Shown: piece after piece, positions 1-64,000 of the stretch | How positions within the stretch are numbered: the stretch's first letter is position 1 | Layout: each line of letters begins with the position of its first letter | Source: Mobula birostris | Lineage: Eukaryota | Length of the DNA: 64,000 nt | NCBI RefSeq assembly: GCF_030028105.1 | Contig: NC_092381.1 | Span: 60,600,505-60,664,504, forward strand | Direction: 5' to 3' | Translations under genes and position numbers: made by a program | Notes under the pieces: model-generated | What the model was told of the DNA's origin: nothing | Databases searched by the model: none | The model's input: only the letters and a program-made list of their open reading frames with translations

Positions 1-316
1 ATATATATATATATAGGCATCCGTTAGTCTTGTGAGACCATGAATTTGCACCTTGGAAGGTTTCCAGGGTGCAGGACTGGGCAAGGTTATATGGAAGACC
101 GACAGTTGCTCATGCTGCAAGTCTCCCCTCTCCACGCCACCGATGTTGTCCAAAGGAAGGGCATTAGGACCCATACAGCTTGGCATCAGTGTCATCGCAG
201 AGCAATGTGTGGTTAAGTGCCTTGCTCAAGGACACACATGCTGCCTCAGCCAAGGCTTGAACTAGCGACCTTCAGATCACTAGACCAATGCCTTAACCAC
301 TTGGTCACGTGCCAAC
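1..316 (-). mobile_element. tRNA-derived SINE with CORE-like central motif and (TA)n tail
   Basis: Reverse complement starts GTTGGCACGTGACCAAGTGGTTAAGG (A-box-like) ... GTTCAAGCC (B-box-like), then GTGTCCTTGAGCAAGGCACTTAACC (resembles the start of the CORE domain); ends in (TA)n at 1-14. Confidence 0.8.
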
Positions 317-660
317 TAATTCAGTGAATATTAAGGAAGGAGAAACAGAAGTTCCTTTTTGAACAATGAAAATATAATAGCAAAATACATTATCATCAAA
401 AATTTAATATAAGGCTACAAATACAAATACCAAAAGCTTCCCACAATGACCATTATGGACTGCTGCTCCACTGGGTTAGGAACAGGGGTTAGGAGATATT
501 TTGCTTCTGGTATTTATGTTTGAATACAGCCAAAACTAATAAGATAAAAACTTATTGTTTGAAACGTGACACAAAATACCTTTGGACAGTTACAAATGAG
601 GCTTAACAATTCTAGCATACCACTCCGGCACATTGTTAAGTATACAGCACATCAATACAT

Positions 661-1497
661 AAGGGGGAGGAGCTAAATATGGCACCAGAGGGTGATTTCT
701 TCTAGTTCATCTTTCCTTTAATGTTACTTCTTTCCTTTTCAAGGTGGTCAGAATCCTGTTGGAGCCCATGATTTACAGCTGCACCAAAACTGCAGAGTGG
801 CTTCCCACTCTTGAAGCTCACTGAGCAGCCTAGTATTTTTGATATCTCCAGGAACAGCCTGTAAGATGTGAGCCTTCAGGGTGCAGCCTTGTAGACAACC
901 CGATTCCTCGCTGGTGTCATGGGAGATTGGAATATTGAAACAGTGGGTGCGGCCACTGGAGGCCTTTGCGCTCCAGTAATCTCTCTCTCTCTCTCTCTCG
1001 ATGGTGAGAGACAGTCTGTTGCTGATCTCGAGTCAGGAGAACTAGAACTAAAGTGATGTTATAGACTGTAACATTGAAACAGCAAGCTGCTGCTCTCCCC
1101 TGTTGCGGTGGCAGGAATTCTCTTTTTTTTTATTTTCTCTCTCTCTCTCACACAGAGGTTGTGCGATTTTGAACTGTTGGGATGGACAGTGGTTTTTGTT
1201 GGACTCCAGATCATCGTCTCCTTGGGGGCTTTGCTACTGCTTGCACGGCGAGTGGGCACGTGGTGGGGGCTGATACATGCTGAAGCAGGTGGGGGGAAGG
1301 CGAGGGGGAGGGTTGATACTTTGCTGCTGTTGCTTGTGCATGGGAGGGGAGGAGGGGCTTTGGGGTTCTAACATTATTCTGTAATTCGTTGTATGGAGGT
1401 TTTTCCTTCTGTTTCGTGGATGTCTGTGAAGAATAAGAATTTCAGGCTGTACACTGTATACATTCTCTGATAGTAACTGGAACCATTGAGCCACCTG
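661..1497 (+). mobile_element. Non-coding (non-autonomous) retroposon, family shared with ~27725-27900, 33080-33445 and 38235-39020
   Basis: 3' end AAGAATTTCAGGCTGTACACTGTATACATTCTCTGAT...GAACCATTGA recurs in three other places in the window; G/T-rich body, no ORF. Confidence 0.6.
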
Positions 1498-1779
1498 AAA
1501 AATTACATCCACTAACTTCAGTTGCTAACACATTCACACCACAATTACTCTCCTCACTTTCACTAACTTTATACAAAATTGATCATTTTGCTTGCAAGAC
1601 CACTGGAAGCTTAAAACAGGATGAAGAGTAACATTCTTGAAGGAAACAAGAGTTATCCTTAATTAAGATTTTAATTTCAAACATCATGCAATATACCAAG
1701 CCTGACAGCCCTCATGTGATAATATATGCAATCCAAGAATAAACTTTCCTTATTTTCAGAGGCAATTCTTCATTCATCC

Positions 1780-2165
1780 ACACTTCTGCTCTCACCTTCT
1801 CATCTCATCTCATTTACGCCAGGTCAATGTATAACATCCTCAGCTTTCAGCCTATCAGTCTCTATAGTTTCAATGGCCTCATGTCTTTATTTTTTTCTTT
1901 CCTCAGATCAGGCTGTACCTCTTTGCTTTAGTTGTTTATTTTTTCCCCCTATCCTCCAACCAATAATCCTTTTGAAGTATTTTTGCCTCTTCTGTCTGCC
2001 CCTCTGCAACATAAAACACATTCGTCTTCTTACTTTTCCAATTCTGAAGAACAGCCTTTGACACGAAACAGCAAATCCATTTCTTTCTCCACAGATGCTG
2101 CTCAACCTGCTGACCAATTTTTTGTTTCGTTTTGGATTTCTAGTATCTGCAGTATTTTGTTCCAA
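1780..2165 (+). mobile_element. Old Penelope-like element terminal repeat remnant
   Basis: Pyrimidine-rich tract, CTGAAGA...GAAAC decayed hammerhead (2044-2069), then CAGATGCTGC...CCTGCTGA...ATCTGCAG tail shared with other PLE copies. Confidence 0.6.
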
Positions 2166-3044
2166 TTGAATAATTTTAAGTGATCATGCCTGAAAAACTC
2201 AACTTCATTTGGGTAGAAATTGGACCGGAAGTAATGAGTCCTGTGTTTGGAATAAGACTGGCACTTCTGACACTTTGTCCTTGGACCTTTTTCTGGTATA
2301 CTGGACCACTGCAATGTGCTGTCACTTTTCTTGGGATGAATTACAAAGATACATATATAAACTTCAGCTTGTCCATTTTAACCTAGAGGAAGAAATTAGT
2401 CATGTCTCCACTTCTCTGAATTGCTCGACTTCCATGCAATTTTGTTCCTCTACATTATGAATTAAAAATCACAAAGTGTTACTTCTTTTGGAAACTCCTG
2501 ACTTCCAGATGATTAGGTATAATCAGAACCAGGTAGTCCTCTAAGCCATTGTAGATAGCGATTGTTTAATTTGAACAGCATATAATATTTAGTAAATATA
2601 GTTTAATTGATCATACTAGAAATAATAAAGAATACAAGAACATTTAATGAAATAAAGCAGTGATGGGGAGCAAGTCTACGATAGGAACACTGAAAGTTAA
2701 GTTCATTAATGTTGATGGGAACTAGGAAATCAACATCAGAATTATAAATACAAGTAGTTATAATTGCTCTTAGCTACCTACTACAAGATTAACTATCTCA
2801 AATCCTATGAAACAGAACTGTTACCTGCCCAAGATCTTATAAGAACTGCCCAGCACCTGACTCATTTGTGGAGACACTAACTAGCAAAATGTCAAGCTGA
2901 AAATATATATTTTGGTAATAAGAAGTGGGAATGTAGCATGCACAATTCAAAAGTGGTACAAGAAGAGAAAGGCATTGGGATACTATATATTTATTGGGAT
3001 ACTATATATTTATATAATCCATTAGAGTGAGCTAAAGCATAAGA

Positions 3045-3520
3045 ATCAAAATCGGGTTTATTATTAGTGACATATGTTGTGAAACAATACTTTACAGCTG
3101 CAGTTCAATGCAAAACATAAAAATGACAAGTTACAAAATAAATATACAGTATAAAAACTGAACAATGAGGTAGTATTCATGGATTCATGGACCAGTCAGA
3201 AATCTGATGGCAGAGGGGAAGAAGGAATTCCTAAAATGTTGAGTGTTTGTCTTCAGGATCCTGTGCCTACCTCTTCTCTGATGGTAGTAACAGAAAGAGG
3301 ACCTATCCCAGGTGGTGAGGGTCTTTAATGTTGGATGCTGCCTTCTTGAGGCAATACTTCTTGAAGATGTCCTTATGGAAAGCAAGGCTGAATCTACAAT
3401 CGTCTACAATCTTTTGCAATCCTGTGCATTGGAACCTCCACACCAGGCTGTGATGCAACCAGTAAGACTGCTCGCCACTGTACACCTGTTTGGTGAGATA
3501 GCAAATTTCCTCAAGCTCCA
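3045..3520 (-). mobile_element. Rex1/Babar-like LINE 3' fragment
   Basis: Minus-strand peptides KKAASNIKDPHHLG and TQHFRNSFFPSAIRFL, typical of the C-terminus of this LINE group. Confidence 0.75.
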
Positions 3521-4740
3521 CAGAAAAATGAAGAATAGACCATGTGCTTCATTGATACAGGAAAGAACACTGGAGCAAAAAAGTCACAATGAACCTCTGT
3601 AGACCACTAACTTGGCCACAACTGGATTGTAATGCCCAGCTCTACGTGGCTCACCTCAGGAATGATACAAATTTATTAAAGTTGTAGATGAGATTCTGGA
3701 GATAAAGTATTTCAGTATTTTGAATACACAATAGAAGCTATGGTTGTTGAGGTAGATGAGAATGTGGGGAGACTAAAAATGGGATTAATGTAGGATCAAA
3801 AATGGGTGCATAATGGTCAGTGTGGAATCTTTGGATAGAGTAGTTGTGACAAATCTGACTGGGGAATTTAAAAGTAGTGAAAGGCAGATAAAGAGAATTT
3901 GTTTCCATGGGCAGGGGGATCAACACCTATTACAACAATGACTTTATAAAACAATGGCTCGGTCACGATCAAACTCAAAATTGTAGCAAGCTAGTAATCA
4001 GTAAAAGTGCTCAATGTGACATGAAGAAAATCTTTTTGCCCAACAAGTGGTTCACATCTAGAATGTACTGTGAGGGGTCAAATTGATATAAGATTCAATT
4101 GTTGCATTCAACAATTAGAGAGTGGGACTGATTGGATTACTGACAGAGTTGGCATGGACGGGTAGAAATAAACTCTAATGTCTGTAACAATTCTGTGATT
4201 CTATGCAAAGAAGCTTACCTTGACCGATATTTAACTATAAACTGATGGCATGTTATACAAATGAAAATGTCACCCTAACATACTGCGCAAATCCTCTCCA
4301 AGGCAGCATGTCAACTTAAGAACACAGGCGCAGGGTAATTCACTTAGCCCTTCAATCCTGCCTTCCCATTCAATACAATTATGTCTGATCTGCCTCAGGC
4401 CTCATGTCTCTGTGCTAGTTCTCCGTGGCCCTCATTTCCATGATTTAAAAAAAATATAAGTTTCCCTGTTGCTTCTTGACTTCTATTCAGTCATTGCAAG
4501 TACTGCCTAGAATATTAAAAATGTATCATAAGGATGAAGTTCATTGTTCCGACAGTAGGTGGCAGAATTCAGTCAATTTTATTTTCTTGAAATCTGTCCT
4601 TCCACAAACAAGAACTATCATTCTAAATCAGAGTTAAGGAGGTAGGGTTGGGCTCTTTGCAGATGTTTCATATGAAAATTATCTGCTACACTGAGGTAAA
4701 CACAATGTTTGCACACGGCCTGGATCAGATTGTAAGCGCT

Positions 4741-5131
4741 GATTGGACAGGCCAGCATATCTGTAGTCGTGAACTTCCCATGATTCAGGACATTTACAAG
4801 GACAGGTGTGTAAAAAGGGCCTGCAGGATCACTGGGGACCTGAGTCACCCCAACCACAATCTATTCCAGCTGCTACCATCCAGGAGATGGTACTGCAGCA
4901 TAGAAGCCAGGACCAACAGGCTCCGGGACAGCTTCTTCCACCAGGCCATCAGACTGATAAACTCATGCTGACTTGAGTGTACTCTATATTACATTGACTG
5001 CTCTATTTATTATAAATTATTACAAATTACTATGATTGCACATTGCATATTTAGATGGAAACGTAACGTAAAGATTTTTACTCCTCATGTATGTGAAGGA
5101 TGTAAGAAGTAAAGTCAATTCAAGTCAATTC
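4741..5131 (+). mobile_element. Rex1/Babar-like LINE 3' end
   Basis: Peptide LPMIQDIY..RC..RA.RI..DLSHP...LFQLLPSRR....ARTNRLRDSFFHQAIRLIN, then AT-rich 3' UTR and (TCAAT)-like tail. Confidence 0.85.
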
Positions 5132-5624
5132 AATGCAAGGCATTTGGACATAGACCTAACAGAGGACACTTACAAAAAAAACCAAAAAATGTTTCTAGCT
5201 TCGCAGATAACGATGTGCAAAAGAAGAGTAAAAGATAGTTTGGAGTTCTTCACAAATCAACTTCTCACCTTCCATTTAGTCCCTGCATTTTTTTTTACTT
5301 TTATTGTGTTTGAGATTTTCTTCATGAAAGGTATTTGTTTTTACATTACACTGGTACTGAAATAAACTTCTTCTTTGACATATACAAAAATGTTACAGCA
5401 TATAGAGATTGGATTAAAATCAGATTTTGGTCAAGTTAAGCTTCATTGATCAGTAACCAGATGGCCAGTTTACCCAGTGCAAACATGCTAAATGAAGAAA
5501 ATCTATTTAGTGTATCCTACTTTCCAGCTCTATCTATAACTTAATATACAAAGGCATCAATAAATATTCATCCAAGTACTTTCTAATTTCAAAGCATTCT
5601 TTCTCAGAATAAAAGCTACATAAT

Positions 5625-5975
5625 GATCCAGACGGCAGAGTTGCTGCGTCACAGCCACAATGACTGTGTCCACCCTGGCATCCAGTGCTTTGGGAGGAGT
5701 TAGCACATTCTCCCTGTGACTGTGTGGGTTTTTTTTCCAGGTGCTCTAAGTTTCTCTCCCCTGCTCCTCCCCAAGGCATTTAGATTGTTAGGTTGATTGC
5801 CACTGTATCTTATCCCTGTAAATTGTGTGATAACCCACACATTGTAAATTGTGTGGTGGGATCTGGGGAAATTGATGGGAATATAGGGAGAATGTAATTG
5901 GATTAGAGTAAATGGGTGCTTGAAGACTTGGTGTGCTGAAGGACTTGTTTTCATACTGTATGACTCTTAAACTCA
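5625..5975 (+). mobile_element. V-domain tRNA-SINE (HE1-like)
   Basis: GGAGTTAGCACATTCTCCCTGTGACTGTGTGGGTTTT...GGTGCTCT matches the V-SINE core; CR1-like 3' tail ACTGTATGACTCT. Confidence 0.7.
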
Positions 5976-6049
5976 AACCGGCAATTCACAGTTTTCACTT
6001 CATTTTATAACCTACAGAGGTGAAACTCAACTTTGCTATCCTCTACACT

Positions 6050-6205
6050 GCCTTTTCACTTATTTCATCATAGTCCTAATGAAGGGCCTCAGCCCAAAAT
6101 GCCAACTCTTTAATCCTTTCCATCCATTTTACCTGACCTGCTGAGTTCCTCCAGCAGTCTGTTTGTTACGCTAGATTTCCAGCATACGCAGAACCTGTTG
6201 TGTTT
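6050..6205 (+). mobile_element. Penelope-like pseudo-LTR fragment with decayed minimal hammerhead
   Basis: AGTC CTAATGA AGGG CCTCAG CCC AAAA TGCCAACT followed by CCTGACCTGCTGAGTTCCTCCAGCA. Confidence 0.75.
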
Positions 6206-7104
6206 ATTCCTTTATTGTATTGTCTTTTATTTTCTTCAGACTTAGTAATGCACTGCATTGTACCTTGGCCTATCATTTAAGCTTTTCACTTGAAAAGAAT
6301 CATATTTACTCTGTTGGAGATTCAACTTCAAGGTTTCAACCATATTCCTTTTCAATCTGCATTCCAATCTTTTACAACTTTTTGATTTTTTAATCCAGAG
6401 TTTAATGTTTTAATCTGTTGACATTATTACTATAGTGGGGTTCTGGAGGCACAAATTCAAAGTCCATCATGGCAGCTGAAAATTTCAATCCACTGAATTA
6501 AACAAACTCAGAACATAAAGAACACCAGTATTGCTAATGGTTACTGGAAGCACTGTCTTGTGAAAACCATCTGCTTCACTGATGTCATTTATGAAAGAAA
6601 CCTGCCTGTCCTCACCTGGTCCGTTCTACTCATGCTCACATTGAATTTCATTCTCAAGATCATTATATTGAATAACTGTCACCAAAAGCACATCAGACCG
6701 ATCACCTGAGATCTCAGGGCTGATCCTGTTTGTAATTCAGAGCAGAAGCTATGTAGAAGCGACAGCTCTCGCATAAAGGGGTTGCTCCACTCCTGGTTAA
6801 AAATAAAGCAAAATAACCGAAGGGGAGAACTTACTGCTTCCGTTTTCTTGGTTGAAGGCTGTTTTGGTGTTTTCCTTACCCCCTCCTCACAGCTATACAC
6901 CAGTCTGTTTGCCAGGAAGCAAAATATCAAGTTCTGGGATTGAATGAGCGACAGGCTTTATAACATGAATAGCTTTGGTTAGTTATCTTCAGGATAATGT
7001 TTAGATATTATTAAAATCAGAACACAAAAAGCTAATAATTTCTAATTCTCAAACGGTTTGGTCAGATTGGCCAGACGAATTAAATCCATTGACTGATAAT
7101 AGAT

Positions 7105-7770
7105 AACTGTGGTGAGGAAGGCAAATGTAACGTTAGCATTCATCTCAAGAGGACTAGAATATAAAAGCAAGGATGTAATGTTGAGACTTTATAAAGCACT
7201 GGTGAGTCATCATTTACAGTAGTGTGAGCAGCTTTGGGCCCCTTATCTTCGAAGGGATTGCTGAAACCAGAGAGGGTTCAAAGAAGTTTCATGAAAATGA
7301 TTCCAGGATTGAATGGCTTATCATATGAAGAGCTTTAGATGGCCCTGGGTCTATATTCACCGGAATTCAGAAGAATGAGGGGTGTCCTCATTGAAACCTA
7401 TCAAATGGTGAAAGGCCTTGGTAGAGTGGATGTGGAGAGGATGTTTCTACAGTGTGAGTGTCGAAGATCAGAGGACACTGCCTCAGTAGAGGGGCATCCT
7501 TTTAGAACAGAGATGAGGAGGAATTTTTTTAGCCAGAGAGTGGTGAATCTGTGGTATTCTTTGCCACAGGCAGCTGTGGAAGACAAGTCTTTATGTATAT
7601 TTAAGGCAAGGGTTGACAGATTCTTGATTAATCAGGGCATGAATGGCTATAGGGGGAAGGCAGGAGACTGGGGCGGCAAGGAAAAATGGATCAGACATAA
7701 TGAAATAGCAGAGGAGACTCGATGGGCCAAATGGCCTAATTCTGCTCCTGTATCTTATGGTCTTATGGAC
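7105..7770 (+). mobile_element. CR1 LINE 3' fragment (ORF2 C-terminus plus 3' UTR)
   Basis: Peptides LYKALV..HLQ...QLWAPYL, RRMRGVLIETYQMVKG, RRNFFSQRVVNLWYSLP; tail TCTTATGGTCTTATGG. Confidence 0.9.
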
Positions 7771-9299
7771 ATCACTAGTGGCATTTCTATTTGCATTTTA
7801 ATCTGAGACAAAACAGTTCATTAGCAAATTGGGAAATTGAAACTTATTGAAAGTTTGATATCTTGAGTGTATCAGATTATCAAGAACCTTAGCTGAACAA
7901 ATGGTTGAGGATGAAGCAAACCAAGGGTAATAATATTTCTGATTAAGGTTAAAACATTTTGATTTCAAATTCAGTAAAAGCTCCCTTAATGCAGAGAGCT
8001 GAAGGAAAAATCAGCAGTCAAATCTATTATTTACACAACCAAGATAGAAATACTGTCTGAACTAAGCTTTAATAGGAAAAGTGGCAAAAGAAATCTGGTT
8101 AATGATTGCTAGGCACTATATTTGGCAATTCAATCTTTTGTTATTTTCTGTGCTATTGGAAGTTGCATGAAATAAACAACAATATTTTGTTCAGTTCCAT
8201 AACCTACAGGAAATATATCAGTTTCTTGGTTTATGTTTGGTCTTGTCTCAATTGAATATTTATTAATTTAGCCACAGGGAGGCAGGATTCTACATAAAAC
8301 GACACAGTGTTCATAAAGAGAGGGAGAAATACTAATATAGGCAAACCTAAGACAGTGTTCATCCATTGTAAATCGTAATATAGTCGCATCTTAGGTTTAT
8401 GCATTCTGAGTTAATTCATTTTTAATTCATTCGTCCACTGATTACTGACATAAAAGTGGACAGGTTTTAGTTTTATTTTCTCTCTTGCACAGGCACTATA
8501 GAAGAGAGCAATTATAATATGTGTAGATTAAAAGACAGCTTCAATTTCAATGCAAGCACTAGAATTTTACATGAAAATAAAAGAAAGGAAACATTTTAGT
8601 TTAATCTGTAAACCCCAGATGCAAACTTTCAGTCACTTCGCCCTGAATTTTCAGAAGGTAGCAATTGACTAGTACAGCATGTGAAGTAACAGTTCTGCTT
8701 TTCCTGCTGACGTGCTTTAGACTGACAGGAAAATTAAGGAGGAACAAGAGACCATGTATAGACCAGCCTCTGGATAAAAAAACAAGTTGCCTCTCAGATT
8801 CCTATTAAAACTCTCTCTTCTCACTCTCAGTCTCTGTAATCTGGTTGTTGATTCCCCAATTCTGGGAAGACTGTCTGCATTCACTCTATTTTATACAGTT
8901 ATACATCACTCCTCATTCCCCAACACTCCAATGAATAAAGTCCTAGCCTGTTCAATCTCTCTTTATATCTCAGTGCCTTGAAGCACAGCAACATCCTCAA
9001 CAACTCAGCAGGTTGAGCATCATCTGTGGAGGGAACAAAATCTAAATGTTTCAGGTGAACTTTCAGCATCAGGACTGAAAAAAAATGAAGATGCTGGTTT
9101 CCAGCTAATGAGCTGTGGGAGCTTGATCAATGGTTATTATCCATCAGCATGGAGACAACTCTGATCAAAGAGGTTTCAAATGTAACTCAAGGCTTCACAA
9201 TGATGAATTCACTATTTTACCTGCAGCAATGGTCAATATTGATTGTTCTCTTCTTGTACTTTCTACTGACCGGAGAATTTGCTGTAGTTTTCATATATT

Positions 9300-9520
9300 A
9301 TGAGAGGATGAGGCACCTAACAATACTGAGGATGCTCTCTATGGTGACAGTGTAGAATTGCGCCATAATATTCTGGGGAAGAAGGAATTCTACAAATTGC
9401 CACAGGACGTACATCCTCTGCTGAGCCTTTCTTATTAATGAAGGAAATATGGTTCTCCCACATGATGTTTTGCAAAATAATGATGCCCAGGAACCTAAAA
9501 ATTGAAATGGCTCTAACTGT
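9300..9520 (-). mobile_element. Rex1/Babar-like LINE fragment
   Basis: Peptide LIRKAQQRMYVL...FYTVTIESILS. Confidence 0.7.
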
Positions 9521-10679
9521 AAAGTTGTTGTTGATCCTTGCCTCATTTCCTGAATAAAAACATCTAAAAAGTGTTTAAACCATGGAAAGCCCAATGTTTA
9601 GTGAAAATAGTTCTGGCCAACTATGGGTTGTTTTCTTATAAAGAATAATTCTGCCTCCTAAGACTTTCAATCTCTTGTTCTGAGATAAACAGCAATTTAT
9701 CTAGACCCGGTGTTAAAAAAAACATAGAAGTGTAACAAAGCTATTTGACAATTCAAGTTACCAACTCTTTGCACTCAGATGCAATGCAACTTACAACCAC
9801 AATATTAGAAGACCACAACTACATATAGTCAAGCATTTTTCTTATTGCATGCCTGTACACCATGAAAAGCATCTGATTATTTCCCTTATGAGCAGAAGTC
9901 TCTTCTCCTCTAAATGGTCCGATTACCTCATACAGTTAGACTGGCCAGAAAATGAGCCCAACACCATTGTGTCTGCCTGCATGGATGTGTACTCATCTCC
10001 AATATGCACGGTCCTCATACACTTCTTTAACCATCATCTATCTGACAGCGTATGTTGCAGCTTTTCTCTTCAATGACAGTTAACACGCTTAAACACCTAA
10101 TAGATCACCCTTGAGTTCAGAGCTGACCACATTAGTTAAGCTTGTTGCTGGATGAGTTTCTTTCTTTCTTTCTCTCTCTCTCTCTCCTGTTTCAACAGCT
10201 AGACTACGTCCATAGATTTCACTGCATTAACTAATACATGTCCCAACCAGGATGACTTCAGCCAGCTAAGGAGTGAATCATTTAAATCGGTACTACCTGT
10301 TGAGCCATGACAGAAGCTAGCAGCTGGTCTGTTCCAGCATATAGGTTTTGAGCTGCTCACTTTGTCAGGAAACTACTGAGGTAAGCATCCTGTGAGAAGC
10401 GTAGCAGAAGTGGCACTGGTCATGACCAAGACAGGCTCTGTGGGAGCCCTGTGTGGAGGCAGCAGGAGCACATGTTTATAGCAGCAACCAGTTCCAAAGC
10501 TGCATCCGTGCTGAGGCTCATCCATGCTGTATCCATACAGATTGGGGGCAACTCCTGTCATAATGGGGCAGCTCTATTTATCCCATGACCCTTTAACCTG
10601 ACATTAGGCTACTCATTGGAAAATCTCAGAATCAGGATCATTTTTGGGGGAATTCAGAAAAGCTTTGAGTACAGTTGTG

Positions 10680-11045
10680 GGGAGAGTTACCAGGCAAAGA
10701 GAGACAGATCCAAAAGACATGTCCAAATCTTCCTTGAAAATATACAATATCACCCCACATAGCTGGGAACCATTGGCCTAAAAGCGAGCATGCATGATGG
10801 AACTTCAATGCCATTAACTAGAAGCACAAAGAAGCCCTTTGCAAGTCACGCACTACTTACCCGTTCACCCACCCTATTAGGGCCACTCTGTCTCACAAAC
10901 TACTAACCCACCAACCCCAATGACCGCCACTAATGCCATCTGTGGAAAAGTCTGTCATTCTCACATTGGCATCAATAGTCACCTCAGAACCCACATAACC
11001 AAGGTGGATGCAAGTCATTCTCAATACTGAGGGACTGTCTAAAAA
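10680..11045 (+). mobile_element. RTE-clade LINE 3' fragment with terminal Zn finger
   Basis: Peptide AICGKVCHSHIGINSHLRTH near 10935-11000, followed by a short 3' UTR (CAAGTCATTCTCAATACTGAGGGACTG). Confidence 0.6.
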
Positions 11046-11363
11046 TAGGAAGATGAGCAATAAGGTCACAAAACGTAGGAGTAGAATTAGTCAATTTGCC
11101 CTTTCAGCTTTGCTCCCCTCAATCCTATTTAAATGCCACTTTAAATATACCCAATGATTTGGCCTCCACAGCTGTCTGTGCCCATGAATTCCATAGATTT
11201 ACCACCCTCTGGCTAATGAAATTCCTGCTCATGAACGCTAACATTGCATGTGTGTTGCTTACCACCAACAAAATGATGATACAGAAAGTTCCTTGCACCC
11301 TGGAGCATAGCCTTCCAACTTGCCTATTTTTTAAAACTTTTATTTTTTAACCCCCATTGTATG

Positions 11364-11953
11364 TGTAAGGGGTTTCTTCTTTCATGTTACTTGCTAAGGC
11401 TAATAAAATGGCTTCTTTGTAATGTTAACTAATGAGGTAATGTTCTCTGTAGCAACATGTTTGGGTTATAATTAGCGATAACGGGATTTATATTCATTTG
11501 CTAACCGATTGGGATAGATGTTATTCTTTCTTGTGTATCTGAAAGCTGTTGTTTGTGCAGGATTTGAGACAGAAGGCGCGAGGAGGATGAAGAGAGAAGA
11601 GGTGGGTTGAGCAGACAGTTGCCAGACCTGCTGGGCCTGGGCTCGGGGCAGGAGCCCAGGGGCCGACAGCGAAAGGGAATCCGTGAGCTCCAACGTTTGT
11701 GCACTGGACACATTTATGAGATTATTGGCACCTTTTATTTGTTTTCCTTTTCTTTTGTTTCTCTACTAACCCCATACTTAAATACAAAATCTTAATCGTT
11801 TAACTGCACATTGTGGGCTGAATGTTATTTCGGGGTACAGATGTTACACAGGGGACACAACATGCAGCATCCACCCAAACAAGAGTGCTAAAGTTTGGCC
11901 GGGTAGTGGGCGCCATCCTCAAGATCATGCCACTAGATACAACGAGTCTTACA
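11364..11953. mobile_element. Solo LTR (590 bp), Gypsy-type by its 4-bp TSD
   Basis: Termini TGTAAG...CTTACA; perfect TSD TATG at 11360-11363 and 11954-11957; homologous to 23755-24326. Confidence 0.85.
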
Positions 11954-14900
11954 TATGTTTGGATAATAAATTAAATAATGCTCAACTTCTGTCACATTAT
12001 CTTCAAGTCCAAACTGTTCCAATCTATATAAAAAGGAGAATGTTGTTCAAGCAGCGTCTGTGGAAATGATTGCTGTAGTAAACCTTTTGAGTGCACATCC
12101 AGCATCAGAACAGAGAGGGAACAGGGAAGTCTGACAGTTTTCAGCAGTACAAATGAGATTTGGATTACTTTATTGTCATATACACAAGGGTGCAATGAAA
12201 TTCCCTGCTCAAATGAAGCTTACAGAGTGAACATCATACCCAGTAATAATACAGCAATGAGGGCAAAATAACCGAGTGTTGCAAAGCACAGCAAAATGGT
12301 GAAAAGACAGCAGCACAACCTGAATTAGTGCAAAAAGAAATGCTAAAGTAACAATAATGGAATCACCGAGACAGGCAGAATTAAGAGACAGAGACAGCAT
12401 CACCAGGAAGGGGGTATAAAAGAGGTGATTGGTTCAGAAGTCTGATTTCCTGTGGGGAAGATGATGTCTTTGCAATGAGATTCAAGATTGTTGACAATAT
12501 TGGATAAACTGAGCAGGAGGTTGTTGTGTGGGATGAATCATATTCTTACATAAAGCCAATGCATATTATTCAATCACACCATAATGAACTATGAATACGA
12601 GCCAATCACCTAATCTGACTGAGTAATTACTACCCTCAGAAGAAAAGTAGATTTCAAAAGTGAAGACTGCTTCAAACTAGCATAATTCAGATCAATAAAA
12701 AAACAACTGATTCATCAACACTTTAGTACTATAATGTAGTTATTCAGGATTAAGAACATAGTGAAGAGCAGTGGTGTGGGAAACATCCAAAGAAACTGCA
12801 GCATGATTTATGAACAGCAGCCACATGCATAAGCAGAGTGTTTCATGAGAAAATTGCTTGAGAAAATAGTTACAGAGAATGCAATGGATGCAACTAAATG
12901 TAGGTAACCATGCCAGAACCTCGACTGTTACACCACAGAACTCAGACCAGAATAAAAGCAAATTAACATCTGTCTTTCCTTTATTCTTCACCGTTTGAAA
13001 GTTACACATGAATGTATGGTGTCTGTACTGTAACAGAAAACAAAGTGATGGGATTGTCCTGACCCTATTCAATAAATATCTATATTTCCAGAGGGTTTAA
13101 CTGTATTAGGGTTATATGAATGTGGCCTGATTGAAATTGCAGTCTATATATTACCAGGTTATCTACAGCCACTACAGCTATTTCAAGGATTTGCAAGAAC
13201 AACTTCATTGCCAACTTTATATAGTTATGAATTTTTATTGCTGATGATTATTTCCAATACTTTTATTTTACTAAACAATTTTTTTACAATAGTGTACCAT
13301 GTAACTTTTGTTTCCAACTACATATAAATATTAAGTAACAGCATGAGTCTATTGTGTCAGAAGTAGCTGTAGATCTTGTGGACAATATATTCTGCAGTGC
13401 GACCCAGCAGGCACAGGGATATCCAGCAGTGAGAGCTAGAAATTACGAATGCAACATCAAATAAAAATGCTACATGTAACAGGATTTCACTAGAACACCT
13501 TCTCACCAGGTCCATTCACTCTGGAGTTTGAGTAGCATAATTATTCACAATTATACAAGTACCTCAAAAATCATACTTCTATCTTAATTTTACAAAGAAT
13601 TTAATGTACAGGTTTAAAATAGCTGAGATAATAAATTGATAACCTTCAACGTCAGGCATGGCAAATCATTTCAGCAACGTTGTAAAGATTTTCTGGAGTA
13701 TACAAGAGAGATAAAAATTATAAAACCATGAGACCTTTTATGGAAAACTGTCATAAACATGGGAAACACATAGGTCAGAAGATTCCTGATTATTTACATC
13801 TAGGAAATGCAATGTGAAACTAATTATTTTTGCATGACATTAAGAAACTACTGAAACACCAACAAAAAAAATTCAACTGCATTTAATTGTAAATAATTTT
13901 CTTTCCCAAAAATTACACATTCTAAAGTTTCCGTGACTGTTTAATGGTCTTGCATCAGCACTGACTTCAGTATACTATGTCTTTCTTTATTCAAACAGTT
14001 AGTTAAACAGATGCTTATTCGTTCCCATCTCTTTGAAAGGTAATTGTTTGTCTAATCTTCAGTCCATGTATACATAGAGTTACATTAGAGAACCATCTGG
14101 TTTCCATCATTCACAGCTTTGAAATGCACACAATAGTCTTTATTTATTTATTTTTCATATTTCATACAATCTGACAAATTTTCATGGAATGTATTCCCAA
14201 ATAAGCTGATATCTAAAATAGGTAGAACAATCAATTGGAAAACTTATAAGTCTTGCCATATGGTAATTGATTTCTCCTACACTACTTGATTCCTGTAGCC
14301 AGCTGTGATACAGTGCAGAATTGAATTGGCAATCATAAGCAGGCCATTCCCTCACCCAATGGTCTGGGAGTGGGGGGTGGCGAGGGTGGGGTGGTAATAA
14401 CTTCTGGTGGAGTTTGAAACTCAAAAGTAGATCAAAAGGTCCACATCCTTGCTGTTAGAGCTGATCTCTTTCAGGCATGAGGGGCAGCATCCATTATGTG
14501 GGTTTGGGAAAGTCAGTTATATTGTGATATAAACTCACTATTGTAGGTACAAACAAACAGATTCAAGTTTAGCATAGAACAAGACAGTGGCTAAATAAGT
14601 TTTTTAAAAAAAGGAGTCATTCAGCATGGAAACAAGTCCTTCAGCCCAACTGGTCTATAGTGACCAAGATTCCAATTTAAGCTAGTTGCATCTGTTCGTG
14701 TTTGACCCATCCTTCTAAATTTCTCCATACACGTTCCTGTCCATGTGCCCTTTAACTATTGTTATTGAATCAAAATCTATTTATAAGAGGCATGGCATGT
14801 GAGTCTCTGAATGAAATCTGTCCAGGAATCTTTGTTTCACCGATAACATTTCTAATATAAATCGCATGGAGGCTAAAATCAACGAGGTGTTTGCAAAACT

Positions 14901-15435
14901 GAAGATAAGGTTAATATCAAAATATGATTAATAGCCCAGTTAATGGCTTTTGCAAAGTTCTGTAATTGAATGAACCAAAGACAAATGATATTTAATGTAA
15001 ACAATTTAAAGCATTAGATGTCAGGCAAAATATCCCTTTGTGACATTCAGCATGATAATGGAACAAAACTTGTTCAAAAAATCATTTATCAAAGTTATTT
15101 AACTTAACATTTCCAGTTAAGACAGTGAACAAATTAAAACAGCCAACAAATGTGCAGGACCCAGTGAAGGGTAGAATTTGTAGCTTTCCTACAAATAGCA
15201 ATTGATGATAGATTGTTCATTGATCAATGATTTTCTGGGGAAAGGGGCAAAGTTAGGTTACAGATCAGCCAATGGCAAAGCAGGCTCTATGCAACGTGGC
15301 CAAATATACTCTTTTGTATATATTATAATATGGCTTCACAATACATCAATTAGACTATATGTACAACAGTCAATCATCATTAATAATAATAGAAAGATGC
15401 AAAGGTAGAAATAGATGGAATTGTATTATCTTATG

Positions 15436-15629
15436 TTATTCCTGTCCGCGCCTTGTGGTGCATTGGGTGGCAACCTTGCTGTTTCTTTAGCATTTTGTCT
15501 GATTTTTACGAGGCCAAGTTGCAAGCTCAGTGCTCAGCCCAGCACGGATGGAAAGTGTGCAAAGAGCCAGCTGGATTCAGACCACTCACCTCAAAGTCCG
15601 GTGCTGATGCCACTACACCACTGGCCGGC
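15436..15629 (-). mobile_element. tRNA-derived SINE with 12-bp TSD
   Basis: Reverse complement starts GCCGGCCAGTGGTGTAGTGGCATC (A-box); TSD TATTATCTTATG at 15424-15435 and 15630-15641. Confidence 0.75.
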
Positions 15630-15659
15630 TATTATCTTATGAGCATTATATTATTGGAC

Positions 15660-15803
15660 ATCAGCCCAGTCCTGTAGAAGGGTCTTGGCCCAAAGTATGG
15701 ACAGTTTATTACCATTCATAGATGCTGCCTGACCTGCTGAGCTCCTGAAGGACATTGTGTGTATTGGTCTAGATTTTCAGCAACTGCGGTACCTCTTGTG
15801 TCT
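15660..15803 (+). mobile_element. Penelope-like pseudo-LTR fragment
   Basis: CAGTC CTGTAGA AGGG TCTTGG CCC AAAG...; GATGCTGCCTGACCTGCTGAG motif. Confidence 0.75.
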
Positions 15804-16582
15804 TTTATATTAGTGGAATTGTATTATCTTATGAGAAGCACCGTTATTTACATTGTACCTTCTACATAAAATAACCCAGGAGCCTTGAGAAGATTGAGAT
15901 AAGTGGATGACAAATCACCAGAGAGCAGAGAAATGTGTCTTCCATATATTCAAGATAGAGATTAATATATTTTTGGATATTAATAAATCAAAGGATATGG
16001 AGTTTGTGTGGGAAAGTGACTCTGAGGCAACACTTATTGAACGACAAAGTAGACACAAGGGGCCAAACAGTCTAGACCCAAGGTTTCTTTTGTTTTTATG
16101 AGATGTAACCAAAGTTCTAATTATGTACCAAATCATTTTTACCAATTAATAATTGCTATAATCCTATGAAATAAATTAATTGTGTGAATGGACTTGGATT
16201 GCTTTGGATTTCTTTAAAAATTATGATATTTTAGCTGCAACCATAACTATATGTATATGTTCCAATTTTTATTTTATTTTTTAGAAGAAGCTGATGCCAG
16301 GATTGCTCAAGTGATTTCAATGTTGTAGAACTGTCTGATGGAGGACAATGAGAAGTAAAGCAAACAAATAAAGGAATTCATTTTAGCTGTGAAATGCTGG
16401 TCAGAGCTATATATTGCTTAAATGGTGAAATGAAAATTGTGTTTTCACTTCCAGGTTTGTTCAGTCCAACAGAATTTGTCAATACCTGCTTTGTTGCTGG
16501 TAGCTTTGCCAGAAACTCGCCAAAACTGGTAGCTGACAAAGATCATGGTGAGAATGGTTGAACACATGTTCGAAAGATTGCC

Positions 16583-16780
16583 ACAAACAAGAGAAAATCT
16601 GCAGATGCTGGTAATCCAAGCAACACACACACAAAATGCTGAAGGAACTCAGCAGGCTTACTCCTCCTCTTTTATCTCCAGTCCTGCCAAAGAGTCTTGG
16701 CCCAAAACATCGACTACACTTTATTCCATAGATGCTGCCTGGCCTGCTGAGTTCCTCCAGCATTTTGTGTGTGTTGCTCA
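16583..16780. mobile_element. Short Penelope-like insertion with inverted pseudo-LTRs and tail extension
   Basis: CAACACACAC..AAAATGCTGAAGGAACTCAGCAGGC is inverted-complementary to GCCTGCTGAGTTCCTCCAGCATTTTGTGTGTGTTG; the left copy has a ~36-nt extension. Confidence 0.8.
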
Positions 16781-17560
16781 AGGGATCACTAGATCTTTGG
16801 GCAATTTCCCTTAAGGTCAGCAGTATAAGTCATTCTTCCAAGATTGACCACAAAGTCTGGAGACAATAAGCTGACACAAGGCGTTACGGAAAGATTGCAC
16901 AGCATATTGGGCAATTTTCATTGGTATGTACGCAAATAGATGCTGATCAGCCCTCTTTCACACATGTAAAAGCACTGATTGATACATGTCAGAATACTAC
17001 ACAATAGCAAATGGCATCCATAGGTCCAGCAGCTGAAATTACTAAGTAATTTGAAACTGATAATCTGGCAATAATCAAGCAAGGAAACAGAGACAAAGCT
17101 ACAAGGAAGCATCCAAACTGTAATCAATGGTAGGCTAGGAGAGTTGGAGTTTTAGAGGTACAAACCTCTAATTATCTGCTAAGACAGCTGGCTCATCCTT
17201 CATTCTGCAGGGGGTAAAGTGTAAATTTATGCATTGTTGCTTAGAAATATCAATAGTTGGAAGCAGCTGCATAAACACGTGACTATGCTTTGATTGCAGA
17301 CTATGTACCTCATCATTCGGATCAGCATTTTTCAGCGCGGATTTCTACAATAGTTTACTTTTACTGCCTCTTGTAAGCTTCTGGAAATAGTGTTGTTTTT
17401 CATAGATGAATTTGTTAAAATTGAAAAAATAATCAAAATATTGAAATTTAACATTTTGCAGCAATCCTCTATTTCAAGCCAGCGTAGCATTCTATTTACT
17501 GATTACTGCTCATGTTTCATTGTCCTTTTATTTGGTTTAAATAAAACTATAATCATTATC

Positions 17561-18348
17561 ACAAACACAAGAGATTCTGGAGATGCTGGAAATTCAGAGT
17601 AACATATACAGAATGCTGGAGGAACTCAGTACATCAGGCAGCAGCTATGGAAAGGAATTTACAGTCGATGTTTCAAGCCAAGACCCTTCATCAAGACTGG
17701 AGAGGAAGGGTAGAAGAAGGCAGAATAAGAAGGTGGGGGGGGGGAAGGTGGAATATGAGGTGTTGCTCCTCCAATCTACTTGACATAGATTGGGGGCCGC
17801 TTTGCTGAGCACCTTCACTCAATCTGCAATGAGCAGGATTTCCCGGTGGGCAGCCATTTTAATTGCAATCCCTATTCCTATTCTGACATGTCAGCCTGAG
17901 GTCACCTCTACTGCCACTTTCATGTTGGAGCAACAACACTTCATATTCCATCTGGGAAGCCTCCAAATGGATGGCATGAACATCAATTTCTCTAACTTCC
18001 AGTAATTGTTCCCCCTCCCCGTTCCCTCTTTTTCCATTTCCCACTTTGGTTCCCCTCTTACCACTTTTCTTCTCCTCAACTGCCTACACCTCCCCCTGGT
18101 GACTCTCCTCTTCCCTTTTTTCCCCATGGTCCACTCTCCTCTCCTATCAGATTCTTTCTTCTTCAGGCCTTTACATTTTCCACCTATCACCTCCCAGCTA
18201 CTCACTTCACTCCCACCTTCATATTCTGGCACCTTCCTCCTTTCTTTCCAATCCCGATGAAGGACTTCAGCCCAAAATGTCGACTATTTATTCCTTTCCT
18301 CAGATGCTACATGACCCGTTAAGTTCCTCAAGCATTTTGTATGTGTTA
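17561..18348. mobile_element. Penelope-like element with inverted pseudo-LTRs and GIY-YIG C-terminal remnant
   Basis: Inverted terminal copies, each with a decayed hammerhead (17662-17700 minus; 18249-18286 plus); peptide LEQQHFIFHLGSLQMDGMNINF. Confidence 0.85.
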
Positions 18349-18372
18349 CCCTATTATCATTGCATCTATTTT

Positions 18373-21300
18373 ATGAAGGTGACAACCAGGAATAGTCCGG
18401 TGACAGCGTGGAGAGACAGCGGACAGCCAGGAAAGACTGGCACCGGGGGTGTCAGGATTGGCAGTCCGGGCACCAGCTCAGAAGAGCACCCACCTCTTGA
18501 AGCTTCTAGTTTACATGGAGAAACATACCCTTGGGGTCCTCCAAGAGGGAGGGAGAATGATGGACCCAATCGGACGAATACAGTTAATTACAGGGAATGT
18601 CTACGACCAAGAGCTAGGATAAGAGGCTCTGAGTGTCCAGTGTGTTGGTGTCGGAGAGCGTTTTCCAGCATTAAAGGTTTACGAGTCCACCAAGCAAAGT
18701 TGAAGTTGCTATTCCATCCCAGTGGATGAAGATGAGATTACTTCACCAAGCACAGATGATGTGGTCTTTTCAACCACTGATTCACAAGCCACAGCGATTC
18801 GCTCTGGAGAGTGTCATCATACTCCAGGTCAGACGAGAGATAACCTAAGTCAGGTTTCAGACCACAGTTCCCAGGTAGATTCTTCGCATGATGGCGGTGG
18901 TGAGGAGGTAGAGAAGAAGAGGAAGGTCAAGTGGCCAGCAATGGCAGATGAGAAGGTCTGGCGTGTAGTTGATGAGGTTATCAGTATGATGTTGGAGAAC
19001 ACTCTCAGGGGAACATCAAAGAGAAAGTTGGAAGTGATGGGCGATATGATTTACGACGTTGGAAAGTACAGGTTTGGTTTGGTTGAGTTGAAGAAAACAA
19101 AGCCTACACAGCAACCAAGCAGGCGCCAGAAGGAGATTAGTAGGTTGAGGAGAGAGCTTAGATCGTTGAGACAGAGGTGGATGGTAGCAAGTGAGGGTGA
19201 CAAGCCAGGGCTTGCTGATCTCCCACAGCATTTTCAAATAAAGTTAGCATCACTCCATCGTGCAGAGTCACAATGTAAAAAGAGAAAGAAGAGAGAGAAG
19301 GCAAGAAAGTCGTTCTTTGAGAACCCTCACGAGTTCACAAAGAAACTGTTTGAACGAAGTAAGAGCGGGCAGCTTAACATCTCTCAACAAGAACTTGAGG
19401 ATCACCTGGCAAGCACTTACTCTAACGAACAGCAGGAGGCTCCTTTGCTTGACATTTCAGGGCTTGTGAAGCCTACCAAGCCAGGAGTGAAGTTCGATCA
19501 TCAGAAAGGCAAGGTCAGGCTCAGTGCCAGGACCTAATGGAGTGCCGTATAAGGTGTCCAAGAAGAGTGAACAGCTGAGGAAATACTTGTGGAGATTGTT
19601 AAAGGTGGTGTGGAGACAAGGTGTTGTTCCTTTGTCATGGAATGAGGCTGAAGGAGTATACATCCCGAAGGAAGAGAATTCTTCTACATTGAATCAGTTC
19701 CAACCAATTTCACTCCTGAATGTCGAGGGGAAGATTATGTTTGGCATTCTGGCAGAAAGAATATCTTCATTTGTGATTGAGAATGGATTAGTAAATACAT
19801 CTGTGCAGAAGGCAGGAATACCAGGCTTCCCAGGTTGCCTTGAACATTCTAGTATGATATGGCATACCATCCAGGAGTCAAAAAGGTTGAGAAGAAATCT
19901 GGGGTGTAGTTTGGCTTGGTCTGGCAAATGCATATGGTTCTGTTCCCCATGTCCTGATTGAGTTTGCGATGGAATTCCTATGGATTCCTGCTAAGGTGAG
20001 GAAATTTGTTATTCAGTACTACAACGATTTCCAGATGAGGTTTTCCACTCAGTAGTTTACAACTAGGTGGCAGAGCTTGGATGTTGGAATCCCAATGGGA
20101 TGTGCAATTTCACCCATCCTTTTTGTGTTAGCCATGGAGGATATTGTGAGGGCTGCAGAATCAGTGGGACCAGGTGTCGCACTTGATGGCAGAGAGGAGT
20201 TACCACCAATACGAGTGTTCATGGATGATCTTACCCTTTTGGGTCCCAGCACGGAGGCAGTGGAAAATGTACTATCTAGGCTCGAGGAGCTAATGGATTG
20301 GGGAAGAATGAAGTTCAAGACCAAGAAGTCAAGGAGCCTTGTTCTTAGGAGAGGAAAACTGGTTGACTTTCATTTCACCCTTTGTGGAGAGGAGATTCCA
20401 TCCATTCAGGACCAACCAGTTTAGAGCCTCGGGCGATGGTACACAGAGGAGCTGAGAGACACCGAGAGGGTTAAAGAGACAGGAGGACAGATCAGCAGAG
20501 CTCTGATGTCTGTTGACAAGTGTGGCTTGCCCGGCAAGTTGAAGTTGTGGTGCTTGCAGTACGGACTGACGCCACAGATAATGTGGCCACTAACTGTCTA
20601 CAAAGTGGCAATGTCCCATGTTGAGGCAATGGAACGGAAGATCAGCAAGTATGTGAAGAAGTGGCTTGGAGTACAGAGCAGCCTCACCAACGTTGCAATC
20701 CACAGTAGCCAGACAAAGCTTACCATCCCAGTGCAATCCCTTGTTGAGGAGGTCAAAGTAGCCAAGGTAAGATCATTCTTGATGCTTCGAGACTCAAAAG
20801 ACCCTGTCATCAAGAACACCCGGCCGGATGTGAGATCAGGCAGGAAGTGATCAGCTCATGTAGCAGTTGATGAGGCAGAGTCTAGATTGAAGCACAAGGA
20901 GGCGGATGGGGCTATCCAGCTAGGCCACCAGGGACTTGGATGGACAACCCACAAGTGGTGGTCATCTTCTATAGGTAAGGAGCGCCGTGAGCTTGTAACA
21001 CAAGAAATACGAGAGGTAGAAGAGGAGAAGAGGTTAACTAAAACAGCTGGCCTGGCCAAACAAGGGGCTTGGACCCGGTGGGAAAGTGTTGAACAATGAC
21101 ACCTATCTTGGAATGTTCTGTGGCAGATGGAACTGCTCCGCATTTCTTTTTTATGCAGAGCAGCGTACGATCTGCTCCCAACACCTGCCAACCTCAGCAC
21201 CTGGTATGAAGATAAGACAGACAGGTGTGCTGCTTGTGGCGAGAAGGGAACACTTCAACATATCTTGAGTGCATGCGGAGTCAATCTTTCCAGCGGCATG

Positions 21301-21884
21301 TACACTGGGAGACATAACAATGTTCTCAAAGTTGTAACAGAAGCGGTGGAGCAGAGAGTACTGCAGCACAACTTATCTCATGCCCCATGCTGCACAGAAC
21401 ATCGCATATCATTTGTGAAAGAAGGTTCCAAGTCAAGGGTGTACAGCGCAGGCTCACGATCAAGCATACTTTCTTCAGCCAATGATTGGTGTGTCAAGGC
21501 TGACCTGGACAGGAAAGGCAATTTCCCGGAGCAATAGCTTTCACTACATTGCGTCCAGATATAATCATATGGTCTGACACCAGTAGGGAAGCGGTTATTG
21601 GTGAACTCACAGTCCCCTGGGAAGACAAAATCGATGAAACCCATGAGCGCAAGTTAACCAAGTATGCAGAATTAAGATCAGAGTGCAGAGACAGAGGTTG
21701 GAAGGTCTCATGCTATCCATTCAAAGTAGGCTGCCATGGGTTTATTGCGTTCACTCTCCAGAAGTGGCTGCATGACCTTGGCTTCACTAGAAGAGAGATC
21801 AAGTCAACCAGCAGGGCTGTAGCTGAGGCAGCAGAGAAAGGGTCAGTGTGGGTGTGGACCAAGTATGTCCAGAGGGGCAGATAG
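18373..21884 (+). pseudogene. Disrupted RT-RLE polyprotein of the Hero-like element
   Basis: N-terminal CPVCWC...GLRVHQAK Zn finger; RT motifs PGPNGVPY, FQPISLLNVEGK, SVQKAGIPGFPGCLEH, GIPMGCAISPILF, FMDD, KFKTKKS; CAACGEKGTLQHILSAC (CCHC); RHNNVL; RPDIIIWSD...GELTVPWED...RKLTKYAEL (RLE). Split by several stops and frameshifts and an apparent deletion near 19500. Confidence 0.92.
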
Positions 21885-22161
21885 TCAGACAGTGTATACA
21901 TACCTTGCAAACCCTTCAGTAGTTGCATAGACACCTGAAGAGTAGACTATCTGTTGGATGGAAGTGACCAATAACTCTGATAGAGGCATATGCCAAGTTT
22001 TTAAGCTTACTAGTGGGAGGTGGTGCTTTAGCACTGCTGGCCCACCACCTCGAGGGAGTCTTGATCATAGGCGGGCCGAAACTCCTGAAGACAGGTGGCA
22101 GATCAACTGATGATCCCACTGGTGATAGCACAGGACAGTTAACATCTTAGTCCACGTGTAT
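18378..22161 (+). mobile_element. Near-full-length R2-group non-LTR retrotransposon with restriction-like endonuclease (Hero-like clade)
   Basis: Single ancestral ORF with Zn finger, RT, CCHC and PD-(D/E)xK RLE domains; structured 5' and 3' UTRs; abrupt change in composition versus flanks; no poly(A) and no unambiguous TSD. Confidence 0.9.
22007..22125 (+). ncRNA. Predicted non-circularly permuted hammerhead ribozyme with kink-turn, in the Hero-like 3' UTR
   Basis: CTGATGA 22107-22113, GAAA 22078-22081 and GTC 22058-22060. Stem I 22061-66/22101-06; stem II 22039-43/22073-77; stem III 22054-59/22081-86. K-turn plus helix 22045-50/22093-98; closing helix 22007-18/22114-25; hairpin 22019-38. 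Confidence 0.8.
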
Positions 22162-23134
22162 TTTGTAGCTGAACAAAAAATGCCATCATTAAATAAGTAG
22201 TTCTACTTTGTAATATTTGGAAATATGTGGGTGGAACTTTTATACTGCTTTCTCTTTCCACTGTGGATTTTAATGTGTTGATATAAATATGTATTGGAAA
22301 ATCCGAATCATGTATATTCATTTTCTTGCAAGATGAACAGACAACACACCATGAATACATTCAAAGCCAATCTGTCAGTGGAAAGCACAAAATATAAGCC
22401 AGTAATAAAATGATACAATTGCACTTTGCTAAATTAAATGCATGTTAAATGCAATGGATTTGATAAAGACACTGAGCACACCTATATTAAAAAGCAAAAC
22501 AAAACAGCAGATGCAGTAAATCTTAATTTGAAATAGAAAATGTTGGCAATACTCAACAGGCCAGGAAATATTTGTGTTTTGCTTTTCACAAAAACTGCCT
22601 GGCTTGTTCAGCAATTTCTGTTTATATCGGAACACAACTAAACTTAGTTATATTAGCACTAAATACTAAATATCCAAATTAATAGGAAGACTGACTCTAA
22701 CAACGCAATACCAATAATGTACACTAGCTTATAATATCCTCTACATTGTTCATCCTTAACTTGCTTGAATATTATCACTATTCATGATGTAACTCCGATT
22801 ATATTTTGCCCAGTTATTCAGAAATCCCAATGATTTTGCAGATTGGATGGTTCCTGCTCTCCTCTGCACAGACCGGAGTCTGGGCTTTCAATGCTCTCCT
22901 CAACACCTCAGATTCCAGCTCCTCCCACTCCCTTCACACCTATGAAGGTTCTGTTTCCACTTCTTCAGTTAAACTTATCAGTTTTGCTGGGAAACTCATT
23001 ATACTGCATAATATTCAAAATAAAAATGAATTTAAAGTATATTAGGATATTAATAGGAAAATATCTAATACTTAAGAAACTCTGCAGGTCTGGCATTACC
23101 AAAGCCTCAAGCTTGTGAGATTAGCTTTCTCTGT

Positions 23135-24475
23135 ACATAGAATATAGAGCGATACAGTACACAGTACAGGCCCTTTGGCTCATGATGTTGTGCCAACCTT
23201 TTTAACCTACTCTAGATCAATCTAACCCTTCCCTCCTACATAGCCCCCAATTTTCCTATCTTCTATGTGCCTATCCAACATGTTGATCTATGGCCTCCTC
23301 TTGTGCCAAGATTAGGAGACCCACAGGGTGGAGGAATAACAGCTTTTATTCCTTCTGGTTGGCCTCCAACCTGATGGCGTGAATATTGATTTCTCCTTCT
23401 GGTGAACAAAAATCCTCCCTCCCCCCCCCCCCCAGCCCTTTGTTCCACACTCTGACCCTTTACTTCTTACCTGCCTGTCATTTCCTCCTGACTTCCTTCC
23501 CTTACTCCTATTATCCACTCTACCTCCTATCAAATTAACTCTTCTCCAGCCTTTGACCTTTCCCACCAACCGGGGTTTCACTTATCACCTTCCAGCTAGC
23601 CTCTTTCCCCTTCCCCTACCTCTTAATTCAGGCATTTCACCCCTTCCCTCTCAGTCCTGAAGAAGGTTCTCAGCCCAAATGTCGGCAGTTTACTCTTTTC
23701 CAGAGATGCTGCCTGATCTGCTGAGCTCTCCCAGCATTTTATCTGTGTTGCCTATGTAACATGCTGTAAGGTTTCACTGCTAATGTAATGGCTTCTCCGT
23801 AATGCTCCACACTGAGGTGATGGCTTCTCTGTAACAGCAATGTTTAGGTTATGACCAGAGATAACGGGGCATGCTAGCCAATGAGCGGGATGTTGTTGTT
23901 TCTTGTGTGTCTGGGAGCCGGGAAATCGCAGTCTTTTGCCGGGGAGAGATGAGGAGAGAAGACACGAATGGGGAGAGATGGTAGACCTCGGATGGAGTGA
24001 ACTTGCAGCGAGGGTCCGAAGGTCAGCGACGATCGGAGGAGGTCGATAGTGGACGAACGGCCTTATCAGTGAGCTCCAACCTTGAGCAATAGACTGTTTC
24101 ATGAGAATGGGCACTTTTTCTTTTTTTTTGTTTTCTTTACTCACCATATAGTCAAATGAAGAATTATAAAGCTCAATCGTTTAATCGCATATTGTGTACT
24201 GTTTGTTATTTTGTGGTACTGATTTGTAACAGGGGACACATCGCGCAGCATCCACCCAAATGAGAATTCTTAAGTTTGGCGGGGCCAGGGGTCTATATCA
24301 AGCCACTAGCTGAAGCAAGAGTTACACCTCTCTAAGAGTTTCTTAAATGACCTAATGTACCTGCCTTTACTGCTGGTCCTGGCAGGGCCTTGCATGCACC
24401 CACCACCCTCTATGTGAAAAAAACTTACCGCTGACATCCCTCCCTATACTTTCCTCCAATTACCTTAATATTATA
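23135..24475 (-). mobile_element. CR1 3' fragment interrupted by a Penelope-like fragment (~23280-23750) and a solo LTR
   Basis: The CR1 3' UTR sequence ...ATGTGCCTATC stops near 23277 and resumes as CCTCTCTAAGAGTTTCTTAAATG at 24327. Confidence 0.75.
23755..24326. mobile_element. Solo LTR (572 bp), same family as 11364-11953
   Basis: TGTAAC...GTTACA termini; TSD CCTA/CCTC (3 of 4 match); shared blocks GAGCTCCAAC, AATCGTTTAA, AGGGGACACA, GCAGCATCCACCCAAA, AAGTTTGGC. Confidence 0.85.
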
Positions 24476-26069
24476 TAAGCAACATGGGCAGAAATTTGTC
24501 CTCAGTTGTCTGTGTGTAAAGCGTAATAAAGAGGACATATCTGTTGAACTCCATTTACGAAATTGTGATTTTACAGATCACAAATCTCATATAGCAAGTG
24601 AACTTGCTTTCAATAGCAGTACAATTACAAGATATTATTGATATTTAAAATGGAGCTATGTGGATAATATTGATGTAACAGTTCATTGACCTGAGTAATT
24701 AATTCAGAACGACAGTAAGACAATTATTCCTCTATAATTTTGTTGCAAATGGGTTTAATTTCTCAGTATCTGTGTGCGACAGTTTGTACTCCTCTGCTTA
24801 TCTTTGTGTGACTCATAAGCACATCAAAAACAGTCTGTAGTTGGAATCCTTAAACAAAGTTCAAGAGTATTGCAAATTTTATTAATAGTCTCAATGGATG
24901 AATAGTTCAAATTTAAAGTTAATTTTGTGTGATTAATACATTCTGTCCACGACTTGCAGTTACATTCTAATTTAGATTGGTAAGCTCCTCAGAATGTAGT
25001 AAATTGGCAATTCCTTTCTGGTTTATAAATTTTATTCCAAACACTGAGAAATTATTCATTATGACACTTCCAAAATTGAGAATTTTGAATTTTAAATTAG
25101 AAACCATTGTGGTGAGATAAAACTGCTGATGTAAATTTGGAGTCTACTTTATCTAAGGCTGTCAGCAGTATATTTGTACATATCACCTAAAGGAAATCAC
25201 ATTAGCATAAGGCTGGGTTCAGTGATGGTGGGTTTCGCAAAAATAAATCAAAATGGTTTACCCACTCAATGCTTCAGGCTGAACATGTTTGGCTTTGGTA
25301 TTCTTGGGTTGAGCTCCACCATAATCGAGGATGAGGTTTTTTGTCTTTTAAAGAAAGTTCTTTATTATGCCATTGATCGTTCAATTAAGGCAAACGGTAT
25401 AGATGCACGTAAAGCAAGCCTGGTCAAGCAGATGAGTGAATAGGGAGTATAGTAGATGCTGATAGATTTGGATGAGGATAAAGACAGTGAAGCTAAAATG
25501 GCAGCATTGGTCTGATTGGGTTGAATGCATACTTTCTGTGGCACATATTCTATTTAATTCTTGGCAATTTGTGCAATTTTACTGTGTCCAATAAAATAGT
25601 GTGTTTACTTACATATGTAGCAGCAAGCACACTTCAATAATAATTAATTAGATGTGAAGTATTCCAAAATAGTTGTTCATATTAAAATTTAAATTTAACG
25701 TCTGATTGCAAGAACTAAAATGGTTGATAACATCTGAAATGTGGTTTTTTTGTCTTTCAGATTTATCTGCTGTGTATTATCCAACTTTACTGATATTATT
25801 TCAGACATGTTCCTTTTTATCTCATCAATTTTCTTTCTTCTGGAACAGCAATGAAGTCTTTCTGTAATTCTTGGTGTTTGCACATTCTGGCACTACCTAT
25901 GCACCACATATACAGTGGGCCATCAGGATGACAATTATATTTGGTATATTTGTTCTTCTTTACTCTGGAGACATATACACCATGACCTGAAAGAGACTAT
26001 ACAGACTGTATCACCAGATAAAACATATGATGGTTCAGGTAACTGCTACAGTGTAGAAGCAGGGTAAGG

Positions 26070-26590
26070 ACCACCTCAGTTAACTAGCCCTTCAAGGCCA
26101 ATTTAAACTGGTTATAAATGCTGATGAACCAGCAGAGAAACAGTGGATCTGATCAGAAGACCATGATGTCATACATCTACAAGCAGGCTTCGACTTATGT
26201 TCTTCCAGATGCATTTGGACAAGGGCTTGAAAGAAGGTTGCAGCTTTACTTGATTCCTGATTTGAAGGGGAAGCTTCTTGTTCCCCAACAATTAATTTTG
26301 ATTGTGCTACTGTTATCAATTTTATCCAATTCCTGATTCCTTCCCCAAAACCCATTTTGTCCATGATGTGCACATGCAATGTGATTAAAGGCCTTCTCCT
26401 GGTCCAAGCTGATCTGGTACACGCTCACGCCCTGTTCTGCATGTACACAATGATATACCTGAGTAGAGCAAGTTGACAGAGTTGAATCTGTTTCAATGAA
26501 TACCGGGATTTTTATCTTCTGGAAATGATCCTTCATGATCTCAGTAACATTCTGACTTTTAAAGTCCTTGACTATTATAAATTCCCATTA
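26070..26590 (-). mobile_element. Tx1/L1-clade RT fragment
   Basis: Peptides ISLDQEKAFNHI, MDKMGFGEGIRNWIK, SFPFKSGIK. Confidence 0.75.
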
Positions 26591-28104
26591 ATCAGTAAGC
26601 TTTGAAGGACATGCAAGTACAAGATTTTCTCACATAAAACACCAATTCAGTTGCCACACAACTCCAAGTTGTAGTGTAATGATTTTCAGTAAGATCAAAT
26701 AAAATAGAAAAGAAGTATTTCAAAATATCAGAAATGCAAATATGCATCCCATTTTGCCAAAGGCACAGTGTTAAAAGATCAGGGGACTGGAGGAGCAGAA
26801 AGATCTCATTGCAGAGATAGGAAGAGGCAAGACGGGGGGGGGGGGGGGTGGGCGGGTGCAAGGTTTGAAAACAAGCAAAGGAATTATGAAATAGATGCAC
26901 TATCATTGTAATATACAGCACAGGTCAAAGAATGCGAAGAAGATAAGTGAACAGATCAGATGTCAGTGAATGGGGAGAAGTGTTTTGGATGAGCACAAGT
27001 TTACACAAGCTCAAACAAGGGTGGCCAGCCATAGGAAGGGGAGCGGGAGTAGTTTCAGCTATGGGTGAGCTAAAGTTGCATAAGGTTTGGTAATGGTATG
27101 CACATGCAAGTGGACAGCATTGGTACCAAAATCAGATCCAAGTCTGAAAGGTCTGATGGCTTTAGACCACAGGCAGGGAGAAGCATACAAATTATGCTGA
27201 GCACATGAATTTTACAACATAGATCAAAGACAAAGGCTTCAGTCTCCCTGTTGTTGGGCTTGCGAAGATTTCTGTTCACTCATTTTGAATACTGGACAAG
27301 CAGCATGGCAAATGAGAGGCACCAAAAGTCGAGATGCTTTGAGGTAAGATTGAGCTGCTGGTTTCAGTGCGTGTGCAGAAAGTGGTGTTTTGTTCTCAGA
27401 TGAAGCTTCCGGCAGATGCATATAAAAGAGATAAAGAACTAAAACTGAAGGCATTAGGATGGACCATTGAGGGATTACTGGCGTAAATGGAAATAGAGCC
27501 ACTGCAGGGTGATTGCCTGTCTACAAATTAGCAGATAAGAGTAAAACCAGACAAGGGCAATTTCACTCAATATGGTCTTGGTAAAGAAGTATTCGAGGAG
27601 AGTGGTGTTGGTAACCCAGATGGAAGCTGCAGTTAGGTTGCAAGGGTTGAGACTTGACAAAGTGAGATTAATCATACACCTCACAAGAACACTACAATTT
27701 GCAGCTTTTGCTTTTTGCTGAAACGTGCAGGGGGTGGGGAGGGGAGAGGTTGATGCTTTGATGATTGCTGTTGCTTTTGCGGGGAGAGGGGACTTTGCAG
27801 TTCTAGCATTCTTCATTCTTTTGGGGTTCTTCTATTTCTCTGAAAAGACAAGTTTTTCAGGTTGTATACCGTATACATTCTCTGGTAATCAACAGAACCA
27901 TTTGGATGTGAGCAACCAAACTAAAGTGAAATTCTACTATGAATTCATGTTGCACAAATTGGTTTTGTATAAAATTTTGTTTGAAAGACAAAAAGTTAAA
28001 TATTGGGGGAAATCTACAATCAAAAGTAGTAGTTTCAGTATTCATTTTAAAAAGTCACATCGACTTAGATCTGGTAGAAGGAAATGAAACAAGATAAGAT
28101 CTTA

Positions 28105-31100
28105 AGATCATAAGACATAGGAGCAGAATTAGGCCATTTGGCCCATCATGTATGCTCCACCATTCAATCATAGCTGATCCTTTTGTCCCCTCCTCAGCCC
28201 CTCTCCCCGGCCTTCTACCCATAAACTTTGATGCCATGTCCAATCAAGAACCTATCAATCTCTGCCTTAAATACACCAAATGACCTGGCCTCCACAGTCG
28301 TCTGTTGTAATAAATTCAACAAATTCACCACCCTCTGGCTAAAGAAATTTCTCTGCACCTCTATTTTAAATGGATGCCCCTTTATACTGAGGCTGTGCCC
28401 TCTTGGCCTTGACTCTCCCACCATGGAAAACATCCTTTCCACATCTACTCCATCTAGGCCTTTCAACATTTGAAAGGTTTCAAAGAGAACATCCCCCACC
28501 CCCCATCCTTCTAAGTTGCAGAAAGAACAGACCCAGAGCTATAAAATGTTCCTTGTATGATAAACTTTTCATTCCTGGAATCATCCTTGTGAAACTCCTC
28601 TGAACCCTCTCCAAAGTCAGCACATCTTTTCTTAGATATGGAGCCCAAAACTGTTCACGACACTCAAGGTGCAGCCTCACCAGTGCCTTTTAAAGCCTCA
28701 GCATCACATCCCTGCTCTTGTATTCTAGTCCTCTTAAAATGAATGCTAACATGGCATTTGCCTTCTTCACCACTGACTCAACCTGTAAGTTAACCTTTAG
28801 AGTGTTCTGCACAAGGACTCCCAAGTCCCTTTACATCTCAGATTTTTGGATTTTCCCCCCATTAGAAAATAGTCTGTACATTTATTTTACTATCAAAATG
28901 CAAGACAATACATTTTCCAACATTGTATTTCATTTGCCAATCTCTTGCCCATTCTCCTCAACTGTCTAAGTCTTTCTATTTCCTCAATACAACCTGCAAT
29001 TTCACCAATCTTTGCATCATCTGCAAACCCGGCAAGAAAGCCATCTTTTCCATCATCTAAATCATTGGTACACAGCATAAGAAGAAGTGGACCCAACACC
29101 AACCCCTGTGGAACACCACTATCACTGGCAGCCATCCAGAAAAGGTTCATTTTATTCCCACTTGCTGCCTCCTACCAATCAGCCAATGCTCTAACCATGC
29201 CAGCAACTTCCCTGTAATACCATGGATTCCTTGATAAGCAGCCTCATTTGTAGCACCTTGTCAAAGACCTTCTGAAAGTCCAAATATACAACATCCACTC
29301 CAACCCCTTTATCTATCCCACATGAAATCTCCTTAAAGAGTTCCAACAGGTTCACCAGGCAAGATTTTCCCTTAAGGAGACCATGCTGACTTTGTCCTAT
29401 TTTGCCCTGTGTCATCAAGCGCTCCATAACCTCATCCTTAACAACTGACGCCAACATCCTCCCAAACGCCGAGGTCAGATTAACTGGTCTATAGTTTCCT
29501 TTCTGCTGCCTTCCTCCCTTCTTAAAGATTAGAGTGACATTTACAATTTTCCAGATGCTCTCTGTAGGCTTTTAAAAACTTCCCAATCCTCTGTCTTCCC
29601 ACTAATTTCTGCATTGTTGCATGCCCTCTCACTTGCTTTGACTTCTCTTGTCAGCCGCAGTTGTACTATTTTGCCATTTGAGTATTTGTTTTTGAAATAC
29701 ATCTATCCTGGACCTTCCTAATTTTCCCCAGAAACTCACGCCATTGTTGCTCTGCTTTCATCCCTGCCAGCATCTCCTTCCAATTTACTTTAACCATCTC
29801 CTCTCTCATACCACTGTAATTTCTTTTACTCCACTGAAATACTGTTACGCCAGACTTTGCTTACTCCCTATCAAATTTCAAGTTGAACTCAATCATACTG
29901 TGATCACTGTTTCCTAAGGGTTCTTTTACCTTAAGCTCCCTAATCACCTCCGTTTCACTACATAACACCTAATTCAGCATAGCTGATCCCCTCGTAGGCT
30001 CAATGACAAACTGCTCTAAAAAGTCATCACGAAGGTATTCAAAAACTCACTGACTGAGATCCATTTCCAAACTGATTTTCCCCAATTGATCTGTATGTTG
30101 AAATCTCCCATGACTGGCACGACATTGCCCTTTTGGCTCGCCTTTTCTATTTCCTGTTGTAATCTATGGTCCACATCCTAGCTACTGTTGGGAGGCCTGT
30201 ATATAACTGGCATCAGGGTCCTTTTACACTTGCAATTTCTTAACTCAACCCACAAAGATTCAACATCTTCCAATCCACTGCCTCATCTTTCTACTGATTT
30301 GATGCTGTTCTTTACTAGCAGACCCACACCACCTCCTCTGCCGACCTTCTTATCCCTCCAATACAACACGTAACCTTAGACATTCAGCTCCCAATTACAA
30401 TCATACTTCAGCCACAATTCAGTGATGGCCACAACATCATACCTGCCAATCTGTAATATTGTAACAACATCATCCACCTTATTTCTTATACTCCATGCAT
30501 TGAGATATAACATTTTTAGTCCTGTATTTGTTACTCCTTTTGTTTCTGCATTCCTAATGCACCTATACTCACCCTGTTGGCTGCAATTACGTACTACCAT
30601 CTGCCTGTCCTTCCTGACAGTCAGACTGCACGCTATCTTTGCTTTTTTACCACCTATTCTATTGAGTCCTTTTGATCCAGTTCCCACCCCCTGCCAAATT
30701 AGCTTAAACCCTCTCCAACAGCTCTAACAAACCTGCCTGCGAGAAAATTGGTTTCACTCAGGTTCAGGCACAACCTGTAAATTTTGAACAGGTCATACCA
30801 CCACGACAAGAGCTCCCAATGATCCAAGAACCTGAAGCCCTGACCCCCTCTCTTCCCTCCCCTCTTCCCCCTTCTCCCCACCCCTCTTCCCCCTCTCCCC
30901 TCCTCTCTTCCCCCTTCTCCCCACCCCTCTAACACTCCCTCCCCCACCTCTCCCCACTGCACCAGTTTCTCAGTCATGCATTAATTTGCCAAAATATCCT
31001 GTTTCTACCCTCACTAGTGCATGGCACAGGTAACAACACAGAAATTACTATCCAGGAGGGTCCTGCTTTTTAGCTTTCTACCTAGCTCTCTAAATTCTCT

Positions 31101-31150
31101 TTTCCAGACCTCTTTGCTTTTCCTTCCTATGTCAATGGTACCAATATGTA
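28105..31150 (-). mobile_element. CR1 LINE, large internally deleted copy (ORF1 esterase remnant, APE, RT, 3' end)
   Basis: ORF1-like GFRFLDHW...NFLAGRF; APE LYLNAWSIRNK, VAITELWL; RT SQHGLLKGKSC, VYLDFQKVFDKV, SGVPQGLVLGPLL, FADDAKI; C-terminal RNFFSQRVVNL; 3' tail at 28105-28125. Confidence 0.92.
30843..30957. repeat. Polypyrimidine/polypurine low-complexity expansion inside CR1 ORF1
   Basis: About 115 bp of almost pure C/T (CCCCTCTT-like units). Confidence 0.85.
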
Positions 31151-31344
31151 ACAATCTGTATACGTGCACCAAAACTCGTTTGCCGCACCTAAACTCGTTT
31201 GCCCTTTCCTGCCGACCCTTGATAACATTAATATCTCATTGAAATTTAGCATTCAAGCAAATAAAGGACATAGTTCCAACATGTACCCATTGAATGTCCC
31301 AAAAATGTTAAGACTTGCCTATTCAAGAGTAAGTAACCTTTAAA

Positions 31345-31700
31345 TTGTATGATTATGCCCTTTTCTCACTGTTACCATCAGGTAAGAGGTACAGAAGCCT
31401 GAAGGCACACACTCGGCGATTCAGGAACAGCTTCTTTCCCTCTGCCATCTGATTCCTAAGTGGATTTTGAAGCTTTGAACACTACCTCACTTTTTTTTAA
31501 AAATATGAATCTGCTTTTGCACATTTTTAATAATCTATTCAATATACGTGATTGATATACTTGTTTATTTATTATTATGTTTTATTTTATTTATTTTTTC
31601 TCTCTCTGCTAGATTATGTATTGCATTGAACTGCTGCTGCTAAATTAACAAATTTCACATCACATGCCAGTAATAATAAACCTGATTCTGATTCAGATTC
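31345..31700 (+). mobile_element. Rex1/Babar-like LINE 3' end
   Basis: LFSLLPSGKRYRSLKAHTRRFRNSFFPSAI; AATAAA followed by (CTGATT)n tail. Confidence 0.85.
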
Positions 31701-31714
31701 ATCAACTCTCTCAG

Positions 31715-31930
31715 ATCCTACTATTCATCCGTAAACCAGGAAAATTGCCAGAGGCCATTTAGCTTACCAACCTGCACATCTTCGGGAGAAGACCAAAGCA
31801 CACAGTCAATCGGAGTAAACCCTCTTGCTCAAAGGGAAAATGTGCAGACTCCACAACAGACAGCAAAAGAGGCCTGGATTGAACCTGTGTCTCTGGCTCT
31901 GTGAAGCAGCACCTCTACAAGCATTACTTT
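31715..31930 (-). mobile_element. V-domain tRNA-SINE remnant
   Basis: Reverse-complement V-domain (TGTGCAGACTCCACA) and B-box-like GGATTGAACC. Confidence 0.6.
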
Positions 31931-33079
31931 TACAAGCATAAGGTCCCATTCCTTCAAGTTGTCACTATTGCTGTAATTTGAAAAATATATATTGGTTATT
32001 TTTACCATTTCTCCCTTTTTTAAACTTTCTTTCCTCTATTTTTCTTCTTTTGGTTTAATTTACATTGAATTAAATATTCTAATTTATCTCTTCTGGTCTA
32101 GATTCTGGATGCCTCAACAAGCAATTTTTATTTAAATTGTTTCAAAATATTTGCTGCAGCTTAGTTTATTTTTCTCTTCAAAACATGAAGCTCTTCAACA
32201 CAGTCTGCAGGCAGAACAATGTCGTCAGACACTACATTAAAGTGTTTTTTTAATATATAAAGATATTATTAACACTACCTAACTTAGTACAATGTCATTA
32301 ACCAAGCTAGATTCTGAATCAGATATTTGCTGATCTTTTACTATGCTGGAAACTGTAGAAAATTGTCAGCATTTATTATTCATCTAAATGCTTTTATGCT
32401 CTTGCTATTCATTCAATTCCTGTGGGGTTTATTGGATTCACCAGATTCATTTGAATACTCATTTTGACGTCAGCATTGCAATGCAACCAGGATTCATGCA
32501 GACAGCTGCAGTAACTGTAGAATCTGCTGAGGCATACCCTTACACTTTGGCAGGCGACAGCCAAGTAGAGATTATCACACAACCCCATCTGCTGTACTGA
32601 CTGGAAGTTCTTGTATTTAAAGCTTTGGGAAAGCAGGAAAGGCTGCATTCAGAATGATGTTCCATTATTTCATCCAGCAGTTGCTTTCATCTAGTATAAC
32701 CACAATGTAATCAAACAGTATACCGGGATATGGCTTGAACAGACAGACGCGATAAATATTTGGAAGCTAGTAAGAATATACAGCATGCTCACATGCTATA
32801 AGTATTGAGTCAGTGATCCATAAATCCAAGCTCACTTATTTTATTTTCCTTTGTTTATACAGGCTTTTTTTCCAGTCCAGTCTTTCCTATCACTCTTTCA
32901 ACAAGATACTTCCATGATCTTGAACAGCTATCAACCTCACAGTCATCAGTGCAAAGTGGCCTCCTAAATCTCTATCATGAGAACTTGTCACAAAATACGA
33001 TGCAATCATGATGTGGTAGTTCTTTGGGGACCCGTGATACACAATGATACAGAATGCTTCTGTACAGCCAAAACAGAGG

Positions 33080-33445
33080 TTCAAAGGTTCAATTTAAGGT
33101 CAGAGAACTGTATACAATATACATCCTGAAATGAAATTTTCTCTTCGCAAAATATCCACGAAAACAGCGAAGTGCCCTAAAGAATGAACAACAGTTGAAT
33201 GTGAGAACCCCAAAGTACCCCCCCCCAGCTACCCCCTCCCGCGTGTAAGCGGCAGCAAGGCAACGAACCCTCCTCTCTCCGGCAAAAAAAAGCGCACCCG
33301 CTACTGAGCACAAGCATGGACCAGGCGATAGCAAAGACACAGACCTTGCAGTTACCCCAAAAACTAACACATTTCATCCAGCATTCAACAAACCACAGGT
33401 CCTCTCTCTCCCTAATTAGGGAAAGGGAGGTGTCCCCCATTTTCA
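33080..33445 (-). mobile_element. 5'-truncated non-autonomous retroposon
   Basis: Reverse complement of the 3' end seen at ~1430-1490, with a (TTGAACCT)-type tail at 33075-33092. Confidence 0.7.
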
Positions 33446-34307
33446 CACAACCCCATCTGGTGTACTGACTGGAAGGATATTATGAAAAAAAAAGTCTGAA
33501 CATTCTACTTGGATGTGTCCTAGGAGAATTTTCAGATGTTCCACTTATTATAATGACCTCTTTAGCTCCTTCCTCTGATTAATAGTGAACACTTCAACCT
33601 CAAAACATCACTGTTGCATTCATATATGTATAAGGTTTCATCCTGAGTTGACAGAATGAGGTGAGCAACCTTCTGTAAAAAGTGAAGCAGCCCACCATAG
33701 TGCAGATTTACCAACAAACTGATTCTTTGCCAGTCATATTAGTGGACTGTCTAACAAACATAGATAACGACCACGATACTAATAAAGCATGAAAGAATAA
33801 GAATGGAGAAATTGTAAAATAATATGCAGTCATGTGGAAGATTGGAACATTGCCATTTGTTGGAGAAATGTCATGGGGAGCAAGTGTTTGTTCTACAGTG
33901 GAAAGCATCAATTCACATCAATTGCCAGGACAGAGATTTGCAAAAGCTGCAACATTCGACATTAATATGATTGTCTATTGAGACTACTTTTAAGTATCAA
34001 AACTATTTTTTGATTATCCTATGAATAAAATAATAAAGGAGCTTGACAAAAACCCTTAAGAATATATTTCTTTAAGATGATCAAAATATGTTCATGAACT
34101 ATAATTATTTCTTTTTTAAACTTAATGCACACTTGTGCTGAACTACGAAATTTACATATTTTATTATCATGAGTCGTGTCTTGGCAAACATTATACCATT
34201 ACTTATATTTTCTGACAACCACTGATGCATAATAGAGTTAGAGTGGCATAGGGGATACAAAAAGCAATATTTTTCCTTTGTAGAATAGAGCATCTTATTT
34301 CTGCCAC

Positions 34308-35772
34308 TTGGTGTCGGTGCTGTGCAATGCTGTAAGGTGCTCCTTTCATCCGATAGCCTACAGGTCACCCTGGGGCAAGGTGTAGTACCTGTTTAGCCTC
34401 CCAATCAGGGTCACGTGAAGCCATGGTTTGCAGGTGGTGAATGGTTTTACAAGCAGATTCTACAATTGGAATTTATGACTGTAAAACTAAAAACGCTGGG
34501 CAGATGAATCTGCTGATCAATGGCCAGGGTTACCCATCCAGTATGGACACTGCAACTGAAGAAGGCAACAGGAAACCACTTCAGTATTCCTCTCTTGTAC
34601 AATCATGAACTCAAATCAACTACGGTCTCAGCTCAAAGATGTGAATGGAGCCTTCACCGAAGGAGCCTCATCTGGTAGAGGATCTCATGCGCCACAGGTG
34701 AACCTCGACCGTTATCCAGCGACTGTCACCAGATTAAAAGCAAATAAAATCAGACTAGCAACCTGGAATGTAAGAACCCTTAACCAACCTGGTAAACTAG
34801 ACAACATCAAACAGGAAATGGAAAGAATAAAAATCAACATCTTGGGAACATGCGAGACGAGGTGGAAAGGAGCTGGTAAAGCAAGCTCAGAGGGATATAC
34901 CATCATTTACTCAGGAGGAGAAATACATGAAAAAGGTGTTGGAATTATGTTAGATGAAGAACATGCAAAATCAATAAAAGGCTATTGGACAATATCAGAT
35001 TGAATGTTACTTGTGAAACTACATGCAAAACCTTTGGACGTGAACATCGTTCAAGTTTATGCCCCAGCAGCAGACAGCAGTGAAGAAAGCATTGATCAAT
35101 TTTATGACGAACTAGAAACAGCATTAAGACAATGTAAAAGCTCAGAAAATACCATTATTCAAGGTGACTTCAATACAAAAGTAAGCAAGACCAGGGACGA
35201 GGACACTACTGGGTATTACGGCACAGGTGAGAGAAATGAGAGAGGTGAACGACTAGCTACATGGGTCACAGAAAAAGATCATATAATTGGTAATACCATC
35301 TTTAAGCAACACCTGAGAAAACTATGGACATGGAAGAACCCGGGGATAGCACCAGAAACCAGATTGATTATGTGCTTATAAGGAGAAGGTTTAGAAATGC
35401 TCTGAAATCATGCAAAACATATCGGGGTGCAGACTGCTACAGTGATCACGTATCAATAATCAGCGTGATGTACCTGAGACTCAGAAAGCTTAAAAGACCA
35501 AGTGTAGAGCCAAAGCTAAATTTGGGACTTTTGAGAAAAAACAGTGATATCAAAAATGAATTCCAAATAACAATGAAGAACAAATTCATTACAACTGGAA
35601 AGCTGGAAGGAAAAAGAAGCAGAGGCAGACAGAGAATGAAAATGAAAGATGGAATAACATCATGGTTAGAAACAGGGGAGGCAACAACTACAATTCGGAG
35701 GGTCAGGGACTGTGATAGATGGAGAGACATGATCGCCCATGCCGAACGGCAAGGCACCTGAATGAATGAATG
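34308..35772 (+). mobile_element. RTE-clade element retaining APE endonuclease but lacking RT
   Basis: TSD ATTTCTGCCAC at 34297-34307 and 35773-35783; APE motifs LATWNVRTL, CETRW, IVQVYAP, GDFN, QIDYVL, SDH; C-terminal GKRSRGRQR; (TGAA)n tail; Bov-A-like 5' UTR motif GAAGGCAACAGGAAACCACTTCAGTATT. Confidence 0.9.
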
Positions 35773-35929
35773 ATTTCTGCCACACTGATGAGGGAGATGC
35801 TGCATGTTTGATTCTTTTCTGCTTTATGTAAATCTTCCTCTGCAAAATGTTATAAGTACTGATTGGAAGCTGTCAGTTTATTTTTTAAAGAAGTTTTCAT
35901 GTGCAGCTAGATATCATTAAGCACCATAC

Positions 35930-36230
35930 AGAGCAGTGGCACAGCGGTTAGTTCTGAGGTCTCACAACTCTTGCCTGATCCTGACCTTGGAGTTTACACA
36001 TCTTCTCTGTGTGAACATGTAGGTGTCCACAAGAGGCTCTGATTTCCTCCGACATTCTAAAGTCGTACTGAAACATAAATTGGCTAGTTTCCACCAAATG
36101 TGGCAGGAGAACTAGTGAGAGGTGAAGGGCTTACTCAAAAATAGAAATTACAAGAAAATATGAGGGAAAATTAGTCTGATTACTGTGTATTGAGAGCAAG
36201 TATAGGCTTAATGGGCAAATTACCTCCTCC
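35930..36230 (+). mobile_element. V-domain tRNA-SINE remnant
   Basis: GCAGTGGCACAGCGGTTAG head; GGAGTTTACACATCTTCTC...GATTTCCTCC V-domain. Confidence 0.6.
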
Positions 36231-37469
36231 AGCTTTGAAAGGACACATAAAGAATTTTTTTTTTTTGCGTCTGGTACATATCTGCTTGGATATTGAATTT
36301 TGCAATCTGTTGGTTCACCATTGCTTTAAAAAGGGATCCTGTTCAACAGGGACTGATGGAATTAGATTCCAAATTCTTACCATTAAGTAAAAATGAGATT
36401 TCTAATTTGGTTAAAAAAAAAACTGCATGTTCATTCAAAAGATTTTTAGAAATAGCTGATACTACTTTTGAAAACATTTATTTTCTTTGAGAGTATTCAT
36501 AATGTCTAATTTTCCAAGAGGAGCTTTAGAATGAGGTTGAAATAAAATAAAATCCAATCATGGTAAAATACATCAAAAACTTTTCTGCTATCCCTGTATT
36601 ACACTGATCAGCATTTAGGACACACCCACATAATTAGGTTCTGCTGTCCAACTTGAAATACTAATTAGCTTTTGCACTGTTTAAATAATCTGCATTCTAT
36701 TACATTCTATATAATGCGTTCTTTGGAAAGAGGGAGCAGTCTAATTAAAATTTAAGTCAGATGGTATTCTGATCACTCACTTTTCCTATATCAGTTTTAT
36801 AAAAGAAATATTGCATATTGGAAGAGAGGTTATCTGACAAGGTGTCTGCATTAAAAGAAGATTTATGGTGCATTTTATAACACTTCACCTGAGTTTTCAT
36901 TGCTTGTTGCTCTACTGCTTGCTGCAAATACTGACTAATTCATATTGCCACTAGTAAAATATTGACAATAAATTGCATACATAGCATAGCATAACATTAC
37001 AGAGCACGCGTGACGTATTCTGCTTGCCCAAAGCACTTCACAGAAGCACAGTCAGATAAAAACTGCCTTCAAGCCAAAAGGAGATACCACAATGGGCCCC
37101 AGAAATAAATTTTATGCTGCCTCAAGGGAGAAGCTAAAAACACACAGGGACGGAGTTTATGGCCTAGAAAACTGAGAAGCAGTCACCATTCCCAGACAGA
37201 AGGCATTGGGAGTTGCACAAGGCCAAAGTTGGTGGAACGCTGAGCTCTTCGAGTGATGTAGAGATAAGAGAGACCGGGAACAGCAAGGTTACAAAGAGGT
37301 CTGAATATAAAGATAGGTTTGTGGAGGGTGAAAAGTGGGAGGCTAGCTAAGAATGCATTCCAGGAAAAGATCCACCAGGAAATGTCTGCTTATGATTGTC
37401 TGGAGAAATTTACAATAGTAATAAATTCATAGAATCTCATAATGTTGGTAAAAAAAAAGCAGTAAAAGA

Positions 37470-39290
37470 GAACCAAGAAATTGATAAAGTGAAGGAAAAC
37501 AGAATATGAGAGTGAGCTTGCCAGAATACTCAACCAAGAAGTGTGATGGAAAATACGTGTCCTTTACAAAAAGAACTTGCAAGGGGCAATAAGGAAACAG
37601 CCCCTTAAATAAGAACTTGGTGTCTCTTTTTAACAGAATCAAACATAAAAATTGCCAAAAATACCAATGAAGCAAGATGCTCTTACAATGAGGACATAAA
37701 GTCTTCAAGGAGATACAGACAGACCAAGTGAGTGGATAATAGCATGGCAGATAAAATGCAATGTAGAAAAATGTGAGGTCATTGACTTTGGTACACCAAA
37801 CAGAAATGCAAAGTTTTTTTTATGTTAACAGATTAGGAAATGTTAATGTTCAAAAGGGACCCAAGTGTCCTTACACACATCACCGAAAACTAATGTGACC
37901 TGAAGGCTGAGGATCTGTTGGATTTTATCACATGAGGACTGGAGGTGGTGAGTAAAGATGCCTAGCTGCAATTATATAAAATTTTAATTCAATTGCACCT
38001 GGGGTATTGTAGTCAGGTTTGGTCTATATACAAAGCAAGTATTTTTGCCAAAAATGAAATTCAATGAAGATTCACCTGACTGGTTTCTCTATATGGCAGG
38101 TTTGCCAAAGCTATACCTGCATTCTACGGGGTTTATAAAACTGAGAGGCGATATTATTGAAGTTCACAATTCCTTACAGGACATCTTCCAGATTGCTCAC
38201 AAAAATATCTTTTTTTTTTTTTACTTCTGTTATGTCAGTTTTTCCACCTTAAATTAGTTTCTGGGACTGTTAGAGTCGGCAATTTACAGTTTGGAGATCG
38301 TTTGAGTAATCTAGCGCTCTGCTGTCCCTGAGAACATTCCAGCAAGCAAGTGCCTACTCGGACAGACTCGATGAGAAGAAACTTCGATATGGGACGCGAG
38401 CCGATGTTCGACTCCATTTTGCCAGTTAAAGCATCGAGGAAGATTCGGACATTGAGGTGAAGGCAGAAGGCGATCGCCAGTTCAGCACCATCCACCTTCC
38501 TTTTGATCGCTGACAGAGAAGGAATCTGTGAGTGGCGGCTCGCTGTGGCAGGCAGGGAAGGCCTCTTTGCCTCGTGTGGTGTCCCTCTCTTTCGATGAGT
38601 GACGGCGATATTATAGAATTGTATCATGGTTCTGCATTCATGGATTGGACTATTGCGTTTATGGACTGTGGACTTCTTCAGCCTTATGGTTTTTATATTC
38701 TGTATTTTTATTGCTTGTTCCTTTTCCGTGTTGTTGTGTGAGGGGAGTATTTTGGGGGTTGATGTTCTGTTAGTTCTTTTATGCAGGGGAGGGGTTATTT
38801 TTTTTGGGGGGGGGGTCGATGTTCCTGTTCTGTTTTGTGTGGGGGGAGGGGGTTTGGGGGGGTTGATGATCGGGATGCTGTTATTTTTTGTGTGGGGAGG
38901 TGTTGTGGGTTTGCTGTTACTCTCTGAACAACTTTCGTGTTCTTTCTTTGTTTCATGGCTATTTGGAGAAGACAACCTTCAGGGTTGTATATGGATACCT
39001 GCTTTGACAATAAGTGAACCTTTAAGTCGATAGGATGGATGCAGGTAAACCACTTCCCTGCATGAAGGGTCTGGATCCATGATTCATACCCACAGATTAA
39101 GCGGTAGGCCATTTAGAACAGAAATACTGAGAAATTACTAAAGACAATCTTTTGAAAACACCACCCCCATTAGCTATGAGGGCTATGTCACTGAGTGTAT
39201 TAAAAACAGATATTTATAAATTTCTGTACATTAATGAAATCAAGGCAAATGGGGATAATGCAGGAGCATGGAGCTGAGGTAGATGAATGC
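37470..39290 (+). mobile_element. Old CR1 ORF2 fragments interrupted by a non-autonomous retroposon (~38235-39020)
   Basis: CR1-like WIIAWQIKCNVEKCEV and LRGDIIEVH before the insert; CR1 3' sequence resumes after the insert tail (TTCAGGGTTGTATATGG...GACAATAAGTGAACCTT). Confidence 0.65.
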
Positions 39291-39339
39291 TCATTTTATT
39301 TGTTTTTCTATCACTAACAACTAAATTACTAATGTTACT

Positions 39340-39695
39340 TCACAGTGGCACGGCTGGTAGAGGCACTGCCTCACAGCACCACTGATTCAGAGATGTGATC
39401 CTGAAATTCGGAATATGGAGTCTGCACAATCTTCATGTTTCTGGGTGTATTTCCCCTGGGTTTTCCAGTTTTGTCCCACATCCTAAAGATGTGCAGTTTG
39501 GTAGGTTAATTGGTCACTGTTAATTCCACCTCATGAAAGTGACTAGTAGAACGTGGGGAAGAGTAGATGGTGGGAACATGGGAAGAATAAAATAGGTTTG
39601 GGTAGGATCAGGGTAAGTAGTATTTGACGATTAGTATAGACTCTGAACTCAATAGGCCAATGGGTCTTTTTCATGTTGTATCTTTCAATGACTGA
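39340..39695 (+). mobile_element. V-domain tRNA-SINE (HE1-like)
   Basis: CAGTGGCACGGCTGGTAGAG head; GGAGTCTGCACAATCTTC...CCCACATCCTAAAGATGTGC core. Confidence 0.7.
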
Positions 39696-39879
39696 TTCTA
39701 AAACCCAACTATTACCTCATTGAGGGTAAACAATTAAGAGAACGGGAAAGAGGCATGTAATTGTCAGCCTGACTGTCTGGGTAGGCCCATTGTCTCTATG
39801 TGCTCCTGTCCCACTGAGCTTGTGTCCTCATACCTCAACTCTATTCTATTCCCCTAGCTTCAGCCCCTTTCTTCCTACA

Positions 39880-41583
39880 TCTGCAATACTTCACATGATT
39901 TCAATCTCCTCACCTCCTGGCCATGACACTCTCATTTTCATCATGGAAGTCCAGACCCTACACACTTCTACAACCCCCATCAAGAAGGCCTTTAACCCCT
40001 TCATTTCTTTCTCAACATAAGCACCACCCAGTCCCCTCCACCACCAACCTCCTCCATCTGGCAGAACTGGTCCTCACTCAAAATAATTTCTGCTTTGGCT
40101 CCTCCCAGACTCAAGGGGTAGCCATGAGCACTCGCATGGAGCTAGCTATGCCTGCCTCTTTGGTAGCTATGTAGAATAGTCTATTTTCCAAGCCTTCCTT
40201 GGTAATACTTTCCAACTCTTCCTTACTACATTAACAACAACATTGGTGCTGCTTCATGCACCCATGCTGAGCTTGTCAATTTCATCAACTTTGCCTCCAA
40301 CTTCCACCCTGCCCTTTAATTCACTTGGTCCATTTCTGATACTTCTCTCCCTTTTCTCAACCTCTCTGTCTCCATCTCTGGAGACAAACTTTTTAACAAC
40401 ATCCTTTATAAAGACACCATTTCCACGGCTATCTTGCCTATACCTCTTCCCATGCTGTCTCCTGTAAAAATGCTATTCCTTTTCTCAGCTCATTCATCTC
40501 CCAGGATGAGGCTTTCCTTTCCAGGACATCAGAGGTCTCTTACTTCATCAAAGAATGGGGATTCCTTTTGTCAACCATTGATGCTGCCCTTACCCACATC
40601 TCCTCCATTTCCCACTGCCTTAGCAGGGATAGAGTTCCTCTTGTCCTAATCTACTATTCCATGAGCCTCTGCATCCAATACATCATTCCCCTCATCTTCC
40701 ACCATCTCCAAAGGGATCCTACCACCAAATACATCTTTATCTCCCTTCCATTCTCTGTTCCCTGCAGGAATTGCTCCCTCCATGATTCCCTTTTCTATTC
40801 ATCCTTCCCTGCTAATCTCCCTCCTGGCACTTAACCCTGCAAGTGGCCAGAGTGCTACACCTGCCCAGTCACACCCTCCCTCAGCTCTATTTAGCCCCCA
40901 AACAGTACTTCCAGATGAGGGAACACTTCACCTGTGATTCTGTTGGGGTTGTCTATTATATCCAGTGCTCCTGAAGTGGCCTCCTCTACATTGGTGACAC
41001 CTGTCATAGACAGGGGGACCGCTTTGTCAAGCACATCTGCTCCATCTACCAAAATTGGAATTTCCTGGTGGCCAACCATTTTAAATCCTGTTCCCATTCC
41101 TGTTCTAAGATGTTTGTGTACGACCTCCTCTTGTGCCACAATGAGGCCACTCTCAGGATGGATGAGCATCAACTCATATTCTGTCTGGGTAGCCTCTTAC
41201 ATGATAGCATGAACATCGATTTCTCCTCCCAGTAAAAACTTTCTTACCTCACCCTTACCTCTTCTGCTATTCTCCTCTCTGGCCTTTTAACACTTCTCAC
41301 CTGCCTATCAACACCCCTAGTGCTCCTCCTTCTTCCCTTTCTCCCGTGTCCACTCTTATCAGATTCCCTCCTCTCCAGCCCTTCATCTTTCCCTCCTACC
41401 TGGCTTTCTTTACCCCTCACCTTGTAACTGTCCTCCTTTCCCACCCTACCATTTTATTCTTGTGTCTTCTCCCTCCCTTTCCAGTCCTGAGGAAGGTTCT
41501 CAGCCCAAAACGTTGACTGTTTATTAATTTCCATCATTGCTGCCTGGGCTGCTGAGTTCCTCCAGCACTTTGTATGTGTTGCA
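39880..41583 (+). mobile_element. Penelope-like element remnant (RT, GIY-YIG and pseudo-LTR)
   Basis: RT-like LIFIMEVQTLHTS and LAELVLTQNNF..QTQGVAMSTRM; GIY-YIG-like VVYYIQCS.SGLLYIGDT...GDRFVKH (~40945-41040); terminal repeat with hammerhead at 41482-41519. Confidence 0.88.
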
Positions 41584-42161
41584 TGCCATTGTCAAGCATC
41601 CTGACACAATAATTGGGGAACAGAGAAGAAAGTGGAAGAGAGATGGACAAGAGAGGTACAAGAAAATGAGCAAGTGAATGGAGAGCAGAGAATGGGAAAT
41701 TGTCTTGATGATGAGAGTTTAAGTAAAGCACTTGGAGAAGGGAGGGAGTAAACGATGTGCTATACTTTGGGGTGTTGCTAGTGGAAAGCACCTTATCTTG
41801 GGGGGTGCGCGGGGCAGAGGAGGTGAAAGAGTTTATAAATGTGACATGACAGGTTAAGTAGTAGTAATATTTCTGGGTTGGTGGAAGTTGTCATGTCAGG
41901 AGCTGAATATGCAGGTTAGCTGTTGTTATACACAGTCCTTCAGCTGAAGCAACAGAAAAGATCTGCAAACAATCAGAAATTTATATCAAGAGTCATGATG
42001 CATTTGTTGGGGTTTCTACATAAATATGGATGGTATCATAACAGAAAATAATCTAGGGCATTCATCTACGTGGTTTTCAGTGCATTTTATGATAGATTGA
42101 TCCTACCCATGAACTAATTTTTAATATTTGGATTCCTTTCATTATACATAAAATTTAACTA

Positions 42162-43785
42162 CAGTGCCTATAAAAAATATTCACCCTCTTGGAAGTTTTC
42201 TTGTTTTATCGTTAAACAACACTGAATCACAGTGGATTTAATTTGACTTTTTTTGACACTGATCAACAGAAAAAGACTCTTTCATCTCAAATTGAAAACA
42301 GATCTCTACAAAGTGATCTAAATTAATTACAAATATAAAACATACAATAATTGATTGGATAAGTAGTCACCTGCTTTAATATGACACACCAAATCATCAC
42401 TGATACAGGCAATTGGTTTTATAAGTCACATAATTAGTTAAATGGAGATCTGTGTGCAGGCAAGGTGTTTCAATTGATTACAGTAAATATACACAGGTAT
42501 CTGGAAGAGCCAACTGCTGGCGAGTCTGTATCCTGTTAAAATCTACACCATGAAGAGAAAAGAACACTCCAAGCAATTTCGCAACAAGGTACTTGAAAAG
42601 CACAAGTGAAAAGATGGATACAAGAAAATTTCCAAGTCACTGAATATCCTTTGGAGTACAGTTAAGTCAATCATCAAGAAATGGAAAGAAAATGGCACAG
42701 CTGTAAATCTGCCTAGAGCAGGCCATCCTCAAAAAGTGAGTAACCGTGCAAGAAGGGGACTAGTGAGTGAGGCCACCAAGAGACCTGTGACAAATCCAGA
42801 GGAGTTACAAGCTTTGGTGACCAAGGTGGGAGAGACTGCACAAGCAACAACTGTTGCCTGGGTGCTTCACCAGTCACAGCTTTATGGGAGAATGGCAAAG
42901 AGAAAGCCACTGTTGAAAAAAAAACTCTCATGAAATCTCAGCTAGGGTTTGCCAGAAGGCATGTGGGAGACTCTGAAGTCAGCTGGAAGAAGGTTCCATG
43001 GTCTGATAAAACCAAAATTAAGCCTTTTGGCCATCAGACTAAATGCTATGTTTGGCGTAAGCCAAAGACCGCATCATCGTCAAAAACACACCATCCCAAT
43101 TATGAAGCATGGTGGTGGATGCATTATCCTGAGGGGGTGCTTTACTGCAGCAGGCCCTGAAAGGCTTGTGAAGGTAGAGGGTAAAATGAATGCAGCAAGA
43201 TACAGGGAAATCCCGGAGGAAAACCTGACACAGTCTGCAAGAGAACTGCGCCTTGAGGGAAGATTTGTCTTCCAGCAAGACAATGACCCCAAGCGTAAAG
43301 CCAAAGTTACACAGGAATGGCTTAAGAGCAATGAAGTTAATGTCCTAGAGTGGCCAAGTCAGAGTCCAGACCTCAATCCAATTGAGAATTTGTGGCTGGA
43401 CTTGAAAAGGACTATTCAGTCATGATCTCTATACAATCTGATAGAGCTTGAGCTGTTTCGTAAAGAAGAATGGGTAAAAATTGTAGCATCCAGATGTGCA
43501 AAGCTGATAGAGACCTATCTTCACAGACTCTAGGTTGTAATTGTTGCCAAAGGTACATCTACTAAATACTGACTTGGAGGGGGTGAATACTTACGCAATC
43601 AATTATTTTGTGTTTTACACTTGTAATTAATTTAGCTAACTTTATGGAGATCTGTTTTCACTTTGACACAAGTCTTTTTCTGTTGCTCAGTGTCAAAAAA
43701 GCCAAATAAAATCCACTGTGATTCAATGTTGTAAAACAATAAAACATGAAAACTTCCAGGGGGGGAATACTTTTTATAGGCACTG
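42162..43785 (+). mobile_element. Full-length Tc1-like DNA transposon (IR/DR type, ~210-bp TIRs)
   Basis: Ends CAGTGCCTATAAAAA...TTTTTATAGGCACTG; TA on the left, TT on the right (mutated TA); long TIRs with inner direct repeats. Confidence 0.95.
42550..43572 (+). pseudogene. DD34E Tc1 transposase pseudogene
   Basis: MKRKEHSKQ...GYKKISK paired-like domain; WSDKTK, FQQDNDPK, SPDLNPIENLW with 34 residues between the second D and E; ends KGTSTKY*; premature stops and frameshifts. Confidence 0.93.
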
Positions 43786-45324
43786 TTCATTGTTTCAGAA
43801 TCAGATGAACTATGTTCCAATTTATATAAACTCTGGCATTTGGTTTATTCTGCGACATTCGTATGGACTTCCACTCTCTGTTTGCTCTGTCCTTATTGAT
43901 CTAAAATTATTTTCTCCACCATTTCTCAAATTCTTGGTTAAGTACTCAAAATCAACAGATTGCTCCATTTGCTGTGTTTCCTCTATCTCCCTGGAGTAGT
44001 GCTCAACTATTACAGAGTTGACTGATGAAGATCTAAACAGGATTCATACAGTACCAGATATGCATTGTCAGTTAACTCAGCTATCCAGTGGAAGGTACTG
44101 GAAAGAATGATAATTATTGTAAGTTGCTTTGCTGCCTGAGGGGGAGAGGCTCAATCTAACCCATCGATGACTTCCAAATTTTCGTTAACTTGTCTGAAGA
44201 ATCAGTTAAGAATGATATTGCAAAGGATCACCTCTTAAAAAGTTTATGGCTTTGTTTTCTGTTCACACATGTAATGAAAACCCAGGAGGGAATCCAATCG
44301 CAACCAGCTACGGTAAGATAGACATCACTAATACGATGATGATTTTACTGCAATAATGCCTCCATATCTCATTACCTCTCAGATGTTTCCATCTAAAAGG
44401 GAATGTAAATATTTAATTTCTAATTGGAACAGTCTAGTTGAAAGTATTAATCATTTGTTCAAATTACTGCTTAAATATTACCCTTTGTGGGATGAGAGGA
44501 TCACTGACAAAAGTAGTGGGATTTTTGCTAACGGTTTGTTGCTTTTGAAGAACTAGTGGGAGGTGTCTCTCTTGAACTGTTGCATTCAACTTAGCAAAGG
44601 TGCATTTTGGATGCTATTGGAAAGATTTCAGGATTTAGTTTTGATTTGAAGGAATACTGAAGGCATAATTCCAAATCTATGGCATATGAAGTGGAACTTA
44701 TGATATTCCATGTATCTGCTGCATTTGTCCTTTAGATATAGAAGTGCTATTGAAATATTTTCTAAATTGTTGCCATTCACCACATTGATGGTACATATTG
44801 TAGGCACAATATGCCAGAGGTGGGTGGGGAGGGGTGCAGATGTTGAAGTTTAAAGCAGTGGATGAAATGCTGATCGTGTTTTCATATTTTGAGCTGCACA
44901 CATTGAGGCCAATTGAGTTGTGACATTATATTCCTAATCTCTGCCTTGTAGGGGGTGAAATGATTTTGGAGAATCAAAAGGTGAACCTCTTGCAATTGCT
45001 GTGGAATGCCCAAGATCCAACTCACAGCTAAATGTAAAGTTCTATGTGGCTTGTATAACTATTTGGTAATGGTGACAGTCAGAATATTGATGATAGAGAA
45101 ATTGACATTTATTATTTTGCTGACTGCCAAACAGCAAATATCAAAACCCTTTTGGAGATGGTCTTGTCTCATTCAAATATTAATGGGCAGCTATTAGACC
45201 AAGCTCAAATATTATTCATAAGACATAGGACATAAGAGCAGAATTAGGCTGTTTGGCCCATCGAGTCTGCTCCACCACTCAATCATGGCTGATCCTTTTC
45301 TTTCCCCTCCTCAGCCCCACTAGA

Positions 45325-46431
45325 GACTTCAGTTTAGCATTTAACACCATCATACCCCAGAAACCGGTGGGGAAACTGTCCTCACCAAGTCTGAACACCT
45401 CCCTCTGTGACTGGATCCTGCACTTAACAGAAAAGCCACAGTCAGTCTGTGTGGGCAGTAACGTCTCTTGTCCCATTCTTCTGAGCACTGGTGCTCTCAG
45501 GGCCGTGTGCTCAGCCCACAGCCGTTTACACGGCTGACACACGACTGTGTCACAGGATTCAGATCCAACCATGCCATCAAGTTCGTGGATGACACAACAG
45601 TGGCTGGCTTCATCAACAATGATGATGAGACGGAGTGCAGAGAGGAAGTTGAATGGCTGATGAACTGGTGTGAGAGCCACAATCCAAGTCTAAACATGGA
45701 GAAGACCAAGGAAATTACTGTGGACTTTAGGAAGGAGCAGATGAACCACCCCTGTCTGGCTTCTCCATAGAGAGAGTTGAGTGTACTAAGTTCCTGGGAG
45801 CTCACATCATGGATGACCTCACATCCTAAGGAGATTAAGGCAAGTGAGGCTCCCCTCCCTTCCCACAAATCTTAACTGAATTTTATAGGAACACCATTGA
45901 CAGCATCCTGACAAGTTGCATCTCCATCTGGTATGGGAGCAGCAGTGCATTGGACCAGAAGTCCCTATAAAAGATTGTGAGAACAGCTGAGGATTATAGG
46001 GATCTCCCTACCATTCATCTAGGACATTTATCAGGAGCGCTGCAAACGCAGGGCCCTTAGTATTATGAAGGATCCCACCTGTACATCCAACATCCTCTTC
46101 CTACCATCAGGCAGGAGACTCAGATACATAAAGACAAGAATGGTCAGGATGGGAAACAGATTCTTCTGTCAGGCCATTAGGCTTCTGAACTCCCAGCCAC
46201 AGCACTTTCGAAGCGTCACAGCTTAATTTGTACTGTACCCCACAGTATTTAATTTATACAATTTACTTCATTTATCTGCGGAATTCATTTGCAGATTTTA
46301 TTCTTTCTTTCCTAAGTTATTGTGTGTTATATGTATGTATACTACTGTGCTTTACACTCTGGTCAAGAGAAATGTTATCTCATTTGATGGTATACATGCA
46401 TATAGTCAAATGACAATAAACTTGACTTGAC
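45325..46431 (+). mobile_element. Rex1/Babar-like LINE RT and 3' end
   Basis: [44 protein letters not shown]; AATAAA(CTTGA)n tail. Confidence 0.88.
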
Positions 46432-46599
46432 AATCAAAGCAGGCCACACAATTTTGGGGACAGATTAATAAATACTAGTCTTGCCAATGATATCCATGTC
46501 TTATCCTTCAATGTAGGAAATTTAAGATGCCAGTCCAGTCTCAGGAAATGGCATGCTTGCCTCATGGTCAGAAGGAGCTGGTTCTTGACTTCAGGAGTT

Positions 46600-47090
46600 A
46601 GAACATTGAACAGTACAGCTATTCAGTCCATAATGTTGTGCTGATCTTGATGTCAATTTATAATAAACACCCTCTTCCTGCGTATCATCCATAACCCCCA
46701 TTCCTTTCAGATTCACGTGTCTATCTAAAAGGCTCTAAAAAACCCACCAGACTGCTAGCTTCTACTATTACCCCCAATCAGAGATTTTATGATTCTCTGC
46801 ATAAAATCACCTCTCACATCGCCTTTAAACCTTCTCCCTCAAACCTTGACATCACATCCTCTGGTGTTTGATATTTCTATGCTGGGGAACAAATTCTGAC
46901 TGTCTACTCTACGCCTCTCATATTTTAGAAAACTTCTATCTGGTTCCTTCTTGGTCTCCAGCACTCTAGCAAACAACCCAAGTTGGTCCAACCTTTCCTT
47001 ATATCTCCTGCCCTCTAAGGTAGGCTCCATCCTGGTAAACCTATTCAGCACCCTCTCCATAGTCTTCACATCCTTCCTATAATGGGATGG
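46600..47090 (-). mobile_element. CR1 3' fragment
   Basis: PSHYRKDVKTMERVLNRFTRM...YKERLDQLGLF. Confidence 0.8.
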
Positions 47091-48389
47091 CAATTCTATT
47101 TTAATTAGCACCATAAATTTAGGTGAAGGCAACATAAAGTTGTTACAGGAGATTCTTAAGTGAAACTCAATAAGGAGGAATTGCAAAATCATCCATTTTG
47201 TTAGTGAGGTGGATAGAGTAATTTTTAAACAGCAAGAAGCTATAAACCGAACCTGGCCTCTGAGGTATAACAACATCTAATTAGACCAGTTCTGCCCTTC
47301 TTCATCACAGCTAACAAAAGCCATTAACTCTAGTTTTAAGGTTTTCCATTGATGTTGCGGGAACAATAATACATGATGTTGGAGAAAGTTGATGTCTGGG
47401 ACAGCCTACAAGACCAGCTGCTATTGAATTAACCCTTTACTAGCTCACATTTATCACAGCACTATCTATTTTGTCAACTGATTTAAAACACATGCATTGT
47501 TATAGTAATTAAACACTTGGAAGAGATTGAGGAAACACTATAATCACGATAGTAGACTGATTCATAATGATTATGACAATTGAAATCTAATCAGGACTGT
47601 TACTCTGTTATCACTCCATGTATCAAGAGACTTAATGATAGGCCAATTCGAATAGAATTCTGTAAAGGAATCATGAGTAGGCTGTTCCGGTAAAGACTCA
47701 GTATTATCATTTCGGTATAAAACAGAAAACAGAAAACACAGGACATTTTCAGCAATCCAGTTGATCTATAACAAAAGCATGATAGGTCTCTGGACAAGCC
47801 TAAACTATGTTTAGCAGGAAATAGTTCAAGATTTTACCATATTTTGTTTGAAGCAGCATCGGAGTGAATTTGAAGATCACAGCTCTCTCTTTGCAGAACA
47901 GAACCACACTCTGGCTACCTCTCCCTTCCAAAGCAAGGAAATAAATAATTTCTCCTGATGAGTTTCCATCAGAAGAAACATAAGGTGCAAGCAGAGTGTA
48001 GGTAGGAGAAATGGAGTCAAAAGGAATGACAGCACAGGGCAAACTGGGAGCTGTAATTGAGCAACGAAACAAACCAAAAGAGTGATATAGAGAAGCTAAA
48101 AATGATAAAGGTATTAACAGTAATTGCTGTACCATAAAATATGGGGTACTCATTATGACTTGCAATAAATGAACTCAATATTGACACTGGAAGGCTGTAC
48201 TTTAATGTGCTTGCTGAATTTCATTTGAACAATGTCCAAGGCTTGAGTTTCCTTTTCTCCATTGACCAATATTGTTTGCCAGCTTACTTTACAACTTCCT
48301 AATTCTATCCACACATTCCATAGAATTGCCTAATTGTTAGCATAGTTTAAGTGTACAGCATACTCCCTCATTCAATTCATCTCTAAATA

Positions 48390-48710
48390 GAAATATATTA
48401 TAGCATAGAAATAGGCCATGTGACCAGCAAGTCTGTGCCAACCGTCAACTGTTCACTTATACTAATCCTGCACTAGTTTTTCTTTATTCTCCTTAAATTC
48501 ATATCAATCCCTTAAGAACCCACCTACACATTCAGGACAATATAAAGTAGTCAATTAGCCCACCTACTGGACATCCTTGAGATGCAAAAAAACTAATGCA
48601 CCTGGAGGAAATCCTGAGGCGACAGCGAGAGTGTGCAAACTCCATGCTGCTGGCAGTACAGGTCAGGACTGAACCTGATTCACTGCTAGTGTGAATCAGC
48701 AGCTTCCAAG
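48390..48710 (-). mobile_element. V-domain tRNA-SINE remnant
   Basis: GTGTGCAAACTCCA and GGTCAGGACTGAACC reverse motifs. Confidence 0.6.
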
Positions 48711-49424
48711 CCCACTTATGTCAACTTGATCTCAACTGCATTGCCCCTACATGACGTTTGGTTTGGATAATTTGTTTGATCTGCTGTAAATGTTTGGATC
48801 AACCTATGATTGCTGCCAATTTCATTGTCATCTCAGGACATGGTACAGGAATGTGGGGTTGCCTGAGTTTTACAAAATAATGCTGGAAACAATATCTGTA
48901 CATACAACCAACAAAATGCTCTAAACCTGTTACTTAAAATACTCTGTTTCAACAGGGTCCACTACATATATCTCAGTGTCTCTGAGTTTTATTCCAGTGT
49001 ACATTTTCCACAGTAGTGATTCATTACACCTATCTATGCAATAATCAGTAAATAAGATACATCTTCTGTCAGATGGCAGAGAGTAATCTATTACAAGTGT
49101 TTATATCCAAAGTTATTACCAACAATTTCCAGACTTTGCTTCCAATCTGACACCATCAGTGACACCAGAGATTTGTTCTCTTGTATTGGGAATAAAATGT
49201 TCATAATGGTTTCTGTCAGTGCACATGTTGCCCTTTAAACACTAATCATTTTATTATGAGCATTATGCCTTTCTCTGATTACAGTACTGTGACAAAACAG
49301 CTTCCAGGCAAGTATTCAAGCAAATAAAGGAGGTTAATTGACTTCATACTTTGTAATACTGATTTCTATAATATGTGAATTCACCACCCCTCCCCCCATC
49401 CACCACCACCAATCTTTGCCCAAT

Positions 49425-49718
49425 TTATTTACTTCGGTATTTATTGAGATACAGTGTGGCACAGGACCCTCCAGTCCACCAAGCCACACCACCTAGGAAC
49501 CCCGATTTAACCCTAGACCAGTCACAAGACAATCTACAATGATCAATCAACGTACAAACCAGCACATCCCCAGACCTTGGGAGGAAACAGAAGGACCCAG
49601 AGGAAACCCCCGTGGTCATGAGGAGAATGTACAAACTCCTTAAGGCAGCAGTGGGAACTGAACCCGGGTCACCTGTACCATAAAGCGTTGTGCTAACCAC
49701 TACATTACTGTGCTGCCC
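49425..49718 (-). mobile_element. V-domain tRNA-SINE with (AAAT)-type tail
   Basis: Reverse complement GGGGCAGCACAGTAATGTAGTGGTTAGCAC (A box), GGGTTCAGTTCCC (B box), GGAGTTTGTACATTCTCC V-domain. Confidence 0.8.
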
Positions 49719-51104
49719 CTTATTTATAGGATTCGAGAATACTGTACTTCCAATAGGTGATAAGTTGCCTTAGATATTGTGACCATGATATTGTGCCAAC
49801 TCCTTAGTCTACTCCACGATTAAACTCATCCTACCCTCTCACATAGCCTTCCATTTTTTGCACCCACATGCCTATTTAAGAGTTGGGGGAAGAGGGAGAT
49901 GCACTACAAATCAGGGACAATATTAGAGCTGCATTCAGAGGGGACTTAATGGAGGATATGTCTACTAGTCTATATGGGTAGAACTCAAAAATAGGAAGGG
50001 TACAATCACTCTCACAGGACTCTACTATAGACCTCACCCCCTCCCCATAGCCACTGGGACACTGAAGAGCACATATGCAGGTAGATTAACGAAAGGTGTA
50101 ATAACAATAGGATAAAACTATATATATTCAGCTCTTGGTTCACGAGGGAATGGACCGATACATTATTTGAGGAACTGTAAATGGAAGATCAGCAAGCATC
50201 TCCATTTTCAACCTATTGGAGAGGAAGGGTCACTGATGATGAAGATGGCTGAGTTGATTCTGCCTAAATAATTATGGGTTATTAAATGGTTGTGTTTGTT
50301 AGAAATTAATTATTTTTGCCAAGGATGGCTTCAATTGGGCCAGATTTTTCCTCTGATTTCTATTGGTTGTACTTTTATATGAGTTCCTGAGTGTTGCATT
50401 TGGTCCAATGATGTCTTTACTTTAGGACAAACCACATCACCTTCGCTTCTTAATTTCAGCTCTTAGATTTTGGACCAAAGTTACAATGAAGCCTGCTATG
50501 AAATTGTCCTGCTGAAACCCAACTAGGAATTGGTGAGCAGGGTATAAAAGTCACAGAGTCATAGAAAAGTACAGCACAGAAACAGGCCCTTGAGTCCACC
50601 TAGTCAATGCCAAACCATTTGAACTGCCTATTCCCGTCGACCTGCACCAGGACCATAGCACCTTATAACCCTAGCATCCTTGCACCTACCCAACCTTCTC
50701 TTAAATGTTGAACTAGCAAGTAAGTGCCCTTGAGAGGGATGTCAATGACTTTTTCTTTGCTGTTGCTTGAGGATACACTGATTTGAAAGACACCGCCCAA
50801 GTAGATTAGAGTATTCTACTTTGTATTGACATGATCTACCTAGGCAACTTCAGACATAGTGAACACCAATGTTTCAGCAGTACTGCAGCAGCTTAACCTG
50901 TGGCATGAATCAAGATGAATGCGAAACTATAGGACCAAAATCCACACTATTTTCCAGCTCTACAGCTTATCATATGCATTCAACCATTTCCAGGTACATC
51001 AAAAGTAAATTTGTTTGGGCAGAGATGATAAATTATGAAACCAGGAAGCCTAGGACAAAGATACGGTGCATCGTCCACTTGACATTTCAGGGTGAAGATT
51101 GGCA

Positions 51105-51375
51105 CAAATGCTGATCTAAGTGACTTTGACTGTGAAATGATTGTCAGTGCCAGACGGGGTATTTCAGAAACTGGTGATCTCCTGAGATTTTCACACATAG
51201 CAGTCTCTAGAGTTTACAGAGAATGGTGCTAAAAATCAAAAACATCGAGTGAGCGGCAGATCTGTGGGTGAAAATGTTTTGTTAATAAGGAAGAACAGAG
51301 GAGAATAGCCAGACTGGCTCAAGCAGACAGGAAGGCGACAGTAACTCAAGTAAGCCTTCTCCTTAACAGTGGTGT
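51105..51375 (+). mobile_element. Tc1/mariner transposase N-terminal (HTH) fragment of a second family
   Basis: DLSDFDCEMIVSARR..ISETGDLLRFSHIAVSRVYREW ... QRRIARLAQADRKATVTQV. Confidence 0.8.
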
Positions 51376-51409
51376 GCGGGACAGACTTCTAAAAAAGTAG
51401 AGGCAACTC

Positions 51410-51840
51410 ACAAGAATTTGGGCAAAACAGTAGGGCTTGAGTTGTAGGGAGAGAATGGATAGGCTGGTGCTATTATATCTGGAGTGCAGGAGGTTGCGGG
51501 GTGACCGTATCATATTTAAAATCATGAAAGGCAAGATGAGGTGAATTGTCACAGTCTTTGTTTTCCAGGGCAGTGGAGTCTAAATATAAGGCACATAGGT
51601 TTAAGATGAAAGGAGAAAGATTCAGGGGGAAGCGTTTTCCCATTCAGAAAATGGTGGGTATACGGAACGTGCTGCCAGAGGAAGTGGTAGAGGAGCACAA
51701 AATTACAACATTTAAAAGACATTGGGACAAATTAATGGCTAGCAAAGACTCAGAGGGATATGGGCCATATGGTGGCAAATAGGATTAGCTCAGGCAGTCA
51801 ACTCGATCGTCCAAAGGACCCTTTTCTGTGCTGTATGAAG
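51410..51840 (+). mobile_element. CR1 3' fragment
   Basis: MVGIRNVLPEEVVE...TTFKRHWDKLM; CTGTGCTGTATG tail. Confidence 0.8.
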
Positions 51841-52167
51841 CACGTGAACACACACCAGAACAGTATAAGTGGATATTTCTTGAAGCGAGTGAGAGTGAAG
51901 CTAATGTGCCAATGAGGCTTTTCTTCTGCCCCCCACCCCCCTCCCCCCTCCCCCCAACATTCTAGAGTGAGTGAAAGACCAGCCACAGAGCATGTGTATA
52001 TTAAGAATTTCCTTGAAATCTTTACAGGTAGACATAAAATTCATAACTATAAGGTAAGTGTCTTTAGTAGTAAACCAGTTTTTAGGGAAAGCTATTGTAA
52101 ATCCTCTTTCTTTCGCTAATCTGGAGGTTTGTCAATTCAAACAGCTTTTTAGATGGGCCTGCATTGT

Positions 52168-52276
52168 ATTCTTTATTGACTTCCTTCTCTTCGTACTATA
52201 GACGCATGTTTTCATGTTAATTTTCTTCATTGACTTCCTTCTCTTTGTCCCATAGATGTATATTTTCACGTTAATT
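52168..52276. repeat. Diverged 54-bp tandem duplication
   Basis: ATTGACTTCCTTCTCTT starts at 52175 and 52229; both units end in GTTAATT. Confidence 0.85.
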
Positions 52277-53749
52277 CCAAATAGTAAATCATCTGTCACT
52301 GAGGCTCTGGAGGAATTCCCAGCCCAGTTAACAAGCATCTTGCATGGACTTAAAATAGTTCTGCAATTACTTAAATACTGCAATAGCACCAGATCTCATG
52401 CCCACACATATTCAAGCAGGATCAAAATTAATACAAAGTGTGGCGTGGAAAATTTGGAGGGAATAATCTTGTAGTTGAAATGGCATACACTACTCCCACG
52501 ACTGTAGATAATTTACAGCAACATGTTTTCAAAACCATTGTTTATTTGCTGCAAAAACCTTGGCTTTTAACACATATACAGTTGCTGGTAATGAAGATAT
52601 TGATGTTAATAAATTATTGGTAGTAAAACTACAGATGCCAAAGCAGATTTTCTCATTCCTTATTGACAAGGTACTTCAAATTATTACTCAAAAATAATTG
52701 CTATCTGTGTTTGATAAGCTAAATTTTTAAAAGAGACAAAGCAACAATAGCATATTTGCTCCTATTATTTTCCATCTTGGCAGCCATGTTATGCAAAATC
52801 CTTTTTTATATATAACGAGTCTGATTTTCTGAGTACATTAATGCAAATTATTTTAAATTGATTACAATAGTAAAATGTCTGAGTGAACCATCTGGCTGGC
52901 TGACATTTGCACTTCACAAAGAACCAGATGTATTGACATTTGCAAAGGGCAAAATAACTATTCATAATTAGATAGGTTAACTGTGTCGAAGGGATGTTGC
53001 TTTCTCGATGGTGGTTTGAGCGCATTGTCCACAGAATCCCTTCATAAATGCTCAGAATGGACAGATGCATTGCACTGATGAACTCATGACTGTAGAAGCT
53101 ACATGACTTATCCGACACATACAAAACCTTGAGAGTTGAGCACCAGTCAATGCTCATTGCCCTCACCTGACATAGGCAGGTCAGTAACAGCTTCCAAATG
53201 TAGCTAATAGCCTTGCCATCTGGTTGATATTGTTGGAATCCAGTTTAAATTGAGTATTACTGAGTGGTTAATAACAGCTTGGGGTTATGGCAGAACTATG
53301 GTATGGGAAGGAGATCGAAAGCTTAACTACATGGTGTCAGTGAAACAAAACAGCTGACCATTGACTTCAGGAAGACAGGCAGTGTTGAGCTTGAAAGACT
53401 TCAGAGCTTCAAGTTCCTAGCTGTAAACATTCCCACTTCCTTCAGGCAGAATATACAAAAACCTGAAAGCACATACCATCAGGTTCAAGGACAGCTTCCA
53501 TCAGAGTCCTGAACAGACCTCTAGTTTGATAAGATGAACTCTCAGTCTCACAATCTATCTTGTGGTGAACTTTATCACTTACCTACACTGAACTTTAGAC
53601 CTTATTTTGCATTGTTTTTGTTTTACCTTACTGTAGTTCAATGCACTGTGACATGATTTGATCTATATAAACAGTACGCAAAACAAGCTTTTCACTGTAT
53701 CTTGTGACAATGATAAACAATACCATCACCAAGCTGGCTTCGTAATAAG

Positions 53750-54310
53750 AAGCAGCAGATGATGTGGAGGGCTCTTTTTATAATTGAAAGTCTGCAACTA
53801 TTAGTGCTCAGGGATTGGTCCTGGGACTGTAACTGTTAGTTATTTACATTAATAATTTGAAATGGGAATGTAGGAGATATGATTATGAAATTCACAGTGG
53901 CATTGTTGATGATGAGGAAGGTTGTCTTAAGTTACAGGACTATACTGAAAACCCAATAAGATGGGCACAGTTGATTCAGATGGAATTTAATCCTGATATG
54001 CTGATGCATTTTTATATGATTAATAAAAGTAGTACTTGTACAAAGATAAGTATCCTACTGAGTATTGAGACACAGAGGAACCTTAATGTATATACACCCA
54101 AAAATCCCTGAAGGTGACAACGCAAGTAGTGAAGGAGATATTTGCCGCCTTAAACTGCAACATAGAATACAAAATTGGAAGAGCACTTTTACTGTGGTAC
54201 AGCATTGTTAAACACCTGTCAGGCAACAGGTACAGCACTGTGAGCAGTTTTGGTCACTGCACTATAGGAAAGAGGCCACTGCACCTTGGCAGGGTGCAGA
54301 GGAGCATTAT
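53750..54310 (+). mobile_element. Old CR1 RT fragment
   Basis: VDDEEGCLKLQ...WAQLIQMEFNP and CEQFWSLHYRK-like sequence. Confidence 0.7.
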
Positions 54311-56544
54311 GTTTTGTAATCTACAAAACATGAACTAATTCCAAGCAAAACATAGGGGTCCAGGAATGCAGGTCTGCTTTCATCTTTAAGTGAGGTGTGT
54401 ATCTATCATGTGGTAGCATGATGATGTATGCAATTAATATAGTTTACATATAACCTGTAATTAATTATTTAAATGAACATGAATGTTTATTTTATATATA
54501 TTCAGACACACAATTTTGCTCAAATATACAACAAAAAGGTTTACCAGTATTTGGTTGGGATGGACTATTTCAGTCATAACCAGAGATCCCGAGATGGACA
54601 ACATGGACACATTGGGGCAAAGGGCCTGTTTCCATGCTGTATTATTCTATGACTAGATATGTTGAGTTTATTTTCCTTGGAGCAGAGAAGCTCAATGGAG
54701 GACCAGAATAAAATATGTAAATAATGAGGAGCATAGATAGAGTAGAGTTTTTTAAAAAAAAGCATTTCTGCCTAGTGGGGTAGTTAAAAAGCAGAGGGTT
54801 TAAGTTTAGCATAACGGTGGGAAATTTAGATTAGGGAGGAATTTTTTTTCACCTAGGTGATTAAAATCTGGAATGTACTGTCTGGATGAACCCTTGAATC
54901 ATCAACATTAAACAAAGGGCTACGGTCCTGGTAAGTACTGGTCAGCATGAACATGGGGGGGGGGGGAATGGTAAAATGGTCTGTTTTCATGACTTTATGG
55001 GTTTGTCATAATGGACATCAAAAGTCAATTTGGACAAGGAACAAAATGAAACATTAGCATTAATTGGAATGATAAAGTTGAGTTTATGAATACCTTCACA
55101 TACAAGAACATTGAGGTATTGTACGATTACTGCAAACTGACGCATACAAAGTCTTTTTAAATTAAGTACACTGGAGTTAGATAACTGCTAGCATTACACT
55201 TTAGGTTATCATCTGAATACAAGTTCCTCTCACTTCTATGAATTTCTCCCTGCACTCAGTCTCCACCCTAGACCAGATGACCCCATTTCCCTCCTCAGAT
55301 GTCTGACCCACTCAGATCCTCCAGCAGTTTGCTTTTTTTTGCTCCTTCCCAACTAACCTGGTTCCTTGATTTTGAGCTTTCAAACTCCTCGACAAATTTC
55401 CCGGAATACTTCAAAATGATATTTGATCTCAGCATTTTTGGAGTAAGCACAGTATGGTGAGCTAGATTATGGAGACAACAAGCAATTATAAAAGTGACTG
55501 GAGCATTAAAAGGTCAGAGACAGATATAAGTAACATCATCCACTCTGCACTGCGGCAACTTGTTTGAATTTCATAATGAAGATCTATTGTGCTATCTGGT
55601 CATTCTCTGAAGGATTCAAGGATATTAGATTACCAACTGTTACAAATAACAACAAAGATAAAACAAGACATTTCTATTCCAAAGATAGACATACCAAATG
55701 GAGCAAAACTTGGCCTAAGTCCCCATTCTTTATGAATTCTCTTTATTTTAAGGGTCAGACTGGTAATACAGGTTTGTGTGTGCAGACTTCAATGCAGTAT
55801 TTAGTGTTGCTATTTACAAAATACAGGAGAATGGTATTGGAAGCCACCCTAATAACTCATTACAAGATTAAGTTAAATCACAAGAAACAAATTAGCCAAA
55901 GAAGCAAGAAATTTAAATTGTCTTACCACTTTTTCACCTGACTGCAAAGTAAATTACTAGTTAAGAACCAGCTGCTTGTAGAAAAAACACCTATTCCTCT
56001 GAAGAAACACTGAAGGCACAATGCATACAACTATATGTATTTCACTAAATGTTAATAGATATATTTTAATATATTTTCTGCATGCTTTTGCACATTATTT
56101 ACCTACATAGTCCTTGTATATTGCCAAAAAAGAAACAAGAATATGTTAATGACCTGAATCTGGGATAATGATCATTAAATTTAAATTAAAAAAAAAGAAA
56201 TTTAGCTGATAATAAAATATTAGATTTTTCTCAAATTTGGTTATATAATTAGGAAAGAGTTTACAAAAGAGCTTTCCCTGACACTTATGCCAATATTTCT
56301 CCTACAACCAAATTAATGAAACTGTTTTACTGGCTATTATCACATGGCTATTTGTGGAACTATTTTGAAATCTGAAGTTACCTGTCACATTTCTTGTTTT
56401 ACAACTGTGATCAAATTTTAAAATTGTAAAGTGCTTTGGGACATTGCAGGTCATTAAATATAATAACACAAGCCTTGTGAGGAATGTCCAACAAATTGTT
56501 GCAGGACACCTACTAGTTTGCAGATAATAAAGGTAGGTGGCGGG

Positions 56545-57170
56545 AGGAGAAGATGGCGGCGCGATGCAGCGCGCGCAGCTCTCCGGTGAAATGATATTGT
56601 CTGTTAAATAGGGGCTGTGGACAATTCTGATTTGATGGAGACAGACGTGAAAGCACAGAGGAACAGCTGGAGAAATTCCAGAAACTCTGGTTCACTGCCA
56701 CTGTTACTGGGCGATCGAGAATCTTCCAGAGGGAAGGCCCAAAAATCCCCAGCTTTGCCTGCTGCTGGCGACTGAGGCTGAGGTCGAATCGTTCGGATAG
56801 AGATGGTGCTCGGTACTTGGTGTCGGAGGGCTGATCGGAGCTCCAAGTTTTCGGACGACTCAGAGTCGGACTGTGGTCGGACATGGCAGGGAGAGTTTTC
56901 TTCCTTCTCCCGTCTACGTGAGATGTGGGACTTTCGAGAGACTTTGAACTTTTTTACTGTGCCATGGCCTGTTCTTCATCAAGTTATGGTATTGTTGCAC
57001 TGTTGTAACTATATGTTATAATTATGTGGTTTTTGTTAGTTTTTCAGTCTTGTCTGTCCTATGTATACCTTGTGATATCACACCGGAGGAATATTTCATC
57101 ATTTCTGAATGCGTGCATTACTAAATGACAATAAAAGAGGACTGTGTGTCCTCATAATCTAATAATCTAA
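56545..57170 (+). mobile_element. Young CpG-rich non-autonomous retroposon
   Basis: Starts GGAGAAGATGGCGGCG (YY1-type 5' motif); CpG-rich body; AATAAA then (TAATC)-type tail; no ORF. Confidence 0.65.
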
Positions 57171-57189
57171 TAATACCACTGTAATGAAT

Positions 57190-57900
57190 CATTTCTCAAA
57201 TAATGATGAGCTGGAGTACAGGGAGGAGATAGAAAGTTCATTAGCATAGTGTCATAACAACATTCTTTCCCTTAATGTCAACAAAACAAAAGAGCTGGTC
57301 ATTGAATTTTGGTGGGGGGGGGGGGAGGTGGGGAGGTGGCAGTGCATGCTCCTCTCTACATCAATGGCATTGAGGTTGAGAGGGTTAAGAGCTTCAAACT
57401 CCTGGGATTGAACATCACCGATAGTCTGTCCTGGTCCAAACACGTCAATGCCTTGGCAAGAAAGCTCACCGATGCCTTTACTTCCTCAGAAGGACAGAGA
57501 TATTTGGCATGTCCTTGTCGACTCTTATTAATTTTTAACAATGCACCATAGAAAGCATCCTATCCAGATGCAACATGATTTGGTATGGCAATTGCTCTGC
57601 CTGTGACTGCAAGTAACTGCAGGGAATCATTGACACAGCACAGTGCATCACAGAAACCAGCATCCTCTACGGATTCTGTCTATATTTCTTGCTGCCTCGG
57701 TAAAGCAGCCAGCGAAATCAAAGTCCCAACCCATCCTGGACATTCCCTCTTCACTCCCTTCCCATCACGGGAGAAGAGGGAATGTTGCCATACCAAGCCA
57801 TGATGCATCCAAATACGATACATTCTATGGTGGACATACAACCAAGCTTAAGGACAACTTCTACTCCACTGCTCCCTAGTACAATAAGATGGACTCCTGG
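57190..57900 (+). mobile_element. Rex1/Babar-like LINE fragment
   Basis: LNVNKTKELVIEF, PLYINGIEVERVKSFKLLG, KAASEIKVPTHPGHSLF. Confidence 0.85.
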
Positions 57901-60900
57901 ACTCCAAAACACCTACCTCCCACCATCACTCAAATAATTAAAGCCACAAGGAGAAGGAAGAGCATGGAGATCAACAGAATACCCAAGAGGAGGAATGTCA
58001 GGTCCAAAACAAAGTAGACTGAAGTATCTAAAAAGCAATTCTTCAGATCTAATTAGACCTGCATCACTATGGAATGACCTGATCTAACTTTTTAATTGAT
58101 TACCTTTATACCTAAAGCTTCTTCAATACTGACTGATAACAGAAAGCCTCTTTCCCACTTTTATCAAATATGAATAATTTTCTTGAACTAAGAGGATGGT
58201 GATTATAGGTAGACTATCTAATGTGGCAAACCTAATCAAGATTTTCTCTACTTCTAAAAATACATTCACAACGTGGCTACTCCCATACATTGACTTTTCA
58301 CGTGTCCTGATGATTTCAAAGGCCAGACTTTGCATATTAAGTGCAAACTTATTCTTAGGGTAGAAGTCATATGGTTTATATTTGAATAAATCTTATTCTC
58401 TCATGGTTTTCATTGGTGGTATCTTGCACTTAGTCAAAGACCTTCAGTTAAAGGCTTCATGTCATGTTCAGTGGATGCCTCATTTTCACAGGAAACTTGA
58501 GACCATTGCTGCCCCTCACCTAAATAGAAGCTGACAGGACATATCAAACTGGTACTATCAGATATGAGACATAACTTTTAAAAGGGATTTAAATAAAAAC
58601 TTTGACTAAAATATTTAGACAAACATGGGAAGAGGTCTAAGGGAGCAGGACTGATAACATAATTTTCTCAAGAAAAACATAAAACAATGGGTCTTCTGCA
58701 TTGTATGTCTCTGTGAAGCTTTCTACATATAACACAAGTAAATGTTAAAAAAAACCATTACTTCTACAAGAAGCATTGTCATTATTTCAAATACTACCTA
58801 GAAATTGCACATTGGATGGTACCAATTCAAGGCAGCTTGCATCATTAAGTGGTAAAGGTAAACATATTTCAGTTGGCATTGATTCTTATGGATCTCATTG
58901 GGGAGAAATTGAAAGCTTCAGGTGTTATTGCAGCTGCAATTAGTGAGTTATGAGTTTCTTCTCCTTATATGAAGTGACAAGCTATTTTACAACACACTGA
59001 AGCAACACCCAAGTGCATCAATTTTCACAATGCTATGCAAACTAAAAACAATCTTGACGAGAAGAAGAAACAAAATATCAAAAAAAAGATCTTTACCAAA
59101 ACACCCAACATTGAGTGAAATATGGAAATGCCCAAAAACAAAATTCTCTTCCAACATACACAACTTACAGAGTCTTGGGCTCATTGATAATTTATCTAAA
59201 GTGGAAGTGTCATGAAAGATCCTTAACTCCTCTCAGATCAGTCCAATTACTCAACTTTTCCAAGGACCTAGTGCCAGGTAAAGTGATCTTCACAAAGGCC
59301 ACATTAAACTTGTGTAGGAGTTGCTAACAGCAAATTAATGCAAGGATTTTAAATAGGTTCAGCAAAGTATTCCCTTTATATTTAAAATACACGCCACTTC
59401 CACAATGATTGCTAAACATCTGTTTTAGAGGCTGGCACCAATTGTTTTTCATAAAGTTGCTTACTGTGCATTCTAAACTTATAAATCTGCTGTTTCTTTT
59501 GTTACTTCTTCACTTTACTGCAGTTATTTGATACTGGCTATTAGCATTGCGGGGTTCCTTTCTGCACAAATCTCCACTATTGGTGTTGTTACCAGTGCCC
59601 CTGGGATTTGTAATTAAATGAAATCAACACTGGACTAAACTCTATTAGAAAGCAATGGGTTGAGGGTTTCTGAAGAAACACAAATATAATCAAAGAGTTT
59701 GTTTGCTTGATTTTAATCAACTGCCTTTTCCAGTTGTCATTAATAGAAAATCACAGCAGGGAGGGAGGAAAATTATTGAAAAAGTCAGAAAGCCAGAAGA
59801 AACAGCGAGAGAAGATGAGGCTGAAACTAAGGTTCAAATCCATTATGAGAAAATGTTATTGAACTTGAAAAGTATGAAAGGACATCAGTTGAATCACCAG
59901 AATCTTGATACAGAGCATTCTCCACACCACCTCATTAGGATTGTACAGTTGATCTATGCACATTAATTAATACCTAGCATCAATCAATATCACGCAATCA
60001 ATTTCACAAAGTTAAATTATATTTTTTAAATAACCACCTCCAGCTGAGCAGTGAAACACTCTTATCTAATTTTCAGTTCTGGAAATACTTGAGTCTACTG
60101 CAAATCATTCCAATACAGAAATGGATCACAATTATCGTAACAGCTCTTTGATTTTACTTTCCCCTGTGTCTTGCAGATAAGGTAATCTGCAACAAGCAGA
60201 AGTTGCCGCAAAGGTTCAAATGGTATGCAAAATGGTCTCCTTCCTTATGAAAATAGGGCAATAAAGTTTACAACGTCCTCCAGACCTGAGAGTGGTATTG
60301 TTATTGGTATATTATTGTCACATGTACCAAGACACAGTGAAAAACTTTTGTTTAGTGAGACATCCAATCAGAACATGCCAAACATAATTGCATCGAAATG
60401 GTAAAGAAAGACAGAAAGCAAAAAAGAGCGTTACAGTTACAGAGGAAGTATAGTGCAAGTAGACAAATAAAGTGCATGGACCATGGGACCACGTGATGAT
60501 ACTGGAAGTGTGATAGGGATAAAATGTAGTCTGCTATCCTGGTAATCTGTGATGAGGGTTGTTACGTCATTGCAAATAATTATCTACGCACAGCTGTATG
60601 CTTGCCGGGCACTACATCCAAGAACATAATGCACTGACTATTATCATGCACTCTTTGTTTTGATTGCTGTAAGATCTAAGGAGAAAACCTCTGCATGGAC
60701 TAGTCCCGCCCCCATCCTGTCACCTGACCACTCTGGAATACCACTGCAGTGTCCACACTGCCTTTGTGTCTCAACATTCACTGCAGCAATATGGTGCCAA
60801 GTCTAACCTTGGAAAATCAGAAGTGTTTTTTTTATCTTAATTGGTCCCTCTGATAAAAATACATTGCTTGGCAAAAAGCAATGAAGTATTCAAACTGTTA

Positions 60901-61825
60901 TGATTCTAAGGGTACTGCACACTTAAAGCATTTCTGCTTGACTAGAACTGAGGTAAGCCATTAAGTTATAGTGATCTCCAGTTTCAAGTATAGATACTTT
61001 AATCAGGGCGCTCTCTATGAAGGTTCTTAGGATAATCATATAAATACCTTTGTAGATGATATGATTCTGGCTAAAGCAAGTAATGGATCTTATGGAACCG
61101 TTCTCTGCTTAAAGCAGAGAATTCTGGCAAGAGTCAGAAGATGAAGTAGTTGTTGGGGGGTAGAGAGATGCCCTGTAAGTGGACTAAAGTATGAACAGAT
61201 AAATTCAGTGAGGCCAGAGAAGCAGAGGTAATGGTCCTACCAAGACAGTACTCCTTGTGGATTTTGGTTTAAGAGATAAAGCAGGAAATGTGGGGTTAGG
61301 GCACCATGAAGTTTGACACTGTGAAAGAGAAATATCGTGATGTCTGCAAGGTAGAGGTTAGTCTGTCTGATTAGAAAGGCATCAACCTTGACAGCTTGGT
61401 TGGGATTGGTCCAAAATGAAGAGACTGCCGTGTGCTTAGATGTTCCACTCAATCTTGGTATACCAATAATTCCCTATCATCCCCCAAAAATGTTGCTTGA
61501 CTCACAGAGTTCCTCCAGGATTATTTTTTCCTGTTTCTATGTTCAGAAGTGCCCTATCCAATTTCTCAAGTGATGCAAACCAAGTTTTTGGTTTGGAGAA
61601 TGGGGAGAGGGAAATTAATTTTAATTGCACAATGCTAAAAAAAGCATTATGCAATTAAATTTCTAAGGTATAAACAGAGCAATAACATTGCACCAAACTC
61701 AGTCATTTTATCAGATAGTGTTCTCTTGAGCAGTCATACAGCCTCCAAAGATCATTTCAGTGGAATGCAGCGATCAAGGCAAATAGCTGATAGCTCTTAA
61801 GAAACAGCAGGGAACGGAATTCTAG

Positions 61826-62722
61826 AACTCTGGAGGAACTCAGCAGGTCAGGCAATATCTATGGAAAAGAATAAACAGTCGACGTTTTGGGCCAAGACCC
61901 TTCTTCAGGACTGAGAAGGAAGAGAGATGATCCCAGAATAAAAAGGAGGGGAGAGGGGAAAGATGCTAGCTGGAAGGTGATAGGTGAAGCCAGCTGGATG
62001 GGAAAGGTCAAGGGCTGGAGAAGGAACTATCTGATAGGAGAGGAGAGTGGACAGTAGGAGAAAGGGAAGGAGGAGGGGACCCAGTGAAAAGTAATAGGTA
62101 GGTCAAAGTAGGGAATAGAGAAAGCGGGAGGAGGGAATTTGTTTTACTAAAAGGAGAAACCGATATTCATGCCATCAGGTTAGAGGGTACCCAGAGGTGC
62201 TGCTCCTGCAACCTGAACGTACCTCATTTAGGCACAAGAGGAGACCATGGACTGGCCAGTCAGAACAGAATCAGAATCAAAATTAAAATGTTTGGCCACT
62301 GGGAAGTTCCACTTATGGTGGATGGTGCAGAGGTGCTCAACAAGGCTGTCCCCCAATATACAATGTGTCTCACAAAAGTAGAGGAGGCCGCATCAGGACC
62401 ACCAGACACAATAGACAACTCCAGCAGATTTACAGGAGAAATGTTGCCTCACTGGGAAGGACAGTTTGGGGCCCTGAATGGAGGGACAACTGGACAAGGG
62501 AATTGTGGAGGGAACAATCCCTGCAGAAAGTGGAGAGAGAGGGGGAAGATAAAGAGATTTTCGGTGCTAAGATCCCTTCGGAAATGGTGGAATTTGCAGA
62601 GGATAATGTGTTGGTTGCGGAGGCTGATGGGGTGGTAGGTGAGGGCAAGAGGGACTATATCACTACAAAAGTGGCAGGAAGATGGGGTGAGCGTTGATGC
62701 ATGGGAAATGGAGGCAATGTAA
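61826..62722 (-). mobile_element. Penelope-like element 3' part (GIY-YIG remnant and pseudo-LTR with hammerhead)
   Basis: Homologous to 40570-41583 in reverse; hammerhead at 61876-61913. Confidence 0.85.
61876..61913 (-). ncRNA. Minimal Penelope-type hammerhead (G12A, probably inactive)
   Basis: Minus strand reads CAGTC CTGAAGA AGGG TCTTGG CCC AAAA CG TC GACTG: stem I CAGTC/GACTG, stem II GGG/CCC, palindromic ACGT stem III. Confidence 0.75.
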
Positions 62723-63552
62723 ATGGGCTTCCACAAATGGTCACTCATACTTCTCAAGGAATAAATCCTGAACAATTGCAGCTGCCAATGTTTCAAATAT
62801 TGTTCTACATATGGCAACACTCCATGTTCATACTGTACATTAAATTAGTGTACATTACATGGTGTTCACAATGTATTTCACCAACGGCACCATCCTTTCA
62901 TAATTTAAATCTGAAATATAAAAATTAAATTATGGTGAAGAAAAGCCCTACACTATGTGATCTAATTGCTAGACCACTGCTTTCACTGCCCGTGCTATTT
63001 TCCTTTTTTCAACAATGTACTTGCCGATTTTCAAAGTGAATTCTGCAAAATCTAGCAAAGCTAGTTCAAGCAATAATTAAACTTGGAGAGATTGAAGTTC
63101 ATGCTTACTCCAAAACATGGAAGAACACAGCCCCACTCTTACAGGGAAATACTCAAAGATTGCTGGGAAAATAACAGTTTACGGTGCAGACTATCATTAT
63201 TGTTTTAAAACACTAGCAATTTGTGTCAAGGAAGAGCTGAGCCACATTAGCAATTGCTGCAAAATTGCTAGACAATTGCCATAAGCAGCCCGGTCAAAGC
63301 TGAAAAACTGTTAGATTTGTGTTGTAAATGGAAAGAACCTCACTGATCTATTTTCAACTTTACATTTCTGCTCTTAGTCCATTTATTTCCTTAATTAACC
63401 ACCCACTTTTCATGCTGTATCCTTCTCCTAAGCTATCAGTAGCTATGGACATAGGCAATTGGAACCAGTTATCACTAAACATTAATATTTCAATGGCATG
63501 ATGATGGCATTGCTGCATCATAACGAGTTCACAGTTGCAACAAGAATATAAT

Positions 63553-63750
63553 GCCAGGGTCAGCTCTGAGGCGAATGCTGATGGCTGCAGGACACAGCTC
63601 ACAGCCCACAGCCATGGAGCCAGGTTCAGTGCTGAGGTGAGTGCCGATGGCTGCAGGCCACAGCCCACAGCTGTGGAGCCAGGCTCAGTGCTGAGGTGAG
63701 TGCTGATGGCTGCAGGCCACAGATGCAGAGTCAGTTCAGTGCTGAGGCAA
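63553..63750. repeat. 59-bp GC-rich minisatellite (~3.4 copies)
   Basis: GCCAGG unit starts at 63553, 63619 and 63678 (66- and 59-bp spacing). Confidence 0.9.
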
Positions 63751-64000
63751 GTAAGGTCTCACAGAGAAGTGAGCTGAACATCAGTTCATTCTTTGCCCTC
63801 ATTCTCTTCGCCTTAATCTTTTTAATCTGGCTTGACGCTTAAATCAGCCGAACATTGGTTTGCTATCAGCTCTCAGGCCCAGGCCCCACTGCTTCAGTCT
63901 GGCCCCAGGTCCGCTCCAGCAATGGCTGCCATAGCCGTACCAGCTTTCTCAAGAGTCCAGTTTGCCAAATCCTTCAGGATACCACTAAAAATGCCAGGTC

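Follow-up and report, generated by a model that had tools for sequence, protein, structure and literature searches.

The hammerhead ribozymes closest in layout to the motif described here are those treated by Eckert et al. (2023; PMC10085705), in which three blocks (S, G and C) are assumed to be unbreakable and can be placed in six possible orders. According to that paper, types SGC and CSG were found only in metatranscriptomes and metagenomes and not in genomes of known organisms, and the non-circular types lie outside known genomes except for one weak bacterial GCS case. Type SGC, consisting of HRIMA-1 and its variants, is described there with a pseudoknotted core, a short linker between stems I and II, and an extra helix that joins the free ends of these two stems, all of which are shared, along with the S-G-C order, by the motif reported below.

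Among mobile elements, hammerheads occur in Penelope-like elements and retrozymes, for which several reports (PMC4209133, PMC11167929, bioRxiv 10.64898/2026.07.22.740005) describe a ribozyme in a terminal repeat, partial-tandem insertions, an internal start of reverse transcription and a proposed circular template. Their ribozymes are type I or type III hammerheads, either minimal or canonical, and Penelope encodes a GIY-YIG endonuclease and a reverse transcriptase (RT) that is telomerase-like, unlike the Hero element studied here, which has an RT of the R2 group and a C-terminal restriction-like endonuclease. The replication cycle considered below is the one that Cervera and de la Pena (PMC4209133) proposed for Penelope elements, and the RNA required by a Penelope element likewise reaches 3' of the start site (PMC11167929). 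Self-cleaving RNA is also a feature of the non-LTR retrotransposons R2 and L1Tc, to which reviews assign HDV-like ribozymes (PMC6765202, PMC13708176, PMC13580325); that ribozyme is of another class and is located at the 5' end, where it sets the 5' end of a linear template (PMC6765202, PMC13708176), whereas the predicted Hero ribozyme is in the 3' UTR and coincides with no insertion end. The HERO clade itself (HEROTn, HERO-1_BF; PMC7650587 supplement) resembles the present element in its RT, its single ORF and its dispersed insertion. Searches of open-licence PubMed Central and bioRxiv brought up no account of a ribozyme, of head-to-tail junctions or of a circular template in HERO elements, nor any report of a k-turn hammerhead in a retrotransposon; subscription papers, Repbase Reports and bioRxiv supplements fall outside this scope and may hold an earlier note of the tandem structure.

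The host element and its relatives

Within the window, that is, the whole 64-kb stretch of Mobula birostris DNA that was analysed, a copy of a Hero-clade RLE non-LTR retrotransposon occupies positions 18380..22170 of the forward strand. This copy is 41 nt shorter than one full unit and its ORF is broken by several stops and frameshifts; with one ribozyme and a broken ORF it is considered a dead end. The single ORF of the element contains the RT catalytic motif FMDDLT (20218..20235), a CCHC zinc knuckle (21226..21276), for which the sister copy L025 gave a zf-RVT match under the Pfam curated cut-off, and, towards the C-terminus, the motif RPD..ELTVPWE..KY (21552..21665), which we take to be the core of the restriction-like endonuclease (RLE). 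The stop codon is at 21882-84 and the ribozyme motif starts 122 nt downstream, in agreement with the initial annotation, which had placed it in the 3' UTR of a Hero-like RLE retrotransposon.

At the level of protein sequence the RT groups with HERO elements: it is close to the HEROTn and HERO-1_BF rows of the PMC7650587 supplement, including at FMDDLT, and compares poorly with the adjacent R4-5_BX row, the assignment being a comparison of these rows by eye. The element shares its protein architecture with R2, and weak R2 matches were obtained in the PDB (E 0.013 and 0.021). A protein atlas search returned no clade name for the element protein, HERO sequences were not found in the supplements of PMC4640811, and neither of the Penelope-like hallmarks, the GIY-YIG endonuclease and the telomerase-like RT, is seen in the element. 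In the 4.0 Gb genome a first look gave 1,791 candidates for the element's 3' region (family 1), and there were 14,004 for a second Hero family (family 2), whose protein is about 40% identical to that of the window element and 90-94% identical to a named Mobula hypostoma protein. Elsewhere in the window there is a DDE_3 transposase fragment at 42946-43425 (Pfam E 5.8e-12), and Pfam gave no match in five other long open frames.

More distant relatives were drawn from metagenome contigs, as the best 80 of 350 with protein identities of 36-58%; viral contigs contained no relatives of the element. A descriptor applied to sequence within 450 nt of the ORF found the motif intact in 54 of these 80 loci, with no match in 442 kb of control sequence (ORF, 53.6 kb; reverse strand, 35.3 kb; shuffled sequence, 353 kb). 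Three more loci, with long 3' UTRs (L056, L069, L088), came from a covariance model applied to 28 loci and the window. The resulting tally is 57 loci with an intact motif, five with core changes, one partial, nine on contigs that are too short and eight without the motif. In a quick protein tree (82 rows; short search, no bootstrap) the motif is found on either side of the deepest split.

Two of the eight loci without the motif, L114 and L119, belong to one family that has the tail-to-head junction discussed below; the descriptor did not recover the motif there, and neither Rfam nor the covariance model nor folding (z -1.2) revealed a ribozyme. Other hairpins are present in L119 and at L114:2690-2830, and this family may be a deletion derivative or may have replaced its ribozyme. 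The motif is also absent from six further loci with enough or uncertain downstream sequence (L077, L080, L117, L118, L123, L125). In L050:2180-2298 and L057:2138-2248 U replaces C3 with all stems intact, possibly as a natural core variant. Long 3' UTRs are seen in L056, L069, L077, L080 and L088; the ribozyme, where found, is 420-780 nt past the ORF match, and TAATCC/GGATTA words are repeated in several of these UTRs.

Architecture and covariation of the motif

Every hammerhead element that the initial annotation had specified is present exactly where it was placed: C3-A9 is CTGATGA at 22107-13, G12-A15.1 is GAAA at 22078-81, and GTC is at 22058-60. Read from its 5' side, the motif opens with one strand of a closing helix, P0 (22007..22018, pairing with 22114-22125), which is followed by the hairpin P1 (22019..22038), the displaced stem II strand starting with G10.1 (22039..22043, pairing with 22073-22077), and the 5' strand, CCACCT, of a linking helix (22045..22050, pairing with 22093-22098). 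The non-bulged strand of the k-turn (22051..22053; 3n C, 2n G, 1n A) leads into block S (22054..22066), with its stem III strand, U16.1, C17, the predicted cut at 22060/22061 and its stem I strand, and block G (22073..22086) then supplies a stem II strand, G12-A13-A14-A15.1 and a stem III strand. Beyond these are the bulged strand of the k-turn (22087..22092; bulge GAA, then G, A, C), the 3' strand of the linking helix, AGGTGG (22093..22098), and a truncated block C (22101..22113), in which C3-A9 (CUGAUGA) comes after a stem I strand but lacks a stem II strand behind it, the 3' strand of P0 (22114..22125) following immediately after A9. In the window copy stem I has six of six Watson-Crick pairs, stem II five of five, and stem III five plus one G.U; P0 has 12 pairs, two of them G.U, and P1 eight pairs, three of them G.U. 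Of 57 other copies, 56 have C at position 22011, which makes P0 tighter in the family than in this copy. The linking helix, which corresponds to the extra stem I-II helix of type SGC, is new relative to the initial annotation, which had also named a k-turn only in its title.

When the window motif was folded without pseudoknots, P0, P1 and stem II were the only helices to appear. When the core and stems I, II and III were combined in a descriptor, the only match on either strand of the window was the motif itself, and a covariance model of 40 sequences, the window copy included, also gave this single match. Rfam had no match in the window at its gathering threshold and, at an E-value threshold, only chance-level matches in 15 related loci.

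Fifty-one loci could be parsed (the window copy, 49 metagenome loci and one locus of family 2). The parsing demanded only GAA, CUGAnGA and pairing, so that the invariance of CUGAnGA and GAA among the matches is by construction. The positions unconstrained by the search behave as in a hammerhead: A15.1 and U16.1 are each present in 51 of 51, position 17 is C in 19, U in 18, A in 14 and G in none, the 10.1-11.1 pair is G-C in 43 and G.U in 6, and N7 takes all four bases. The lack of G at position 17, where C, U and A are allowed, and the freedom of N7 between fixed neighbours are a signature of hammerhead chemistry. The U17 triplet, present in about a third of the parsed loci, is a slower cleavage triplet.

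Pairing was counted in 40 loci, after removal of six near-duplicates and five misparsed or variant loci from the 51. In an alignment built from sequence only, stems II, III and I and the linking helix are 94, 88, 100 and 83.5% paired, respectively, with double changes at five of the six pairs of the linking helix; taken together, 90.1% of the cells in these four helices are paired with 211 double changes, a pairing total reached by none of 500 shuffles, and slid controls are 28-51% paired. By anchored counts, in registers chosen by the parser, each pair of P0 is formed in 34-39 of the 40 loci and each pair of P1 in 35-40. Stems I, II and III thus hold the core register and covary across homologous Hero 3' UTRs, the outcome on which the initial annotation had staked its structural reading, and with the pattern at position 17 this strongly supports a non-circularly permuted hammerhead. 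Judged on these sequence patterns, it is very probable that the RNA cleaves.

The fold departs from the three-block scheme in that A9 is not covalently joined to the G10.1 strand of stem II. P0 begins directly after A9, P1 ends directly before G10.1, and P0 and P1 abut; P0, P1, stem II and the core form a four-way junction with zero linkers, which takes the place of the A9-G10.1 bond and whose helices presumably stack. The junction is supported by natural variants: L047-L049 have G behind A9, with the crossover shifted by one pair into stem II so that one pair is restored, and in a second group (L055, L058, L079, L089, L120) the crossover is free to move over as many as two pairs. These eight loci may represent intermediates between type SGC and the Hero motif.

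K-turns consist of a 3-nt bulge and then tandem G.A and A.G pairs between two helices. Such a pattern, located at 22051-53/22087-92 in the window, connects stem III to the linking helix with a 3-nt bulge in 31 of 51 loci, or a bulge of 2-4 nt in 33, against 4.1 expected, and is absent in 18; the k-turn of the initial annotation is thereby borne out, the kinked fold and any binding of an L7Ae-family protein being putative.

As to whether this is one of the published permutations, which the initial annotation could not tell, the block order is indeed that of type SGC, but block C is split, contrary to the assumption made in PMC10085705. The Hero motif further differs from type SGC in having the G10.1 strand 5' of block S, a four-way junction in place of a bond, a k-turn between stem III and the extra helix, and a genomic, high-copy setting inside a retrotransposon; the words 'kink', 'k-turn' and 'four-way' do not occur in the supplement text of PMC10085705. 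Since its block C is interrupted, the motif works like type SGC without being a member, and a split block C is without tested precedent. A hammerhead architecture is thereby added beyond the six permutations thought possible, and a non-circular permutation is placed in animal genomes, at high copy number and with dozens of natural covarying examples. Descriptors that keep CUGAnGA joined to stem II cannot detect it. The k-turn also offers an answer to a geometric puzzle raised by Eckert et al., namely how stem III reaches the stem I-II helix.

Insertion ends and tail-to-head junctions

When copies were collected with a short 3' query, the 3' ends of 40 of 40 fell within -1 to +4 of one site, 19 of them at +2, and none of the 40 ended in poly(A). 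In the window this fixed end, with a TGTAT motif, is at 22157..22170 and presumably marks the start of reverse transcription. One of the 40 copies continues from the tail into the head of the element, and many copies have an invariant 41-nt spacer ahead of their 5' region, with the 3' UTR upstream of it. The exact tail-to-head junction of family 1 gave 26 matches (control 0), and in 27 readings of this junction there were substitutions in six and no change of length. The junction of family 2 was predicted and then found with 117 matches (control 2), using a third pattern after earlier ones had given three unrelated matches and none, and one spacer is present in nearly all of the 100 matches listed. 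Among the parsed loci 13 of 51 show a tail-to-head join, although assembled repeats are weaker evidence. It follows from the 41-nt spacer junction that the unit closes on itself, at 3,791 + 41 nt in family 1.

Between the end of the ribozyme and the start site are 45 nt, so that a complete 3' ribozyme is kept in every long insertion and insertions about 200 nt longer than the window copy have two. Some insertions are longer than one unit and thus carry two ribozymes one unit apart; in closed units the distance from the cut to the 5' region is 151 nt. Among 46 copies with a 5' region, 25 run past the predicted cut (11 exceeding the stretch that was fetched, and four with a common flank counting as one event) and 21 end before it, with scattered 5' ends of which the nearest to the cut are at -30 and +14. 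Of the 40 copies from the 3' query, nine show their 5' end, and those closest to the cut lie at -8 and +10. No 5' end coincides with the predicted cut in these two overlapping sets (46 and 40 copies), and no gap occurs at the cut in 30 aligned copies, counts that cover a small share of the genomic copies. A common 5' boundary and flank are seen in L158, L159, L160 and L164 (G000 C38, 14.6-16.4 Mb), probably through segmental duplication. Target-site duplications were clear in one case among 26 insertions.

Eight insertions with both repeats (1,691 nt) allowed the repeats to be compared. Three variants absent from background copies were common to both repeats of one insertion, against 0.18 expected (P ~0.001), a test that depends on these three variants; the divergence of repeats within insertions, 4.2%, is close to the 4.6% between insertions.

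Four tandem hairpin repeats of about 21 nt with a conserved purine-rich loop start 7 nt past the start site. Three of them (GAC..CCAG-GAAAGA-CTGG type) are at 18380..18440 in the window, downstream of the start site in the closed unit, and their stems covary in 13 sequences (window 18380-18440, L071:3433-3572 and 11 other loci); another conserved block is found upstream of the ORF. The hairpin repeats may be a candidate protein-binding or translation element and, as they lie past the start site, would be on the template only if it were circular or tandem.

A proposed replication cycle and its alternatives

Partial-tandem insertions, a ribozyme within the repeat and a fixed internal start are thus all found in Hero elements, and the best reading of these sequence patterns is that the insertions look copied from circular RNA. 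Cutting, ligating, priming internally and rolling would be the simplest account, because the catalytic positions are selected and yet the templates are continuous at the scissile bond and at the junction. A transcript through a two-ribozyme copy would be cut at both NUH sites, releasing a monomer of exactly one unit whose ends are a 5'-OH and a 2',3'-cyclic phosphate. The four-way junction would keep A9 beside G10.1, and the k-turn would bend stem III onto the linking helix between stems I and II, as covariation suggests; stems I and III could then hold the ends side by side for an RtcB-type ligase of the host, or the ribozyme itself, to seal. From its fixed start inside the unit, some 110 nt beyond the cut and just upstream of the conserved hairpins, the element protein would start target-primed reverse transcription, copying backwards through the sealed cut to a random stop and sometimes for more than one lap, by which a two-ribozyme copy would be regenerated; here the site and the pattern of insertions are observed. 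That the motif is an active four-block hammerhead, ancestral to most Hero-clade elements, and enables replication via circular RNA is the view we hold to be probable, if only moderately so. The fuller proposition, that as autonomous retrotransposons of the R2 group Hero elements have a genome of circular RNA, in which a hitherto undescribed four-block hammerhead makes the circle and target-primed reverse transcription rolls from an internal start, has in our estimation a little better than an even chance; the hammerhead, with its four-way junction and k-turn, could then be switched on by a host L7Ae-family protein. Against a circle are L114 and L119, which keep the junction without a recognisable ribozyme, the six further loci that lack the motif, and the five loci with core changes. 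The proposal of the initial annotation that cleavage forms the 3' end of the element RNA is not borne out by the insertions, which place the start of reverse transcription about 110 nt beyond the cut, in a unit whose tail continues into its head. Its qualification, that the RNA must be uncleaved or re-ligated or the enzyme must jump a nick, was right; re-ligation into a circle fits best.

Two alternatives retain an active ribozyme. In one, monomers are cut and stay linear while the helices hold their ends and the RT jumps the nick, and the fixed start, the fixed junction and the longer-than-unit insertions would likewise be explained. The R2 enzyme is reportedly able to carry out continuous synthesis on non-continuous templates. 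Nick jumping should, however, leave stalls or small indels at the cut, where neither the 5' ends of the 46 and 40 copies nor the 30 aligned copies show any, and we regard this route as distinctly unlikely. In the other, the ribozyme serves the mRNA, the 5' ribozyme of a longer-than-unit copy helping to release the mRNA or to have it translated, while uncut read-through RNA is the template. The cut 151 nt upstream of the 5' region and the retention of the junction without the motif in L114/L119 are in favour, as are statements in PMC6765202, that R2 and L1Tc RNA is processed by 5' ribozymes, and in PMC13725137, that translation can be promoted by ribozymes. Copying from linear masters, on the other hand, could do no more than shorten the 5' repeat and should yield 5' boundaries that recur together with transduced flanks, whereas the only repeated boundary with a common flank is that of the four copies on one contig that are probably a segmental duplication; the private variants common to both repeats also point to one unit copied twice. 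A role confined to the mRNA thus appears unlikely.

Were the fold a non-catalytic, hammerhead-derived scaffold bound by the element protein, like the structured R2 3' UTR, the lack of any insertion end at the cut, the broken block C, the 3' UTR position and the core changes in some loci would be in keeping. But the exclusion of G at position 17, where C, U and A occur, and the free N7 are unexpected of a binding site across proteins with 36-58% identity, and a scaffold seems quite improbable. Least credible is a chance match or a different fold. The window alone permits a 9-bp helix (22017-25/22043-51) and holds a second CUGAnGA at 22085-91, which overlaps the k-turn strand. Over the 40 loci that helix is 51.6% paired and a canonical stem II after A9, whose first pair is possible in five of 40, 49.5%, compared with 90.1% for the proposed helices, and the descriptor controls gave no match; on this covariation evidence a chance match or other fold can be taken as already refuted.

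If the circular reading holds, a circular template and internal priming are suggested across a whole clade of the R2 group, a cycle so far proposed only for Penelope and retrozymes, which is also of relevance to R2-type gene-insertion tools, whose templates are linear and exonuclease-sensitive.

Some further structures were seen among the insertions and transcripts. Four distinct internal deletions, in L032, L037, L038 and L041, join element positions ~690-820 to ~3165-3460 and may reflect template jumps across long-range pairing; the deletion junction of L041, sought as a case of one deletion in both laps, is unique in the genome. In four RNA runs the depth climbs near the 3' end, in assembled contigs that show neither ends nor levels. 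In contigs of three runs the final ~90 nt of the element are attached to pyrimidine-rich sequence of unrelated origin (L033:1371-1461), a hint of a SINE-like family whose members would take over the Hero tail but not the ribozyme.

Follow-up and report, generated by a model that had tools for sequence, protein, structure and literature searches.

A candidate kink-turn hinge in an unusually wired hammerhead motif from the 3' UTR of Hero-like retrotransposons

The 3' UTR of a Hero-like non-LTR retrotransposon in the window, i.e. the complete 64-kb stretch of DNA analysed here, holds the strands of a hammerhead ribozyme in an unusual order, and its stem III is prolonged by what reads as a kink-turn (k-turn). 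What is a k-turn doing in such an RNA? A sequence-only reading of the locus had proposed that the bend makes a permuted topology possible by bringing stem III's far tip back to stems I and II, and that a host protein of the L7Ae family, 15.5K/Snu13, might tune cleavage through it. We consider it probable that the k-turn is the architectural hinge of an unusually wired hammerhead in the 3' UTR of Hero-like retrotransposons. The sequence, the pairing pattern, its conservation and its covariation are observed; from these we infer a kink in three dimensions, a role in folding and catalysis.

The host element and the k-turn at 22045-22098

All coordinates refer to the forward strand. The host element is represented by a broken open reading frame (18704-21884) with a reverse transcriptase (RT), a CCHC zinc finger and a restriction-like endonuclease (RLE); these coordinates delimit the reading frame only. 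A domain search returns RVT_1 at an E-value of 9e-10, while zf-RVT stays under its cut-off, and the endonuclease motif was read by eye, Pfam giving no match for it. The element is putatively a Hero, as the earlier reading named it. The traits of the Hero clade are present, namely a single reading frame with RT, CCHC finger and C-terminal restriction-like endonuclease, and dispersed insertions, and the name appears to fit. The closest named protein relatives come from lancelet and brittle star (60-75%), and members of the Hero clade in lancelet and fish are listed in PMC7650587. No relative of the host protein was found in the viral contigs searched, and no prominent target-site duplication among the 20 largest direct repeats.

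The 3' UTR extends from 21885 to 22170, as the copies at the 30 loci compared part after ~22170, and 2,210 sites in the 4.0-Gb genome match a 26-nt pattern of the tail. In two sequencing runs (X1 and X3, not X9 and X10) the contig depth is more than 20-fold higher over the last 80 nt (22080-22160), with a step at ~22080 that comes with loose ends at 22082 and differing tail and flanking letters. The step probably reflects another repeat, possibly a short non-autonomous element that borrows the Hero-like tail in related species. Between the stop codon and the ribozyme, tRNA-like sequence was seen by eye in the 3' UTRs of L048, L050, L051, L056, L057, L060, L062 and L069. Upstream of the element, a decayed minimal hammerhead-like repeat with CUGAnGA, a short stem II and a GAAA-like segment lies at 18253-18283, and many further matches to this repeat type appear to be its minus strand. 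Penelope-like elements carry minimal hammerheads, which this repeat presumably resembles.

The k-turn spans 22045-22098, where all the elements proposed from the sequence alone were recovered. The NC helix consists of 6 bp between its non-bulged strand (9n-4n, 22045-22050) and its bulged strand (4b-9b, 22093-22098). It is followed on the non-bulged side by C22051 (3n), G22052 (2n) and A22053 (1n), which face the bulged strand at 22087-22092, with GAA at L1-L3 (22087-89), G1b (22090), A2b (22091) and C22092 as 3b. The C helix, which is stem III of the hammerhead, opens with a U.G wobble at -1b,-1n and pairs its 16.x strand (22054-22059, last base U16.1) with 22081-86. Both flanks are canonical helices of 6 bp that covary in homologs. 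The linkers agree with those given earlier, A22044 towards stem II and CA (22099-100) towards stem I.

A descriptor of 6 bp plus GA on one strand and a 3-nt bulge, GA and 6 bp on the other, the strands within 60 nt, matches the window at this site alone on both strands, and it matches 7 of 20,000 dinucleotide shuffles of 22005-22130. Genomic copies of the window's family differ from the majority base by 2.7% on average; all four GA/GA bases are kept in 63 of the 76 spanning copies, and the window copy has the majority sequence throughout the k-turn. An amplified subfamily with A2b changed to G was considered and rejected, the change occurring in 6 of 88 copies with no diagnostic variant common to the group.

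A hammerhead opened inside block C

The surrounding core follows the order S, G, C of type-SGC hammerheads. Block S contains N17 (C22060), after which the cut is predicted by analogy with hammerheads (between 22060 and 22061). It is followed by the 1.x strand of stem I (22061-22066), which pairs with 22101-06 and shows 3-4 pair types per position among the cluster representatives of the homologs. Next come the 11.x strand of stem II (22073-22077, last base C11.1), G12-A13-A14 with the 15.x strand of stem III (22078-22086), and the 2.x strand of stem I followed by the CUGAnGA core (22101-22113, with C3-A9 at 22107-13). The strand after CUGAnGA gives 0 bp of stem II in the window and pairs upstream instead, as helix P0 (22114-22125, directly after A9, 12 bp with 22007-22018). 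The 10.x strand of stem II is displaced upstream to 22039-22043, with G10.1 at 22039 and the 1-nt linker A22044 completing this segment (22039-22044), and between it and P0 lies hairpin P1 (22019-22038, 8 bp), which adjoins both P0 and G10.1 without a linker. A9 and G10.1, which in hammerheads are contiguous apart from at most 1-2 inserted nucleotides, are hence separated by P0 and P1, and an uninterrupted block C (stem I, CUGAnGA, stem II) is found only in two distant relatives, L086 and L107. Core and stems otherwise have hammerhead character, with the reservation that the core letters are in part imposed by our parser, which left N7, N17 and 11.1 free. No Rfam family reached its gathering score in the 64-kb window, and the Rfam hammerhead models had no match at E-values up to 10 in 21900-22200. 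The interruption of block C accounts for the failure of Rfam and descriptor searches to find these RNAs.

With a narrow search range, 12 of the 17 split-type clusters have an upstream strand that starts with G10.1 and pairs over at least 4 bp, compared with 1461 of 8500 shuffled sequences (17%), and a wider range adds an upstream stem II in three more clusters. The upstream G10.1-C11.1 pair is absent in L031/L033 and in L070. A perfect P0/P1/II junction is present in 13 of 29 homologs and in 160 of 5800 shuffles (2.8%).

The proposed RNA would thus run from stem II (10.x) through the NC helix, the k-turn and stem III (16.x) to the cut site and stem I (1.x), and then through stem II (11.x), GAAA, stem III (15.x), the k-turn, the NC helix and stem I (2.x) to CUGAnGA. 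Such a wiring can be described as a type-SGC hammerhead whose ends are joined to form a ring, which is then cut open elsewhere, between A9 and G10.1, with P0 and P1 inserted at the opening. The helix that extends stem III would then also be the one connecting stems I and II at their tips, and it would have to reach both tips through linkers of only 1 and 2 nt. A k-turn bend of ~50 degrees could return the helix, so that the NC helix would take the place of the tertiary contact between stems I and II. In a crude, back-of-envelope helix model the tips lie 30 Å apart at 50 degrees, as opposed to 47-64 Å at 90-180 degrees. The two helices that follow A9 might, on the other hand, inactivate the hammerhead core.

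The nested minimum-energy fold contains P0, P1 and stem II and lacks the k-turn arm; the ribozyme fold needs two pseudoknotted stems, which a nested folding program cannot score. A perfect 9-bp helix between 22017-22025 and 22043-22051 is a competitor in the window's family; perhaps formed first in transcription, it could tie up the NC strand and obstruct the k-turn arm. This helix is not conserved, as it has 9 bp in the window's family only and 3-7 bp in other families.

Conservation and replacement of the k-turn in homologs

Homologs were collected by reading of 3' UTRs and with a parser that requires the core and the stems, the GA pairs being left free. Among the best 80 of 112 loci kept from a metagenome scan, 32 carry the motif, while the other 48 are cut short or show none; 29 of the 32 were used, the near-duplicates L034, L042 and L087 being left out. 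The window's genome adds four families (that of the window, L168, L174 and L146), one of which has 1,940 pattern matches compared with 7 for a reversed control. The resulting set comprises 33 hammerheads from 3' UTRs in 19 clusters at 80% identity, and cores outside the window's own cluster are only 53-69% identical to that of the window. Because CUGAnGA and GAAA were demanded by the parser, their conservation is partly circular. As a MAFFT alignment was out of register for one clade, pairs were counted by script, with the register fixed by the stems and not by the GA bases.

Twenty of the 33 hammerheads have a 3x6 loop that separates stem III from another helix, 19 of them with the bases of a k-turn and one (L043) with a plain bulge; the k-turn is thereby kept in 19 of 33 members and in 10 of the 19 clusters. 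All 19 k-turns have A1n, G2n and A2b, and G1b is found in 16, one lineage having A instead. Conservation of the GA/GA pairs had been named beforehand as a point on which the k-turn assignment could fail, and the assignment withstands it. Variation is seen at L1-L3, 3b and 3n, and the NC helix has 4-6 kinds of pair at every position. The NC register gives a mean of 5.8 of 6 pairs against 1.7-4.1 off the diagonal, in members that were preselected for at least 5 of 6 pairs. Seventeen of the 19 have a bulge length of 3 nt, the bulge is on the strand expected of a k-turn, and G12 and C3 are spaced 27-30 nt apart in every one of the 19. At -1b,-1n we found C-G in 12, U.G in 6 and U-A in 1, and 16 of 19 carry a purine at L1, in line with known k-turns (PMC5061560).

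Two deviations were noted within this set. In the lineage of L050, L056 and L062 (and L087) an A is fixed at 1b, giving A.A at 1b,1n, while the relative L064 has the standard G; judged by its bases, this lineage has a natural non-standard k-turn. In a second family of the window's genome (L153-L172), ~17 of 20 copies among those listed have a stem III mismatch two pairs from the k-turn, which suggests amplification of a subfamily whose C helix is weakened.

The k-turn register is absent from the remaining 14 homologs, most of which close the same wiring by a bulge of 3-7 nt. On the opposite strand, 6-7 nt are bulged in L031, L033, L036 and L059 and 3-4 nt in L049, L063, L073 and L110. In L043 the bulge is of 3 nt and GA pairs are missing, in L048 one base is added to a loop that resembles a k-turn, in L069 such a loop has decayed, and the loop of L070 is small. 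L070 is also a further variant in that it has no clear stem II. Downstream of the reading frames of distant RLE retrotransposons, L086 (2790-2880) and L107 (~1518-1610) contain intact type-SGC hammerheads, which may reveal a link of this type to retroelements.

A quick protein tree of 51 rows with SH-aLRT support only places k-turns in at least four subclades, and it groups the window's family with the bulge-bearing L031/L034/L036 (support 92), likely its sister clade. One gain followed by several replacements is the simplest reading of this distribution, although the tree does not prove the order. The proposal that the k-turn enables the permuted topology hence stands in part: a conserved, canonical k-turn caps stem III where the wiring needs a sharp bend, but this solution is not general, since the homologs without the register mostly use a short bulge. 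As some of these have only 3-4 bulged nucleotides, a kink of 50 degrees is not strictly required. By its distribution the k-turn appears to be a conserved but replaceable bend.

Cleavage, protein dependence and alternative readings

Genomic copies bear on whether the RNA is cut. Among 90 unselected copies (the first 90 tail matches listed) none ends at the predicted cut and 86 run through it; none starts at 22058-64, and four start 3' of the cut. No indel footprint was seen there in 77 long copies. Since no copies end at the cut, the inserted copies came from RNA that was uncut, rejoined or seamlessly crossed, which limits the role of cleavage. Eight of the 90 start within 15 nt at 22039-53, a cluster of a density reached in 235 of 20,000 simulations. 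Several of these truncations fall at 22039-41, where hairpin P1 has its foot, a hint that the hairpin was folded during reverse transcription. An error of the reverse transcriptase on crossing a nick was considered because five of eight short copies but ~4 of 78 long ones are changed at the cleavage triplet (post hoc, p 2e-4). It was rejected, as genome-wide variant copies were short in 2 of 22 and 0 of 8 cases compared with 1 of 15 controls, and one of the two short variant copies came from the discovery set.

Could the fold, including the k-turn, be kept merely as a shape that the protein of the element binds for target-primed reverse transcription, a tail that is recognised and does not cut? 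The uninterrupted copies and the intact cut site would be expected of such a tail, the strand after CUGAnGA sits in P0 and not in stem II, and a cut 110 nt from the 3' end looks costly to a retrotransposon. Inserted copies, however, need a usable template and are thus biased towards uncut RNA, and the upstream strand provides a stem II with G10.1 in register and covarying pairs. At the positions left free by the parser, N17 is A in 16, C in 11, U in 6 and G in none of the 33 hammerheads, each of the four bases occurs at N7, and 31 have C at N11.1. An N17 that is never G next to a free N7 is the pattern of a catalytic constraint, and it is held across proteins that are only ~30-45% identical. 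We regard the non-cutting tail as unlikely and catalysis as the reading to which the core points. Slow or reversible cleavage might then remove or nick the 110-nt priming tail and limit the intact template, while uncut or rejoined RNA would supply the insertions, a role we suggest with little confidence. That the GA/GA loop is retained by descent, or as a generic flexible internal loop that does not adopt k-turn geometry, we hold to be very improbable. The geometry is predicted from sequence, the members share ancestry and plain bulges suffice in other lineages, but the defining bases are fixed while L1-L3, 3b, 3n and all NC pairs vary, and the bulge keeps its length and its strand.

The proposed tuning of cleavage by 15.5K/Snu13 found no support. 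By the rules of Lilley, a C at 3b or a G at 3n leads to folding in Mg2+ alone unless the pair is Watson-Crick (PMC5061560). With C.C at 3b.3n the window's k-turn falls into the class predicted to fold in Mg2+ without protein, as it should in the proposed architecture, and 12 of the 19 homologous k-turns are of the ion-folding type (C.C 6, A.G 3, C.A 2, U.G 1; rules 2-3). The other seven lie outside the prediction for ions alone (U.U 4, as in box C/D; C-G 2; A-U 1) and could speak for a protein, as could the U at L3 in 10 of 19. 15.5K prefers U at L3, but the window copy has A. One lineage, with A at 1b, moreover lacks the G1b that L7Ae proteins contact, and in several lineages the k-turn has given way to a bulge, a loss that conservation of a regulatory contact ought to prevent. 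A ribozyme whose cleavage is switched or tuned through the k-turn by 15.5K/Snu13 or another L7Ae-family protein therefore seems to us decidedly unlikely. Mere binding of an L7Ae-family protein may be possible, because all 16 3b,3n variants of Kt-7 folded on L7Ae (PMC5061560) and four of 19 homologs have U.U. In a third family of the window's genome (L141-L149, e.g. L146:2167-2245) the k-turn reads like box C/D, with U.U at 3b,3n and U at L3. By these bases the L146 family is the best candidate for 15.5K binding.

Returning to the hinge, a broader picture can tentatively be drawn around it. The RNA would be a catalytically active hammerhead that falls beyond the six permutations considered possible, a ring of SGC type whose opening lies within block C. 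It would be present in thousands of copies of animal retrotransposons and, in many lineages, closed by a natural k-turn for which plain bulges can stand in. The cut tail would remain paired with the rest of the RNA, and cutting and rejoining, possibly gated in some lineages by a host k-turn-binding protein, would set the amount of intact template. If the hinge holds, this would be the first natural k-turn built into a hammerhead as far as the openly accessible literature searched shows, which returned no paper on a Hero hammerhead or on a k-turn in a natural hammerhead. The natural series of k-turn, non-standard k-turn and 3-7 nt bulge offers a ready-made test of bend geometry against cleavage rate, and RNA switches that respond to proteins would have a natural scaffold in a hammerhead that contains an L7Ae site of its own. 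It also raises the question why a retrotransposon should keep a cutter in the 3' tail that it needs for priming.

Relation to known k-turns and ribozymes

With standard simple k-turns such as Kt-7 of Haloarcula marismortui and that of the SAM-I riboswitch (PMC5061560, PMC4914095), the window's k-turn shares the C helix, the 3-nt bulge, the G.A and A.G pairs and the NC helix, as well as the G at -1n, an ion-folding 3b,3n class and the proposed enabling of a tertiary contact. It differs in its C.C at 3b.3n, in the U.G at -1b,-1n and in an NC helix that ends in a pseudoknotted junction with stems I and II. Unlike them, it is situated inside a small retrotransposon ribozyme of the self-cleaving type, for which cleavage is predicted.

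Self-cleaving motifs are likewise borne by other retrotransposons, among them the minimal hammerheads of Penelope-like elements. HDV-like ribozymes are found at the 5' end of R2 and others (PMC13580325, PMC7650587). In contrast to these R2-type 5' ribozymes, the window's motif is internal to the 3' UTR, with 110 nt still to follow before the end, and release of the 5' end from a co-transcript can therefore not be its role. The pseudoknot-containing hammerhead of Zhan et al. 2024 (PMC11300833) also holds a hammerhead core in a compact pseudoknotted frame; in that RNA, unlike ours, the G10.1-C11.1 pair of a short stem directly follows A9, and neither "k-turn" nor "kink" occurs in the text searched.

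The closest relatives are the type-SGC non-circularly permuted hammerheads (HRIMA-1 and variants; Eckert et al. 2023, PMC10085705), with which the window's RNA shares the S-G-C order, the complete core consensus and a helix by which stems I and II are brought together at their tips. Type SGC has been described only from metatranscriptomes and the window's type from animal-type genomic retrotransposons. Eckert et al. assume that block C is uninterruptible and know of no insertion there of more than 1-2 nt (PMC10085705). In the window, P0 and P1 part A9 from G10.1 and divide block C, with the 10.x strand upstream, and a split of this kind would break that assumption. Just one geometric feature of type SGC was left unexplained, namely the direct connection of stem III with the I-II helix at their far ends (PMC10085705); the terms "kink" and "k-turn" have no occurrence in the main text and supplement of that study. 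In the window RNA, unlike in type SGC, a k-turn joins stem III and the I-II helix on both strands, and as a hinge it would give a concrete answer to this open geometric question of non-circularly permuted hammerheads.
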